This document shows positions 1 to 64,000 of a stretch of 64,000 nt of DNA, piece after piece. The stretch spans positions 1 to 64,000 of the forward strand of contig JBIPSI010000018.1 of assembly GCA_044070495.1 (NCBI GenBank), written 5' to 3'. The translations under genes were made by a program, and so were the position numbers. How positions within the stretch are numbered: position 1 is the first letter of the stretch; each line of letters opens with the position of its first letter. This stretch comes from Spirulina sp. (lineage in GTDB: Bacteria; Cyanobacteriota; Cyanobacteriia; Phormidesmidales; Phormidesmidaceae). The notes under the pieces were generated by a model that had not been told where the DNA came from, made no database searches, and saw nothing but the letters and a program-made list of their open reading frames with translations.

Positions 1-7
1 TCCCTAA

Positions 8-138
8 GAGGGCGTTTGAAAAGGGTTGCCTCAGGTGCGATTGGTCGCTAGATCGGTGCAAATCTACGGGATTTTTGACGACTGAGGCTGACCTCATCGG
101 TATAACTTGGGACAAGCTTCGGCTTTTCAAACGTCCTC
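8..138. mobile_element. 131-bp MITE with 16-bp TIRs and TAA target duplication (IS5/IS1031-like ends)
   Basis: GAGGGCGTTTGAAAAG (8-23) vs CTTTTCAAACGTCCTC (123-138), 15/16 inverted match; TAA at 5-7 and 139-141; no transposase inside. Confidence 0.8.
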
Positions 139-144
139 TAAGCC

Positions 145-738
145 CTAATCCAAATCCCGCCGCCCTTCTAGCGCCCTGGCCAGGGTGACTTCATCGGCAT
201 ATTCCAGGTCGCCGCCCATGGGCAAACCAAAGGCAATCCGGGTGACGCGGGTAAAGGGTTTGAGTAATTGACCCACATAAAGCGTTGTTGTATCGCCTTC
301 AATGCTGGGGCTGATGGCCATGATCACCTCTTTAATGCCCTCTTTGTTGACCCGATGCACCAGGGGGCCAATGTTGAGCTGTTCTGGGCCAATGCCATCC
401 ATGGGGGAAATCAACCCGCCAAGGACGTGGTACTTGCCTCGGTACTCGCGGGTCTTTTCAATGGCGATCACATCCCGCGAATCGGCCACCACGCAGAGGG
501 TTTGCTGATCGCGGCTGGGGGCACGGCAAATGTCGCACACCGGATCCGCCGACAGGTGAAAACACACCGAACACTGCCCCACCTGAGCCTTGGCATCCAA
601 CAATGCCTGGGCCAAGGCCTGCACCTCCACCTGGGGCCGCTTGAGGATGTGCAACGCTAGTCGCTGCGCCGACTTGGGGCCAACGCCGGGGAGTCGCTGA
701 AGTTCTTCAATCAATCGGGCTAGGGGACGGGTGTAGAT
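145..738 (-). CDS. recR: Recombination mediator RecR (start placed at ATC 738; ORF track extends it to 990)
   Basis: [27 protein letters not shown]hH motif, C4 zinc finger CSVC...CDIC, TOPRIM region, C-terminal [18 protein letters not shown]. Confidence 0.95.
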
Positions 739-770
739 GGCGGGGCTCCTTTGGGGTGATGGGGGATTGG

Positions 771-808
771 GTTGCAGGTGGCGGGTTGCAGGTTGCAGGT
801 TGCAGGTG
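771..808. repeat. Heptamer tandem repeat (GTTGCAG)n, STRR-like
   Basis: GTTGCAG GTGGCGG GTTGCAG GTTGCAG GTTGCAG. Confidence 0.8.
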
Positions 809-1045
809 ATGAGTGGGGTGTAACGAGGGTTATTGTATCGCTTGGGTGGGGGCTGGGTGGCAGGATTTCGGGGATCGAGCGACGACCGTGGGCCATGGCG
901 GCGGGGATCTGGCCTGGGCGATAATGGAAGCATTGAAAATAGAGCGGCCCAGCGGTATGCATCCACCCACGAGCCAGCCCACTCCGGCATGGCGGGTCGC
1001 TCGAAATCAAGCCATTGGGCCTGCTGTTATGGGGTGAGGTTTGCC

Positions 1046-4030
1046 ATGGTCAGTTCGTTGCACCCGGTTTCTGCGCCGTCGTGGTATGGCCAGGATGGGG
1101 ATCGGGTGTTGGCCAACTTCCACAGTTCTGCGGCGGGGCTGTCTACGGAGACCGCCGAGGAAGCCCTGCAATGCCATGGCCCCAATGTTTTGCCGGAGGT
1201 GCCGCCCCGTTCCCAGTGGGCGATTTGGGTGGCCCAGTTTCGGTCTCTGCCCGTGGCCCTGCTGACGGTGGCGGCGGCGATTGCCTATTTCACGGGTGGC
1301 CCCACCGATGCCCTGGTGATTTTGGGGGTGGTGCTGATCAACGGCGTGATTGGCTATGCCACAGAAAGCCAGTCCGACCGCATCATTCGCTCCCTCGATC
1401 ATCTCTCTTCGCCCACGGCCTGGGTACGGCGCAATGGGGAACGGGTGGAACTGGAGGTCGCCGCCGTGGTGCCGGGGGATATTCTGGTACTGCGGCCCGG
1501 TTCGATGGTGGTGGCGGATGGGCGGCTCATCGAAGCCCAGTCCCTCAGTGTGGATGAATCGGCCCTGACCGGGGAAAGTTTGCCCGTGGGCAAGGCCATT
1601 GATCCGTTGCCTCTGCCGAACCTCCCCCTGGCCGACCGCACCAACATGGTCTATCGCGGCACCTTGGTGACCGGGGGTCAGGGGTTGGCGGTGGTGGTGG
1701 CCACGGGGGCAACCACGGAAATGGGCCAAATTCAAGCCTTGGTGGGGCAATCCAGCCATCCCCCAACGCCCATGGAGCAACAGCTTGACCGGGCTGGCAG
1801 TCAGCTCGTGTGGATTTCCAGCGCCGTTTGTGCGGTGGTGTTTGGGCTGGGCCTGTGGCGGGGCTATGCACCCTTGGAAATGCTGACCACGGCGGTGGCC
1901 CTGGCGGTGGCGGCGGTGCCGGAGGGCTTGCCAGCGGTGGCGACGACAACCCTGGCCCTAGGCATTTTGGCTATGCGACGCCAGCGGGTGCTGATTCGGC
2001 GACTGGATGCGGTGGAAACCCTGGGTTCCCTGCAAACCCTGTGCCTTGATAAAACCGGAACCCTCACCGCCAACCGCATGGCCGTGGTGGAAATACACAC
2101 CGATCACACCCACCTCACCCTGGCCGATGGCGCGTCCCCGTTGCCGGAGGGGATTCCCCCTGGGCCGCTGCATACGCTGTTGCGGATGGTCGTCCTCTGC
2201 AATGAAAGTAAGGTGGCCGATCCCAAGGAGACGGATCCCCAGCCAGATCCCGATTCCAAGCCTGAATCCAACTCGTTTGCCCTCGGTATCAGCGGGCGCG
2301 GAGACCTCTACCCTACGGTGGGTCGGCCTGGGAATCCTAAGCCTCAGCCCACCTTCACCGGATCGTCTACGGAAAACGCCCTGCTAGCGGTGGCCCACCA
2401 GGCGGGGATCGACATTCCTGCCCTGCGCCAAACCTATCCCCAGTTGGCGATTCAGCATCGATCCGCCCAGCGCAATGTGATGGCGACCCTGCATACCACC
2501 CCCACAGGTAACTGGCTGGTAGCCGTGAAGGGCAGTCCCCTAGAATTGCTGGCTCAGTGTGAGGTGATGCTAGATAGCCCCAACGCCCCTGGCTTGACGG
2601 CTGATGTCTTGACGGCTGATCGGTCGCTGGACATCCCTGTGACTCAAGACACAGACGACGATTGGACAAGGGAAGCCACGACCCACTGGCTCCCCAATTT
2701 AGCGGATCCCATTGCCATTACCCCCGACCAGCGGCAGGCGATTGTGGCCGAAAATGAACGCATGGCCCAGGCGGGGCTGCGGGTGTTGGGGGTGGCCTAT
2801 GGCTATCCATCAAAGCAGGACAACCTACAAAAGGAGACTCCGCATCAGGACAGTCTCAAGGACAACTGGACGGAAACGCCCCTGGTGTGGCTGGGCCTGG
2901 TGGCCATGGCCGATCCCCTGCGTCCCGGCGTTACGGAAACTATTGCCGCTTTTCACCGGGCCGGGATAGATACGGTGATGGTAACGGGGGATCAACGGGC
3001 TACCGCCGCCGCCCTGGGCCAAGCCCTCAACCTCAGTCAGGGAGAACCCCTAGCGGTGTTAGAGTCCGCCGACCTGATGGCCCTTTCCCCAACGGAAGCC
3101 CAGGGCCAAAGTCAGGGGGTGCAGGTGTTTGCCCGCATCAGTCCGGCGGATAAGCTTCAGGTGGTGCAGGCGCTTCAGCGGTCGGGTAAGGTCGTGGCGA
3201 TGACTGGGGATGGCATCAACGACACCCCCGCCCTAAAGGTGGCTGAGGTGGGTATTGCCATGGGCCATAGCGGCACCGATGCGGCGCGGGAAGTGGCGGA
3301 CGTAATTTTGCAGGACGACAACCTCGATACCCTGATCGAGGCCATTGCCCAGGGCCGCACTATCTACAACAATATCCGCAAGGCGGTTCACTTTTTGTTA
3401 GCGACGAATCTCAGCGAAATTATGGTGATGTTTGCGGGCATTAGCCTGGGTCTGGGGGCACCGCTCAACGCCCTGCAACTGCTGTGGCTGAATTTGGTGA
3501 CGGACATTTTCCCTGGCCTCGCCCTCGCCCTAGAACCCCCTACCCCGGAGGTGTTGACCCAGCCCCCCCGCCCCACCACAGAAACGCTGATCAAGCCCGC
3601 CGCCTTCCGGCGCATGGTATGGGAAGCGGCGGTGATCTCCGCTAGCGCCCTAGGGGCCTACGGTTACGCTATCCACGCCTACGGCATTGGTGCCCAGGCC
3701 AGCACCGTGGGCTTCATGGCTCTCACCCTGGCCCAGTTGCTCCATGCCCTGGTGTGCCGTTCCCGCCAGCGACATCTGTTTCGCCGCCCGGCCCTGGCCC
3801 CCAACCGTTATTTAGGTTTTGCGCTGATACTCTCCATCACCCTTCAGTTTTTGGCGCTGTTTATTCAACCCCTCGGCCAGTTGTTGCATATTGTGTCCCT
3901 CTGCCCCGTGGATGCGGTGGTCGTCACCCTGGCGGCCCTATTGCCCGTGGTGATTAACGAAACCACGAAAAATTGGGATTCCCCAAGCCCCTCGGTCGTC
4001 GTCAATGAGGATGGATTGCCCTCCGTGTAG
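1046..4030 (+). CDS. Cation-transporting P-type ATPase (type II, PacL/Ca2+-like)
   Basis: TGES, PEGL, DKTGTLT phosphorylation motif, MTGDGIND, C-terminal TM bundle; ATG at 1046 preferred. Confidence 0.92.
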   Translation: MVSSLHPVSAPSWYGQDGDRVLANFHSSAAGLSTETAEEALQCHGPNVLPEVPPRSQWAIWVAQFRSLPVALLTVAAAIAYFTGGPTDALVILGVVLINGVIGYATESQSDRIIRSLDHLSSPTAWVRRNGERVELEVAAVVPGDILVLRPGSMVVADGRLIEAQSLSVDESALTGESLPVGKAIDPLPLPNLPLADRTNMVYRGTLVTGGQGLAVVVATGATTEMGQIQALVGQSSHPPTPMEQQLDRAGSQLVWISSAVCAVVFGLGLWRGYAPLEMLTTAVALAVAAVPEGLPAVATTTLALGILAMRRQRVLIRRLDAVETLGSLQTLCLDKTGTLTANRMAVVEIHTDHTHLTLADGASPLPEGIPPGPLHTLLRMVVLCNESKVADPKETDPQPDPDSKPESNSFALGISGRGDLYPTVGRPGNPKPQPTFTGSSTENALLAVAHQAGIDIPALRQTYPQLAIQHRSAQRNVMATLHTTPTGNWLVAVKGSPLELLAQCEVMLDSPNAPGLTADVLTADRSLDIPVTQDTDDDWTREATTHWLPNLADPIAITPDQRQAIVAENERMAQAGLRVLGVAYGYPSKQDNLQKETPHQDSLKDNWTETPLVWLGLVAMADPLRPGVTETIAAFHRAGIDTVMVTGDQRATAAALGQALNLSQGEPLAVLESADLMALSPTEAQGQSQGVQVFARISPADKLQVVQALQRSGKVVAMTGDGINDTPALKVAEVGIAMGHSGTDAAREVADVILQDDNLDTLIEAIAQGRTIYNNIRKAVHFLLATNLSEIMVMFAGISLGLGAPLNALQLLWLNLVTDIFPGLALALEPPTPEVLTQPPRPTTETLIKPAAFRRMVWEAAVISASALGAYGYAIHAYGIGAQASTVGFMALTLAQLLHALVCRSRQRHLFRRPALAPNRYLGFALILSITLQFLALFIQPLGQLLHIVSLCPVDAVVVTLAALLPVVINETTKNWDSPSPSVVVNEDGLPSV

Positions 4031-4062
4031 GCTGACCCTTCATTGAATCATGGGGCAACCTC

Positions 4063-4206
4063 AAGGGCGAAAGACTCTCAAGGACAAGGAAACCTCAAGA
4101 ACAAGAAGCCCCCAAGGGCGAGGAGACCCCAAGGGCGAGGAGACCTCAAGGGCGAGGAAACCTCAAGGGCGAGGAGACCTCAAGGGCGAGGAGACCTCGC
4201 CCCTAC
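4063..4206. repeat. 8 x 17-bp minisatellite (AAGGGCGAGGAGACCTC) ending in a complete REP
   Basis: Units start at 4063, 4080, 4097, 4114, 4131, 4148, 4165, 4182; the last continues GCCCCTAC. Confidence 0.9.
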
Positions 4207-4227
4207 CGGATAATCGGGTTCACTGAT

Positions 4228-5724
4228 TTAGCGGTGGATGCGCTGGGTTAGCCAGGTTTTCATTTGATCGGTGAGCTGGGCGAGAATTTGGCGGGGAGAC
4301 TCATGGATCTCCGGTGATGGCCCCTGTTGCAGGCTGGCGGCAACGAACAACTCCTGCAACGCGATGGGCCGATGGTGGTGGCGCTGTTGGGCTTCCTCGA
4401 TCCAGCGTTGGTAGGTACGGGCTTCCTGGGGGGAGAGCAGTCCGCTGGCATGACGGTGTTGGCGCTCCCAGCGCAGCGCAGCCATCAGCAGTTGGGTGTG
4501 GAGGCGGTGGTAGTCGGCCTCGTGGCGCAGAATTTGCACCAGTTGCCGTCCGGCGTTGGTGTTAGCGAGGGGCGCTTTCACCCCACGCAGATCTACCCAG
4601 GGCATTCCCTGGAGCGGTTCGGGCAGGTGGTTGGCATCCACGGTGGACAGCAACACCGGCACAATGCGCTTGTTCATGCTGAGGGCGAACAGTAACCCTT
4701 GCAAACAGGCGGCATGGCCGAGGGCATTGGGCGACAGCAAGATCACGTAGTTGTCGCAGGCTTCGGTGGCGCGGGAGAGGGCGATTTCCAGATTGGCCTC
4801 AGGGGGGCAGTCAACGTGGGGATCCCAGAGCGAAAAACCCTCGGCTTGCATCAACTCTCGCAGGGCCTCTACGCTGGGGGGGCCACCGGGGCTGAGGGGC
4901 ATCTCCCGATCCCCGTCGGCAGAGGCCAGCAGCACCGTCACAATGGCATCGTCGTCGCGCTGGGTGCTGGCCACAATTAAGTCCCGCTGGAGGGGAGTGG
5001 GCTGGCAGGTCGGTCGGGGCTGTTTGGCGAGGGCGCTCAACCATTGGGTGGCCTGGGGGAGATCTGTCTCCGTGAGCAAATGCTCGGCGGCATAGGCCTG
5101 GCTGGCCCAGTGCAAGGCATTCACCAAGAGGCGACTGTGCTGATGAATAATATCCTCCTGATCCCGCAATGCCTCAATCAGGTGAAGCACAGACAGGGGG
5201 GTGGTGTCTCCCTCCACCTGCACCCCAATCTCGATGAGCCAGGGGGGAGTTGCGGTGTAGCTATTGCCCTCCAGCAGGGTCTCTAGGGTCTGCAACGCCT
5301 GGATTTGCTCACTCTCTCGATCCGCCCAATCCTCGACTCCATCCGGCAAATTAACGGAACTAGCCGAGTCCGGCCAAGGGGGCAGGGCAGGGGCAACCTC
5401 AGCTAGTTCCTCATCCTCGGCTAGGGGGGCTACTGGGCTAAGGGGATGGATCAAAAAAAGGCGCTTATGGTAGGTTACGGCCTGCTCAATCATGGCCCTA
5501 ACATCATTGGGGTAGGCGGTAGGCGTCGCCACAATGAGCACATTATGGGCATGGCTGACCACCGCATCAATGGCGTTGGGGGTGTCGTTCTGGGGTAGGG
5601 TCACCAACTGCCAAGCTTGAAAACCGTATCGTTTTAACCATTGGTTAAGTTGATCGGCATAGGATTGCTGGCTGGGATGGCCAATTAAAATCAAGGCATC
5701 ATAGAACGAAAGCAAAGCCTGCAC
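4228..5724 (-). CDS. Tandem TIR-like domain protein
   Basis: Two TIR_2-like segments (e.g. ATEACDNYVILLSPNAL...KRIVPVLL...LQGMPWVDL), each followed by an H..LL..AL.W helical motif. Confidence 0.7.
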   Translation of the reverse strand: MQALLSFYDALILIGHPSQQSYADQLNQWLKRYGFQAWQLVTLPQNDTPNAIDAVVSHAHNVLIVATPTAYPNDVRAMIEQAVTYHKRLFLIHPLSPVAPLAEDEELAEVAPALPPWPDSASSVNLPDGVEDWADRESEQIQALQTLETLLEGNSYTATPPWLIEIGVQVEGDTTPLSVLHLIEALRDQEDIIHQHSRLLVNALHWASQAYAAEHLLTETDLPQATQWLSALAKQPRPTCQPTPLQRDLIVASTQRDDDAIVTVLLASADGDREMPLSPGGPPSVEALRELMQAEGFSLWDPHVDCPPEANLEIALSRATEACDNYVILLSPNALGHAACLQGLLFALSMNKRIVPVLLSTVDANHLPEPLQGMPWVDLRGVKAPLANTNAGRQLVQILRHEADYHRLHTQLLMAALRWERQHRHASGLLSPQEARTYQRWIEEAQQRHHHRPIALQELFVAASLQQGPSPEIHESPRQILAQLTDQMKTWLTQRIHR

Positions 5725-6009
5725 CTACTCTGTGATGTACACCCTGATCGAGGCTGGATGGCGCTACGCTAAGGCCATGCCCCTAAGATTGGCGACAAAG
5801 CCGAAACGTCGCGGCCCATGGTCTCCAACGATGCTTCAACTATCTTGCCCTGATCATACCTAGGCTGGGTTCCTTCGATCATCCGTTGATTTCAATTTTG
5901 CGGATAGATCGGCTGATACAGATTTCCCTGAAATTGCCCTAAATTTCCCTGAGTTCTTGCCCCGATCTTCCCCCATGGCCTCCCTGCCCTTGAGATTTTG
6001 AGGATTCCT

Positions 6010-7143
6010 ATGGCCCGATTGACTCGACCGAGCCTGACGCTATCGTCCCTTGTCCTCGGACTTCTGGGCCTAGGGCTGCTGGGCGCTACCCTAAAACCAT
6101 GGACAAGGGTTGCTCCTGCCGCAACCGCCACAATGGTAAAGTCCATGGGTCCCTCTTTTCTCAATATCGCTAGCCCCATGCCGCGCCCACTGCTGTTTGA
6201 CCAGGTTTCTGACTTTGCCGAAGGGGTGGCCATGGTGCAGATCGGTTCCCGCCTAGGCTACCTCGATACCAGCGGCCATCTACGCATCACGGTGGAGGAT
6301 CTCGCCGTGACCGTGGCCGCCCAGTATGCCGAGTCCTTGGCCTTGGCGCGGGCGGGCGACTACTACGGCTACCTCAACCACCAGGGCGAATGGGCGATTC
6401 CGGTGCAGTTTCGGCAGGCCAAGGCCTTTTCCCAGGGCCTCGCAGCGGTGCAGGGGGGCACGAAATACGGCTTTATCAACCTGCTGGGCGACTGGGTGAT
6501 TGAACCCCAGTTTGACCTCGCCGATTCCTTTGCCGAGGATCGGGCGGTAGTGAAGGTGGAGGATCGCTACGGCTATATCAACCCCCAGGGAAAGGTGGTC
6601 ATCCCCCTTGAATTAAAAGATGCCTGGCGCTTCGCCGAGGGTCTGGCCGTTGCCAAGCAGGACGATCAGTACGGCTACATGAATCCCGCTGGCGTCATGG
6701 TGATTGCCGCCGCCTACGATGGGGCCTTCCACTTCTCGGAGGGGTTGGCCCGCGTGCGCCAGGGCCGTTTCTTTGGCTATATCAACCGCCAAGGAAACTG
6801 GGTGATTGAACCCACCCTCGCCTTTGCCGCCGAGTTTGCCGATGGACGGGCCGCTGTCCTCTCCGGGGACAAATGGGGCTACCTCGATGCCGAAGGTCGC
6901 TTGGCCATCCCCCCCCGGTTTGACTACGCCGCCAACTTCTCCGAGGGGCTGGCTGCCGTTCAGGTCGATGGCCGCTACGGCTACATCAACCCCCAGGGCG
7001 ACTGGGTGGTAGAACCCACCTACAGCAACGCTGGCCCCTTTTCTGAAGGGTGGGCCAGGGTGCAGATCAGCGGTTCCTGGGGCTTTATTGACCCCAGCGG
7101 TCAGCCCATGCTGGAGACCGACTTCCACCCCTTTGACCTGTAG
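6010..7143 (+). CDS. WG-repeat (WG_beta_rep) exported protein
   Basis: Hydrophobic N-terminus; repeated FSEGLA.V....YGYIN..G.WVI units. Confidence 0.88.
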   Translation: MARLTRPSLTLSSLVLGLLGLGLLGATLKPWTRVAPAATATMVKSMGPSFLNIASPMPRPLLFDQVSDFAEGVAMVQIGSRLGYLDTSGHLRITVEDLAVTVAAQYAESLALARAGDYYGYLNHQGEWAIPVQFRQAKAFSQGLAAVQGGTKYGFINLLGDWVIEPQFDLADSFAEDRAVVKVEDRYGYINPQGKVVIPLELKDAWRFAEGLAVAKQDDQYGYMNPAGVMVIAAAYDGAFHFSEGLARVRQGRFFGYINRQGNWVIEPTLAFAAEFADGRAAVLSGDKWGYLDAEGRLAIPPRFDYAANFSEGLAAVQVDGRYGYINPQGDWVVEPTYSNAGPFSEGWARVQISGSWGFIDPSGQPMLETDFHPFDL

Positions 7144-7365
7144 TCCAAACGGTCATCCAAAATCCCCATGGATTATCCCCGGTTAACACGGGCAGGAAAA
7201 CCGCGCCCCGACGATGCCTCAGACCTTGACAATCCGTAAAAAAACGTAATGAAAAGGGTTCTCAGATCAGTCTAAGTTAACAATTACGGTGATTTAATAA
7301 TCCGGGCTTTGCCCCATCGAATGCTGTTTTCCCGTTAGACCTAGACCTAGAGCGAGACCTTTAGC

Positions 7366-8079
7366 ATGAGTAACCTATCAACCGAACTGCGCGAAGGCAC
7401 CAAAAAAGCCCATACCATGGCCGAAAACATGGGGTTTGTGCGCTGCTTTTTGCGGGGTGTCGTTGAGAAAAATTCCTACCGTAAACTGGTGGCCAACTTC
7501 TACTACGCCTACGCGGCCATGGAGGAAGAACTGGAGCGCCACAAGGATCATCCCGTCGTCTCGACTATTTACTTCCCGGAACTGCACCGCAAGGCATCCC
7601 TAGAGTCCGATCTCGCCTATTACTATGGCCCCAACTGGCGCGATCAAATTGCCATGACCCCCGGCGGTCAGGCCTACGTCAACCGCATTCGTGAGGTGGG
7701 CAACACCCAGCCGGAACTGCTGGTCAGCCATTCCTACACCCGCTACATCGGCGACCTGTCTGGGGGGCAAATCCTCAAGGGCATCGCCCAGCGGGCCATG
7801 AACCTAAACGATGGCGAGGGCACCGCTTTTTACGAATTCCCTGACATTGCCGACGAAAAAGCCTTCAAGGCCAAGTACCGCGAATCCATGGATTCGGCCC
7901 CGGTGGATGAGACCATGGTTGCCGCCATCGTGGAAGAGGCCAACGACGCCTTTGGCATGAACATGGAAATGTTCAAAGAGCTAGAAGGCAACCTGATCAA
8001 GGCCATCGGTCAAATGTTGTTCAATAGCCTCACCAGCCGCAAGCGCCGGGGCAGCACCGAACTGGTCACCGCCGAATAA
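7366..8079 (+). CDS. ho1: Ferredoxin-dependent heme oxygenase
   Basis: LREGTKKAHTMAEN, HSYTRYIGDLSGGQILK. Confidence 0.92.
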   Translation: MSNLSTELREGTKKAHTMAENMGFVRCFLRGVVEKNSYRKLVANFYYAYAAMEEELERHKDHPVVSTIYFPELHRKASLESDLAYYYGPNWRDQIAMTPGGQAYVNRIREVGNTQPELLVSHSYTRYIGDLSGGQILKGIAQRAMNLNDGEGTAFYEFPDIADEKAFKAKYRESMDSAPVDETMVAAIVEEANDAFGMNMEMFKELEGNLIKAIGQMLFNSLTSRKRRGSTELVTAE

Positions 8080-8347
8080 CAACCTCCGTGGGTGGGGTGG
8101 CCCTAGTAATCCGTTCTTCGCTCTGCCTCCTCTACAAAACACCGCTGGTCTCTGGGGCCTGCCTTTCTTAATCCTGAGTGGATCGGTTTTTGGGATCGCC
8201 AAAACAAGGTCTGAACAGGAAGATTGGTTTCCCAAAAGATCGGCGGTGGTTTTGTTTGTGGCTAAGAAATTCTAATTTTCCCGGTTCCACTCCTAGAGTT
8301 CTCGATAGAGTGAAAGAGGTGTTGGATGTAGGAGCACAAAGAGGGCC

Positions 8348-10615
8348 ATGTTAGACCAATCGCAATCGGTTCCCGACCCCGACGGGTCGCGTTCTGGATC
8401 GGGTGGATCCCTGGATGGGATGATCGATACCCTCAGCCAAACCTTGAGGGGCGGCGCGGCGGAGGCCGAGGCCTACCTGGCCATCCCGGAGGTGATCCAA
8501 CATCCCCCCAAACGGCCCCAGGGGCATCCACGTCAGCCGTCCTCCGGTCGTCCTTGGCGTTGGCTGTTGCTGTCCCTGCTCAGTTGTTTGGCCACCAGTG
8601 CGGCGGCAGTGGGGGCCTTCCTGTGGCTGGTGAGCCTGCCCCCCAGCACCAACTGCGACGACCCCACCCAGATCACCACCAACCGAGCGGCCCTCTCCTG
8701 CGCCCAGCGAGCGGCGGACGATGGCGACCTTGAATCCGTGTTGGCGGGTCTTGCCCTCGTCCAGGGTTGGGGAACCGATCATTGGCTGTCCCACGAAATT
8801 GATCCCCTGGTGGAGGAATGGTCGGCGGTGGTGGTGGCGGCGGCGGAACAAGAACTCCGCAACGGCAACCGGGACGAGGCCGAAGCCTTGATTGGTCATA
8901 TCCCGACAGGAAGTTCCTGGTACAGCGCGGGGCAGAATCTGCTGGCGGGCTGGAACCAGGAGTGGGAGCAGGGAGCGGCCCTCGTGGCCAAGGCCCAAAC
9001 GGCCATGGCGCAACAGGATTGGCGCACCGCCTCGGCCCAGGTGTTAGCCCTGGGGGAACTCAGCCATCCCCACTGGCGCGAGGAGCAGGTGCAGGCGATT
9101 TCCCGCCAAATTCAGGTGGAGCAGCAGGCCCACGCCCAAATTCGCAAGGCAGTTACCCTGGCTTCCCCCGGCGGCACGGATCGGCTGATCGAAGCCTTGG
9201 GTCTGGTCAATCAGGTCTCCGCCGAAACCCTGGCCCACCAGACCGCCCAGACCTACCGAGACCGCTGGAGCGATCTGCTGTTGGCGGAGGGGCTGCAACG
9301 CTGGTACAACGCAGACCTAGACCGAGCGGTGCAGATCGGGCAGGTGGTGGCCCGCAACCCCAACCGGGCCAAGGTAGCCCAGGAATTGATCTGGCTAAGC
9401 CAAGGGCGGAAACTGGCCCGCCAAAGTATTGGCGATTGGAAGGTAAACCCCCACCAGATGGCGACGATCTATAGGGCCATGCTGTTGGTGAACCGCATTG
9501 CCAGCGACAGCCCCTACTACCCCCAGGCCCAGTCTAGCTTGGCCACCTGGCGCACCCACCTAGAGGGCATGGGCACCCTGCAACTGGCCCAACTGGCCGG
9601 GGGTATCCACCAGGCCGATGCGCTCAAGCTGGCGATTCGACAAGCGGAGACTATTCCCCCCAACCATCCTCGCCGGATGCAGGCCCAAACCCTGCTGGCC
9701 CACTGGCGGCAGGATCTCGAACGCATGGAGGACGCCCCCTACCTAGCCCAGGCCCATCAGTTCGCTAAGGCCAACACCCCAGAGGGTTTGCGCCAAGCCA
9801 TTGCCAGCGCTAGTCAAATTACCAGTGGTCGCGCCCTGCGGCAGGAGGCCCAAGGTTGGGTCTATCTTTGGACTCAGCGGCTGCAAACCCAAGAGGATCA
9901 GCCTGTCCTAGACCGGGCCTACGCCTTGGCGGAGGAGGGGAAATTGTCCCAGGCCGTCGTCGAAGCCTCAACGGTGCTGGCAGGGCGTGCCCTCCACGAT
10001 GAGGCCCAAGCGGCCATTACCGAGTGGGAACGCGCCATTAACCGTCAAGAACAGGCCCGTTATCCCGTCCGTCGTCGTGCCGTAGCACCTCTGGTGACGC
10101 AGCCTGCCCCCACGCCGTCGGCAACGGCCCAACCCCCGGCTCCATCAGTGCCGCGCTCTGCCCCCGCCATTTCGCCCCCCGCCGTTTCCAGCCCTCCCCG
10201 ACCCGCCTCCCAAGGGCGTCCGTCCCAGCTTCCAGATCGGATTGAAACCGTTCCGGGCAATACCCTGCCAGCGGCAACGCCCCCCGCCCCCGCCACGCTA
10301 CGTCCCGTTGAGCCTCCACCCCGCCCCCTAGTGGCCCCGGCCCCGGTTAATATTCGGCCCACGGCCCCAGCGGAAACCTCGCCGCCCCCTACGTTGGTGA
10401 CACCGCCCCCAGCGTCGGTCACTGCCCCAGAACCAACGGCTGCGCCAGCCCCTATTCAGGTGCCACCTCCCTCCGCAACCCCCGCCCCGCCGGATCCAGA
10501 ACCCACCTCCCAAGGCACCGTTGAGGATCCGTCGTCCTCCCTAGAATCTCGCCTCCCCAGCCGATCCGGGGAGGCAGAGGTGCTCTACACCGGGGCACTC
10601 TACATGGGCCTGTAG
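8348..10615 (+). CDS. Conserved cyanobacterial membrane-anchored helical-repeat protein with Pro-rich C-terminus
   Basis: 755-aa ORF; single TM, Cys pair, TPR-like repeats ending in W, long P/A/T tail. Confidence 0.7.
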   Translation: MLDQSQSVPDPDGSRSGSGGSLDGMIDTLSQTLRGGAAEAEAYLAIPEVIQHPPKRPQGHPRQPSSGRPWRWLLLSLLSCLATSAAAVGAFLWLVSLPPSTNCDDPTQITTNRAALSCAQRAADDGDLESVLAGLALVQGWGTDHWLSHEIDPLVEEWSAVVVAAAEQELRNGNRDEAEALIGHIPTGSSWYSAGQNLLAGWNQEWEQGAALVAKAQTAMAQQDWRTASAQVLALGELSHPHWREEQVQAISRQIQVEQQAHAQIRKAVTLASPGGTDRLIEALGLVNQVSAETLAHQTAQTYRDRWSDLLLAEGLQRWYNADLDRAVQIGQVVARNPNRAKVAQELIWLSQGRKLARQSIGDWKVNPHQMATIYRAMLLVNRIASDSPYYPQAQSSLATWRTHLEGMGTLQLAQLAGGIHQADALKLAIRQAETIPPNHPRRMQAQTLLAHWRQDLERMEDAPYLAQAHQFAKANTPEGLRQAIASASQITSGRALRQEAQGWVYLWTQRLQTQEDQPVLDRAYALAEEGKLSQAVVEASTVLAGRALHDEAQAAITEWERAINRQEQARYPVRRRAVAPLVTQPAPTPSATAQPPAPSVPRSAPAISPPAVSSPPRPASQGRPSQLPDRIETVPGNTLPAATPPAPATLRPVEPPPRPLVAPAPVNIRPTAPAETSPPPTLVTPPPASVTAPEPTAAPAPIQVPPPSATPAPPDPEPTSQGTVEDPSSSLESRLPSRSGEAEVLYTGALYMGL

Positions 10616-10783
10616 ACCGGGGATCAAATCATCGCGTGGAGGATTGGGTCAGCTTTGCCCCATGTCGCTGAGGAGGGCTAGCTAAGGAGGGCTATCCGCT
10701 GGGGTGGCCCATAGCCGAGTGCTATCATGGCTTTTTGTAAACATAGTCGGCTGCCCATGTAAGGCAATCGCGGTGGGTATTCC

Positions 10784-12592
10784 ATGGCTCTCCTTCAACA
10801 GTTGCCCTCAAAACTGCCCTCAAGAATCGGCTCCCTGCAAGGGGGGCGTACGGTGGGGCGGCGTTTCCAGGCGGTGTTTCTGCTGCTGCTGTTCGCGTCT
10901 ATATTGGGAGCCTTTGGGCTGCGATTGTTCCAACTTCAGGTGGTCAGTGGCGAACGGAATCGCCAACTGGCCGATAGCAACCGAGTGCGCCTGGTGCCCA
11001 AGCGTCCGGCTAGGGGAACCATTACCGACCGCAACGGCAAGATTTTGGCGGGTAGTCGGCTGTCCCATACGGTATCGATTTGGCCCATTGCCCTACCCGA
11101 AGAAGAATGGCCAGCGGTCATTGACCGTCTCGCCACCGTGCTGAAGATGCCGCCGGAGGACATTCAGCGGCGGGTGGAACAGGCGGGTTATTCCTCCCTG
11201 GAGTCCATCACCGTGGCCCAGGGGATTAGCACTGCACAGGCCACCGCCCTAGCGGAATACATCAGCGAACTGCCGGGAGTGCGCCTGGAAGCCGAGGCGG
11301 TACGGAACTACCCCAACGGCGACCTCGCCGCCCATGTGCTGGGCTATACCGGAGAACTCACGGACGAGCAGTTGGCCAAACGACGGGAGGACGGCTACCG
11401 CATGGGGGATGTGGTAGGGCAGTCGGGGGCAGAATCGGCCTTTGAGTCTACCCTGCGGGGACAGTGGGGCGGCCAGCAGGTAGAGGTAGACAGTGCCGGA
11501 CGGATTATTCAAATCCTGGGGGATAAGCCCTCGGTGTCTGGCCGCGATGTGCAGTTAACCTTAGATGCAGACCTGCAACGCGCCGCCGAAGCCGCCCTGG
11601 GCACCCGCCGAGGGGCCATTGTGGCGATGGATGCCAACAATGGCGCGATTCTGGCCATGGCCAGTTGGCCCACCTACGATCCCAACATTTTTACAGGCCC
11701 CATTAGCCAAGCCCAGTGGGCGCAGCTCCAGGGATCCAACCATCCCTTTTTGAACCGGGCACTGCGGGCCTTTCCTCCAGCTAGCACCTTCAAAATTGTC
11801 ACCACGGCGGCGGCGATTGACCTGGGGGGATGGTCGCCCAACACGGTATTGCCCACCTATCCCTATCTCCAAGTGGGCGGGGTGCGCTTTGGGGAATGGA
11901 ACCACGCCGGATTTGGGCCGCTGGGGTTCACAGGGGCGATGGCCTGGAGTAGCGACACCTTTTTCTACCAAACCGCCCGCCGCATGGGTGGCCCACCGCT
12001 GATTGACATGACCCGCCGCTTTGGCTTTGGTCGCAAAACCGGAATTGAACTGGGGGCCGAGGAAAGCGCAGGGCTGGTACCCGACGATGCCTGGAAACAA
12101 GAAGCCCTGGGCACCTCCTGGGTGATCGGCGACGCGATCAATATGTCCATCGGTCAGGGATACCTGACGGCGACCCCGCTCCAGGTGGCGGTCATGTTTG
12201 CGGTACCCGCCAACGGCGGCTATCTGGTGCAGCCCCACATCCTGAAGGACAACGAAGAATCCCGCAGTTGGCGCGAATCGGTCAACCTCAGTGATGTCAC
12301 CCTCGACATTTTGCATCGCGGTCTGCGCCAGGTGATCACAGGCGGCACCGCCACGGCCCTAAACGTGTCCCACATTCCCCCCTTTGCCGGGAAAACAGGC
12401 ACCGCCGAAGCGGATCCGGGCCTATCCCACGCCTGGTTTGGGGCCTACGCTCCCCTCGATAACCCAGAGGTGGTCGTCGTGGCCTTTGCCGAGCACTCCG
12501 GCGGTGGCGGCGGCAAGGTGGCGGCCCCCATGGTGCTCCAAGTGCTAGAAGCCTACTTTGGGGCTGACAAGGAGAGCGAGGCCCAGCCCTAG
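10784..12592 (+). CDS. mrdA: Penicillin-binding protein 2
   Basis: N-terminal TM, RGTITDRNG, STFK (SxxK), SSD (SxN-like), KTGTAE. Confidence 0.92.
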   Translation: MALLQQLPSKLPSRIGSLQGGRTVGRRFQAVFLLLLFASILGAFGLRLFQLQVVSGERNRQLADSNRVRLVPKRPARGTITDRNGKILAGSRLSHTVSIWPIALPEEEWPAVIDRLATVLKMPPEDIQRRVEQAGYSSLESITVAQGISTAQATALAEYISELPGVRLEAEAVRNYPNGDLAAHVLGYTGELTDEQLAKRREDGYRMGDVVGQSGAESAFESTLRGQWGGQQVEVDSAGRIIQILGDKPSVSGRDVQLTLDADLQRAAEAALGTRRGAIVAMDANNGAILAMASWPTYDPNIFTGPISQAQWAQLQGSNHPFLNRALRAFPPASTFKIVTTAAAIDLGGWSPNTVLPTYPYLQVGGVRFGEWNHAGFGPLGFTGAMAWSSDTFFYQTARRMGGPPLIDMTRRFGFGRKTGIELGAEESAGLVPDDAWKQEALGTSWVIGDAINMSIGQGYLTATPLQVAVMFAVPANGGYLVQPHILKDNEESRSWRESVNLSDVTLDILHRGLRQVITGGTATALNVSHIPPFAGKTGTAEADPGLSHAWFGAYAPLDNPEVVVVAFAEHSGGGGGKVAAPMVLQVLEAYFGADKESEAQP

Positions 12593-12627
12593 GGACAGCC
12601 CCCGACTGCTCGGCTAGCGGGTCAGCC

Positions 12628-12730
12628 CTGGTTGACGGACGAAACGTGGCAGAACCTAAATCTGTCGAAGGGTGAGGAGACCTGACCCCTACATCATCCC
12701 AATACGGTAGGGGCGCGGTTTTCGCACCCG
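12628..12730 (+). repeat. REPIN-like element, copy A
   Basis: GGAGACCTGACCCCTAC-14 nt-GTAGGGGCGCGG...CCC; homologous to 54517-54630 and 58765-58894. Confidence 0.8.
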
Positions 12731-12940
12731 ACAACGATCAACAGCAACCGGGTTTCTCAGCAAAGCCCGGTTGCTGTGCTGGGTGATTGACCGGGTTCCC
12801 ATGGCCCAGGTGTTAGGATAATAAAGCCCTTTTAGCCGCTGTTTGGCCGGGGGCGAGTGTGGAGATTGCCCCTTGTTGGGCGGTTTGTCCTACGATTTAC
12901 TAAGAAATCATATCCCCTACCCTATCCGGCTGTTGTATTC

Positions 12941-15856
12941 ATGCTGAAGAACCTGCTTGGTGACCCCAACGCCCGCAAACTCAAGCGGTATCGTCCCGAT
13001 GTCGTGGAAATCAACCTGCTGGAGGAGGAAATCCAGCAGCTATCGGATGAGGCGCTGGCAGGGAAAACAGCGGAATTTAAGCAGCGTCTAGAGAAGGGCG
13101 AAACCCTGGATGACCTGCTGCCCGAAGCCTTTGCGGTGGTGCGGGAAGCCTCCAAGCGGGTGCTGGGGATGCGCCACTTTGACGTTCAGTTGATCGGCGG
13201 CATGGTGCTCCACGATGGCCAGATTGCCGAAATGAAAACCGGGGAAGGCAAAACCCTGGTGGCCACGCTGCCCTCCTATTTGAACGCCCTGACCGGGAAA
13301 GGTGCCCACGTCGTTACCGTAAACGACTACCTAGCTCGCCGCGACGCCGAATGGATGGGGCAGGTACACCGCTTTTTGGGTCTCAGCGTGGGGCTGATTC
13401 AGCAGGGTATGTCCCCGGCAGAGCGCAAGATTAACTACGGCTGCGACATCACCTACGGCACCAACAGCGAATTTGGCTTCGACTACCTGCGCGACAATAT
13501 GTCCACCGCCATGGCCGACGTGGTGCAGCGTCCCTTCAACTTCTGCGTCATCGACGAAGTAGACTCGATTCTGATCGACGAGGCCCGCACGCCGCTGATC
13601 ATCTCTGGCCAAGTAGAGCGCCCCAGCGAGAAATACACCCAGGCCGCCGTGGTGGCCGATTTCTTCTGGCGCGAGAAGCAGGTGGCCAAAAAAGAATACG
13701 ACGCCAAACAGGCCAGGGCCGAGGAACTGGAACGGGAAGGGCACAAGGCCGAAGCGCGGGAACTGTTCATCGAAGCCGAAGTGGCCAAGGCCCGCATGGA
13801 GTACTACTACGAGGCGGACGAGAAAGCCCGTAACGTGCTGCTGACGGACGAAGGCTTCATCAAGGCCGAGGAAATGCTGGGCGTCACCGACCTGTTCGAC
13901 CCTAAGGATCCCTGGGCGCACTACATTTTCAACGCCATCAAGGCCGAGGAACTGTTCACCAAAGACGTGAACTACATCGTCCGCAACGGCGAGATTGTGA
14001 TTGTAGACGAATTTACCGGACGGGTGATGCCCGGTCGCCGTTGGAGTGACGGTCTGCACCAGGCCATCGAAGCCAAGGAGCATGTGGAAATCCAGCCGGA
14101 AACCCAAACCCTGGCCAGCATCACCTACCAAAACTTCTTCCTGCTCTACCCCAAACTCTCTGGGATGACGGGCACCGCCAAAACCGAAGAGGCGGAATTT
14201 GAGCGCATCTACAAACTAGAAGTCACCATCGTTCCCACCAACCGGGTGCCCGCCCGGAAGGACATGTCCGACGTGGTCTACAAAACCGAAGAGGCCAAGT
14301 GGAATGCGGTGGCGGAAGAATGCGCCGAGATGCACGAACAGGGTCGGCCTGTCCTGGTCGGTACCACCAGCGTCGAAAAATCTGAGGTGCTAGCGGCCCT
14401 GCTGGCCCAGCGTGGCGTGCCCCACAACCTGCTGAACGCCAAGCCCGAAAACGTGGAGCGGGAATCGGAAATTGTCGCTCAGGCCGGACGCAGCGGGGCC
14501 GTCACCATCGCCACCAACATGGCCGGACGCGGCACCGACATCATCCTAGGCGGCAACGCCGACTACATGGCCCGCCTCAAGGTGCGGGAATACCTGATGC
14601 CCCGCATCGTGAAGCCCGAAGACGAGGACGAATTCTCGGTCACCACCGTCCCCGGTGCCCAGAGCCGCCCCAAGGCCCAGGGCTTTGGATCGGGCAAACC
14701 CGCCAAAACCTGGAAAGCCTCGGCGGATATCTTCCCCATCGAGCTTTCTGCCGACGCGGTGACCAACCTGAAAGCCGCTGTGGACTTGGCGGTGAAAACC
14801 TACGGCGAACGCAGTCTGCCGGAACTCCAGGCCGAAGACAAACTGGCCGTCGCCGCTGAAAAAGCGCCTACTGACGATCCCGTCATCCAGGCCATTCGCG
14901 ATGCCTACAACCAAATCCGTCACGAGTACGAAGCCTTCACCAGCAAGGAACACGAAACCGTGATTCAGCGGGGCGGTCTCCATGTGATCGGCACCGAGCG
15001 CCACGAATCGCGCCGCATTGACAACCAGCTCCGGGGTCGGGCCGGACGCCAGGGCGACCCTGGTTCCACCAAGTTCTTCCTCAGTCTGCAAGACAACCTG
15101 CTGCGGATCTTCGGCGGCGACCGCGTGGCGGGCCTGATGAATGCCTTCCGCGTAGAAGAAGACATGCCCATCGAATCGGGGATGCTGACCCGTTCCCTGG
15201 AAGGGGCACAGAAAAAGGTCGAAACCTACTATTACGACATCCGTAAGCAGGTGTTCGAGTACGACGAGGTGATGAACAACCAGCGCCGCGCCATCTACGC
15301 CGAGCGGCGGCGGGTACTGGAGGGCGACAAACTGAAGGACATGGTGATTGGCTACGCCGAACAAACCATGGACGACATTGTGCAAGCCTACATCAACCCC
15401 GAACTGCCGCCGGAGGAATGGAAGCTGCCGGAAATGGTGGACAAGGTGAAAGAATTCGTCTACCTGCTGGCCGACCTCACCCCCGAACAACTGGAAAACC
15501 TCTCGGTGGGCGAAATTCGCACCTTCCTCCACGAGCAGGCCCGCATCGCCTACGACATCAAAGAGGCCCAGGTCGATCAGGTCAAACCCGGCCTGATGCG
15601 CGAGGCCGAGCGGTTCTTTATCCTCCAGCAAATCGATAGCCTCTGGCGCGACCACCTGCAACAGATGGACGCCCTGCGGGAAACCGTGGGTCTACGCGGC
15701 TACGGCCAAAAGGATCCCCTCATCGAGTACAAGAGCGAAGGCTACGAACTCTTCCTCGATATGATGACGGGCATTCGCCGCAACGTGGTCTATACCCTAT
15801 TCCAGTTCCAGCCCCAGCCCCAACCCCAGGTGGCCACCCAGGTGCCCCAAGCCTAG
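12941..15856 (+). CDS. secA: Preprotein translocase subunit SecA
   Basis: [15 protein letters not shown] start, [58 protein letters not shown]. Confidence 0.98.
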
Positions 15857-15876
15857 GGAAACGCCTTAAGATCCGG

Positions 15877-15912
15877 AAAACAGGCAGAGAATTAAGCTCT
15901 TTGCCTGTTTTT
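15877..15912. terminator. Bidirectional intrinsic terminator between secA and the GGDEF-EAL gene
   Basis: AAAACAGGCAGAGA...TCTTTGCCTGTTTTT hairpin with A/T tails. Confidence 0.75.
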
Positions 15913-16066
15913 TAGTATAGGTTCCTTGTCCTGGCCAAATTATGCTTGGCTACCCCGATTTTCCTGCGTCGCATTGTAGATCATCAAACCCGATGTCGGG
16001 ATAAACCCCCGGCTGTTGGGGCATTGGGCTGCTGAATTTACCCCGAACTGCGGTTACGGCGAGTTT

Positions 16067-18232
16067 TTAGGTTCTGAATTGAAACATTCTTAGCAGGTCT
16101 GTGGCCTGGTCTACGGGCAGGGGACGATGGAAGACATAGCCTTGGATTTCATCGCAATTCACCGAGCGTAGGTACGCTAGCTGTTCCTGATGTTCTACAC
16201 CTTCGGCTACGACCTGCATATTTAAGCCATGGCCAAGTTCAATAACCGAACGGGTAATTGCCTGGGACGAGGGCGATGTGGTGATGTGATCGATAAAAGA
16301 CTTATCGATCTTCAAGCGATGGAGGGGAAAGTGACTCAGATAGGAGAGGGAGGAAAACCCGGTACCAAAGTCATCCAGACTGAGGCTAAGCCCTAGATCG
16401 GAGAGTTGGTGAAGTTTGGCCTGAAGATAGCCAAGGTCTTGCATGGCTACGGTTTCGGTAATTTCGAGTTCGAGTAGGGCGGGCGGTAGATCAAACTCTG
16501 CCAGCAGCGCCTCTATCTGGGGGATTAGGTTGGCTTGGTGCATTTGGAGCGCCGAAATATTAACGGCCAGAGGTACTGGGAGCAAGCCCTGCTGATACCA
16601 AATCTGGCCCTGGCGGCAGACTTCGCGTAAAACCCAGGAACCGATGGCCACAATCAGCCCCGTTTCTTCGGCGATGGGGATAAAACGCCCCGGCGACACC
16701 ACACCCAGATCCGGTGAGTACCAACGAAGGAGTACCTCTAGTCCTGCGATCTGTCCGGTCATCAAATGCAGCTTGGGCTGGAAATGGAGGGAAAATTCCT
16801 GCTGTTCTAGGGCTCTAACGATGGCATTTTCCAGGGCTAGGGATTCAGTGACGCGTTCGGCAAAGGTTTGGCTATAAACCTGGTAGGTGTTGCGACCTAG
16901 CTGTTTAGCTTCGTAGAGAGCGAGATCGGCCTTTTGCAAAAGTGCGCGGAGATCCTCTCCATCTTCGGGGAAAATGGCAATCCCCATGCTGGTACTGATG
17001 TTGAGATGATTGTTTTGCACCTGAAAAGGATGGATCAAAGTCGCCAGAATTTGCTCTGCCAAAGTGACTCCATCCTCAAGGCTTTGGATTTTAGGAATCA
17101 GGACAATAAATTCGTCTCCGCCCCAGCGAGCCAGTAGGCCATGACTTGGGGTAGCCTGCTGCAAGCGCTGACCCATGGCGACTAGCAACTCATCGCCCAA
17201 ATCATGGCCCAAAACATCATTAATGTACTTAAAACGATCAATATCTAGAAACAGGATGCAGAGTAGCCGCCGATGTTGACGACAGTCCATCATCCACTGG
17301 CTTAGCTGCTGTTCAAATCGGCGACGGTTGGGTAGCCCGGTTAGCGTATCAAAGGAGGCGTAGTAGTCCGTCTGTCCTAAGACTAGCCCACTCCACCAGG
17401 TCAGTAGGCTCAGCAGCAGCATGACTGAAACCCCAAGCAGCACAATGCCAAAGTCATTGCTGTACCACCCTTGGCGATGGCCAAACAAAATTAGGCCACA
17501 GAGTAGAATAGGCACTATGCCGACTGCCAGCACAACTCGCCGTACTAGGGATCCTCCGGCATGGTCAGCGGTCAAAATACTGATGATCCCTTGGTGAGGA
17601 TGACGTGCCAGCAGACCACAGGCCAGCAACAGAAACGTCAGGCTGGTATGTAGAGCCATCGCTGAGACTGACCCCACACCATAGAGTAATTCAACGCTGT
17701 AGAGATAGCCTAAAAACCCGACTAAGGCAATATAAAACATGGCCAGTCCACAGCCTTGAGCCCAGGCATAGCGCTGTCGATGAAACAGCCCCATAGCTCC
17801 GCCAAAGAACATGAAGTTTAAGGCTGTATTGGGTGCCAACCGCCCTCGAACGGCTGGATCAAACTGGTCGGGAGTAATGAAAAATGGCCATTCCCCTAGG
17901 CCCCAATCCCAACGAAAGATGGATTCAACAAACGTCACGGTTCCCAGGCCAAAGCAGATCAAGGCTAAGGCCAAAACCAAGAATGGGCGATGAAACCGCC
18001 GCTGCCCGCCCGGTGGTGTATCAATATCTAACCAAAGGGCCGTGCCCGCCAGCAAAAATCCTAGGGCCGTGTTGGGCTTCATCGTTGGCAAAGATGGCCA
18101 AACCCGTTGCAGCCACGGAATAGCCAGTGCCCATCCCACCAGCACCGTCACCCCAATCAGCAAAACCACCAGACCCAGCCGTCTAGAAAGTTGCTTCAAC
18201 GCCAGAACCATACCTTGCCGATGCGGCACCAT
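16067..18232 (-). CDS. Membrane-bound diguanylate cyclase/phosphodiesterase (GGDEF-EAL)
   Basis: Multi-TM N-terminus; DTLTGLPNR, WGGDEF, EVLLRW, DDFGTGFSS, AEGVE. Confidence 0.92.
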   Translation of the reverse strand: MVPHRQGMVLALKQLSRRLGLVVLLIGVTVLVGWALAIPWLQRVWPSLPTMKPNTALGFLLAGTALWLDIDTPPGGQRRFHRPFLVLALALICFGLGTVTFVESIFRWDWGLGEWPFFITPDQFDPAVRGRLAPNTALNFMFFGGAMGLFHRQRYAWAQGCGLAMFYIALVGFLGYLYSVELLYGVGSVSAMALHTSLTFLLLACGLLARHPHQGIISILTADHAGGSLVRRVVLAVGIVPILLCGLILFGHRQGWYSNDFGIVLLGVSVMLLLSLLTWWSGLVLGQTDYYASFDTLTGLPNRRRFEQQLSQWMMDCRQHRRLLCILFLDIDRFKYINDVLGHDLGDELLVAMGQRLQQATPSHGLLARWGGDEFIVLIPKIQSLEDGVTLAEQILATLIHPFQVQNNHLNISTSMGIAIFPEDGEDLRALLQKADLALYEAKQLGRNTYQVYSQTFAERVTESLALENAIVRALEQQEFSLHFQPKLHLMTGQIAGLEVLLRWYSPDLGVVSPGRFIPIAEETGLIVAIGSWVLREVCRQGQIWYQQGLLPVPLAVNISALQMHQANLIPQIEALLAEFDLPPALLELEITETVAMQDLGYLQAKLHQLSDLGLSLSLDDFGTGFSSLSYLSHFPLHRLKIDKSFIDHITTSPSSQAITRSVIELGHGLNMQVVAEGVEHQEQLAYLRSVNCDEIQGYVFHRPLPVDQATDLLRMFQFRT

Positions 18233-18446
18233 GAGTTGAACTATTGATGGCCTATTCCTGCATCCTACTGTGGAATAGCTATTAGGGTCATGATGTTCTT
18301 AGTCCCCTTATATCTACCACCGGGTCACGGTGGGCATCGTTCTTGATGGTGTCGTTCTGGTGGAATTCGGGGTAGGTCTTGATTGCCGAGGACGGGCTGG
18401 GGATAGTCAATTGCCACTGCCAGGGAACCGCCCGCCGGATGGGGGA

Positions 18447-18764
18447 TCACTCCGAGGTGCCGGATTCCACGGTGCGGGACTGTCGCCAAATCCACCAGGC
18501 CGCTAGGCAGAGGGTGCCGTTGCCCACCACGGTCATCGCCGCTTGCAGAGTCACCAACCAGGCAAAACTGGGGTCGTTGTCAAAAAAGTGCCAGGTGCAG
18601 GCGGCCATGGCACTCACCAGGGCGGGAAACATGCCAATGGCCAGCCACCGCCACACCAACCGCTGAGTCACCGTCGCAAACTGCCAGATAAACCACATGG
18701 CCGCCATCCATTCCAGCACGCTGGAAATATGAATCATCCAAGTGGGCAAAGAAAGCGCGTGCAT
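18447..18764 (-). CDS. ycf49: Ycf49/DUF2499 family membrane protein
   Basis: MHALSLPTWMIHISSVLEW...ACTWHFFDN. Confidence 0.85.
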   Translation of the reverse strand: MHALSLPTWMIHISSVLEWMAAMWFIWQFATVTQRLVWRWLAIGMFPALVSAMAACTWHFFDNDPSFAWLVTLQAAMTVVGNGTLCLAAWWIWRQSRTVESGTSE

Positions 18765-18828
18765 GGGCGAGGCATCGGAACAACAGCCTCTATTGTAGGG
18801 GTAGAGATGTAGCGGCAGAGAGGTCAAC

Positions 18829-19929
18829 ATGCGAGCGGTTTTGTGTGGCTATTACGGCATGGGCAACGGCGGCGATGAGGCGCTATTGGCCACGCTGCTG
18901 CAAATGTTGCCCTCCCAAATTGAGCCTCTGGTGCTGTCGGGCAATCCGGCGGAAACAGCGGCCCGCCACGGGGTAGAAGCGGTGCCCCGCAAACAGTTGG
19001 GCGCGGTGATCAAAGCCCTACGGCAGTCGGAATTTTTCATCTGGGGCGGCGGTAGCCTGTTGCAGGATGCCACGAGTCTGCAAAACCCCATTTACTACAC
19101 CGGGCTGATGGCCTTGGCCCAATGGCTAGGGCTCAAAACCATCGCCTGGGGCCAGGGGATTGGCCCCCTAGAACACCCCCTCAGTAGGCGGCTGGGGCGC
19201 TATGCCCTAGGCCATTGCGAAGCGGTGAGCGTGCGGGATAACGGCTCCATGGCGTGGCTGGCCCGCTGGCAGGTGCCGGGGATGCAGGCCCCTGACCCCG
19301 TGTGGGCCTTGGAATCGGCCCCGGTGGAAGGGCTATGGGATCTGCCTGCTCCGCGAGTGGCGGTGGCCCTGCGGCCCCATCCCTGGCTGACGGAAAGCCG
19401 TCTAGACCAAATCACCCAGGCCCTAGCGGCCTTTCAAACCGCCACCCAAACCTGTCTTTTACTGGTGCCGTTCCAGCCCGTGAAGGATTTAGCCATTGCC
19501 GAATACATCCAGCCCCGCCTACCAGGGCCAAACAAAATCTATACCCTCACCGATCCCCACCAGCTCAAGGGGCTGTTTCGCGGCGTGGAGATGACCATTG
19601 GTATGCGGCTGCACGCGCTGATTATGGCCGCCGCCGAGGGCTGTCGGTGCTTTGCCCTCAGCTACGATCCCAAGGTGAGCCAACTGATGGCCGATTTGGC
19701 CCTACCAGGGGTCGATCTCAACCTTCAGCAGCCCCCCGCCGACCCCGCCCAGCGCTGGCCCGACGACGCAGCCACCCTCACCCAACGCTGGATCGAACTC
19801 TATGCCAACGGTGATCCCCTTTCTCCCGATCAAATCCAGTCGCGGGTGGATCGCGCCCTCATGCACCAGGATCTCCTCCATGATGTGATTGGGGTCGCCT
19901 GTAGCCTGAGTTCCCGATCCCAATGGTAG
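18829..19929 (+). CDS. csaB: Polysaccharide pyruvyl transferase CsaB
   Basis: GYYGMGNGGDEA, GGGSLLQDATS, GQGIGP, GMRLHALI, SYDPKV. Confidence 0.92.
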   Translation: MRAVLCGYYGMGNGGDEALLATLLQMLPSQIEPLVLSGNPAETAARHGVEAVPRKQLGAVIKALRQSEFFIWGGGSLLQDATSLQNPIYYTGLMALAQWLGLKTIAWGQGIGPLEHPLSRRLGRYALGHCEAVSVRDNGSMAWLARWQVPGMQAPDPVWALESAPVEGLWDLPAPRVAVALRPHPWLTESRLDQITQALAAFQTATQTCLLLVPFQPVKDLAIAEYIQPRLPGPNKIYTLTDPHQLKGLFRGVEMTIGMRLHALIMAAAEGCRCFALSYDPKVSQLMADLALPGVDLNLQQPPADPAQRWPDDAATLTQRWIELYANGDPLSPDQIQSRVDRALMHQDLLHDVIGVACSLSSRSQW

Positions 19930-19979
19930 GGGATCTGGAAGGATCTACCCCGACGGTTCTACCTTTTGATCATCAAGAC

Positions 19980-20129
19980 TATAGCGGTTCTCGATAGGGT
20001 GAAGTACACCCTTGCTAGGTTCTAGATCCCCCCAGTACTTAGCTGTCTCAGGCTTACTCTATACCCCCCTTATCAAGGGGGGAAGGGGGGATCATCGCAA
20101 TGTACTTTACCCAAGTGAAATCCGCTATA
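19980..20129 (+). mobile_element. 150-bp MITE with TATAGCGG ends (IS630-like), copy 1
   Basis: TATAGCGGTTCTC...GAAATCCGCTATA; colinear with 31483-31632 and 56498-56647 (both inverted). Confidence 0.8.
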
Positions 20130-20164
20130 TTTGAGCATCAAGGTTATACGATGCGGTTTGGATA

Positions 20165-20512
20165 TCAATGCTCCAGCGTTTGCTGAAGGGTGGCAACAAA
20201 GGCTTCAAGCTGATCGATTTTAGTCAGCATTTGCCGTTGCCGTTGCTGTTGGGTGGTGGGTTGACGGGCCGTTTGCAGAAAGGCAATATCCATCGCCATC
20301 AGCCGCAGGGTACGGTTCATTTCCGTCAGTAGCGGTTGAAGGGCTGTGTTCCCTGAGGCGTCCTCACCCCCAAGGGGAAGCACCTGCCGCTGAAAGACCT
20401 GCTGCATTGTTAAAAAGATACCCTGAAGTTCCCTAGGATCCGGGTTGCTCCGCTGGCAGAGACCACGGAGGACAGACAGGGAGGACTGGATGGCCTGACT
20501 GGGGGGTAGCAT
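20165..20512 (-). CDS. patD: PatD-like small protein
   Basis: MLPP start; TEMNRTLRLMAMDIAFLQTARQPTTQQQRQ motif. Confidence 0.65.
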   Translation of the reverse strand: MLPPSQAIQSSLSVLRGLCQRSNPDPRELQGIFLTMQQVFQRQVLPLGGEDASGNTALQPLLTEMNRTLRLMAMDIAFLQTARQPTTQQQRQRQMLTKIDQLEAFVATLQQTLEH

Positions 20513-20574
20513 GGCAGGGCTGGCAAGGAAACCAGCAAAATCATAGAACATTTACGACGAATGCTGATAATTTG

Positions 20575-20590
20575 ATAGAATCAAATCTAT
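20575..20590. promoter_or_regulatory. NdhR/CcmR box ATAG-N8-CTAT (autoregulatory)
   Basis: ATAG AATCAAAT CTAT, 35 nt upstream of the LysR start. Confidence 0.75.
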
Positions 20591-20625
20591 AGAAAAGTTC
20601 GTTTGCCCACCAGGGAGGCAGAACG

Positions 20626-21660
20626 TTGATTCATGCGACGCTCCATCAGCTAAAAGTCTTTGAGGCCACCGCCCGCCATGGTAGCTTTACCCGCGCAGCG
20701 GAGGAACTATACCTCACCCAGCCCACGGTGTCGATTCAGGTGAAGCAACTCACCAAAGCCGTTGGTCTGCCCCTCTTCGAGCAAATTGGCAAGCGCCTCT
20801 ATCTTACCCAGGCGGGGCAAAAGCTCCTAGAAACCTGCCAAGAAATCTTTAGCGGCCTCGATCAGTTTGAAATGGCGATTTCAGACTTGAAGGGCCTCAA
20901 GCAAGGTCAGCTTCGCCTAGCGGTGATTACCACCGCCAAGTATTTTGTACCCCGGCTGCTGGGGCCTTTCTGTCAGCGCTTCCCTGGTATTGATATTTCC
21001 CTCAAGGTCACCAACCACCAAAATATCCAGGAACGCATGGCCAACAACGATGATGACCTCTACATCATCAGTTCGCCACCCGATCAACCCGACCTCAACA
21101 TTCATCCCTTTTTAGAAAATCCCCTGGTGGTGATTGGGCCGAAGGATCATCCCCTGGCAGGCAAAACCAACGTGCCCATTCAGGCCCTCAACGGTGAACA
21201 ATTCATCATGCGAGAACCGGGTTCTGGTACGCGCTGCGCTGTTCAGAAGCTCTTTTCAGAACATAATGTAGATGTCAAAGTGCGGCTGGAATTGGGCAGC
21301 AACGAAGCCATTAAGCAGGCCATTGCTGGCGGGCTAGGTATCTCGGTTTTATCGCTTCACACCATCATCTCTGAAGGCACCAATGGCGAATTTGCCATCC
21401 TCGACATCGAGCATTTCCCCATTGAGCGGCACTGGTATGTAGCGAGCTTGGCTGGCAAGCAACTCTCCGTTGTCTCCCAGGCCTTTTTATCTTACCTCCT
21501 AGAGGAAAGCCACGCCATGGTAGAGAAATTCCTACCGGGGATTAACCACCTGCCGAGGCAGGCCTCCTCTCCCCCCAAGCTGGTGGCTCAGCCTGCAACG
21601 GAGGTGGTCTCAGCCCAGGAGAAAGACCGGAGCCGCACCACCGTTAAAGCCTCTAACTAA
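20626..21660 (+). CDS. ndhR: LysR-family CCM regulator NdhR/CcmR
   Basis: ATLHQLKVFEATARHGSFTRAAEELYLTQPTVS...LKVTNH; resembles NdhR more than CmpR; TTG start. Confidence 0.8.
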   Translation: MIHATLHQLKVFEATARHGSFTRAAEELYLTQPTVSIQVKQLTKAVGLPLFEQIGKRLYLTQAGQKLLETCQEIFSGLDQFEMAISDLKGLKQGQLRLAVITTAKYFVPRLLGPFCQRFPGIDISLKVTNHQNIQERMANNDDDLYIISSPPDQPDLNIHPFLENPLVVIGPKDHPLAGKTNVPIQALNGEQFIMREPGSGTRCAVQKLFSEHNVDVKVRLELGSNEAIKQAIAGGLGISVLSLHTIISEGTNGEFAILDIEHFPIERHWYVASLAGKQLSVVSQAFLSYLLEESHAMVEKFLPGINHLPRQASSPPKLVAQPATEVVSAQEKDRSRTTVKASN

Positions 21661-21695
21661 CCACCCCATAGGCAATTTGAACCTGGTATAACTGG

Positions 21696-22658
21696 ATGCA
21701 TCACATCCCCGATGTATCCATGATTTCCTACGTTCAAACCACTGTTCTCCCCTATCTTAGGACTCAAATCCTGCCCTCCAAACCCGCACAACTTCTCATT
21801 CAAACGGGCCTCAAGTGGGATCGCGATAATGTCCCTGGTATGGCGGCAGCGCTCTCGTACTATGCGCTGTTCTCCCTATTTCCCCTGCTATTGGTCTTGT
21901 TGAGTATTGTTGGGGTTTTAATTGGGCCAAATACCCAGGTCTTTGAAACTATCCAGGACACGATTGAGCGTTTCTTGCCAGCGGAAGCCCACGATTTAAT
22001 CAGAGACACCCTGATCGCTCTCCATCAAAATAGCGTTGGCGCTGGCCTAGTGGGGTTTGTGCTTCTGCTGTTTATGGCTAGCACAATTTTTGTGATTCTT
22101 AAGCGCTATGTGAATCAAATTTGGCAATCCCCCAGCCGCGTTACCGAGGCGGGTTCTCCGGTCAAAATGGCGCTTTTCTTTGTCGCCAATAAGATCTCTG
22201 GTTTCTTGCTTGTTTTTGGTACGGCACTGTTGTTATTTGCCTCCCTCGTTTCCAACATCATCATCAAAATTATTCTGAAACTGGTGAATGAGTTTCAAGA
22301 CCTACTCCCCTTCGTGCAGATTGATGAACTACAGCTCAGCCGAGGGCTACAGGTTAGTTCATCCCTTTTTATTCTGTCGATTGCGATCTGTATTCTCTTC
22401 AAAATTCTGCCGACGGTGCGCCTCAGTTGGAATGACGTTTGGTTAGGGGCCTTGATCACCGCTTCCGCCCTCGTTGGCCTACAGCAATTGGTCAGCAACA
22501 GCGTCATTTCCATCGGCAGCCGCTTCCTATCCTATGGCGTGATTGGCAGCGTTATGGTTCTGATGCTGTGGATTTTTCTGGCCTGCCAAATTTTCTTCCT
22601 CGGCTGCGAGTTCTCCTACGTCTATGCCCACCTATTTGGCAGTCGTCGCCCCCGCTAA
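21696..22658 (+). CDS. YihY/BrkB family membrane protein
   Basis: AAALSYYALFSLFPLL, YGVIGSVMVLMLWIF...FFLGCEF. Confidence 0.9.
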   Translation: MHHIPDVSMISYVQTTVLPYLRTQILPSKPAQLLIQTGLKWDRDNVPGMAAALSYYALFSLFPLLLVLLSIVGVLIGPNTQVFETIQDTIERFLPAEAHDLIRDTLIALHQNSVGAGLVGFVLLLFMASTIFVILKRYVNQIWQSPSRVTEAGSPVKMALFFVANKISGFLLVFGTALLLFASLVSNIIIKIILKLVNEFQDLLPFVQIDELQLSRGLQVSSSLFILSIAICILFKILPTVRLSWNDVWLGALITASALVGLQQLVSNSVISIGSRFLSYGVIGSVMVLMLWIFLACQIFFLGCEFSYVYAHLFGSRRPR

Positions 22659-22733
22659 CGCCCTAGCCTTGGCAGAGCCGATGGACATCAGAACCTGGCT
22701 GACTGACACAACGCCGAAAAGCATTGATCTCTC

Positions 22734-22818
22734 GTAGGTTGGGTGGCGCGATAGCAGAACCCAACAAGCCCAAAATTCTCGGCGAGTGTTGGGTTCCGCT
22801 TCGCTGCACCCAACCTAC
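22734..22818. repeat. REP doublet (GTAGGTTGGG...CCCAACCTAC family)
   Basis: Inverted termini and two internal hairpins; single arm also at 43725-43756. Confidence 0.8.
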
Positions 22819-22844
22819 TTTGGAGATGTATCAGACAATCAGCA

Positions 22845-24500
22845 TCAGAACTGGAGGTTGAGATCCTCTGGGTCGCGATTACGCAGATCCTCCGGTAGGG
22901 TAGGGGGCTGACTCTGGACGGATTCGGGCAGGCTGAGGTTGGGCTGGGCGGATCTGGGCGGCTGGGCTGGCGAGGGCGGACGGCTGGCCGGGGCATTCTC
23001 GGCGGGTGGATTGGATCGTGGGGCGTTGGACGGCGGAGCGTTAGTGCGTTGGCCTTCGGGGTTAATGATAACGGGGGGCGGATTGGGGTTGGGGTTAAAG
23101 GTTTCAAAGGTGACGGCCCGCACGATGGGCGGATTTTGGCCATCGCTGACCCGCAGCGTCAGGGTAGTGGTACCTGTGTGTGCCAGGGGCAAACGCAGGC
23201 TACCGGATTTTCCGACGGTGCCTGGGGAGGGCAGGAGTTCTACCTGGGCCGTCGATCCTCCCTCCACCTGCCAGTCAAGCTGGAAGCCAGGGATGGGTTG
23301 CCCTGGTTCTACGGGGACGGGGTACTTGGGCGCGGCCTCGCGGCCATTGATGCGAAAGGCGGTAATGGCGATGGGGCGGGGTTGAATTTCCACCACCTCG
23401 CTGACCTTAGTGATGGGCGCTTCGGTCTCTCCTAGGCCCATGGGAATAGGGGTGAGTTCAAACTGGTATTGGCCAACTTCAACCATCCCCGTGGGCACCC
23501 CTTGGCAGACTAGGTGTTGGCCCAATTGGCAAAAGGGTTGCAGTTCCTCTGGGAGGGTTATTTGGGTGGGGTTCTCAGGGTTACGCAGGGAAAAGCGACG
23601 ACCGCCCAGGGTGGTACCGCCAGGATCGCGCACTACTAGAAGCAGATCTTGCAACACCTCTGGATGGGTGACAATCCAGCTCAGGGTCACCCCGTTTCCG
23701 GTTACCGGAGGGGCCAGGGTGGGGGTATTGGCGCTGACGGGGGTGCCCGCTTCGGAATAGATCACCTGCTGGGGCACGAGTTCCAGCGCTATGGGCATGG
23801 GCCGCTGGGTGAGGGTGACGAGGCTGCTGGTGGCCTGCACGGGGGGCAGATTCAGGGAGGCTTTGGGCAGCAGGGTGATCTCAAAGCGGTACTGACCGGG
23901 CTGGCGCACCTGGGTGGGCACGTTTTGGCAGGTGAGGCGCTGACGGGTTTGGCTACAGTAGGCCAGCAGTTCCACGGGCAACGGGCCGGAGAGATCGTAG
24001 GACTGGGGTTCGCCCACCAGGGATCCTTCGGCGCTGAGGGTTCGCACGATCAGGGACTCCACCTGGCGAGGATGGCTGATCTGCCAGTTTAGGAGCGGGG
24101 TTTCCTGTTCGGTGACGGCATACTGGCTGGCGGAGGGCGACACATCTAGCACGTAGGGGCGCAGGGGCGGACGCAGCAAAGCCCACAGCCCGTAGCCCAC
24201 TCCACCCAAGGCCAAGAGACCCGCCCCCCAACGCAGCCGTTGCCGCCAAGGCCGAGGACGGATGGGCGATCCTCCAGGAGAGGATGCAGCCTGGGGAGCC
24301 AAGGCTAGGGCCGCAGCGGTGGCGGGCGCATCGGCGGACATCGCTGACCCAGGGGCCGTATCCGACGAAGTTTCCCCGTTTACCCCATCGGCGGTTTGCC
24401 ACGGCTCAATCTGAGGTCTAGTCATGGTTTTGCGGTCTCCTCCCATATCACCAACGGCGAGCGGGGTTGCCGCCGCCCAGTGAACCATCATCCACTGCAA
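22845..24500 (-). CDS. Hypothetical membrane-anchored protein with duplicated Cys-pair beta-rich domain and Pro-rich tail (true start maybe ATG 24425)
   Basis: Single TM; LPVELLAYC..LTCQNVPT..GQYRFE repeated as LPEELQPFC..LVCQGVPT..GQYQFE. Confidence 0.65.
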   Translation of the reverse strand: MQWMMVHWAAATPLAVGDMGGDRKTMTRPQIEPWQTADGVNGETSSDTAPGSAMSADAPATAAALALAPQAASSPGGSPIRPRPWRQRLRWGAGLLALGGVGYGLWALLRPPLRPYVLDVSPSASQYAVTEQETPLLNWQISHPRQVESLIVRTLSAEGSLVGEPQSYDLSGPLPVELLAYCSQTRQRLTCQNVPTQVRQPGQYRFEITLLPKASLNLPPVQATSSLVTLTQRPMPIALELVPQQVIYSEAGTPVSANTPTLAPPVTGNGVTLSWIVTHPEVLQDLLLVVRDPGGTTLGGRRFSLRNPENPTQITLPEELQPFCQLGQHLVCQGVPTGMVEVGQYQFELTPIPMGLGETEAPITKVSEVVEIQPRPIAITAFRINGREAAPKYPVPVEPGQPIPGFQLDWQVEGGSTAQVELLPSPGTVGKSGSLRLPLAHTGTTTLTLRVSDGQNPPIVRAVTFETFNPNPNPPPVIINPEGQRTNAPPSNAPRSNPPAENAPASRPPSPAQPPRSAQPNLSLPESVQSQPPTLPEDLRNRDPEDLNLQF

Positions 24501-24775
24501 TTATTCCTCGGACAATCCTGGACATCATAAAGGCTAGCCTCCCAGTATGACAGGGCCACCCTCTCTCCACCTGTTCAACCCCCAGGATAGCTCCCCACCG
24601 CAGGGGCGCATCCGGCCAAGGGGATTGAACCAGGGCAAGCCTTTACCCAAGACGACCATGCTAAACCCTGGGTTCCCTAGACACCCTAGCCGAGTCATCG
24701 CCGCCCTAGGGCTTTCGCTCGAAGGGCTGTCCACTACAATCGTGACAGTGATTTGCCCTTGCCGGACTCTCCCCC

Positions 24776-26872
24776 ATGCCTGAGCCTATTACCCAGCGCA
24801 ACGGTCGCTTTGCCGATTCTGCCTTCACCCGCCCCGCCCCTGGCACCGAATTGACCTGCTCTATCCTGGTGGTGGGTGGGTCTACCGCCGCCTACACGAC
24901 GACCCTCATGGCCCTGCGGTTGAATTTGGATGTGTGCCTGGTGCAGCCCCAGGCGGTGGTGGGCGGACAGTTTACGGCCCAGGCGTTGCCCGCCTCCGAT
25001 GATGGTGACTTGCTGCGGGCCAAGGCCACCCTTCAAACCCTAGACGGAGAGCGGTTTGCTATTTCTAGGGCGCAACGCGAGTTTCGGGAACGCCAGCGGG
25101 AGCTACAGCCCGTGGCCCAGCGCAAGGTGGAGAATCCTGGCGGCGGCTGGGTCAGCCCTTTGGCGACCACCCCAGTGGTGGCAGCGACGGCCATGAACGA
25201 GGCGCTGATTCCCTACCTGCGGGACAGACGGCTGACTCTAATTCCCTTTGCGGAACCCGTGGAAGTCCGATTCGCCACCGATGGCCCCCGACCCAGGGTG
25301 ACGGGGGTGGTCTGCCGCGATACCCAAACGGGAAATACCTTCACCATCAACGCCAAGGTGACGGTGGAGGCAACGGATTTGGGCGACCTGCTGGAGGTGG
25401 GACAAATTCCCTCCCGTGTGGGCCAGGAAGCCCGCCAGGAAACCGGAGAGGCGATTTTGCCAGAGGATGCCCGTCCCCAGTGCCAACAGTCGATTACCTG
25501 GGATGCCGTGGTGGAATGTGCTAAGCCTGGACAGGGGCTTCCCATCGGTGCCCCGGAGGGCTACGGGCAGGCCAGTTGGCTGAACATCCAGGAATTTACG
25601 GCCCACTTTTGGACGAAAAACAGCAAGAGCTGGAAAAAGTGGGAATTTTTCAGCGATTTTGGTATCTTTCGCTATCGTCGCCTCTATCGGGTCAAGTCCC
25701 ACGAAAAGACCGTCACCCCAGGGGATGTGGCGGTGATTAACTGGGGCACCTCCAGCGAGCCAAATCGGGCCTTTTGCTGCGGCAACGACTATCGCCCCGG
25801 ACGCCTGGTGGGGGTAAGCCGGGAGGAACGTCAGCAGCACCTTCAGCGGGCCAAGCAACGCACCCAAGCCTACCTCCACTATCTGCACAGCCAGGGCGGC
25901 ATCGACCTCAAACCCAGGGGCGACCTGACCTGGACGACGGACGGCCTCGCCCTAGAACCCTACATCCGCGAAGCTAGGCGGGGGGTGGCTCTGACGACGA
26001 TTCGCCATGAAGATGTGGCCGAGAGCTTTTTCCCAAATCAAGCCAGGGCAACGTGTTTTGACGATTCCGTCGGCATTGGCCAGTACCACTACCTCGACCT
26101 CCACGGCAATGATGCCCAGGGCCACATCACCCCCAAGGGCAAGGATGTGATCGCCCTACCCTTCACCCTGCCCCTGGGTGCCCTCGTTCCGGCTAACACC
26201 GACGGCTTGATCCTCTCGGCCAAGAGCATTGGCACCACCCACATCACCAACTCGGCCTACCGTATGCATCCGGTGGAATGGACGATTGGCGAGGCTAGCG
26301 GAGTGCTAGCGGCCTTTACCCTGTGGACGGGGCTGAATCCGAGGGATCTGGCCCAGCAAGAACGCCATGTTCGCAAAATTCAGGGGCTGATGGCCCGCAA
26401 CGGCATTCCCATCTTTTGGTTCAACGACGTGGCCCACACCGACCCCGACTTTGAGGCCATTCAGGTGATGGCAACGGCGGGAATGGTGCGCAGCGAAAAC
26501 GCCAACAGCCTGAGTTTTCGGCCCTATGCCCCGGTCAGTCGGGCGGTGGTGGCGGCGGCCTTGGTGAGTGTGCTGAAGCTGCCTCGGTCTAAACCCACCC
26601 AGCCCACCTTCCAAGACGTGTCGCCCGAACACTGGGCCTACGACGCCATCGAAACCCTCTCGGCCCACGGCATGGTGGCCGGGATCAATGCCAATCAGTT
26701 TGCCCCAGATCGCCCCATTACCCGCCAACAGCTTAGCTTTCTGGTGAAACGCGCCATGCCCACCGCCTACGATCAAGCCTTTATGCGCACCCCCACCGAC
26801 GGCCAAAACCTTCAGCGGCGGGAACTCTCACGGGTGCTCTACGAAGTCCTCAAGGGCCGTCTAGGGTTGTAG
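24776..26872 (+). CDS. FAD-dependent oxidoreductase with C-terminal SLH domain
   Basis: ILVVGGS, VGGQFT, EATDLGDL, PYIREARR, YRMHPVEW; SLH FQDVSPEHWAYDAI...FAPDRPITR. Confidence 0.85.
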   Translation: MPEPITQRNGRFADSAFTRPAPGTELTCSILVVGGSTAAYTTTLMALRLNLDVCLVQPQAVVGGQFTAQALPASDDGDLLRAKATLQTLDGERFAISRAQREFRERQRELQPVAQRKVENPGGGWVSPLATTPVVAATAMNEALIPYLRDRRLTLIPFAEPVEVRFATDGPRPRVTGVVCRDTQTGNTFTINAKVTVEATDLGDLLEVGQIPSRVGQEARQETGEAILPEDARPQCQQSITWDAVVECAKPGQGLPIGAPEGYGQASWLNIQEFTAHFWTKNSKSWKKWEFFSDFGIFRYRRLYRVKSHEKTVTPGDVAVINWGTSSEPNRAFCCGNDYRPGRLVGVSREERQQHLQRAKQRTQAYLHYLHSQGGIDLKPRGDLTWTTDGLALEPYIREARRGVALTTIRHEDVAESFFPNQARATCFDDSVGIGQYHYLDLHGNDAQGHITPKGKDVIALPFTLPLGALVPANTDGLILSAKSIGTTHITNSAYRMHPVEWTIGEASGVLAAFTLWTGLNPRDLAQQERHVRKIQGLMARNGIPIFWFNDVAHTDPDFEAIQVMATAGMVRSENANSLSFRPYAPVSRAVVAAALVSVLKLPRSKPTQPTFQDVSPEHWAYDAIETLSAHGMVAGINANQFAPDRPITRQQLSFLVKRAMPTAYDQAFMRTPTDGQNLQRRELSRVLYEVLKGRLGL

Positions 26873-27147
26873 ATTGTTCCCCACCCCTAGCCGCCGATAG
26901 CCTTGGAATCTAACCGATAAAATCCTGGCAGTCGGTGTGCATTGGAGGTGTTAGCTGGTACTTGCCAGTTGTAGGTGGCGATCGCCCTATGCGCGGGTCT
27001 GAATCGGTAGGCGGTGCTGAATTACTGGATTCTGGCTCTCCTTCAACCGACCTGCTAGGCCACGGATTTAAAGTTTTACTAGCCCATCACGCTTTGGCCT
27101 TGGGCTGAATCGCTAAACTTCTAGAGAAACCACCTCCTTGGTGTGGC

Positions 27148-29355
27148 ATGGCCGATAATCCTCGCCTTCAGCTTCTCAACATCCTAAAAGCCCTCCCTTC
27201 TCCGTTATTTAACGAGTTGCTATATGTGATTAACCCTCCGGCGGGGCTAATCGCTGGCCCAACGGCCCCCCAGGCTGACCGCGCTATCCAGCTTTTGAAC
27301 TGGGCCGAGAGTCCGCCCCAGCGTGGCTTAGTGATTATTGAAGACACACTGAAGCAGATCAATCACGTTCCCGACCCGCCAGACATCGCATCCTTAGTCG
27401 CTGATGTTCGCACCCAGGTGTATGCCGATATCAAAGCCCGGTGCGGCACGATGCGGGTGTTGGATATGGAGCAACCCATTGGCCTGGGGGATATCTATAC
27501 CAGCGTTAACATTTTGGAGAAAATCTCTGGGCGGCGGCGATTGGGCCTAGAGGAATTGCTGCAAGACGGCGACCCCGAAAACTTTGACCGTTTTTGGCTG
27601 GGCCAAGTGCGCCATAAACGCATTCCTGGGCTGCGAGCGGTGGAAGAGCACCGCCAACTGATGATTTTGGGCAAGCCGGGGGCAGGCAAAACCACCTTTA
27701 TGAAGCGGCTGGCGATTTTTTGCAACGAGGGAGACTTTCAGCCCCAGCGAGTGCCTGTGTTTGTAACGCTGAAGGAATACGCCGAGGCCGAAGGCAAGCC
27801 CAAACTGCAAGTCTTTATCCAAAACCAGTGGAAAGCCTGTGGGGCGAAGGAACCCAATGCCCTGGAAGCTATTTTGAAGGCTGGTCAAGCCCTAGTGTTG
27901 CTAGATGGCCTGGATGAAGTGCAGGAAGCCGACCATGACCGAGTGCTGCAAGACATCAAAACCTTTACCCAGCAGTTCCGAGATTGCCAGTGTGTGATTA
28001 CCTGCCGCATTGCGGCGCGGGAATACATTTTTGAGACCTTCACCGAAGTTGAAGTAGCCGACTTTGACCAAGAGCAGATCGCCGAGTTTGCGACAAAATG
28101 GTTTGAGGTCAAGCAATATCCCGACAAGAAAGATGCCTTTCTTGAGGAACTGGAAGATAATAGACCTATTCGTGAGCTAGCAATTACTCCAATTCTTTTA
28201 ACATTGCTTTGCCTGATATTTGAAGAGAAGTCTAGTTTTCCTAGAAAACGATCTGAGCTTTATCAAGAAGGAATAGATCTATTATTAAAAAAATGGGATC
28301 ACCAAAGAAATATTAAACGAGATATAGCTTACAAGAGATTATTGCTTTTACACAAGAAGGAGTTATTGTATCAGCTTGCATTTGAAACCTTTGAACAGGG
28401 CAATTACTTCTTTAAACAACTTACCGTAGAGCAACACATCATTCGCTACATTCGCAACCTACCAGAAGCCAGTGAGGATGAAGAAGCCCTGCGACTAGAC
28501 AGCGAAGCGGTACTGAAATCTATTGAGGCCCAACACGGGCTTTTGATAGAACGAGCTAGGGGAATTTACTCTTTCTCCCACCTCACTTTTCATGAATACT
28601 TCACCACCCAACACATCATCAGCCCCACCGCCGCCGTAAACCAAGCCCTAAAAAACTTGGCCACCCACATTACGGAAAAACGCTACCACGAAATCTTCTT
28701 GCTCACCGCAGAAATGCTACCCGAAGCCGATACCCTGCTCCTGCTGATGAAACGGCAAATTGATCAAATCATGCAGGATGCCCCAACCGAAGACACTAAG
28801 CTACAAGCATTTTTAGCCTGGCTACAGCAAAAAGCTGCTTCAGCACAAGCTTCCTATAAAGCTGCTGTCATTCGAGATTGCTACTACCGCCAATATACCT
28901 TTGGTCTGATCCAGAGCCTCCGATTTTCCCCTACCCTTGCCTTCAACATTGCTCTTGCCCTCGATATTGATCGCACACTCAATCGTGCTGAGCAGTTGGC
29001 GGCTGTAAGTGATCTCGAATTAATGATTAAAATTCGGGCTTTAAAGACTGAATTACCTAGACGAGATAATCGAGAAGAATTTAAGAAATGGTGGTTAGAT
29101 AAGGGCGCAACCTGGTCTGAACAACTTTGGGTTGTGATGCTTGAGCATCGAAATATCGGCCACGATTGGCAATTTAGCGAAGTCCAAAAAGAAAAGCTAC
29201 GCCAGTATTACGACGCCAACAATCTTTTAGTCGATTGCCTCAACAGCGATTGCTACGTTACCAAAGCCACCCGGCAATACATCGAAGACACCCTACTGCT
29301 GCCCCTCAGCGAAATTGAAAAATACCCCGTCCCCGATGCCCTAGCGAATCTGTAG
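27148..29355 (+). CDS. NACHT NTPase with N-terminal effector-associated (EAD-like) domain and NCH2-like C-terminus
   Basis: GKPGAGKTT, LLDGLDEV, ITCR, TPILL, FSHLTFHEYF, HRNIGHDWQFS...YYDAN.LLVDCLNSDC. Confidence 0.9.
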   Translation: MADNPRLQLLNILKALPSPLFNELLYVINPPAGLIAGPTAPQADRAIQLLNWAESPPQRGLVIIEDTLKQINHVPDPPDIASLVADVRTQVYADIKARCGTMRVLDMEQPIGLGDIYTSVNILEKISGRRRLGLEELLQDGDPENFDRFWLGQVRHKRIPGLRAVEEHRQLMILGKPGAGKTTFMKRLAIFCNEGDFQPQRVPVFVTLKEYAEAEGKPKLQVFIQNQWKACGAKEPNALEAILKAGQALVLLDGLDEVQEADHDRVLQDIKTFTQQFRDCQCVITCRIAAREYIFETFTEVEVADFDQEQIAEFATKWFEVKQYPDKKDAFLEELEDNRPIRELAITPILLTLLCLIFEEKSSFPRKRSELYQEGIDLLLKKWDHQRNIKRDIAYKRLLLLHKKELLYQLAFETFEQGNYFFKQLTVEQHIIRYIRNLPEASEDEEALRLDSEAVLKSIEAQHGLLIERARGIYSFSHLTFHEYFTTQHIISPTAAVNQALKNLATHITEKRYHEIFLLTAEMLPEADTLLLLMKRQIDQIMQDAPTEDTKLQAFLAWLQQKAASAQASYKAAVIRDCYYRQYTFGLIQSLRFSPTLAFNIALALDIDRTLNRAEQLAAVSDLELMIKIRALKTELPRRDNREEFKKWWLDKGATWSEQLWVVMLEHRNIGHDWQFSEVQKEKLRQYYDANNLLVDCLNSDCYVTKATRQYIEDTLLLPLSEIEKYPVPDALANL
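29315..29354 (+). repeat. 40-bp repeat R1 (encodes NACHT1 C-terminus)
   Basis: TTGAAAAATACCCCGTCCCCGATGCCCTAGCGAATCTGTA. Confidence 0.9.
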
Positions 29356-29508
29356 GGTGCAAATGTCGGATCAATCCCCTGGCCGCAATGCACCGCTCAC
29401 CCATCGCGGATTTCTCTGTGTATGGCTTTGGTGCATTGCTTCGCGTATAGCCCTTCGGGCATGGCTGACGCTAGGGCGCTAGCCTCGCCTTGGCGTTATG
29501 CACCCTAC
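29352..29508. repeat. REP-type element GTAGGGTGCA...TGCACCCTAC, copy 1
   Basis: 10-bp inverted termini; paralogous to 39531-39684 but with an extra ~28-bp CCCTTCGGG hairpin. Confidence 0.8.
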
Positions 29509-29567
29509 AAATTGGGGATGTGCTACTTCTTTGAAAATGTGTCCGACAATTAGCCCAATTTCTTCAC

Positions 29568-29644
29568 TTGAAAAATACCCTGTCCCCGATGCCATAGCGA
29601 ATTTGTAGACAAAAAATCCCAGGGTTCTTGAAAAACCCTGGGAT
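29568..29644 (+). repeat. 40-bp repeat R2 (29568-29607) plus palindrome T1
   Basis: TTGAAAAATACCCTGTCCCCGATGCCATAGCGAATTTGTA then ATCCCAGGGTTCTTGAAAAACCCTGGGAT. Confidence 0.9.
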
Positions 29645-29810
29645 CTGCCCCTAAATCAACCCTTCGGATCTAGCGAGGGAAGGTTGCAGTAAGGACAATC
29701 CATGACGCTGGCACAGTTTCATGACAATCGCGCTACCAATCACCGACTAACAGACCAGTGCGTCGAGTAAAGAGATCGATGCATCATCCGTGCACGCTAG
29801 CCAAAGCTTT

Positions 29811-29856
29811 GTAACCAGGGATACGGCGTTATCGATCAATTTGTAATCCACTAAAC
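29811..29856 (+). promoter_or_regulatory. Tandem NtcA-type sites upstream of the GAF-LuxR gene
   Basis: GTA-ACCAGGGA-TAC (29811-29824) and GTA-ATCCACTA-AAC (29843-29856). Confidence 0.6.
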
Positions 29857-29995
29857 ATGGCGTTAGTAGCGATGGGTCATACCAAGTTTGAGTTAGACAA
29901 CTGAGTCCCAACCGGGCCAACCCTAGGGGTGAGGTCTCTGGATTGGGGGGTAATCCGTTGAACGTCTTAGCGCCGTCTAAACTTTTGATATCCCT

Positions 29996-31408
29996 GTGGG
30001 CCAACTTTCCTCGTTTTTAGATGCGGCCCGACTGGTGCACGACTTGCAACAGGTCAAGGAGATTGCCCAGTCCATTAGTGGCCAACTTGATCCAACCCAG
30101 ATTGCCCACCGAGTGACGGATGCCTTGGTGCAGCGATTTGGTTGTGCCTTTGCTCGAATTTGGTTATTAGAGCCGAATCAGGTCATGCTGCGCTTAGTGG
30201 CATCTTCAGGGCTGTATACCCACACCAACGGCTCCTTTGCGCGGGTGCCCATGGGAGCCTATAAGGTGGGAAAAATTGCTCAAAATCGGGTGCCGTTTCT
30301 CAGTAATCACCTCTCAGAGGAGGCTTGGGTCAAGGATCGTCAATGGGCGCTGGATAATCACATTCAAGGCTTTGCGGGCTATCCCCTAGTGGCTGGAGAG
30401 AGAGTTCTAGGTGTTCTGGCAAGTTTTCGCCATGGGCCTTTCGAGCCAGAGTTTCTAGAGGTGTTGCAAGTGCTTTGCATGACCGTCACCGTGGCGTTGG
30501 ATGCGGCCCAGGCGACGGCCTTAGCGCCTAGAGAGGCTGGGATGCGATCTGAGTTGCTCTCGGATCAACTGGCTCAACTCCTGGGGGCGAGTCCGTTTAC
30601 CCTAGTGGGTACCGAGCGTCCTCTGAAGCCAATGGTGGCCCACCTGCTTCGACAAGTGGGCGAAACCCTCAAACAGTTGAACTGCCGCTATTGTCGCCTC
30701 ACCTATACAGCCCAGACGGTGTCTCTTGAGGCGCTTGCCGATGAGCCATCCGGTGTGAGCCTTGAGGGGGAGGAAAGGGGGAGTCCCTTGTACGGGAGGC
30801 TCAGTGCCTCTCTTTTTACCGATATTAGGCACGGGGTGATCTGTTTAGGAGGAAGCTTTGAGGTTCGATCCGTTGTGCAGCGGCAGACCTATCAACTGTC
30901 TGTAGTCCTCCCTGCGGCCCAATCCCCCCTGGTGGTGCAGGTGCAATGTCGCCAACCGCTGATTCACCAGGGCGTTGTTCACCTCGTTGCCCAAGCGGGG
31001 TTCGCCGTTGCAGACGGGGAGTCTGCGGCTATGGTGCGAATTACGGATGACCCGACAGGGCTAGGCACACTTCCCGTGGTGTGGGTCAACCAGGGCAAAG
31101 ATAGAATCCCGGCGGGCGTTGCCGCTGTGATGGATTTTGGCTGCACGGCGGAGGATCTACACACCCTCATCCACCAAGCCTTACAAGATCCTGAGGAGCA
31201 CTATCAAGGGGCTGCGCCTCTTCTGTCGGAGCGTGAGCGACAGGTGATGGCCTTGCTGGCGGATGGGCAGCGTGACCGTGCCATTGCCCAGGCATTATTT
31301 ATTAGCGAAAGCACGGTGAAGTTTCATATCAACAATAGCTTAGCTAAGCTGAAGGCTAAAAACCGTTACCAAGGGGTATACCAAGCCGTCATCCAGGGCT
31401 GGATTTAG
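29996..31408 (+). CDS. GAF + LuxR-HTH transcriptional regulator associated with the Nit1C cluster
   Basis: N-terminal GAF (FARIWLL...FAGYPL); C-terminal LSERERQVMALLADG...ISESTVKFHI. Confidence 0.85.
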   Translation: MGQLSSFLDAARLVHDLQQVKEIAQSISGQLDPTQIAHRVTDALVQRFGCAFARIWLLEPNQVMLRLVASSGLYTHTNGSFARVPMGAYKVGKIAQNRVPFLSNHLSEEAWVKDRQWALDNHIQGFAGYPLVAGERVLGVLASFRHGPFEPEFLEVLQVLCMTVTVALDAAQATALAPREAGMRSELLSDQLAQLLGASPFTLVGTERPLKPMVAHLLRQVGETLKQLNCRYCRLTYTAQTVSLEALADEPSGVSLEGEERGSPLYGRLSASLFTDIRHGVICLGGSFEVRSVVQRQTYQLSVVLPAAQSPLVVQVQCRQPLIHQGVVHLVAQAGFAVADGESAAMVRITDDPTGLGTLPVVWVNQGKDRIPAGVAAVMDFGCTAEDLHTLIHQALQDPEEHYQGAAPLLSERERQVMALLADGQRDRAIAQALFISESTVKFHINNSLAKLKAKNRYQGVYQAVIQGWI

Positions 31409-31482
31409 AGGAGCGACAGAGTTTTGTTAGGGTAGGTTTAAGTAGGGCGTGGCACAGGCAATGAACAGAAGTCCGTGATTCA

Positions 31483-31632
31483 TATAGTGGATTTCACTAG
31501 GATAAAGCACATTGCAGTGATCCCCCCTTCTCCCCTTATCAAGGGGGATACAGAGTGAACCTTAGACAACTCAATACTGGGGGGATGTTAAGCCAAGCAA
31601 TGGTGTACCTCACTCTATCGAGAAATGCTATG
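31483..31632 (-). mobile_element. 150-bp TATAG-end MITE, copy 2 (degenerate)
   Basis: TATAGTGGATTTCAC...GAGAAATGCTATG, colinear with 56498-56647. Confidence 0.75.
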
Positions 31633-31669
31633 GATGACGGACATAACGCATCAAAAAAGAAAGGCTATG

Positions 31670-32971
31670 TCACGATCCTAAGGCCATATCGTTGATGACC
31701 TCTAGCAGCGGTGAACGCTCCAGTAAAGACCTAGTAGAGTGCTTTCGTCGCTCGGTCATCACGATGCGATCTGCGACATAGTAAGCATCGCGAGCAATGC
31801 CAGAAAACCGCCCAGAACCCCAGGTATAAAGCCAAGGCAGCCCTAGAAAATAGCAGCCTTCTACCGCCGTAATGCCGCGATCATGGCATGGGTAGCCTTT
31901 ACCATTAAATACGGGCACATCTACCCAGCTAAAGTCCATATTGTAGCCAATGGCCCAAATCACCGTTGTGATGTTGGCGGCTGTGAGATCTAAAGAGGGG
32001 GTCGTTTCTTGGGGCGTCCAAACGGGCTTATAGGGCGGATCGAGGGGAGCCTCAATTGCCTGGTTTTGAATAAATTGATCAATGGTGCGTTTAATACTTT
32101 CGGCTACGGCATCCGCCTGGTCAAGGTTGTGCTTTAGGCTGTCATCAAACCGGAGTTGATCCTTTTCAACCGCCGTTAATCGTCCGTAGAGCTTCATACC
32201 TTCGAGGGCAAAACGGCGTAAATCAATCTCCCGTCCCCCATCGCGCCCCGTGAGATAGTGATTTGTTTTATGGCGAACGGCCTCCTTTTGGGGATGTTGA
32301 TCAATGGGAATATCGTAGTAACCCATGAGTTCCAGCCAGTCCACCACATCTCGGCCCCGATATCGCCGGGGAGAACGGGGAGCACCCCCCACGCAGAGGT
32401 GAACTTGCCGACCCGCTAAGTGGAGATCCTCGGCAATTTGACAGCCAGATTGCCCCGTCCCGACAATGAGTATTTCACCTTCCGGCAGTTGCTCAGGGTT
32501 TTTATATTGTGAGGAAGACAGTTGCGTGATGGTTGCGGGTAAGCGCTCCGCATAGGCCGGAATTTTGGGCCGATGATATCCGCCCGTGGCAATGACCACT
32601 TGATTGGCGGTGAACTCTCCAGCGGAGGTATTGAGATAAAATTTATCGCTTCCTTCCATGCGCACCCTAGAAACCGTCACCCCTTCCTGCACGGGGGCAT
32701 TGAAGTGGCGGGCATAGGCTTCCAGGTATTGCACAATTTCGTCCTTGGCCATAAACCCGTTGGGATCATTTCCGGGGTAAGGAAACCCCGGTAATTGGCA
32801 TTGCCAATTGGGCGTCACCAAGCAGAAGGAATCCCAGCGCTGATTGCGCCAAGCATGGCCAATGCGGTGTTTTTCGAGGACAACGTGATCAATTCCCCGT
32901 TCCTTGAGGCAATAGCTGAGGGCAAGGCCAGCCTGCCCGCCGCCCACAATTATGACCGTGTGATGCTGCAT
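31670..32971 (-). CDS. MSMEG_0569-family flavin-dependent oxidoreductase (Nit1C NitH)
   Basis: IVGGGQAG, RWDSFCLVTPNWQCQLPG, VGTGQSGCQIAEDL, NHYLTGRDGG, GLPWLYTWGSGRF. Confidence 0.9.
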   Translation of the reverse strand: MQHHTVIIVGGGQAGLALSYCLKERGIDHVVLEKHRIGHAWRNQRWDSFCLVTPNWQCQLPGFPYPGNDPNGFMAKDEIVQYLEAYARHFNAPVQEGVTVSRVRMEGSDKFYLNTSAGEFTANQVVIATGGYHRPKIPAYAERLPATITQLSSSQYKNPEQLPEGEILIVGTGQSGCQIAEDLHLAGRQVHLCVGGAPRSPRRYRGRDVVDWLELMGYYDIPIDQHPQKEAVRHKTNHYLTGRDGGREIDLRRFALEGMKLYGRLTAVEKDQLRFDDSLKHNLDQADAVAESIKRTIDQFIQNQAIEAPLDPPYKPVWTPQETTPSLDLTAANITTVIWAIGYNMDFSWVDVPVFNGKGYPCHDRGITAVEGCYFLGLPWLYTWGSGRFSGIARDAYYVADRIVMTERRKHSTRSLLERSPLLEVINDMALGS

Positions 32972-33281
32972 AGTGTTGAGCCTTGACCAGCCCCAGTGAA
33001 TTTGTCGTTGGCGCGAAACTTGGAAATAAGCTAGGCGGTTTAGCTCCGGCTCCCTGTAGCTTGCAGCACAAAATGGGCGTAACTATGGCTATGGTTAGGG
33101 GATCGGCGGGTCAGTAGGGGCGCGATCAACGCATTGGATTGTCCCAGCGGCCTTTTTGTCAGGACATCACAACAATTAGCGGAATTGTCCTATCGAAAGT
33201 GATAGGTACATCCTCCGTTCTCGCAATTCTACTCGGCATTTTGTGGTTGCCCCTAGCATTAGTCATAGACCCCACTACTTT

Positions 33282-33323
33282 GTTACTTGCGATACAGGCT
33301 GTACTGTTACGGAATTTTAAGGT
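33282..33323 (+). promoter_or_regulatory. NtcA-activated class II promoter of the nitB operon
   Basis: GTT-ACTTGCGA-TAC (33282-33295), exactly 22 nt, then TAAGGT (TAN3T) at 33318-33323. Confidence 0.7.
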
Positions 33324-33400
33324 GCTAATCAACAAGGATTTGCCTTGCAAGACTAGGTTCAATCCCTAGGGGAAAGAGTGATTTTGTCTAGATAATTTCC

Positions 33401-33542
33401 GAGTGCATCCTAAGTTATGCAAATTCGCCCTCATCCCCCAGCCCCTTACTCCCAAAACGGGAGAAGGGGAGCCGGATTCAAAGTCCCTCTCTCGCTCTGG
33501 GAGAGGGATTTAGGGTGAGGGTTACCAAGGTGGGATGCACCC
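33401..33542. mobile_element. MITE-like hairpin-rich repeat element
   Basis: GTGCATCC/GGATGCAC inverted ends enclosing CCCTCATCCCCCAGCCCC...GAGAGGGATTTAGGGTGAGGG. Confidence 0.65.
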
Positions 33543-33609
33543 ATGTTTCCCTTGGTCTAAGTCTGTGTCAAGCCTGAGTACAACTCGTTAGTTTTTGAGG
33601 ACAACTGTA

Positions 33610-34092
33610 ATGCCTGAGGTTACCGCTCCTGCCCACAAGGCTGGCGATTTTTTGGTGGACTACGAAGAAAAAGTGTTTCCGGATGTACAAGCCGATCCGG
33701 GAGAAAAGGCCCTCGTTACCTTTCACACGGTAGCCTTTGAGGGATCGATTGGGTTAGTGAATCTATTGCAGGCCACTCGCCTGATTCGCAAAGGCTTTGA
33801 GACCTCTGTTCTACTCTATGGCCCAGGGGTTACCTTGGGTGTGCAGCGTGGTTTTCCAAAGTTGGGAGACGAAGCCTTTCCTGGGCACCAAGCCATGAAT
33901 AATCAGTTGATTAAAATTATGGAAGAAGGGGGCAAAATCTACGCCTGTCGGTTTGCTTTGCAAGCACTCTATGGCCATGGTGAGCCTTCTTTGATTCCTG
34001 GTATTCGGCCCATCAATCCCCTCGATGTGATGGATTTAATTCTTCTCCATCGCAAAGAAGGAGCCTTTATCCTCAATACCTGGACGCTCTAG
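33610..34092 (+). CDS. MSMEG_0572/Sll0783-family nitrogen-starvation protein (NitB)
   Basis: [26 protein letters not shown]...[11 protein letters not shown]...[12 protein letters not shown]. Confidence 0.92.
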
Positions 34093-34164
34093 CTAGGGGA
34101 ACCGAAGCAAGGGATATCCTTGCTTCGGTTCTATTGTATGGCGTTCATCACCGAGAGTATTGTC

Positions 34165-34410
34165 ATGGATTACAGTCAGGTTGTTCGGGCGGCGGCGGTT
34201 CAAATTAGCCCAGTGCTGCACAGCCGCGAGGGAACCACAGAAAAAGTTTTAGACGCCATTGCAGCGGCGGCCAAGGAAAGTTTGCTGAAGCTGCGGCTAA
34301 ACCAAGCGCCTTGGTCGCTGCTGGAAACGGTGTCACCGGAGCAAGATCGTGATCCTGTGGTCTCTCCCGCTTCCCCTCCGCAGGCGGCTGAGACCGAACT
34401 GTCCCTCTAA
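34165..34410 (+). pseudogene. Nit6803-family nitrilase (nitC) with large in-frame internal deletion
   Basis: N-terminal VRAAAVQISPVLHSREGTTEKVLDAIAAAAKE fused directly to C-terminal LLKLRLNQAPWSLLE; no FPET, RKI or CWEH motif. Confidence 0.85.
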
Positions 34411-34467
34411 CGCTACGGCTAGCGTTACCAACGTCCCACATCCCCGCCAACGTCACTTCCTCCTGCC

Positions 34468-35553
34468 ATGAATCCAAAACATCTCCTAACGGAATTGCAG
34501 ACCCATGGGTTGCAGATTGCCGATGAGTCGATGGGAGCCCAAGGCCGACGGGGAGGCGCTGGCCCCTCCGACCATAAGGCCATAACCATTGACGGTCGCA
34601 CTATTATGGTGCCGATCTACACCGGAACCGCCGCTAGTTCGCCCTACGGGGTCATCCATCCAGCGGAGACCCATCAGGCCACCTTGACCTATGAGGATCA
34701 GCCCGTTGCCACCGTTGAATTTCCCCACCAGCCCCGGTTTTACGGCTTAACCACAGCGGATGGAGTGCCTTACTGGAAAATTGCCTTACTCCACAGCAAG
34801 AATGTTTTGGCGACGACGGTGCTGCAAACCTGTATGCGCTACCGGGATGCCTCCACCGCTTGCCAGTTTTGTGCCATTGAAAAATCGCTGGATCAGGGGC
34901 GGACCCTAGCGCGGAAAACCCCGGAACAGTTGGCGGAGGTGGCGGAGGCGGCCATGCGGTTAGATGGCGTGCAACACATGATCATGACCACCGGGACGCC
35001 CAATACACCGGATCGAGGAGCTGCTTACCTGGCAGAATGTGCGCGAGCCATCAAGCAGCGGGTGAATCTGCCCATCCAGGCCCAGTGCGAGCCTCCAGCG
35101 GATTTTAGCTGGTTTGAGACCCTGCGACAGGCGGGCATTGACAGCCTTGGAATGCACCTAGAGGCCGCCGATCCAGCGGTACGGGCTCGCATTATGCCCG
35201 GTAAGGCCGAGGTGCCCCTGTCGGTGTATTTTGAGGCTTTTGAGGCAGCGGTGCAGGTGTTTGGATGGGGGCAGGTGACGACCTACCTGTTAGCGGGGTT
35301 AGGGGATTCCCTCGAAACCCTGGTCGCCACGTCGGAGCAACTGATTGCGATGGGGGTTTATCCATTTATCGTGCCCTTTGTGCCTATTACCGATACGCCC
35401 CTAGCCCAGCACCCAGCACCCAGTGCGGCGTTTATGACGGCGGTGTATGAACAGGTGGGGCAGCGCCTCAAGCAAGCGGGGATGACGGCAGCGGCCATGA
35501 AGGCGGGCTGTGCCAAATGTGGAGCCTGTTCGGCCCTAGCGGCCTTTGAGTAG
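34468..35553 (+). CDS. MSMEG_0568-family radical SAM protein (NitD)
   Basis: RRGGAGPSDHKA, LATTVLQTC......CQFC, C-terminal AGCAKCGACS. Confidence 0.92.
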   Translation: MNPKHLLTELQTHGLQIADESMGAQGRRGGAGPSDHKAITIDGRTIMVPIYTGTAASSPYGVIHPAETHQATLTYEDQPVATVEFPHQPRFYGLTTADGVPYWKIALLHSKNVLATTVLQTCMRYRDASTACQFCAIEKSLDQGRTLARKTPEQLAEVAEAAMRLDGVQHMIMTTGTPNTPDRGAAYLAECARAIKQRVNLPIQAQCEPPADFSWFETLRQAGIDSLGMHLEAADPAVRARIMPGKAEVPLSVYFEAFEAAVQVFGWGQVTTYLLAGLGDSLETLVATSEQLIAMGVYPFIVPFVPITDTPLAQHPAPSAAFMTAVYEQVGQRLKQAGMTAAAMKAGCAKCGACSALAAFE

Positions 35554-35646
35554 ACGTTTGAAGCGTCGGTTGATTTCTCCCATTGCGGCAGCCTCGGTTG
35601 GCTGTTGAAACGGGATCGCAGTAGCCCTGTATAGAAGGTATCTACT

Positions 35647-36165
35647 ATGTCTTTACCTCGATATACCTTTGAATTAGCCCAGACCCCCCAGGATGTCAGA
35701 GCCTATTTCCAGCTTCGGCGGGCCATTTTCTGCGAGGAGCAGGGGCTTTTTTCTAAAGACGATAGGGATGAACTGGACAATGTCGCCTATCCCATCATTG
35801 CCGTGGAGCAGGATATTTTAGCGGGGCGGCAGGTGGTGGGCATCGTGCGCATTTATGAGGCGGAGCATCGCCTTTGGTATGGTGGACGGCTGGGGGTTCA
35901 TCCTCGCTATCGGCGCGTTGGGCGCATTGGCAAAGGCTTAATTCAGAAGGCGGTAACCACGGCCCATGGCTGGGGTTGTGATCGCTTCTTGGCCACAGTG
36001 CAAGAACAAAATGTAAGATTCTTCCAGCGGCTGCACTGGGCGTCGCTCCAAGAGATAGACATCTGCGGCCATCCCCACCACCTCATGGAAGCGGATTTGG
36101 CGTTCTATCCCCCCGGCAACGACATTCGACGAGTCACGACTGAGCGTGGACTGCAAGTGTCCTAA
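35647..36165 (+). CDS. MSMEG_0567/Sll0786-family N-acetyltransferase (NitE)
   Basis: LRRAIFCEEQGLF, WYGGRLGV, FLATVQEQNVRFF...HHLMEADL. Confidence 0.9.
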   Translation: MSLPRYTFELAQTPQDVRAYFQLRRAIFCEEQGLFSKDDRDELDNVAYPIIAVEQDILAGRQVVGIVRIYEAEHRLWYGGRLGVHPRYRRVGRIGKGLIQKAVTTAHGWGCDRFLATVQEQNVRFFQRLHWASLQEIDICGHPHHLMEADLAFYPPGNDIRRVTTERGLQVS

Positions 36166-36203
36166 CCCATCCCAGTTTCCTTGCGATAACACCCCCTTAC
36201 CCT

Positions 36204-36503
36204 ATGCCTGAAGTACGTTTTCAAATTCAGTGGCCCGATGGTTCCCAAGAAATCTGCTACTCTCCCTCGTTAGTGGTCAAAGACTACTTCACGACGGGAG
36301 AAAGCTACGCCATCGAAGACTTTCTGGCTCGATCTCGAACCGCCCTGCAAACGGCGAGTCAACGGGTACAGGCCAAATATGGCTTTCCCTGTAGTTTGGC
36401 CCTGGGGCAGTTGCAGCATCTAGAATCCCAGTCGGCTCGGTTTATGACTCAACCTGGGGATCAAAAGGCTTCGCAGGTACGTGTATTAGCGTTTCTGGAA
36501 TAG
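36204..36503 (+). CDS. MSMEG_0570-family protein (NitG)
   Basis: MPEVRFQIQWPDGSQEICYSPSLVV...RVQAKYGFPCS. Confidence 0.9.
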   Translation: MPEVRFQIQWPDGSQEICYSPSLVVKDYFTTGESYAIEDFLARSRTALQTASQRVQAKYGFPCSLALGQLQHLESQSARFMTQPGDQKASQVRVLAFLE

Positions 36504-36558
36504 CCGCTGACCCTGGGAATAGGCACCGCCGGGACACCAATCGACTGTGCAAAAAAAA

Positions 36559-36639
36559 TTGAGCCATACTCTGTCCCCGATGCCATAGCGAATCTGTAAC
36601 AACAAAAGATCCCAGGGTTCTTGAAGAACCCTGGGATCT
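36559..36639 (+). repeat. 40-bp repeat R3 (36559-36598) plus 33-bp palindrome T2
   Basis: TTGAGCCATACTCTGTCCCCGATGCCATAGCGAATCTGTA then AGATCCCAGGGTTCTTGAAGAACCCTGGGATCT. Confidence 0.9.
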
Positions 36640-36699
36640 GATTCTAGGACGTAGGGCAAGACTTTGCTGCGTTACGCCGGGGCTAAGGCATCCTCAGAA

Positions 36700-36924
36700 T
36701 TAAGCCTTGGGGTTGGTGCTGCCAATGCCCAAAAGGCCAATTAGGGTGAGGGTGCCCATTTGCCAAGTGTCCATGGCCCCCTCTAGGATGCGACTTTGGG
36801 CCTCGGTGGGGTGGGGTTGGTTGGCTAAATGCAGCGCCGTACCGCCAGAGCCGAGGGTGAGCAGTAGCACGGTGGCAAAAATGAGGTTGAAGGTGGGAGG
36901 CTTTGGGGCTTTTGAGGTTTGCAT
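36700..36924 (-). CDS. Small two-TM hypothetical protein divergent from HTH-NACHT
   Basis: 74 aa with two hydrophobic segments (FNLIFATVLLLTLGSGG; WQMGTLTLIGLLG). Confidence 0.7.
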   Translation of the reverse strand: MQTSKAPKPPTFNLIFATVLLLTLGSGGTALHLANQPHPTEAQSRILEGAMDTWQMGTLTLIGLLGIGSTNPKA

Positions 36925-36955
36925 AGTCAGTTGGTTCTAGAGGATGGACAGGAGA

Positions 36956-37089
36956 GCATGATTCAGGTTGACTTTGCCTAACTTTGATCGACTTCAAGCA
37001 ACAAGCTAGCCTTACATTCCCTTTAAAGTCAAGCTTTTGGCTCATTTTGCATGACTTAGGTTTACTTTGTCTGACTTTGCTCGTATAAT
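36956..37089 (+). promoter_or_regulatory. Sigma70 promoter overlapped by 35-bp direct repeats with 10-bp-period ACTTTG motifs
   Basis: TTTACT (37061)-17 nt-TATAAT (37084); repeats 36956-36990 and 37049-37083 are 29/35 identical. Confidence 0.7.
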
Positions 37090-37112
37090 GACGCAAACAG
37101 GCATTATTAAAC

Positions 37113-39323
37113 ATGGCTAAGAGATCACTATCCCTGTCTTCCGGGTTTACTAAGGCTGTTAGAGGCGCTCTTGCGGCACAAGGGTTGACGCAAGAAGAGT
37201 TAGCCAACATGGCGGGAGTTTCTAGGGCTTCTGTTGTGAAGTTTTTAGCTGGTCACGCTGTAGACCGCTCCATTTTCGTACGCTGCTGTTCTGCATTGGG
37301 AATAGACTGGGAGGAAGCAAGTGCAGAAGAAGCATTGCCCATGCCAAGCCTTGTAAATGTAGGCTTAGTGCAGTCTATCCGGGCAAACGTTTATTCAGAT
37401 ATCAAAGCTCGGTGCGGCACGATGCGGGTGTTGGATATGGAGCAACCCATTGGTCTGGGGGATATCTATACCAGCGTCAACATTTTGGAGAAAATCTCTG
37501 GGCGGCGGCGATTGGGTCTAGAAGATCTGCGGCAAGACTACGACCCCGAAAATTTTGACCGTTTTTTGCTGAGCCAAGTGCGCCATAAACGGATTCCTGG
37601 GCTGCAAGCAGTGGAAGAACACCGCCAACTGATGATTTTGGGTAAGCCGGGGGCAGGCAAAACCACCTTTATGAAGCGGCTGGCGATTTTGTGCAACGAG
37701 GGAGAATTTCAGCCCCAGCGGGTGCCTGTGTTTGTAACGCTGAAGGAATACGCCGAGGCCGAAGGCAGACCCAAACTGCAAACTTTTATCCAAAACCAGT
37801 GGAAAGCCTGCGGGGTGAAGGAATCCGATACCCTTGAGGCGATTTTTAAAGCTGGCCATGCCCTGGTGTTGCTGGATGGGTTGGATGAGGTGCAGGAAAA
37901 TGACCATGCTCGAGTGCTGCAAGACATCAAAACCTTTACCCAGCAGTTCCGAGATTGCCAGTGTGTGATGACCTGTCGCATTGCCGCACGGGAATACATT
38001 TTTGAAACCTTTACTGAAGTAGAAGTCGCCGACTTTAACCAAGATCAAATCGCTGAATTTGCGACGAAATGGTTTACGGCCAAGCAAGATACTAAGAAGG
38101 CAGAAACCTTTATTCAACGATTGGAAGCTAATGAACCTATTCAAGAACTGGCGACTAACCCGCTACTTTTAACCCTGTTATGTTTGGTTTTTGGTGAAGC
38201 AGCAGATTTCCCAGCTAATCGGGCCGAACTGTATAAAGAAGGTCTGGATGTGCTACTGAAAAAGTGGGATGGCAAACGTAACATCGAGCGTGATCAGATT
38301 TACAAAAAGCTGTCTCTGAAGCGTAAAGAAGACCTGCTGAGCCAGCTTGCCTTTGAAACCTTTGAACGGGGAAATTACTTCTTCAAACAAGCCGTCGTAG
38401 AGCAGCACATCATTCGCTATATCCGTAATTTGCCGGGTGCCAGTGAGGATGAAGAAGCCCTGCAACTGGACAGTGAAGCGATTTTGAAAGCTATTGAAGC
38501 CCAGCATAGCCTATTAGTAGAACGAGCCAGAGGGATCTACTCATTTTCGCACATTGTTTTTCAGGAATTCTTTACTGCTCAGCACATCGTTAGCCCCACA
38601 AAGACACTCAACCAAGCCCTAAAAAATCTAGCTACCCACATTACAGAAAGGCGCTATCGGGAAATCTTTTTTCTTACGGCAGGAATGTTGCCCGAAGCCG
38701 ATACTCTGCTCCTGCTAATGAAGCAGCAAATTGATCAAATAATGCGAGATGATCCGACCAAAGATCCCAATCTACAGGACGTTTTAAGCTGGACACAGCA
38801 AAAGACTCTCTCAGCAAAAACACCCTATAAACCCGCTGCAATCCGTGCCTTTTATTACGCTCTTGACCTCGGCCTCGACGTTGACCTGGCTCTTGATCTC
38901 GACCTTACTCTTGATCTCGACTTCGACCGTGCTGAGCAAGCCGCCGCCAGCAATCCCGAATTAAAGCTTAAAATTCAGGCGTTAAGAGTCGAATTGCCCA
39001 GTAGAGATGACCGAGAAGCCTTTGAGCAGTGGTGGTTAACCAATGGCAAAAACTGGGCCGAACGCCTCCGCACGATGATGATTGAACACCGCGATATTGG
39101 TCACGATTGGCAATTTAGCGGAGCACAACAAGAAAAGCTGCGCCAGTATTACGAAGCCAACAAGCTTTTGGTCGAATGCCTCAACAGCGATTGCTACGTT
39201 ACCAAAGCCACCCGGCAATACATCGAAGACACCCTACTGCTGCCCCTCAGCGAAATTGAAAAATACCCCTTCCCCGATGCCCTAGCGAATTTGTACCCAA
39301 CTCAATCGGAGATTGACCAATGA
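37113..39323 (+). CDS. NACHT NTPase with N-terminal XRE-type HTH and NCH2-like C-terminus
   Basis: GLTQEELANMAGVSRASVVKF HTH; GKPGAGKTT, LLDGLDEV, NPLLL, HRDIGHDWQFS; paralog of 27148-29355. Confidence 0.9.
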   Translation: MAKRSLSLSSGFTKAVRGALAAQGLTQEELANMAGVSRASVVKFLAGHAVDRSIFVRCCSALGIDWEEASAEEALPMPSLVNVGLVQSIRANVYSDIKARCGTMRVLDMEQPIGLGDIYTSVNILEKISGRRRLGLEDLRQDYDPENFDRFLLSQVRHKRIPGLQAVEEHRQLMILGKPGAGKTTFMKRLAILCNEGEFQPQRVPVFVTLKEYAEAEGRPKLQTFIQNQWKACGVKESDTLEAIFKAGHALVLLDGLDEVQENDHARVLQDIKTFTQQFRDCQCVMTCRIAAREYIFETFTEVEVADFNQDQIAEFATKWFTAKQDTKKAETFIQRLEANEPIQELATNPLLLTLLCLVFGEAADFPANRAELYKEGLDVLLKKWDGKRNIERDQIYKKLSLKRKEDLLSQLAFETFERGNYFFKQAVVEQHIIRYIRNLPGASEDEEALQLDSEAILKAIEAQHSLLVERARGIYSFSHIVFQEFFTAQHIVSPTKTLNQALKNLATHITERRYREIFFLTAGMLPEADTLLLLMKQQIDQIMRDDPTKDPNLQDVLSWTQQKTLSAKTPYKPAAIRAFYYALDLGLDVDLALDLDLTLDLDFDRAEQAAASNPELKLKIQALRVELPSRDDREAFEQWWLTNGKNWAERLRTMMIEHRDIGHDWQFSGAQQEKLRQYYEANKLLVECLNSDCYVTKATRQYIEDTLLLPLSEIEKYPFPDALANLYPTQSEIDQ
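39256..39295 (+). repeat. 40-bp repeat R4 (in NACHT2 3' end)
   Basis: TTGAAAAATACCCCTTCCCCGATGCCCTAGCGAATTTGTA. Confidence 0.9.
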
Positions 39324-39523
39324 CTACATTTTTAGAAAAAGCCTTCCAAGCTGCCCAACAACTCCCCATCAACCTGCAAGACGAACTCGCCCAACAGTTG
39401 TTAGAGGATATCAACGACATCCTAGTTTCTCGCTCACGGGAAGCCGAAGAAACCGTAAGCTGGGACGATCTAGAAACGCCTGAATCCGCCCAATTGAAAA
39501 ATACCCCATCCCCGATGCCATAG
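39320..39523 (+). CDS. Small antitoxin-like protein translationally coupled to NACHT2
   Basis: ATGA overlap; LEKAFQAAQQLP..QDELAQQLLEDI...EETVSWDDL; stop supplied by repeat R5. Confidence 0.5.
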   Translation: MTTFLEKAFQAAQQLPINLQDELAQQLLEDINDILVSRSREAEETVSWDDLETPESAQLKNTPSPMP

Positions 39524-39533
39524 CGAACCCGTA
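39494..39533 (+). repeat. 40-bp repeat R5
   Basis: TTGAAAAATACCCCATCCCCGATGCCATAGCGAACCCGTA. Confidence 0.9.
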
Positions 39534-39684
39534 GGGTGCATTCGCGGCTTAAATCATTTTGGCTAATGTTGGACAATCCCCTGGCCGCAATGCACCGCTT
39601 ACCCATCGCGGACTTCTCTGTGTATGGGCTTTGGTGCATTGCTTCGCGTTGGCGCTAGCCTCGCCTTGGCGTTATGCACCCTAC
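39531..39684. repeat. REP-type element GTAGGGTGCA...TGCACCCTAC, copy 2
   Basis: Paralog of 29352-29508, at the same position relative to the 40-bp repeat. Confidence 0.8.
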
Positions 39685-39693
39685 GAATTGGGA

Positions 39694-39774
39694 TTGAGAA
39701 ATATCTCTTTCCCGATGCCATAGCGAATCTGTAACAACAAAAGATCCCAGGGTTCTTGAAGAACCCTGGGATCT
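39694..39774 (+). repeat. 40-bp repeat R6 (39694-39733) plus palindrome T3 (possible gnd terminator)
   Basis: TTGAGAAATATCTCTTTCCCGATGCCATAGCGAATCTGTA then the same 33-bp palindrome as T2. Confidence 0.9.
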
Positions 39775-39801
39775 GATCCTAGTCCTAGCTCCGCACTAGC
39801 C

Positions 39802-41220
39802 TTAGTGGGGCGCTTTCGTCCATTCGGTGTGGAAGGTGCCCTCTTTGTCGGTGCGTTGGTAGGTGTGGGCACCGAAGTAGTCGCGTTGGGCCTGGGTGAG
39901 GTTTTGGGGCAGGCGGTCGCGGCGGTAGCTGTCGAAGTAGTCTAGCGAGGCGCTGAAGGCCGGGACGGGGATGCCCTGGTGGGCGGCGAGGGCGATCACT
40001 TCGCGCCAGGCGGCTTGGCGATCCAGAATGGTTTGCTTAAATTCTGGGGCTAGCAGCAGGTTGGGTAGGCTGGGGTTTTCGTCGTAGGCATGTTTGATTT
40101 TGTTCAAAAATCCGGCCCGAATGATGCAGCCGCCTTTCCAAATCCGGGCGGTTTCGCCTAGGTTAATGCCGTACTCGTAGTGGCTAGAGGCCGCCCCAAT
40201 CAGCGCCATGCCCTGGGCGTAGGAGCAAATTTTGGAGCAGTAGAGGGCATCGCGGATTTTGTTCACCATGTCCTTCACGTCGCCGCTGAAGGAAGCGCTG
40301 GGGCCAGCCAGTTCCTTGGAGGCCGCCACCCGTTCGTCCTTGATGGAGGACATAATCCGGGCGTTTACCGCTGCGGTAATGGTGGGAATGCCGACGCCCA
40401 ATTCCAGGGCGCTCATTACCGTCCAGCGTCCGGTGCCCTTTTGGCCAGCGGCATCGAGGATCAGTTCCACCAGGGGTTTGCCCGTGTCGGGGTCGAGGTT
40501 GGTGAAGATGTCCGTGGTGATTTCAATCAGGTAGGAATCCAGTTCTTCGGTGGTGTTCCAGTTGGCGAAGACTTCGTAGAGCTGGTTGTGATCGAGGCCC
40601 AGGACGCTCTTCATCAGGTCGTAGGCTTCAGCGATGAGCTGCATATCGCCGTACTCGATACCGTTGTGCACCATTTTGACGTAGTGTCCAGCGCCACGGG
40701 GGCCAATGTAGGTGACGCAGGGGCCATCATCCACCTGGGCGGCAATTTTCTGCACAATCGGCTCGATGGAATCGTAGGCGGCGCGGGTGCCACCGGGCAT
40801 CAGGCTGGGGCCATTCAGGGCACCTTCCTCGCCACCGCTGACGCCCATGCCAATGAACCGCAGGCCCGTGGATTCCAGATCCTTGGTGCGCCGCTCGGTG
40901 TCGTCGTAGAGGGAGTTGCCGCCGTCGATGATCATGTCGCCATCCTGAAGCAGGGGCCGCAGTTGATTGATCACCGCATCCACCGCGCCGCCCGCCTTCA
41001 CCATCAGCAAAATGCGGCGAGGGCGTTCTAAGGATTCAACAAATTCTTCCAAACTGTAGGTGGGCTTTACGTTTTTGCCCTGGGCGCGGCGCTCCATAAA
41101 GCTTTGAGTCACCTGGGCGGTGCGGTTATATACGGATACAGGGAAGCCGTTGCGCTCAACATTGAGGGCCAAATTTTCGCCCATCACGGCGAGGCCGATT
41201 ACACCAAAACTCTGTGCCAT
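39802..41220 (-). CDS. gnd: 6-phosphogluconate dehydrogenase (decarboxylating)
   Basis: GLAVMGENLALN, IDGGNS, GVSGGEEGA, VKMVHNGIEYGDMQ, QAQRDYFGAHTY. Confidence 0.98.
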   Translation of the reverse strand: MAQSFGVIGLAVMGENLALNVERNGFPVSVYNRTAQVTQSFMERRAQGKNVKPTYSLEEFVESLERPRRILLMVKAGGAVDAVINQLRPLLQDGDMIIDGGNSLYDDTERRTKDLESTGLRFIGMGVSGGEEGALNGPSLMPGGTRAAYDSIEPIVQKIAAQVDDGPCVTYIGPRGAGHYVKMVHNGIEYGDMQLIAEAYDLMKSVLGLDHNQLYEVFANWNTTEELDSYLIEITTDIFTNLDPDTGKPLVELILDAAGQKGTGRWTVMSALELGVGIPTITAAVNARIMSSIKDERVAASKELAGPSASFSGDVKDMVNKIRDALYCSKICSYAQGMALIGAASSHYEYGINLGETARIWKGGCIIRAGFLNKIKHAYDENPSLPNLLLAPEFKQTILDRQAAWREVIALAAHQGIPVPAFSASLDYFDSYRRDRLPQNLTQAQRDYFGAHTYQRTDKEGTFHTEWTKAPH

Positions 41221-41564
41221 AGAACTCTCTTGGTAACTGTTCGCTTGGGGGGGATGGATACGGTTTGCGTAGGGTTGCCGTTCACGGTTGTCTTGCCCAA
41301 AAGTTTGGGTGATGACGCTCGGTTTGGGCGGACGAGGAGACCTCGCCCCTACGGTTTACTGGGTTGGGAATCGGGTATCTGGGATTTGGATTGAGATCGG
41401 GGTAGATCTTAGACGGTACGCCTTGGAGATGAGGGCAAGGTTAAGCCACGCCTCCCCAAGGAAAACTGTCAACAGCGTAAACAACCTTTGGGAAAATCAG
41501 CCTCTCCCAAAGGTTTTCTTTAGGCCAGCCCCCCTTAAGCCAAGAAGCCCTGACACAGAGGGTG

Positions 41565-42731
41565 TTAATCCCGCAGCCGTTCGTAGCGCCAGGTGGCGGG
41601 GGGCAGGCGGCGGGCCTCGGCGGGGGCATCAGCGGGAGGATCGAGCTGAAACACCAGGGTTTCACGGTTGCAGGTGTAGCGCACCACGCCATCGGTGAGG
41701 GCGGGCTGCACGGCATCGGTGGGGTTCACAAAGCGACGACTTACCCCTTCGCCGCGCAGATAGCCCTCCTGGGTGACGATCACGTCTTGGGTCATGTCGC
41801 TGGGGTCGAAGGTTGTCCACACCAGCTTGTCGCCGCCCCGCTGGTAGTAGGCCACCGTTCCGGCCCCACTGCCGTTGGTGACCGTGGCGATGGAGATATC
41901 TAACCAGTCGGCATCGGCCCCGTAGACCGTTCCCCCGGTGGTGACGGTGAAGGCGTTATTCTCCACCCACAGGCTGCCATCGGGTTCAAAGGTGAGGAAC
42001 TGACTGCCGCGAATCACTGGATCCGCCAGTTCCGCCGCCGCCTCATCGGTGGAAGACAGTTGGCGAGAAGCTTCCTCCAGAAACCCCGGCGGCATCGTCA
42101 TGGAAGCTAAGAACCAACTGCCCACCACGCAGCGATCTGCACTCACCCGCTGTGCCCCCGCCAGTAGCGACAGATCGGACTCCGGGGATTCAACCGCCGC
42201 CGCCCCGTCACCCTCAAAGTACAACCCTCGGCTAATCAGGTTAGCCAAACTGGAGACCGCACTTTCGCCGCACACGCCCACCTCGGCACTGGTGATTCCG
42301 GTCACATTGATCACCAGATCGCCCTGGAGAAAGCTGAGGGTACGAGCTTGTTCCGCGCCATCTCGGTCGTACTGCACAATCATCACACCACCATCGCCCT
42401 GGGCACTGGGAATCGCCACCTTGCGCCGCCCGTCTGCATCGGCCTCTCGCTGATCCAAAAAGGCCTGGGCCGCCGCCTCTCCCCCCAACTGCGCCACCGG
42501 GAACGCCTGCACTATCAGCCCCGGCTCGCTGAGGCCACTAAAAAACACCGCCCCCATGCCGCCATTGGTTTCGTTAATCACCAAATCGTCTAGGGGAGCC
42601 CGCCGCCCGGTACGGCACAGGCTCGAAAGGGTCTCCGAGGGAATCGTCACATCCCGCAACTGGGCCTGGGCCGGATGGGCAAACCCCAGCCCCAGCAACA
42701 ATCCGCCAAGCGCCAAAAAACGGTTATCCAT
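41565..42731 (-). CDS. Hypothetical secreted protein
   Basis: Signal peptide ending AQA; 388-aa ORF; no recognised domain. Confidence 0.65.
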   Translation of the reverse strand: MDNRFLALGGLLLGLGFAHPAQAQLRDVTIPSETLSSLCRTGRRAPLDDLVINETNGGMGAVFFSGLSEPGLIVQAFPVAQLGGEAAAQAFLDQREADADGRRKVAIPSAQGDGGVMIVQYDRDGAEQARTLSFLQGDLVINVTGITSAEVGVCGESAVSSLANLISRGLYFEGDGAAAVESPESDLSLLAGAQRVSADRCVVGSWFLASMTMPPGFLEEASRQLSSTDEAAAELADPVIRGSQFLTFEPDGSLWVENNAFTVTTGGTVYGADADWLDISIATVTNGSGAGTVAYYQRGGDKLVWTTFDPSDMTQDVIVTQEGYLRGEGVSRRFVNPTDAVQPALTDGVVRYTCNRETLVFQLDPPADAPAEARRLPPATWRYERLRD

Positions 42732-42890
42732 AGTCGCTCCTACCCCAGGTCAACTAGGGTCATAGACTGCGGCTTATGACTACAGGTTGCCGCCCGCCTG
42801 TTCCGGGAGAATGACCGAATCCCGAATCGCAACGCAGGACATCTCTAGGGTGACGAAAAATCGCTGATCTCCGCTGGTTGATGGCACGGG

Positions 42891-43676
42891 CTAGGCCAAA
42901 ATCGGGCTTTTTTGAGGTAAAAATCCAGTTTGAGCGAGAATTTGGCTGAGATTCACCCCTTGCTCTAGGAGGCTGGCGTGGCCGCTGTGGGGCAGGGGAT
43001 AAATTTGGGTTTGGGGCAGCAGGGCGGCGAGGCGTTGGGCTTCCTCCAGGGAGGGCAGCAACCGATCCGCTAGGGACGCCACCAGCAAGGTCGGCTGTGT
43101 CCAGGCGGATAGATCGAGGGCGTCGGGGCGAAACTGGGTGAGTAGGTTCATGCGCCAAGCCACGGTGGTTTGGGGTACGGCCTGCACCGCCTGAAGCAAT
43201 TGCTCTCGCTGGGTGGGGGCAATGCGGCTGAGATTGGCCAACATGGGCAAGCTGCCTAGGGTGGAAACGGGAAAGACCGTGGACGGCACCCAGGGGGTGA
43301 TTTGCCCCAGCCAGGATAGCCAGGGCAATCGGTGGAAGGCCGAGGCAGGGTTGACTAGAATCAAGCGATCCGCCAAGTCCGCCGCCTGGGCCACGATCTG
43401 AAGCGCCAAACAAGCCCCAAAGGACTCGCCACAGAGATATACCGAACGTCCGGCAGAGACCGTTGTAATTAGGGGAATGATCTGTTCGGCCAAGGATTCC
43501 CAAGTACTGCGGTCATCCTGGGGCAGGGCCAAGCAGCGCACCTCAAAATGGGGATGCAGGGCGGGAATTTGGGTGGAAAACAGTGTTCCTGACCCATCCA
43601 TGCCGGGAAGGTACACCAACAGCGGCTTCTGGGGCTGGGGTTCGGTGGGGGTGAAGAGGTTTAGGGCGGCGGGCAT
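42891..43676 (-). CDS. Alpha/beta hydrolase (resembles ELT/PES hydrolase domain)
   Basis: PLLVYLPGMDGSG, GESFG nucleophile elbow, DRLLPS, SGHASLLE. Confidence 0.85.
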   Translation of the reverse strand: MPAALNLFTPTEPQPQKPLLVYLPGMDGSGTLFSTQIPALHPHFEVRCLALPQDDRSTWESLAEQIIPLITTVSAGRSVYLCGESFGACLALQIVAQAADLADRLILVNPASAFHRLPWLSWLGQITPWVPSTVFPVSTLGSLPMLANLSRIAPTQREQLLQAVQAVPQTTVAWRMNLLTQFRPDALDLSAWTQPTLLVASLADRLLPSLEEAQRLAALLPQTQIYPLPHSGHASLLEQGVNLSQILAQTGFLPQKSPILA

Positions 43677-43684
43677 AGGGGTTA

Positions 43685-43756
43685 GGGAATCGGGAATCGG
43701 GAGTTGGGAGTCGGGGTGAGAACGGTAGGTTGGGTGGCGCGAAGCAGAACCCAACA
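43685..43756. repeat. GGGAATC-type heptamer repeats plus single GTAGGTTGGG REP arm
   Basis: GGGAATC GGGAATC GGGAGTT GGGAGTC; GTAGGTTGGGTGGCGCGAAGCAGAACCCAACA. Confidence 0.7.
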
Positions 43757-43777
43757 GGAGGAGACCCCAAGCTGAGG

Positions 43778-44551
43778 TTAGGGGCTAGGAGTCGGGGAGC
43801 TTTTGGTGCTGGACTGGAGGAGAGTTGCGATTTCCTCGTGGCAGCCGTGGGTGATGTCGGCCATGAAGGCATCGTGACCCTTGCGGCGATAGTAGCCACG
43901 CAGGGCGGCATTCACCCGAATGGGGCGGCCAATGCGCAAATCCACCCTGCGATAGACCACGGCGGGATGCAATCCGGGCTGCTGAAACAGGGGTTCGGTG
44001 GCATCAAACCAGCTCAGCCAGCGCAGGGGCATCACGGCATTGTTCCACTCTTGGCGGGAGGCGATGGCCACGGGCACAATGACGAGTTCCTCCACGGGGG
44101 CGCGTAGGGCTAGGTGGGCAAAGCCGCGATGGAAGGGGCCGAGGTGTTGGGGCGTGGTGGATTGCACCATGGGGGCGGCTCCCTCTGGGAAGATGCCCAC
44201 GGATTCTCCCTGGCCTAGGGTATGGAGGGCGCGGCGAAAAAAGGCCCGTTGCCCCCGTCCGGGCGGATCGAGGGGAAGACAGCCTAGGGCTTGCACCACT
44301 TCGCGCAAACCGGGCACTTGGCCCATGTAGTGGTGGCAAGCAAACCGCACCGGACGATTAACGGCCTGCATCAGCAGCAGGGCATCCATAATGCTGCGGT
44401 GATTGCTCACCAGCACCAGGGGCAGGGGCGGAATCCGGTCTTGCCCGGTGACCGTGACCGACACCCCAGACAGGCCCAGCAGCCCGGTGGCCAAGGCCAG
44501 GGGAGACACGGCATTGGGGGAAAAGGAGAGCGGAGACGAGGCGAGAGCCAT
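43778..44551 (-). CDS. PlsC-like lysophospholipid acyltransferase
   Basis: SNHRSIMD (HxxxxD), IFPEG, IVPV. Confidence 0.88.
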   Translation of the reverse strand: MALASSPLSFSPNAVSPLALATGLLGLSGVSVTVTGQDRIPPLPLVLVSNHRSIMDALLLMQAVNRPVRFACHHYMGQVPGLREVVQALGCLPLDPPGRGQRAFFRRALHTLGQGESVGIFPEGAAPMVQSTTPQHLGPFHRGFAHLALRAPVEELVIVPVAIASRQEWNNAVMPLRWLSWFDATEPLFQQPGLHPAVVYRRVDLRIGRPIRVNAALRGYYRRKGHDAFMADITHGCHEEIATLLQSSTKSSPTPSP

Positions 44552-44785
44552 GGCAAGGAGGAGGTAGATCAACACCCTGATCCGCGAGGGGAAGTCGGTG
44601 GGGGCGTTGTTTCATAACGTAACAAAACTTGTCCGTCAGCGGATCGCCGGATTTCCTCCCTCATCCCGACGCTTCCCTTCGGGAGAGCGCGGGGCTTCCC
44701 GCCGATTAGCTAAACGGATAGTTAAGACCTTGGTGCAGGGCGGCCCAGACCCCCTAAGCTAGAGGGGTGCGTGAGAGAATCTGCT

Positions 44786-45178
44786 ATGACGACCCCATCG
44801 GTACCCGTTTCCCAAATTGCCACGGCGGCGGATCTGCTCCGGGCCTACGCCGCTGGTCAGCGTAATTTTGAATACGTCATGCTGGCCGACACCGATCTCA
44901 CCGGGGCCGACCTGAAGGGCTGCGACTTCAGCTATGCCGACTTCAGTGGGGCCAACCTCAGCCAAGCCAACCTGCGGGGGGCCGACCTCAGCTATGCCAA
45001 CCTCAGCGAAACCAACCTCACCGAGGCCGACCTGCGGGGGGCCATGCTAATTGGGACGGATTTACGCACCGCCACCATCACCGCCGCCCAGTTCCACCAG
45101 GCCGACTACGACCCTCAAGAAACCCACTTTCCCCAGGGGTTCGACCCCGTGCAGCAGGGCCTCAAGGCAGACCGCTAG
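44786..45178 (+). CDS. Pentapeptide repeat protein
   Basis: LLRAYAAGQRNF followed by A(D/N)Lxx repeats. Confidence 0.9.
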   Translation: MTTPSVPVSQIATAADLLRAYAAGQRNFEYVMLADTDLTGADLKGCDFSYADFSGANLSQANLRGADLSYANLSETNLTEADLRGAMLIGTDLRTATITAAQFHQADYDPQETHFPQGFDPVQQGLKADR

Positions 45179-46010
45179 ACCGTCTGCGATTTCGAGTCAA
45201 AATGCCCTGACGGGGGCTGAACAGCAGGGCTAGCAAAAATCCGAGGAACACCGTTAGCCCAATGGCGGGGCCGGAGGGCAGATCGAGGTAGTAGCTGGCG
45301 TACATGCCGATGACGCCAAATAGCACCCCAAACATGGCCCCCACGATCATCATCCAGTGCAGTTCCTTAACGAGCAGGTAGGCGGTGGCGGCGGGGCCAA
45401 CCATCAGCGCCACCACCAAAATCACCCCCACGGTTTTAATGCCCGCAATGATGGCTAGGGTGATCGCCGCCGTGAGACCCAGGTTGATGACCTGGACGGG
45501 CAACCCCAGGGCCTCGGCACCGAGGGGATCGAAGGTGAAAAACAGGAGTTCCTTATAAAATAGTTTTACCCCCGTTAGCACCAGCAGGGCAATCAGGGCG
45601 ATCTGTCCCAAGTCTTGGGGCGTAATGCTGAGGATGTCGCCAAATAGCACCTGTTCTAGGCTGAGGGGCGTGTTGAGCACCGTCAGCAGGGTAATCCCTA
45701 GGGAAAAAAAGGTGGAAAAGGTGATCGCCATGGCCGTATCCACCTTAATTTTCGACTGGCGACGAATCCAGGAAATCAGGGCGGCGCTGCATAGCCCCAT
45801 GGCAAAGGCCCCTAGCAACGTCGGCAAGCGCAACACCTGGGCAATGGCCAAACCGGGCAGCACCCCGTGGGCCACCACATCCCCCAGCATGGCCATGCGC
45901 TGAACCATCAAATAGGTGCCCACCACGGGGCAAAGAATCCCCACCAGCACACTGGCCAGCAGGGCTTGACGCATAAAGTCGTAGCTGAGCGGGGCAATTA
46001 ACCCATCCAT
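45162..46010 (-). CDS. Metal (Mn/Zn/Fe) ABC transporter permease
   Basis: PLSYDFMRQALL, GDVVAHGVLPG, LFGDILSI, PSGPAI. Confidence 0.9.
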   Translation of the reverse strand: MDGLIAPLSYDFMRQALLASVLVGILCPVVGTYLMVQRMAMLGDVVAHGVLPGLAIAQVLRLPTLLGAFAMGLCSAALISWIRRQSKIKVDTAMAITFSTFFSLGITLLTVLNTPLSLEQVLFGDILSITPQDLGQIALIALLVLTGVKLFYKELLFFTFDPLGAEALGLPVQVINLGLTAAITLAIIAGIKTVGVILVVALMVGPAATAYLLVKELHWMMIVGAMFGVLFGVIGMYASYYLDLPSGPAIGLTVFLGFLLALLFSPRQGILTRNRRRSSGLP

Positions 46011-46345
46011 AGCAAACCCTTGTCTGTAAGCGAGCCTTTTGCAGTAGCAAACCCTTGTCAGTGGGGGGTCTGTTGTCGGTCTTGGCATAACCAACGCTAT
46101 CTTAGGCGAATCTTGGATGACATTTTGGCCTTGCGCGAAGGCCCCAAGTCTGAAAGAAAAGCGTAGATCTGCCCCTCTTTGGGGATTTGCCCTTTAGATA
46201 AGGACAGATCTGAACGGTCTCCCTCACCTCAATCGGGCAGGACGGAGCATCCCTTCAGAGTCTCTCAACGGAAACGGCGACCAGGATTGGGAGGTGGTTT
46301 TATGCCAACCCTTAACCCAGGATTTATCTGGATCTGGTCTGCTAA

Positions 46346-47479
<1,134 letters not shown>

Positions 47480-47517
47480 CGTTCGTCCGATGGAGTTGGG
47501 CCAGGTTGCCCTGGGTG

Positions 47518-47639
47518 GATCCCCCCTGCCCCCCTTGCAAAGGGGGGAACTGGAGTCAAAGTCCCCCTTTGCAAGGGGGATTTAGGGGGATCTCCCAGAA
47601 TTCAAAGTCCCCCTTTTTAAGGGGGATTTAGGGGGATCT
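47518..47639. repeat. Cyanobacterial dispersed repeat cluster
   Basis: Two TCAAAGTCCCCCTTTnnAAGGGGGATTTAGGGGGATCT copies plus one inverted arm. Confidence 0.8.
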
Positions 47640-47810
47640 GCTTGGATGCAACCGCCAGTCTCTCAATCTGGTCAAGACTGGCTCATCTCCAACGTAGGCA
47701 AGGAATCAGCAAGCACTGACACCGATGGGTTCAAAACACCGACGGCTTTGGGGAATGAGGTGATAGATTGAAGGCAAGATGCGTTTGTAAATTTTGGTTA
47801 ACCTCATCCC

Positions 47811-48320
47811 ATGCTGATTCTTTCTGCAACCAACGGCAACAATCTGAATTTGGCTCGTGCCTTTGCCGACGAAGCCACGAAGCAGGGCGCGACTGCCGAG
47901 GTCATGAGTTTGCCCGATCTACAACTGCCCCTCTACGACTCGGTGGTGGGTGAGGCTGGCCCAGGGTTGGCCAAACTCGAACAAGCCCTGAAGCAGCATC
48001 AAGGTTTGGTGGTCTGCGCCCCGGAGTACAACGGATCCATTCCGCCCGTGGTGAGCAATGCCATTGCCTGGTTATCGGTCAGTACGGAAGACTTCCGTGC
48101 CCTGTTCAATGCCCGTCCGGTGGCCCTGGCCAGCCACAGCGGCGGCGGTGGGCAGAAAGTCGGTCTTGCCATGCGTCAACAGTTATCCCACCTGGGTTGT
48201 AACGTGCTGGGCCGAGAAGTGGTGGCCAACGCCCAGAAGGACGCCAACCCCGAAGCCATTGCCGCCCTGGTGGCCCAACTTAGCGTCCTAGAATCGACTG
48301 CCGCTGACCTTCCCGCCTAG
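47811..48320 (+). CDS. NAD(P)H-dependent FMN reductase family protein
   Basis: LPLYD, APEYNGSIPP, SHSGGGG. Confidence 0.88.
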   Translation: MLILSATNGNNLNLARAFADEATKQGATAEVMSLPDLQLPLYDSVVGEAGPGLAKLEQALKQHQGLVVCAPEYNGSIPPVVSNAIAWLSVSTEDFRALFNARPVALASHSGGGGQKVGLAMRQQLSHLGCNVLGREVVANAQKDANPEAIAALVAQLSVLESTAADLPA

Positions 48321-48428
48321 GTCTAGCCCTCGGACTTGGGAGCCTCAGCCGCGATGTCCTCTTTGGTTCTGGCTAGTTTTTGGTCAAAATTCGATCCTGT
48401 CCCTTAGGATCACGGCATAGATTTTGCC

Positions 48429-51020
48429 ATGACCATGCCCCAGGACGACGTGACTCCTCCCGACCATTCGCCCCCCACCCAGGACACCCCCAAGGATGCC
48501 GTAGACGGTACCCTGCTTGGGCTACTTACCCTGGCACTGTATACCCTGTTCACCCTACTCCCCGGCAGCAGCACCATGATGACGGCTTGGCCGTGGGTGT
48601 TTTTGTGGCAGATGGCGTTGCTGTTGCCGATTCTGTGGCTGCTTTGGCAGGTGTGGCAGAAACCCCTGGTGTCCCTGGCCCTGGGGGGCGGGCTGGACTG
48701 GGTGGCAGCCTTGGCGGTGGCGGGGTTGGGGATTTCTACCCTGGCGGCAGAGTTTCATGCCCAGGCGCTTTGGTATTCCTGGGCGGCGCTGGGGGGAATT
48801 GCGGCCCTCTATGCCCTGCGGGGATGGTTGACGGACATCAACCGGGTGAAAGCGGCGCTGAATTTTCAGGGATATTTAGCCCTAGCCTTTGTGGGGGTGA
48901 GTTTGGGCCTGTGGGTGCTGCAAATCTATCGGCCCGAACTGGCTCGGTTGCAGGCGCTTCAGCAGTACGGGGTGGAAACCGCCTTTAGTTTTCAATTCAC
49001 CAGCCTGCGGAACTGGCAACCCATTGGCCACCAAAACTATGTGGCGGGCTATCTGGGCCTGGTGATTCCCCTATTTGTGGGGTTGGCTTGGTTGGCGAAG
49101 GACTGGCGACGCTGGCTGTGGCTGGGGGCTATGGGGCTGGGCCTGGTGAATCTCTATACCACCAGTTCTCGCGGCGGCTGGCTGGCGTTGATTGCGGCGG
49201 GCTTGGTGGGCTTAGGCGTGGCGCTGATCTACAGTCCCCTACCCCGGCGCTGGGTGTTGGCGGTCGGGCTAGGGGGCACCGCCCTGGTATTGGCGTTGAT
49301 ATTCAGCAACAGTCGCCTACGACAAGCCCTGGCGGGCCTCACCAGCGGCAACTTGGCCGGAGGAGAGTTCTCCTACCGCGCGGTCACCAATGCGGTGGGC
49401 TGGAATATGGGCAAAAGCGCCCCCCTGACCGGGATCGGCCCCGGCAGTGTGCCCCTCGTCTACCAAGCCTATCGCCCCCACTGGGCCGGACGAGATGCCG
49501 AACTACAATTTCAACTGCACAGCACCCCCGCCCAACTGTGGGGCGAATTAGGGATTTGGGGTGTCATCGTTCCCCTGGCCTTGGTTGGGGTAATTCTCGC
49601 CTTGGTGATCCGCTGGATTCGTGCCGATGCCCGCCACACCCCCTCCAGCCTGCCGCCCCTAATGGTCTGGTGCATCCTCTCGGCCCTGGTTGGCTTTTCT
49701 CTGATCAGCCTCACCGACTACCAACTCGACATCCTCCCCATCAGCGGCGTTCTCATCCTCTACCTCGCCACCCTTTCCCATACCCTCACCCCGTACGGGC
49801 GCACCGCCGTGCGCCCCAACCCCAACCCCAGCCGCCTGAACCGTATTCTCGTTGCCCTGGGCCTAGGGATGTCGTTGGCGATGAGTCTGTGGCTGGTGCC
49901 TGTGCATCGAGCCTGGGGGTTGTCTAGCGATGGCTTTGCCGCCCTAGCCAAGCAGGATGTTAATCGTTTTGCCCAAAGCCTGGATCGCGCCCATCAACTG
50001 GCTCCCTGGGAACCCTACTACCCCTACCAACTGGGCTGGAACCTGGGCGATCTCAGCTACCAGGTGACGGATAACCCCGACCTGCGGGCGGCCCTGTTGC
50101 GGGATGCGATTGCTTGGTTTGAGGTGGGAAATGAAACGGTGCCCTACCAAGAGTTTGGCCACTCTAACCTGGGCTGGCTGCTGCTAGATAATAGTCAACT
50201 CGACGAGGCCAAAGCTTCCTTTCAGCGATCCATTGGTCTCATTCCTGCCAAACCGGGAGTCTTTTTTGGCCTGGGCTTTAGCTGTCTGCGCCAGGACGAT
50301 ACCGCCTGCGCCACCGAGGCTCTTGCCCTAGAAATCCTTCGTCATCCGGTGCTGCTGACGAGTCCAATCTGGCAGATTGGCCCCCTAGCTGATCTCTATG
50401 GCCCCGTTACCGAACGCCTAGAAACCCTCTATGGCGAAATGCTGAGCCAAAGTACCGATCCTGCCCTGACCAGCTTTTTGCACCAAGGACGGGGCACCCT
50501 GCGCTGGTGGCTGGGGGATGTGGCCGGGGCCGCTGAGGATTGGGAAACATCCGGTGGCGTCCTCCAATCTGCCCTGCTGACCCTGGCTGAAGGCGGCACC
50601 GTGGATCTCGAAACCCTGCCAGAAATTCCGGCTAAGTACGCCATTGCTGCTTGGCAAACCCCCGACCAACGCCAAGCCCTGCTCGAAAAAGCCTGGGTGA
50701 CCCAGCCCGAAGACCTGCCCCAACTGGCCGACAGCCTACCCGATCCAGCGATGATCGCCAACCTAGTCGCCAGCATGGACAACGCCGCCAACTTTAAGGA
50801 CTGGCTGCAACGCACCGCCCCAAGCTGGCAGCCCCGCAGCGGTCGCCTGGGGTTTGGGGTGCTCAGCCGCCACATCGACGGGCCAACCCCTTCCGACTTT
50901 TACCCCAGGATTGAAAATGTGCCCATGGTGAAATTCTTCCCGGAGGTGATTGTTTCGCCAATCTTTCTACCAGCCCTAGATCAAGCCTTACAGCCCTATC
51001 AGCAGGGGGTTTTGGAGTAG
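48429..51020 (+). CDS. O-antigen ligase family protein with C-terminal TPR-like region
   Basis: Multi-TM; GHQNYVAG, TSSRGGW, GIGPG, QLHSTPAQLWGELG. Confidence 0.85.
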   Translation: MTMPQDDVTPPDHSPPTQDTPKDAVDGTLLGLLTLALYTLFTLLPGSSTMMTAWPWVFLWQMALLLPILWLLWQVWQKPLVSLALGGGLDWVAALAVAGLGISTLAAEFHAQALWYSWAALGGIAALYALRGWLTDINRVKAALNFQGYLALAFVGVSLGLWVLQIYRPELARLQALQQYGVETAFSFQFTSLRNWQPIGHQNYVAGYLGLVIPLFVGLAWLAKDWRRWLWLGAMGLGLVNLYTTSSRGGWLALIAAGLVGLGVALIYSPLPRRWVLAVGLGGTALVLALIFSNSRLRQALAGLTSGNLAGGEFSYRAVTNAVGWNMGKSAPLTGIGPGSVPLVYQAYRPHWAGRDAELQFQLHSTPAQLWGELGIWGVIVPLALVGVILALVIRWIRADARHTPSSLPPLMVWCILSALVGFSLISLTDYQLDILPISGVLILYLATLSHTLTPYGRTAVRPNPNPSRLNRILVALGLGMSLAMSLWLVPVHRAWGLSSDGFAALAKQDVNRFAQSLDRAHQLAPWEPYYPYQLGWNLGDLSYQVTDNPDLRAALLRDAIAWFEVGNETVPYQEFGHSNLGWLLLDNSQLDEAKASFQRSIGLIPAKPGVFFGLGFSCLRQDDTACATEALALEILRHPVLLTSPIWQIGPLADLYGPVTERLETLYGEMLSQSTDPALTSFLHQGRGTLRWWLGDVAGAAEDWETSGGVLQSALLTLAEGGTVDLETLPEIPAKYAIAAWQTPDQRQALLEKAWVTQPEDLPQLADSLPDPAMIANLVASMDNAANFKDWLQRTAPSWQPRSGRLGFGVLSRHIDGPTPSDFYPRIENVPMVKFFPEVIVSPIFLPALDQALQPYQQGVLE

Positions 51021-51089
51021 GAATCTGACGGATAAGATTTTGGCCAAGGTTGGGGCGCACCGCTGTGCGCCCGTACGGTGGATTTTGGG

Positions 51090-52067
51090 TTAGGGAGATT
51101 CCCGTTGGCGGACGGCTTCTAGGCCAGCCGAAATTCCCCTAGGGCGATACCCCAGATCCATCGCTCGCTGGTTGTTGGAGGAGACATCGGCGGGGCGGGC
51201 GGCGGCCATAGCAACATCGGCTTGGCGGCAGGGCTGGATGAGTTGGGCATCCAGGTCAAATACCTCGGCCATGCGGAGGCCAAACTCGTAGCGGCTGAGG
51301 CGTTCTGGGCCACCAAGATGTAGCAGCAGACCAGGATGTTTGAGGGCCAACAGTAGCCCAGCGGCCACGTCTTCCACGTAGGCGGGGGTGCGGTATTCGT
51401 CGGTGAATAGATAGAGAGACTGTCCCCTTCGCAAACGAGCTAGAAAATCCTGCAAAAAGCAAGCTCCGTGGGCGCTAGGGGGGCCATAGAGCAAGGGTAA
51501 ACGGCAGAGGGTGGCGGCGGGGTAGAGGGATCGAATCCGTTGTTCGGCCTCTAGTTTGTGGCGTCCGTAGGTGTTGATGGGGTTGGGGAGGCTGGTTTCG
51601 TCGTAGGGGGGCGCTTGGCCGCCGAAGACCTGATCGGTGGAGGTGAACACCAGGGGAATTTGATCCTCGCGGCAGAGGGTAGCTAGGGTCTCGCTGGCCT
51701 GCACATTGATGGCGTAGGACAGGTCTGGATTTTGCTCACAGCGGTTGGGCTGGGAGAGGGCGGCGGTGTGGATCACGCCATCGGGTCGCCAATGCTGGAA
51801 CCACTCCGTCACTGCCGAAGTATTCGTCAAATCAAGGCGGTGATAGGTCACGCGATCCTCAGTTACGCGATCCTCGGTCAAGCGATCCTCAGTTACGCGA
51901 TCAATGGTGGCTGTCCTAGCGGTTGCTGGAACTACAGAATGCCGATGGTAAATGCCTTGTACCTGTCCTTGGGTTTGAGCGAGCTGGATCAGGGGTTCTC
52001 CCAAAAAGCCGCTGGCTCCTGTAATGAGTAAACCGCCGGGGGAGGTGGGGTGGGGAGAATCAGCCAT
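51090..52067 (-). CDS. RmlD-like NAD(P)-dependent reductase (extended SDR)
   Basis: ITGASGFLG, STDQVF, YGRHK, ARPADVS. Confidence 0.88.
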   Translation of the reverse strand: MADSPHPTSPGGLLITGASGFLGEPLIQLAQTQGQVQGIYHRHSVVPATARTATIDRVTEDRLTEDRVTEDRVTYHRLDLTNTSAVTEWFQHWRPDGVIHTAALSQPNRCEQNPDLSYAINVQASETLATLCREDQIPLVFTSTDQVFGGQAPPYDETSLPNPINTYGRHKLEAEQRIRSLYPAATLCRLPLLYGPPSAHGACFLQDFLARLRRGQSLYLFTDEYRTPAYVEDVAAGLLLALKHPGLLLHLGGPERLSRYEFGLRMAEVFDLDAQLIQPCRQADVAMAAARPADVSSNNQRAMDLGYRPRGISAGLEAVRQRESP

Positions 52068-52077
52068 GGGTTGAGGG

Positions 52078-52110
52078 GTTGGTTGTTGGTTATTGGTTGT
52101 TGGTTATTGG
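52078..52110. repeat. Heptamer tandem repeat (RTTGGTT)n
   Basis: GTTGGTT GTTGGTT ATTGGTT GTTGGTT ATTGG. Confidence 0.75.
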
Positions 52111-52133
52111 GGGGTGGGGAGGATTTTTGAGGG

Positions 52134-53093
52134 CTAGCGTAGCGTATTTAAGGCTTGGGCGATTCCGGCACCGATGGCTTCGGCTAGGGTGCTAATTAAG
52201 CGGTAGAGCACAACGGCACTGAGGATCACCGCCACCGGGAGGGTGTCCTGGAGCAGCGGTACGGCGAGGGCTTCCACAACGCCCAGACCTCCAGGCGCGC
52301 CGGGGACGATCAACCCTGCTAGCCAAGCAAGGCTAAAGCGGCTGATTACCGTTGGCCAAAGGCTCTGAGGGAGGGGACTGAGGGCGCTGACAATCAGCCC
52401 AAAGCCCAGGCCCCGCAGCAGCACAAACCCCACTTCGCCCATCAGGGGTTTGAGGGGATAGTGTGTTAAAAGGGCGGGGGCGGAATTTGGATCTCCAGGG
52501 AGTGACGAGGCTGTGGGGGATGCTCCTAACGCCTGGGATCCATCTAGGTTGTGATCAGCCGCGAGGGATTTCGCCTTGCCTTGACTCAGTTTTCTCAGCA
52601 GGGGATTTAGAACGTTAGGATGCAGACCCGCTAGCACTAAGGTCAGCAACGCCAGTTGTCCGGGCCAGTAAATCGTAGGCTTGGCTAAGCCCACCAGCAA
52701 GGCCGCCGCCGCCATCAACACTGGATCCAGCACTACGCCCAGAATGGCGGGTACCGTAGCAATGCCCAGACTACGCAGGGCTTGAATGCGCCCATAAAAA
52801 TGCCAAATGTTCCCCGGCAGGTATTTCAAAAGGTTCGTTTTGAGGTAGATCACCATACTCCAACGCCCCCCCACGGGTTGCTGAAGGGCTTGTAAAATCC
52901 AACTCCAGGCCCAGCCCGACCAACCGTGGGCTAGCAGAGTCATGCCTAGGGATGCCCCCAGTCGCCCAGCGGCATCGGGTTGAATCTGAAGGGCCAGCAC
53001 CTCGGCCCAATGCCCCCTCAGCGTGCGCCCCAAAAACAGGATCGCCGCCGCCATCACCGCCCACCGCAGGATGCGTTTTATCCGTTGCTGCAA
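52134..53093 (-). CDS. Lysylphosphatidylglycerol synthase TM-domain/UPF0104 membrane protein
   Basis: KYLPGNIWHF, PGAPGGLGVVE, YRLIS; TTG start behind a GGAGG SD. Confidence 0.82.
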   Translation of the reverse strand: MQQRIKRILRWAVMAAAILFLGRTLRGHWAEVLALQIQPDAAGRLGASLGMTLLAHGWSGWAWSWILQALQQPVGGRWSMVIYLKTNLLKYLPGNIWHFYGRIQALRSLGIATVPAILGVVLDPVLMAAAALLVGLAKPTIYWPGQLALLTLVLAGLHPNVLNPLLRKLSQGKAKSLAADHNLDGSQALGASPTASSLPGDPNSAPALLTHYPLKPLMGEVGFVLLRGLGFGLIVSALSPLPQSLWPTVISRFSLAWLAGLIVPGAPGGLGVVEALAVPLLQDTLPVAVILSAVVLYRLISTLAEAIGAGIAQALNTLR

Positions 53094-53218
53094 GCGCAAT
53101 TCCTCCCTTCCTGGGTGATCGCGAATGGGTGATCGCTGCGATCTGGCCCTTCCGGCGATCCCCTTCCGTAGGAAAATAGCACTACCGAACCCTTTGGCCC
53201 TAGACGCGAGATTTTGCC

Positions 53219-54388
53219 ATGGTGACCGCATCCTCTGCTTCCCAAACCTCCCCAACCTCAGTCCGCAACACCCATCGGCCCTCCCTTGCGCCTCTGGTGG
53301 TGCCCAATCGGCTGCTGCTGGGGCCAGGGCCATCCAATGCCCACCCCCAGGTGATTGCGGCCATGAATCACCAGCCCATCGGCCACCTGGATCCCGACTA
53401 CCTGGTGATGATGGACGAAGTTCAGGAACTGCTGCGCTACACCTGGCAGACCGACAACGCCCTCACCTACGCCATTGCCGGGACGGGATCGGCGGCCATG
53501 GAGGCCACCCTAGCCAACGCCATTGAACCGGGGGATCGGGTGCTGGTGGCGGTGAAGGGCTACTTTGGCCATCGCCTAGTGGCCATGGCCCAGCGCTACG
53601 GGGCCGAGGTGGTTACCATCCAAAAGCCCTGGGGCGAAGCCTTCACCCTGGAGGAAATTACCGCTGCTCTCCAGACCCACCAGCCTGCGGTGATGGCCAT
53701 CGTCCATGCCGAAACCTCCACCGGGGTGCGTCAGCCCCTAGAGGGCGTAGGGGCCGTCTGCCGAGAACAGGGCTGTCTGCTGGTGGTGGATACGGTCACC
53801 AGTTTGGGCGGCGTACCGATTTTTCTGGATGACTGGCAGGTGGATTTGGCCTATAGCTGTAGCCAAAAGGGGCTGAGCTGCGCCCCTGGTATTTCCCCCT
53901 TCACCATGGGACCAAGGGCCGTAGAAAAGCTGGAACGCCGCGCCCAGCCCGTAGCCAACTGGTATTTGGATGCGGCCCTGCTGAGGCAATATTGGGGCCG
54001 CGAACGAACCTATCACCACACCGCCCCTGTCAACCTCACCTATGCCCTGCGGGAGGCCCTGCGCCTACTGGCGGAGGAAGGCTTAGAGGCTCGCTGGCAG
54101 CGCCACCAACACACGGCGGAATACCTCTGGGCGGGGCTGGCGGATCTGGGCCTCGCCTGCCATGTGCCCCAGGAATTTCGGCTGCCTACCCTGACCACCG
54201 TGCGCGTGCCCGATGGCGTAGATGCCAAGGCCGTGGGGCGGCAACTGCTGACGGAATACAACATTGAAATCGGCGGCGGCCTGGGCGAACTCGCGGGCCG
54301 AGTGTGGCGCATCGGCCTGATGGGCCACAACAGCGACCCGACCCATGTAGATACCCTGCTGAAAGCTCTGAAGGCTGTGCTTCCCTAG
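53219..54388 (+). CDS. Alanine/serine-glyoxylate aminotransferase (class V PLP)
   Basis: RLLLGPGPS, VHAETSTGV, DTVTSLGG, SCSQKGL, YHHTAP, WRIGLMG. Confidence 0.92.
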   Translation: MVTASSASQTSPTSVRNTHRPSLAPLVVPNRLLLGPGPSNAHPQVIAAMNHQPIGHLDPDYLVMMDEVQELLRYTWQTDNALTYAIAGTGSAAMEATLANAIEPGDRVLVAVKGYFGHRLVAMAQRYGAEVVTIQKPWGEAFTLEEITAALQTHQPAVMAIVHAETSTGVRQPLEGVGAVCREQGCLLVVDTVTSLGGVPIFLDDWQVDLAYSCSQKGLSCAPGISPFTMGPRAVEKLERRAQPVANWYLDAALLRQYWGRERTYHHTAPVNLTYALREALRLLAEEGLEARWQRHQHTAEYLWAGLADLGLACHVPQEFRLPTLTTVRVPDGVDAKAVGRQLLTEYNIEIGGGLGELAGRVWRIGLMGHNSDPTHVDTLLKALKAVLP

Positions 54389-54516
54389 GGGGATTCCACC
54401 GACTTACACCAGGCCCTAGTTATACCCCCGGTTGAGTGGGCGAGAAGACCGCGCCCCTACGTCAGGTTGGACGGCTTAGCCATTAGGGTGATGGGATTCA
54501 GCTTGGGGATTACAAA

Positions 54517-54630
54517 AGATTCTGCGCCGGACGCGGAAACCTAGCCCCTACCGTATTGGGTTCATGTAGGGGCTAGGTCTCCTGACCCTTTGGCGGATAT
54601 GGGTTCTCGCAAGTGCCGCCAGTCAATCAG
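54517..54630 (-). repeat. REPIN-like element, copy B
   Basis: Reverse complement colinear with 12628-12730 and 58765-58894. Confidence 0.8.
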
Positions 54631-54711
54631 GGTAGGACGACACTGACCCAAATATCGCGAGCTGTATGTAAGGATTGCTATATCCCCTGCGACTAACCGT
54701 CAGTCCAGAGT

Positions 54712-54753
54712 TTTGTTGGCAATAGTTTGTTGGCGATAGTTTGTTGGCGATAA
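54712..54753. repeat. 3 x 14-bp tandem repeat TTTGTTGGCRATAR
   Basis: TTTGTTGGCAATAG TTTGTTGGCGATAG TTTGTTGGCGATAA. Confidence 0.8.
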
Positions 54754-54996
54754 CCGAGGGCTATTCTACGGAGTTGAACCCCTACGGATCGCTATATATT
54801 TGGTGAGGGAACGTAAATTTGCTGAAGCCTGAGTAATTTCACAGATTCGTTAGAATCAATTAATACCCTAGCTTAATCACTATTGAGCATTTAAATCCTT
54901 TTAAGTGCTTCAAATGGGCCGGAATTGACTCAGGCTAGGCTGTATTTATAGCTACCCTCCTGATTTCCTGTCGTCACCATCGTAAGGCTTTCTAAC

Positions 54997-55191
54997 ATGA
55001 ATCCAGCAGAGTTTGAAGCTCGCTATCAAGAGCAAGTTCGCGACATTTTGAACCGTCTGCAATCGGCCATGGCCGTATCCTCCCAGCTTGAAGCCTCCAT
55101 GGCCGACATTGGCGATTCCCTACAACAGCTCAGCCGCGAGGTAGAGCTATTTTTGGCCAGCCAGCGCCGATCTCAACCTGACCAACCCTAG
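54997..55191 (+). CDS. Small coiled-coil hypothetical protein
   Basis: 64-aa helical ORF after an AT-rich promoter-like region. Confidence 0.6.
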   Translation: MNPAEFEARYQEQVRDILNRLQSAMAVSSQLEASMADIGDSLQQLSREVELFLASQRRSQPDQP

Positions 55192-55334
55192 GAGAATCGG
55201 GTTAGCCCGTTATCCTAGGCGATCCCCTCCTATCCAATCCGCATCAGAAAAACCCGATTCCCAACCCAGAAAGCCGTAGGGGTGAGGTTTCCTCACCCCT
55301 ATCGATGGCAGGGGAAAGCAATCCGAATTTGGCA

Positions 55335-55730
55335 TCAAGGGGCCAATACCTCGCGAATGGTCTGCACCAGTTCCTTCAGGCGCACGGGTTTGACCAAATA
55401 GCGACAGGCCCCTAGGGCTAAGGCTCGTTCCTGGTTTTCTAGGAAGGCATAGCCAGAAACCACCACCACCGGAAGCCTTAGCCCGCCCGATGGGGTTTGC
55501 AGCATCTTCAAAAGACAGTAGCCATCGGGATCCGGCAGGCCCAGATCCAACACCAACAGATCCGGGTGAAAGTCCGCTAGGGTTTTCTGAAGCAACAGGC
55601 CATCGGGCAGAGCAAAGACCGTAAACCCAGCGAAGGTGAGGTAGTCAAAAAACAGCAGCCGATTGGCGTAGTCATCCTCAATGATGAGGATGCGTGGGGC
55701 ATAGATGAAGGCTTTTGGAGATGACACCAT
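55335..55730 (-). CDS. Single-domain CheY-like response regulator
   Basis: ILIIEDD, VLDLGLP, VSG, LVKP. Confidence 0.88.
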   Translation of the reverse strand: MVSSPKAFIYAPRILIIEDDYANRLLFFDYLTFAGFTVFALPDGLLLQKTLADFHPDLLVLDLGLPDPDGYCLLKMLQTPSGGLRLPVVVVSGYAFLENQERALALGACRYLVKPVRLKELVQTIREVLAP

Positions 55731-56055
55731 AACTCTGGCAAGCTCTCGCTAGGGTCTCGCCCATAGGGCTAACCGTGTTGCTGTTGCATCGTTCTGAGGG
55801 ATGGTAGGAAAGGACATCCCCTGGCCATCCATCCTGCCCTGGGAAAAGGGGCTGGGGCCTTTAAACCTTTATGGGGGCCGCAACAGGTTAAGCCGCAACA
55901 TTCCGAGGGAGACGGGGCAGTCAGGTTTCTGGGAAAAGGTGAAGACCCTATAACCATGGATTTTAATCTCTGCTGGGCTGACAATATGTCTCCGTCTAGG
56001 CCAATAGCCGGGGACACCATAGGAATTTATCCATTTAAAGATAGAGGGGGACTCT

Positions 56056-56436
56056 ATGGTTGATCCCACGGTTTTAGATCAGTTTATAGAGGCGCTCCGG
56101 GCCTATGGCCAAGCCTACGGTATGCCCTCCACCCTAGATCGCTGGCAAGGGATAGCGGCCACCCTTTTGCGACTGATGCAGGAGGGGCGCACTCAGCCCT
56201 TATCGGCAGACCAGGTCACCGATCTCTTAGCTCAATCCACCGCCCTGTGGGACGCCCCTGATCCCACGTTTCCCCGCTCCCCCGGCGAGATCGACACAGA
56301 TTCTAGGCCTACCCATGCCTCTGCGATGGATAGCCTAGCGGCGGCTGAACATCTAGGGGATCTGAACAACCCGGAAACCCTGGCCCGGACGGCACACCGT
56401 TGGCACCACCACCTACAGCTGACCTCATCGGTATAA
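56056..56436 (+). pseudogene. Hypothetical gene whose 3' end and stop are MITE sequence (likely truncated)
   Basis: Last codons and TAA lie within the 52-bp MITE right end. Confidence 0.5.
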
Positions 56437-56469
56437 CTTGGGACAAGCTTCGGCTTTTCAAACGTCCTC
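56418..56469 (+). mobile_element. Solo right end of the IS1031-like MITE
   Basis: Identical to 87-138 including the TIR, followed by TTA. Confidence 0.85.
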
Positions 56470-56497
56470 TTAGGGCTAGCGGGGCATCGGCCCAATC

Positions 56498-56647
56498 TAT
56501 AGCGGATTTCACACGGGTCAAGCACATGGCGATGATCCCCCCTACCCCCCTTTTTAAGGGGGGTATAGCGTGAACCTTAGACAACTAGGCACTGGGGGGA
56601 TCTAGAACTCAGCAAAGGTGTATCTCATGCTATCGAGAACCGCTATA
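56498..56647 (-). mobile_element. 150-bp TATAG-end MITE, copy 3
   Basis: TATAGCGGATTTCAC...GAGAACCGCTATA. Confidence 0.8.
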
Positions 56648-56664
56648 GCCGATGCAATACACGC

Positions 56665-56693
56665 AAAAAGCCGGGGTTATGCCCCGGCTTTTT
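56665..56693 (-). terminator. Intrinsic terminator of sbtAB (bidirectional-looking)
   Basis: AAAAAGCCGGGG-TTATG-CCCCGGCTTTTT. Confidence 0.8.
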
Positions 56694-56711
56694 GGTTGAT
56701 ATCATCTCAAC

Positions 56712-57056
<345 letters not shown>

Positions 57057-57137
57057 TTAGGTCTACATTTGTCTACATTCATTGAATCACTGGGTTAACG
57101 GGCCACAGGAACCCCGGCAAGCCGGAACCCTTTCGGG

Positions 57138-58307
57138 TTAGCCCCCCGTCATCGCCTGGGCGAGGCCGACAAAGAGCGGAATGCACAGGGCAATGGCAAC
57201 CGGGGTGCCGATGGCGGTGGATGCCCCAATGTAGGCGGAGGGGTTGGCCGAGGGAATGCCCGCCCGCAGGGTGGGAGGCCCAGAGATATCAGAACTGGAG
57301 GCGGCAATCACGGCTAGGAGGGCAACACCGCCAGGGCTGAAGCCAGTGGCGTAGTGGGCAATCATACCGAGACCGAAGGCAATAAATCCATGGGCAAAGG
57401 GTGCGACAAAGGCGTACAGCGCATACCACTGAGCAACCTTGCGCAGTTCATTTAAGCGTGACCAGGCTTCCATACCCATAATCAACATCAGGATGGATAG
57501 CAGACCCCGGAAGAGAGGATCGTAAAAGCTCTCGTAGACACTTTCGGGCCGGGTGAGAATCCCTAAGGCAAGACCCAGCAACAGGGCCGATAGGGCAGGG
57601 CCTTGGAGGCTTTCTTGAATGATGGGCCAAATTTTAACTCGCCCACTGCCAGAGCCGCCCGACTCGCTAGCATAGGCACCGACGGAACCACCCGATTCGC
57701 CAGCATAGCTCCCTGAGGAACCACCACCCACGGCATCGGTATAGCCACCGACGGCAACGGGCTGCCTGTCCACATACTCCTGGCTGAGAAATTTCTCGTT
57801 TTTCAGGTACTTTTCGCGCTTCTGCTTGCTGGTATAAAGGCTGGCCAAAACGATGGCCGTCACCAAAGCCGAGATATCCATAAAGGGATAGAGTGCGCCA
57901 GCCCAGGCTTCAAATTCAATGCCTTGGCCCTCCAGCATCGTAATGCCAGCCACCATGGTGGAACCACTCACGGCACCGAACAAGCCCGCCGTCGCCAAGG
58001 CATCTACGGTTCTGATTCCTGGCAGCTTGGCGAAGGTGTAGCGCCCAATCAGCACGATCACAATCCCTGTGACCACCGCAAACAGCGCAGGCAGCAGCAT
58101 TTCCCCCAGGTTGGCATTGCGAATGCCCATGCCGCCCGTCAGGCCGACCTTGATCAGCAGCATGAACACGATGAATTTATAGATGGCATCGGGAATGGCC
58201 AACTGGCTACCCAGAGCCGCAATGACGACCCCGCCAATCAGAAAGCCAAGGGTTGGGGACTGCAACTGCGACCCGAACCGGGCTAAGAAATCAAGCAAGA
58301 AATCCAC
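57138..58307 (-). CDS. sbtA: Na+-dependent bicarbonate transporter SbtA
   Basis: QLQSPTLGFLIGG, GAVSGST, SSSDISGPPTLRAGIPSANPSAYIG; GTG start behind AGGAGG. Confidence 0.95.
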   Translation of the reverse strand: MDFLLDFLARFGSQLQSPTLGFLIGGVVIAALGSQLAIPDAIYKFIVFMLLIKVGLTGGMGIRNANLGEMLLPALFAVVTGIVIVLIGRYTFAKLPGIRTVDALATAGLFGAVSGSTMVAGITMLEGQGIEFEAWAGALYPFMDISALVTAIVLASLYTSKQKREKYLKNEKFLSQEYVDRQPVAVGGYTDAVGGGSSGSYAGESGGSVGAYASESGGSGSGRVKIWPIIQESLQGPALSALLLGLALGILTRPESVYESFYDPLFRGLLSILMLIMGMEAWSRLNELRKVAQWYALYAFVAPFAHGFIAFGLGMIAHYATGFSPGGVALLAVIAASSSDISGPPTLRAGIPSANPSAYIGASTAIGTPVAIALCIPLFVGLAQAMTGG

Positions 58308-58502
58308 AAAAACCTCCTTCTACTCCCCCGTAACGAGGAGCGACTCTGGTGATAAATGAGCATGAAAACGTTGAAGAAAGTAAGGGTGAAGGGCCTCACC
58401 CCTACAGCACAGGTGTGATGAAGGAACCCGCTGACAGGCGGTTCAGCAAGAACCACCCTCGAACCGGAGTTGCCAGGTGGTCGCGAACCTGTAGCGCCCT
58501 AC

Positions 58503-58518
58503 ATAGAGCTAGGTCTAT
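58503..58518. promoter_or_regulatory. NdhR/CcmR box upstream of sbtA
   Basis: ATAG AGCTAGGT CTAT. Confidence 0.65.
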
Positions 58519-58764
58519 CGATTCCTGAATCCCTATGTGCTTAAGTCTATCCCTAAAACCCAGATTCTTTTCGCTTAGATCCGCCGACTTTGAAACGCAA
58601 TGTCAAATCTGAACCATAAGTTTTTCTTTTTACTGGCAATCGTTGGCATATTCTTGGCTAATGTAAATTACTGCCCTAGAGTTTTATCAATGCTCTATGG
58701 CGTCTTATCAATACCTGGCTGTGGGTGGATACAGATAGCTGATTGCCCGACACACCTTCAAAGT

Positions 58765-58894
58765 CTGATTGACGGACAAAACTTGCTAGAACCCAGAATC
58801 ATCAAAGGGTCAGGAGACCTGACCCCTACATTATCCCAACGCTTTAGGGGCGAGGTTTTCTCGCCCGGTGCAGAATCTTGGGTCAGTCAACCAG
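58765..58894 (+). repeat. REPIN-like element, copy C (complete, with outer inverted repeats)
   Basis: CTGATTGAC...GTCAACCAG outer IR enclosing an inverted REP pair. Confidence 0.8.
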
Positions 58895-59056
58895 CTCCAA
58901 AGTAGTGGCGCGTCAGGTCTAAAATGTTCGGTCGCTCAAGTCGGCCAGGCTGTTCCAACCCTATCTAGGGGTAATCTGGGCAGGCTAACCCTTTGAACCA
59001 TGACCTGTCCTCACCCTTTAACCTCAGGGTTAGCAACAGGCGAAGCCATGGCGGGA

Positions 59057-59311
59057 TTAATCAACCCACATTTCGGGGGGTGTGGTGGCCGGAACGTAGG
59101 GGGCTGGTGGGCTAGCTTGGGCCAGGTTAAACCACCCTATCGCCAGTACTAAGCCAAACCCACAGCCCACCAAAAAGGTCCAGGCGTGGGACGCCTCCAG
59201 GACGCAAAGCAGGCGACGGTCGCCGCTATAGACCTGGACAAGCCAGCCTTCCTGGGTATTATCGAACCGGGTTCGCAGTTTAGAGGAGTCAAACTTGTTC
59301 ATGGTGTTCAC
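59057..59311 (-). CDS. Small hypothetical membrane protein
   Basis: 84 aa with one TM (AWTFLVGCGFGLVLAIGWF). Confidence 0.55.
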   Translation of the reverse strand: MNTMNKFDSSKLRTRFDNTQEGWLVQVYSGDRRLLCVLEASHAWTFLVGCGFGLVLAIGWFNLAQASPPAPYVPATTPPEMWVD

Positions 59312-59456
59312 GCAATGTTGATCGAATGGGTGTGGCGATAGCGAGGTAGAACCCGACCATGTAGATCCGCCACGATGGAAAAACCTGTCAGCCCTTCACC
59401 GGTTCAGGACGATCCTCCCAAGGCTCAAGACAGGTACAGGAGATCGCAAAAACTCT

Positions 59457-59508
59457 GTAGGGCGGGCATTCTGCCTGCCATAGCAACAGCCAAGAGGGCT
59501 GCCCTACC
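59457..59508. repeat. REP-like element GTAGGGC...GCCCTAC
   Basis: Inverted GTAG/CTAC termini with an internal hairpin. Confidence 0.55.
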
Positions 59509-59745
59509 TTAGAACGACGATCTACTGAGGATGAATCGAACCTAACGTTGGGTTAATTGAGTTGGATGGATAGCTGCCAAACGAAAGATAGAAATCTATG
59601 CTTTCGGCTTGAACGATATTTCTAAGTTTATACCTGGAGTCTTGGTAGCGACCAGGATCTACATCGGTTCACCCTCAATAATTATTTGAACCGATTCATA
59701 AGCTGTGCTTTTGAGAGGGTGATGGTCAGAGGGGTTAGGGTCGCG

Positions 59746-60675
59746 TCAATCACCAGCGTCTATGCTGGCGGGAGTTTCTTGGCTAGAGCCAAGGTGATTG
59801 GCCATGTCTTCCTTGAGTTGGGAGAGTGCCTGCCAGAGATCGGTGCGATGCAGCCAGCCGACATATCCCGCGTAGAGACAAGCGCCACTGGGGGCGATCA
59901 CAAAAACGTGATCAATGCCCAGGGGATGCCGCCATACCCGGATCACGGACTGATCCTCTAGGGTCAGAAAGGGTTCCGATTGGGGCAGGTCGCGGGGGTG
60001 GGCATCGGTCATGCCGGGGATAGCCCGCAGTTGTTCAATCACCGGGTGCTGGGTGAGGGGTTCGCTGAGGTCTTCCCCTGCCCAAAATTGGCGAATGGTT
60101 TCTACGACCCAGGGATGGTTACGCATGGCGGCATGGCTGAGGCCCTCCATCGCCACAAACTGGGCGTGGGGAACCTTGGTGCTTTCCACCGGAATGGTGC
60201 CGTCGCTGCCCCTGTCCACATCCCCCGCAATCACCAGGGTTTTGATCTGTTGGGCAAGGGTGCTAGCCATGGTTCGGCGGTCTTGGCCTAGGTCGGCGGC
60301 AATGCCCACCCCCATCTGCAAGGGGTCGATGATCCGGCCCAAATCGGCCCCGCCCACCGGAGAGGCCACCAACACCAGGGAATGGACCTGCGGCCACCAG
60401 TCGGGATGGCGGGTCAACACCTCCAGCCAAATTAGCCCGCCCATGGAATGGCCAATAATTCGCAGGGGCGCGTCTGGGTAGGTTTTCACCGCCTCCGTGG
60501 CAAGGCGTTCCACATCCTCAACGAGGGGAGCCATCCGCAGCCAGGTCATGGCATAGTTCAGGCTGGGGGCAATGATGTGGGTCTGCTCCGTGGCCAACTG
60601 CTGGGCCAGGGCAACCATGTGTTGGTTATTGTCGGCCCAGCCATGTTGGGCAAAGAGAAGATAATCTGGCGACAT
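59746..60675 (-). CDS. Alpha/beta fold hydrolase
   Basis: QHGWAD, GHSMGG, SDGTIP, SHAAM. Confidence 0.85.
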   Translation of the reverse strand: MSPDYLLFAQHGWADNNQHMVALAQQLATEQTHIIAPSLNYAMTWLRMAPLVEDVERLATEAVKTYPDAPLRIIGHSMGGLIWLEVLTRHPDWWPQVHSLVLVASPVGGADLGRIIDPLQMGVGIAADLGQDRRTMASTLAQQIKTLVIAGDVDRGSDGTIPVESTKVPHAQFVAMEGLSHAAMRNHPWVVETIRQFWAGEDLSEPLTQHPVIEQLRAIPGMTDAHPRDLPQSEPFLTLEDQSVIRVWRHPLGIDHVFVIAPSGACLYAGYVGWLHRTDLWQALSQLKEDMANHLGSSQETPASIDAGD

Positions 60676-60869
60676 CACCGATTCCTAATGACTGATTCCT
60701 AAAACCTCGAAGACCAAGGCATTGGCGCGGATGGCCATGTGGGCAACCCTGGTATCGACCGATCCTAGTGCCTCATTGTCCTGCGAGTTGGTTGAATAGG
60801 CGAGTTTATGGATTGGATGAGACGACTACATAGGATGTTAGTGACCTGATTGCAGAATATTCCATCGCC

Positions 60870-61337
60870 ATGACTCGCTTCACCACCCTTCGTCAGTTTT
60901 TGCCCATTTCAGACACCCTCGCCACCGCCGGACAGCCTACCGAAGCAGAATTTGCGGCCATTGCCCAGTCGGGCTACAAGGTTGTCATTAACCTGGCCCT
61001 GCCCACCTCTGATCATGCTTTGCCCGATGAACAGGCTACGGTGGAGTCTTTCGGGATGACCTATGTGTCGATTCCGGTGGTGTGGGAAAACCCCACGCTG
61101 GCGGATTTAGATCAGTTTTTTCAGGCGATGGATGCCCATCAGGAACACAAAATCTTCGTCCATTGCGCCCTGAATATGCGGGTTTCGGTGTTTGTCTACC
61201 TCTACCGGATACTGAGGCTGGAGATTGATCCCGCCATGGCCCAGCGAGAGTTGTTCGCCGTCTGGCAACCCAATGACCGCTGGCAACGGTTTATCGACGA
61301 GGCCATGGCATCTCACTCCAACCCTTCCCATCCCTAA
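60870..61337 (+). CDS. DUF442/PTP-like (sulfur transferase/phosphatase) family protein
   Basis: TAGQPT, VINLA, IPVVWENPT, VHCALNMRVS. Confidence 0.85.
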   Translation: MTRFTTLRQFLPISDTLATAGQPTEAEFAAIAQSGYKVVINLALPTSDHALPDEQATVESFGMTYVSIPVVWENPTLADLDQFFQAMDAHQEHKIFVHCALNMRVSVFVYLYRILRLEIDPAMAQRELFAVWQPNDRWQRFIDEAMASHSNPSHP

Positions 61338-61516
61338 ACCGATGGTCATAAAACACGAGAGGGGTTAGCCGTAGCCAACCCCTCTGATGGTGATTTGTTA
61401 CCGGTTATTGGTTGGTGGCGATTCAGTGTGAGGGGCCAGATGATCGGTAACTAAGTCGTAGACGACTAGAGGCCGACCCATTTCACCCAACACCGACACC
61501 ATCCACCAGTAAAGAC

Positions 61517-63022
61517 CTACATCACTCCGGTCATGTCGGTGGTGTCCTTCAGGAAACCGCTGTAGGCTTCCATGCCGTGTTCGCCGATATCCAGGCCCTT
61601 CATCTCCTCTTCAGCGGAAACGCGGATACCCAGGGTGGACTTCAGCACCATCCAGAAGATGGTAGTGGCCACCACGGTGAACAGACCCACGGACAGAACC
61701 CCAAGGATTTGCGCCCCCAGTTGGCCCAGGCCACCGCCGTAGAACAGGCCATTGATGGCATCTTCGGCACCGCCCTGGGTGAAGTTGTTGGCGTTGGCAA
61801 ACAAGCCCACAGCCAGGGTGCCCCAGATGCCACAAACCAAGTGGACGGAGGTCGCGCCCACGGGGTCATCAATTTTGATGCTGTCGAAGAAGCCGACGGA
61901 GAACACCACGATGATGCCCGCAATCAGTCCAATCCAGAAGGCTCCGGCATAGCCCACCACATAGCAGCCAGCGGTGACACCCACCAGACCAGCCAAGATG
62001 CCGTTGATGCTCATGGACAGGTCGGGCTTGCCGCTGAGCGCCCAGGAGGTAAAGGTGGCCGCCATGCCGCCTGCTGCCGCCGCAATGTTGGTAGTGACAG
62101 CGATGTAGGGCACAGCTAGGTCAGCCGCCAGTTGAGAACCGGGGTTGAAGCCGAACCAGCCTAGCCACAGAATCAAACAGCCCAGGGTAGCGATACTGAG
62201 GTTGTGGCCGGGGAGAGCGCTCACCTGGCCTTCGGAGGTGTATTTACCCATGCGGGGGCCAAGCAGAGCGGCACCCATGAGGGCAGCCCAGCCACCGACG
62301 GAGTGCACGATAGTAGAACCGGCAAAGTCGTGGAAACCCTGCTCGGCTAGCCAGCCACCACCCCAGAGCCAGTGGCCTGTAATGGGGTAGGCAATGGCGG
62401 TGAGCAGAATGCTAAAAATCACGAAGTCGAGGAACTTCACCCGCTCGGCTACCGCACCCGACACGATGGTGGCGGCGGTACCCGCAAAGGCCGCTTGGAA
62501 CAGGAAGAAGGTGTCCTTGGTGAGGCCGCCATCGGAGGACAGACCATAGTTTTCGGCGGGGCCACCGAGGAAGATGCCACCCCAGCCAATCCAGCCGTTG
62601 CCAGCCAGTCCACCAAACATCAGCGAGAAGCCGATGAACCAGAAGGAGAGGGTGGCGAGGGCAAACACCAGCAGGTTTTTGGTGAGAATATTCACCGCGT
62701 TCTTTTGGCGACAGAACCCGGTTTCTACCATGGCGAATCCGGCGTTCATGAAAATCACCAGGAAGGCGGCAATCAGAACCCAGATGTTGTCTAGGACGGT
62801 TTGCACATCCGCCGCCGATAGCTCATCTTGGGCGTGGGCGGCCATGCCCCAAGTAACGACAATCCCGATGGCGAGAGGAATACAGGCAAGACCAGCCCAG
62901 CTTCCAACCCGACCAAAGATCCGCTTTGCCGCTTGGTCAAAGGGCGGCACACTGGCGCTCCAGAAGGACGGCTTCGACCGCCTCCGGAACTTAGAACGAT
63001 TTTTCAACATTAAGTTAGACAT
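61517..63022 (-). CDS. amt1: Ammonium transporter
   Basis: [49 protein letters not shown]. Confidence 0.93.
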
Positions 63023-63329
63023 CTTGACAGACGTTCCTTCAACACAATCAGACAGCAAACACGGCCTATCTGCCAAACAATCCAGCGAGAGCCAGACAGC
63101 GGCGCAGCAGACTTGGTAGGGGAGCCAACCAGCTACGGTTTAGTTAGCCTATGAACCAAGATGAGACAGGTCAAAACAGCCCCCAGGTCGGCCAAGACCA
63201 ACCCTGGGAAGCCCACGCCCCATGGTTTGTTAACTAAAGCACCGTCAGCAAAAACGAATTGGCATCGCTGCAACGTTACCGTAGCTTTACAGAACAAAAT
63301 GATTCCATCAATTCTGAGGCCGTCAATCT

Positions 63330-63343
63330 GTATCAGGAAATAC
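63330..63343 (-). promoter_or_regulatory. NtcA box upstream of amt1
   Basis: tGTA-TCAGGAAA-TACa; a -10-like TGGAAT lies 22 nt downstream on the minus strand. Confidence 0.75.
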
Positions 63344-63470
63344 ATAACGCCCCAAAACGGCAGGAAAGCCCCGATTTCTGAGGGCTAGACTTGGGATTAA
63401 CGCGCCTGTAAATGAAGAAACGCGCAAAAAGGCTAGATAGTACACGCGGTGCCCTGGGCTGGTCTTGCCT

Positions 63471-64000
63471 CTAGGCCTTGCCCATGTTCTGAAGGTATTT
63501 TTGGCTACCGAGGGTCTCTAGTTGGGCCTGCTTCGCTAGAACTTCGGCCTCTAAGTTGCGGCGATATTCGGCCACCCGATCCAGCAGGGCAGGGCGATCA
63601 CAGGCCAAAATTTGCACCGCCAACAGCCCCGCGTTTTTGGCATTGCCAATGGCCACCGTTGCCACCGGAATTCCCCCCGGCATTTGTACAATGCTGTAGA
63701 GGGAATCTAGCCCCTGCATGGTGCGACTGACCACGGGCACCCCCACCACGGGCAAGGGCGTGAGGGCAGCCACCATCCCCGGCAAATGGGCCGCCCCCCC
63801 GGCTCCGGCGATAATCACCTTCAGCCCCCGTTCCCGTGCTGTTTGGGCATACTGCACCATGCGCTCTGGGGTGCGGTGGGCCGACACAATCGCTACTTCA
63901 TACGCCACCCCAAAGGCTTCGCAGACCTCCACCGCCGCCTGCATGGTGGGCAAATCCGAATCGCTGCCCATGATGATGCCAATTTCCGGTGTTGTCGTCG
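63471..64000 (-). CDS. purE: N5-CAIR mutase PurE (5' end beyond window)
   Basis: [39 protein letters not shown]. Confidence 0.96.

Follow-up and report, generated by a model that had tools for sequence, protein, structure and literature searches.

Phased direct repeats between a cyanobacterial HTH-NACHT gene and a divergent small gene as a candidate operator array

Bound to several direct-repeat boxes, the NTP- and signal-dependent oligomer of the STAND protein MalT of Escherichia coli activates transcription. The AfsR/SARP proteins of Streptomyces and GutR of Bacillus subtilis start with a DNA-binding domain, after which comes a STAND NTPase, and SARPs bind direct repeats with a period of about 11 bp that lie beside or over the -35 element. 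LysR-type regulators have a layout of their own, in which regulator and target diverge from one control region and the operator lies over the regulator's own promoter. Bacterial NLR-related proteins are usually viewed as acting via a fused enzyme or adaptor domain. A transcriptional output has been hinted at by domain catalogues, with no target named so far. The parts of the preprint by Kibby et al. (bioRxiv 10.1101/2022.07.19.500537) drawn on here describe N-terminal modules that include HTH and 'transcription regulatory domains', consider that adaptor N-termini may work by 'activating a transcriptional response', and report many cyanobacterial paralogues with swapped N-termini.

The window analysed here, a stretch of 64,000 nucleotides of Spirulina sp. 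DNA, holds a gene for an HTH-NACHT protein (P0001) and, divergent from it, a gene for a small protein (P0002). The features of the locus are as follows.

36597..36639, minus strand: terminator-like hairpin downstream of P0002, 15 pairs and a T-rich tail (stem 36639-36607, then TTTGTTGTTA)
36700..36924, minus strand: P0002 gene, ORF encoding a small protein (74 aa) whose cyanobacterial family is unannotated
36925..37112, no strand: divergent control region, 188 bp, GC 40% against 56.7% for the genome
36956..36990, plus strand: repeat block 1, three units with an ACTT core, one every 10 bp (36971, 36981, 36991)
37025..37030, minus strand: inverted core, single copy, AAAGTC on the plus strand and part of TTGACT when read on the minus strand
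37049..37083, plus strand: repeat block 2, three units with an ACTT core, one every 10 bp (37054, 37064, 37074)
37061..37089, plus strand: sigma-70-type promoter-like site, TTTACT-17-TATAAT, 10 of 12 positions matching in a scan for the consensus only
37113..39323, plus strand: P0001 gene, 736-aa HTH_3-NACHT-NCH2 STAND NTPase (ORF translation, Pfam)
37170..37316, plus strand: Xre-type HTH domain, residues 20-68 (PF01381 HTH_3, 29.9 bits, cut-off 23)
37626..38081, plus strand: NACHT NTPase core, residues 172-323 (PF05729, 72 bits, cut-off 26.7)
38961..39245, plus strand: NCH2 (NACHT C-terminal helical domain 2), residues 617-711 (PF22727, 129.7 bits, cut-off 27, E 4.7e-38)

Judged by its domain matches, P0001 is a NACHT-clade STAND NTPase with an NCH2 domain and an Xre-type HTH. 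The protein carries a Walker A motif, GKPGAGKT (GxxxxGK[ST]), and a Walker B motif in LLDGLDEV, where DGLDE fits the D[GAS]hDE signature as worded by Kibby et al. (10.1101/2022.07.19.500537). G177, G180, G182, K183, T185 and D255-G256-L257-D258-E259 are invariant across 34 aligned homologues. The PF22727 match spans model positions 1-96 of 96, and this NCH2 end is presumed to be the sensory or regulatory end of the protein. The HTH occupies the N-terminal slot that holds EAD-like or TIR modules in relatives. Against models of named anti-phage NACHT proteins, P0001 scored 47.4 bits for EruA (cut-off 1000) and 33.9 for DS8 (cut-off 790), and PADLOC PDC-S60 matched the NTPase region alone (E 5.1e-15), with no full-length match. 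The flanking genes are housekeeping genes (6-phosphogluconate dehydrogenase, radical SAM, GNAT, FAD oxidoreductases) and form no defence island. P0001 homologues occur in 58 cyanobacterial plasmid records and in 0 phage records.

The terminator-like hairpin 3' of P0002 closes off a unit that contains the small gene alone. Of 25 genomes of the genus, 12 contain a relative of P0002, as do 25 of 151 taken from across the class, and on sequence comparison the ORF is a real, conserved gene. Its family comprises 74 database clusters, every one unnamed or labelled 'hypothetical protein', and matches in the ESM Atlas are confined to unnamed cyanobacterial clusters. AlphaFold2 predicts a two-helix hairpin (helices 11-34 and 41-69, pLDDT 81.9) with a hydrophobic first helix. 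Searches of Pfam (E ≤ 0.1), NCBIfam, PADLOC and PHROGs returned no match to P0002, and for P0002 together with nine positional counterparts there was no PHROGs family at E ≤ 0.01 and no PADLOC effector family; by PHROGs or PADLOC matches, P0002 thus does not group with phage holins or known small membrane toxins. Prediction of a complex between full-length P0001 and P0002 gave a score of 0.00, which is no answer and speaks neither for nor against binding.

The repeats in the control region are real and non-random. Blocks 1 and 2 start 93 bp apart and are identical at 29 of 35 positions (83%) in a repeat search, a value reached in 0 of 2000 first-order Markov simulations (maximum 25) and in 0 of 2000 mononucleotide shuffles of the 188-bp region (maximum 23). 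Across 5,313,730 bp of genome and both strands, the pattern ACTT-N6-ACTT-N6-ACTT was observed twice, both times in the divergent region, against an expectation of about 0.10. This uniqueness fits a dedicated local regulator over a global one, and a global regulator's site was ruled out on the same ground. On the three-unit periodicity score, which is a cruder measure, the region reaches a modest 0.65 (shuffle p 0.023), attained by 1.9% of 2399 control windows. All units share one orientation at a 10-bp period and so lie on one face of the helix. Block 1 ends 31 nt from the start codon of P0002, and block 2 contains the promoter-like site and covers the -35 and spacer of the NACHT gene's promoter. 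The two 35-bp direct repeats, their ACTT-type units, the inverted AAAGTC and the overlap of the second repeat with the TTTACT-N17-TATAAT site are all located where the original prediction had placed them. A promoter and terminator scan found no consensus promoter for P0002. An RNA element in the intergenic region is unsupported, since there was no Rfam match at the gathering score and the RNA fold z was +0.57. A search of sequencing runs found no RNA run and two metagenome runs, with 0.05 of the words.

The divergent arrangement recurs well beyond this genome. At 31 loci among 79 related ones, spread over many genera, a P0002-family gene lies upstream of a NACHT homologue, on the opposite strand. 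For the reverse comparison, 28 P0002-family loci were sampled evenly across 150 further genomes of the class; 19 have a NACHT homologue within 1.5 kb, and 17 of these were shown to be divergent. Six further recurrent families of divergent ORFs fill the same position, so that 59 of the 79 loci are occupied in all, and a 205-aa family is also found there beside homologous NACHT proteins. The same small-gene family may adjoin either of two classes of HTH head, and the array then tracks the head. Divergent small ORFs were also compared by hydrophobicity: a Kyte-Doolittle 19-residue maximum of at least 1.7 was reached at 32 of 62 HTH-NACHT loci and by 5 of 46 control long ORFs, a test judged too coarse, as the threshold excludes the P0002 family itself (GSGG in its first helix), and family clustering of the divergent ORFs was used in its place.

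Phased direct repeats also recur upstream of the homologues. A three-unit periodicity of at least 0.70 was found in 27 of 72 upstream regions of HTH-class genes (Xre-type 16/52, LuxR-type 11/20), counts in which loci of related species are not independent, against 0.33% of 2399 control windows drawn from the same loci; 35 of the 72 score below 0.65. Only periods 10 and 11 carry the periodic signal (13 and 14 regions), with 2, 0, 5, 0, 0 and 0 regions at periods 7, 8, 9, 12, 13 and 14. The pattern was repeated in a second sample of 30 loci. Arrays of relatives consist of three or four units at 10 or 11 bp, and their core, TGA[CG][TA]T, has 153 copies on the NACHT strand versus 25 on the other within 260 nt upstream of 71 loci (controls 0.28 and 0.25 per 260 nt). 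Blocks 1 and 2 of the present locus align block for block with two loci from other genera (L030, L078), which share P0001's HTH recognition-helix subtype and carry a small gene of a different family. No array was found at any of 6 loci whose N-termini are of EAD-like, TIR or another non-HTH type, nor in a distant HTH-NACHT subfamily that includes a paralogue in the same genome (contig C12) and a plasmid locus (L133). Binding of the array by the NACHT body was considered and ruled out: paralogues with bodies 76-81% identical and EAD-like heads have no array.

The form of the array depends on the class of the head. With Xre-type heads the spacing is 11 in 27 of 29 intervals and the core is preceded by G-(G/T)-A flanks, whereas with LuxR/sigma-r4-type heads it is 10 in 21 of 26 intervals with C-C flanks. 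The assignment of the second class rests mainly on profile matches, as a model of the LuxR-type head had no PDB match by Foldseek at E ≤ 0.001; its low-rmsd matches were VraR, DosR, LiaR, GerE, DegU and sigma region 4. The tree of NACHT bodies requires a minimum of 14-18 changes of head class. Among 8 independent pairs, the period followed the class in 6.3, opposed it in 0 and showed no difference in 1.7 (median sign-test p 0.031), a co-variation that could reflect linkage alone, since the array lies at most about 150 bp from HTH-coding DNA and a 5' cassette swap would move both. The original prediction had proposed conserved synteny and the co-variation of repeat and HTH as checks: the 2-TM-type small gene and HTH-NACHT form a conserved divergent pair across genera, and period and flanks differ by HTH class. 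It had also named a lack of conserved pairing or repeats at homologous loci, along with absent HTH binding, as grounds for rejecting it, and pairing and repeats are both conserved.

These observations support the repeats as a candidate operator array for the adjoining HTH-NACHT gene. We consider it reasonably probable that the locus works as a STAND transcription switch, in which P0001 would use an operator array of its own to control both its own gene and that of a membrane protein. Such a two-gene module would place a sequence-specific N-terminal HTH on a NACHT STAND NTPase where paralogues have effector or adaptor domains, and the two blocks of three 10-bp units would be P0001's own operator. 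Resting P0001 may occupy or touch block 2 and, because this block overlaps the -35 and spacer of its near-consensus promoter, is proposed to limit its own synthesis. A signal sensed by the C-terminal NCH2 end would then lead to nucleotide-driven oligomerisation, which would bring several HTHs into parallel register for cooperative binding of the arrays. Bound arrays would in turn activate the promoter of the divergent gene for the 74-aa hairpin membrane protein, making P0002 the output. Activation of the P0002 gene is proposed on a single ground, the absent consensus promoter, and the position of block 2 over a core promoter counts against it, as this geometry suggests repression. Binding of DNA by P0001's HTH, the direction of control, its dependence on oligomerisation and the small protein's role are inferred.

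That same geometry is the starting point for an alternative in which the HTH-NACHT protein is a repressor that silences a toxic small membrane protein in a toxin-antitoxin-like manner, until a trigger lifts it off the DNA and derepression follows. Many Xre-type HTH proteins act as repressors or antitoxins, and P0001 weakly matches HTH models of antitoxin type (TIGR03070, E 2.1e-4, short of the cut-off). We regard this as improbable. At two loci (L010, L016) the NACHT gene is deleted and the small ORF intact, which is hard to square with an unrepressed toxin and fits a target that is silent without its activator. No consensus promoter was found for P0002, and LuxR-type arrays end about 25-29 nt upstream of a TACACT/TATACT -10-like hexamer, which would put them upstream of the -35 in an activator geometry. 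A different objection concerns the reader of the repeats, which might be another factor, or the repeats might be structural (phased bending), with the co-variation arising from linkage in a swapped 5' cassette. Cassette exchange would indeed explain joint inheritance of an array and the HTH-coding DNA that it adjoins. The TGAC/GTT core is common to two unrelated HTH folds, a surprise if recognition of DNA were particular to each class, and three loci (L023, L036, L048) whose HTH has an insertion and a different recognition helix retain the array ATGA(C/G)TT, in a subtype table whose repeat words had been picked after the same loci had been viewed. Set against this, arrays are kept within each class across distant genera where the rest of the intergenic DNA cannot be aligned (for Xre-type heads, across Nodosilinea, Acaryochloris and Nostocales), they are absent from the six non-HTH relatives, their period and flanking bases are class-specific, and the uniqueness of the ACTT pattern in the genome argues against a global factor. 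This explanation appears to us very improbable.

A further alternative accepts regulator and operator and departs from the switch reading in the role of P0002, which would be no killing effector. It might serve the NACHT protein as a membrane-bound partner, as its sensor or as its anchor, or it might be a peptide that confers immunity, has a regulatory function or is exported. The sequence of P0002 bears no sign of toxicity, and the small-residue stretch GSGGTA in its N-terminal helix could be read as signal-peptide-like. The small gene also persists without NACHT, lies behind a MarR-type regulator in two genomes, and at 9 of the 28 sampled P0002-family loci has no NACHT gene within 1.5 kb. 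The occupancy of one position by at least six unrelated families of small hydrophobic ORFs and the 205-aa family speaks the other way, as it looks like a set of exchangeable output modules and not like a conserved binding partner. In addition, one counterpart family matches a 2-TM domain whose Pfam name refers to an association with cyanobacterial TRADD-N proteins. On balance, we find a non-effector role for P0002 somewhat unlikely.

Beyond this locus, the switch reading can be extended to widespread cyanobacterial NACHT sensors as direct, sequence-specific transcription factors, in which head and phased array are swapped as one cassette (Xre-type at 11 bp, LuxR/sigma-r4-type at 10 bp, and the P0001 subtype with two blocks at 10 bp) and the output is an exchangeable small membrane 'executioner' gene, yielding a transcription-coupled immune or cell-death switch. 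We put this forward tentatively, as a possibility; if true, it would provide a fully defined sensor-operator-effector triple that could be rebuilt in the test tube. The locus and about 60 related ones present a testable triple of NACHT sensor with DNA-binding head, candidate operator and small membrane-protein gene as likely output. If binding holds true, they would show how NLR-type oligomerisation is converted to cooperative promoter recognition, supply a natural set of interchangeable head-operator cassettes, and give several unannotated cyanobacterial small-protein families a first context. The sequence comparisons thus suggest that an NLR-like ATPase with a DNA-binding head may be an immune-type sensor that switches genes directly.

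Compared with described systems, P0001 shares the tripartite layout of N-terminal output module, NACHT and short NCH with the bacterial NACHT proteins with adaptor N-termini, as far as the consulted parts of the literature describe them. The HTH-NACHT architecture has already been catalogued, and what appears new here is the candidate operator array and the small-gene partner. In the parts of Kibby et al. drawn on, HTH-type NACHTs are given no operator, target or partner, whereas the present loci offer a candidate array with a class-specific period and a divergent small gene. The literature seen in part yielded no operator or small-membrane-protein partner for HTH-NACHT, and the supplementary tables of Kibby et al. 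could list the clade.

A small two-helix membrane protein beside a cyanobacterial conflict-type signalling protein, as seen here, is also known from PF20712 (CyanoTRADDas_TM), which P0002 does not match and which is matched by the positional counterparts at two loci alone (L091, E 3.9e-15; L037, E 4.8e-5). LysR-type pairs share the divergent layout, but belong to another protein family, use dyads and not phased direct repeats, and have no NLR-type NTPase switch. AfsR/SARP-type proteins and GutR resemble P0001 in placing the DNA-binding domain N-terminal to a STAND NTPase. SARPs differ in consisting of an OmpR-type winged helix, BTAD, an NB-ARC NTPase and TPR repeats, none of which exceeds the threshold in P0001 (no Trans_reg_C, BTAD or TPR match; NB-ARC E 0.014, 15.1 bits, cut-off 23.5), and their targets are biosynthetic operons, whereas the candidate target here is a small membrane-protein gene. 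MalT/LAL-type regulators have a C-terminal LuxR-type HTH, a MalT-clade NTPase and a large sensor superhelix, in contrast to the N-terminal Xre HTH, NACHT and NCH2 of P0001, which therefore falls outside that family. Of the original interpretation, the repeats as an operator array gain support from the conserved pairing, the arrays and the class-specific repeats. The likeness to MalT would lie in the mode of action, a STAND oligomer on direct repeats, and not in family membership, and the same-orientation sites about one helical turn apart near a promoter are those expected of STAND regulators that act on phased direct repeats.

In the window, the divergent region between the NACHT gene and a small minus-strand gene holds a phased repeat array, and both the array and the small gene recur at related NACHT loci. 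The features of the module are as follows.

36700-36924, minus strand: 74-aa ORF of the small protein (P0002)
3' of the P0002 gene, on its own (minus) strand: 15-pair hairpin with a T-rich tail
36925-37112: divergent intergenic region of 188 bp between the P0002 and P0001 genes
36956-36990 and 37049-37083: 35-nt direct repeat (blocks 1 and 2), 29/35 identical (83%), starts 93 bp apart
36971, 36981, 36991: ACTT-core units of block 1, 10-bp period
37025-37030: lone inverted copy of the core
37054, 37064, 37074: ACTT-core units of block 2, 10-bp period
37061-37089: promoter-like TTTACT-17-TATAAT, 10/12 positions matching, within the second repeat copy
37113-39323, plus strand: 736-aa ORF of the HTH-NACHT protein (P0001)
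P0001 residues 20-68: HTH_3 (Pfam, 29.9 bits; cut-off 23)
P0001 residues 172-323: NACHT (Pfam, 72 bits; cut-off 26.7)
P0001 residues 617-711: NCH2 (Pfam, 129.7 bits; cut-off 27)

The elements named in the original prediction were all located here: the 188-bp divergent region, its two 35-bp direct repeats, ACTT cores at all six positions claimed for ACTTTG-like motifs of 10-bp period, the inverted AAAGTC at 37025 and a promoter-like site within the second repeat. The G+C content of the region is 40%, compared with 56.7% genome-wide. The repeats are not attributable to chance. An identity of 29/35 was reached in none of 2000 Markov-1 simulations of the 188 bp (maximum 25) and in none of 2000 shuffles (maximum 23). 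Moreover, the 5.3-Mb genome would be expected to hold 0.10 copies of the pattern ACTT-N6-ACTT-N6-ACTT, and the two that it has are both in this region.

P0001 carries a Walker A motif and a DGLDE Walker B signature, which are invariant across 34 aligned homologues, and scores far under the cut-offs of the named anti-phage NACHT families. P0002 yielded no match in Pfam, NCBIfam, PADLOC or PHROGs. Its family profile recovered 74 database clusters, every one unnamed or labelled 'hypothetical protein', and the named clusters are cyanobacterial without exception. AlphaFold2, supplied with a 26-row alignment, predicted a two-helix hairpin for P0002 (helices 11-34 and 41-69; pLDDT 81.9).

The N-termini (heads) of the NACHT homologues fall into Xre-type HTH, as in P0001, LuxR/GerE-sigma-70 region 4-like (LuxR-type), EAD-like and TIR classes. 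The LuxR-type profile matched VpsT (E 0.0035) and GerE (E 0.005) in the PDB, and its members matched Pfam GerE in 6/19 cases (best E 1e-7), Sigma70_r4_2 in 9/19 and Sigma70_r4 in 5/19. The AlphaFold2 model of this head (pLDDT 84) had NarL-family and GerE HTH domains as its low-RMSD neighbours, with no structural neighbour at E <= 0.001. At two Nodosilinea/Leptolyngbya loci (L024:2689-3246 and L108), the reading frame stays open 5' of the Xre-type HTH and takes in an EAD-like segment, which suggests an EAD + HTH hybrid; this type has no repeat array upstream (score 0.45). The window itself encodes a second NACHT-NCH2 protein of 735 aa (27148-29355, plus strand), 10 kb upstream of the P0001 gene. 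It is 76% identical to the P0001 body from residue 83 onward, has a different, EAD-like helical head without a Pfam match, and is preceded by neither a repeat array nor a small divergent gene. This paralogue is a natural negative control for HTH-linked features.

Array conservation was scored as the identity over three successive units of period 10 or 11 in the 200 nt upstream of each NACHT gene, a cruder measure on which the window reaches only 0.65. Repeats were found in homologous loci, as had been anticipated: 27 of 72 HTH-class upstream regions, which include non-independent samples from related species, scored at least 0.70 (16/52 Xre-type, 11/20 LuxR-type) and 37 of 72 at least 0.65, against 0.33% and 1.9%, respectively, of control windows from the same loci (n=2399). 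By period, 13 regions were obtained at 10 and 14 at 11, and 2, 0, 5, 0, 0 and 0 at 7, 8, 9, 12, 13 and 14. Of the six loci whose heads are EAD-like, TIR or of other kinds, none has an array; this set includes the window paralogue and two loci with identical N-terminal sequence. The pattern was the same in a further 30 loci, sampled by searching with the paralogue. Orientation is also conserved: across 71 loci, the 260-nt upstream regions have 153 copies of the core TGA[CG][TA]T on the NACHT strand versus 25 on the other, and control coding windows hold 0.28 and 0.25 copies per 260 nt. Roughly half of the HTH-class loci fall short of 0.65: in some the array is displaced further upstream by an insertion (as at L036), and others have only two copies or none. 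A distant HTH-NACHT subfamily, including the genome's own C12 paralogue and the plasmid locus L133, has no array.

The predicted synteny of the small gene with HTH-NACHT genes was borne out from both directions. With the NACHT protein as query, 79 loci were taken from contigs of one genome per species, and a P0002-family gene lay upstream on the opposite strand in 31, including loci from Acaryochloris, Halomicronema, Leptothoe, Limnothrix, Floridaenema, Phormidesmis and Elainellales. With the small protein as query and 150 further genomes drawn from the class without bias, the family was present in 25/151 genomes and 22/81 genera, the window's own genome counted, and a NACHT homologue lay within the 1.5-kb flank at 19 of 28 non-own loci (17 shown divergent). 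Among the nine without a NACHT match, one shows an Xre-type N-terminus truncated where the contig stops, and at another the HTH protein is of a different kind. The cultured Nodosilinea strain PCC 7104 (locus L026) is one of the carriers of the module.

Within the genus, 12 of 25 genomes, the window's own among them, encode relatives of P0002 (E <= 7.6e-14), and a NACHT homologue is divergently adjacent at 7 of the 11 other loci. At two more (L010 and L016) the NACHT gene is internally deleted, and the small gene and a repeat remnant are kept. In these deletion derivatives (L010:1790-1960, L016:1880-2000) the first NACHT codons are fused to the last, the joints adjoin HIP1-like GCGATCGC sequences, the small gene is intact and the array is retained or partly decayed. 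At another two of the 11 (L018 and L019), the small gene stands directly behind a MarR-type winged-helix gene of 198 aa (L018:856-1452 and its L019 counterpart) instead of NACHT, and is thus linked to a different transcription factor.

The divergent position is shared by several small-gene families. Clustering of minus-strand ORFs whose starts lie no more than 500 nt 5' of one of the 79 NACHT genes gave seven recurrent families, which jointly account for 59 loci: the P0002 family (27 loci, plus four found by HMM only), a Nostocales family of about 205 aa (8 loci), four small hydrophobic families (6, 6, 4 and 2 loci) and a 93-104-aa family (2 loci) that matches the cyanobacterial 2-TM domain PF20712 (E 3.9e-15 and 4.8e-5). 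For several of the other 20 loci the upstream sequence is shorter than 600 nt, and six further clusters were left uncounted as apparent overlapping-frame artefacts. One small-gene family may adjoin either HTH class. The Nostocales partner (L064-L071, L075 and L080; e.g. L064:2181-2819, minus strand) is a conserved soluble protein of 205-212 aa that matches the Xre/MbcA/ParS antitoxin C-terminal domain weakly and below threshold (E 1.9e-4), and an ATGACTT array of 11-bp spacing is still there. On the Nostoc plasmid pNPM4, the 565-nt gap 5' of an annotated 'NACHT domain-containing NTPase' contains a 70-aa ORF (L132:1161-1373, minus strand) that lacks annotation and has a hydrophobic segment; about 40 nt 5' of the NTPase gene is a repeat of 11-bp period (score 0.68).

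The type of repeat differs with the head. At Xre-type loci the spacing is 11 in 27/29 intervals and G-(G/T)-A precedes the core, whereas at LuxR-type loci it is 10 in 21/26 intervals and C-C precedes the core. On a NACHT-body tree (FastTree only, 92 rows, N-terminal columns stripped), the head class switches at least 14-18 times. Across eight independent pairs on well-supported branches (means over 200 pairings), period tracks class in 6.3, opposes it in 0 and is equal in 1.7 (median sign-test p 0.031). The co-variation of repeat and HTH that had been proposed was thus recovered for period and head class, but linkage could also give it: array and head-coding DNA are adjacent, so a cassette swap would carry both, and co-variation by itself cannot prove recognition. 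At a finer level, Xre recognition-helix subtypes tend toward their own words, and 22 of 32 'SRQP' loci hold at least two ATGA(C/G)TT and no other subtype's word, although the words were chosen after viewing the same loci, so that the table serves as description only. Two loci from other genera, L030 and L078, have the same recognition-helix subtype as the window. Their intergenic regions can be aligned with the 188-bp region over each of the two blocks, and the segment in the middle is conserved; the small gene of L030 and L078 belongs to a different family from P0002. Three loci (L023, L036 and L048) have an inserted, different recognition helix yet keep the ATGA(C/G)TT array, and the TGAC/GTT core is common to two unrelated HTH folds. 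At L131, a perfect 3 x 11-bp repeat (TGCCTGGGTTT) precedes the NACHT start by about 80 nt; the word of this repeat is unlike the usual SRQP word although the helix is SRQP-type, which makes the locus an exception to the table.

Together, the sequence findings fit a STAND switch with the DNA-binding head as putative output and the phased, same-orientation sites as candidate operator. Block 2 overlies the -35 element and spacer of the near-consensus promoter in the window, a position that suggests autorepression or tight autoregulation. A promoter scan found no consensus promoter for the P0002 gene, and the start codon of that gene is 31 nt from the end of block 1, a distance that would suit an activator-dependent promoter. 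At LuxR-type loci a TACACT or TATACT hexamer follows 25-29 nt after the end of the array, which would place the array just upstream of the -35 position and roughly midway between the divergent genes. The intact small ORF where NACHT is deleted favours activation, rather than repression of a harmful product, as the probable mode of control. By analogy, and given the exchangeable small-gene families, the NCH2 end may sense the trigger, oligomerisation would array the heads and the small protein could damage the membrane.

The genes flanking the module are of housekeeping types. Between the NACHT paralogues, at 29996-31408 (plus strand), is the gene of a 470-aa GAF + LuxR-type (GerE) regulator, with no link to the module seen. 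NACHT homologues occur in 58 cyanobacterial plasmid records and in none of the phage collection; by family, a defence role is plausible.

The proposed switch resembles MalT and the SARP/AfsR regulators in its mode of action; however, P0001 lacks the domain features that define them. In the literature passages covered, no description of an operator or small membrane-protein partner was found. Kibby et al. (bioRxiv 10.1101/2022.07.19.500537) list HTH and 'transcription regulatory domains' among bacterial NACHT N-terminal modules, propose that such adaptors may activate 'a transcriptional response', and describe many NACHT paralogues with swapped N-termini in cyanobacteria. Kaur et al. (2020 and 2021) place HTH domains in effector positions, and there an ECF-like HTH of TRADD-N systems is taken to point to 'a transcriptional response'.
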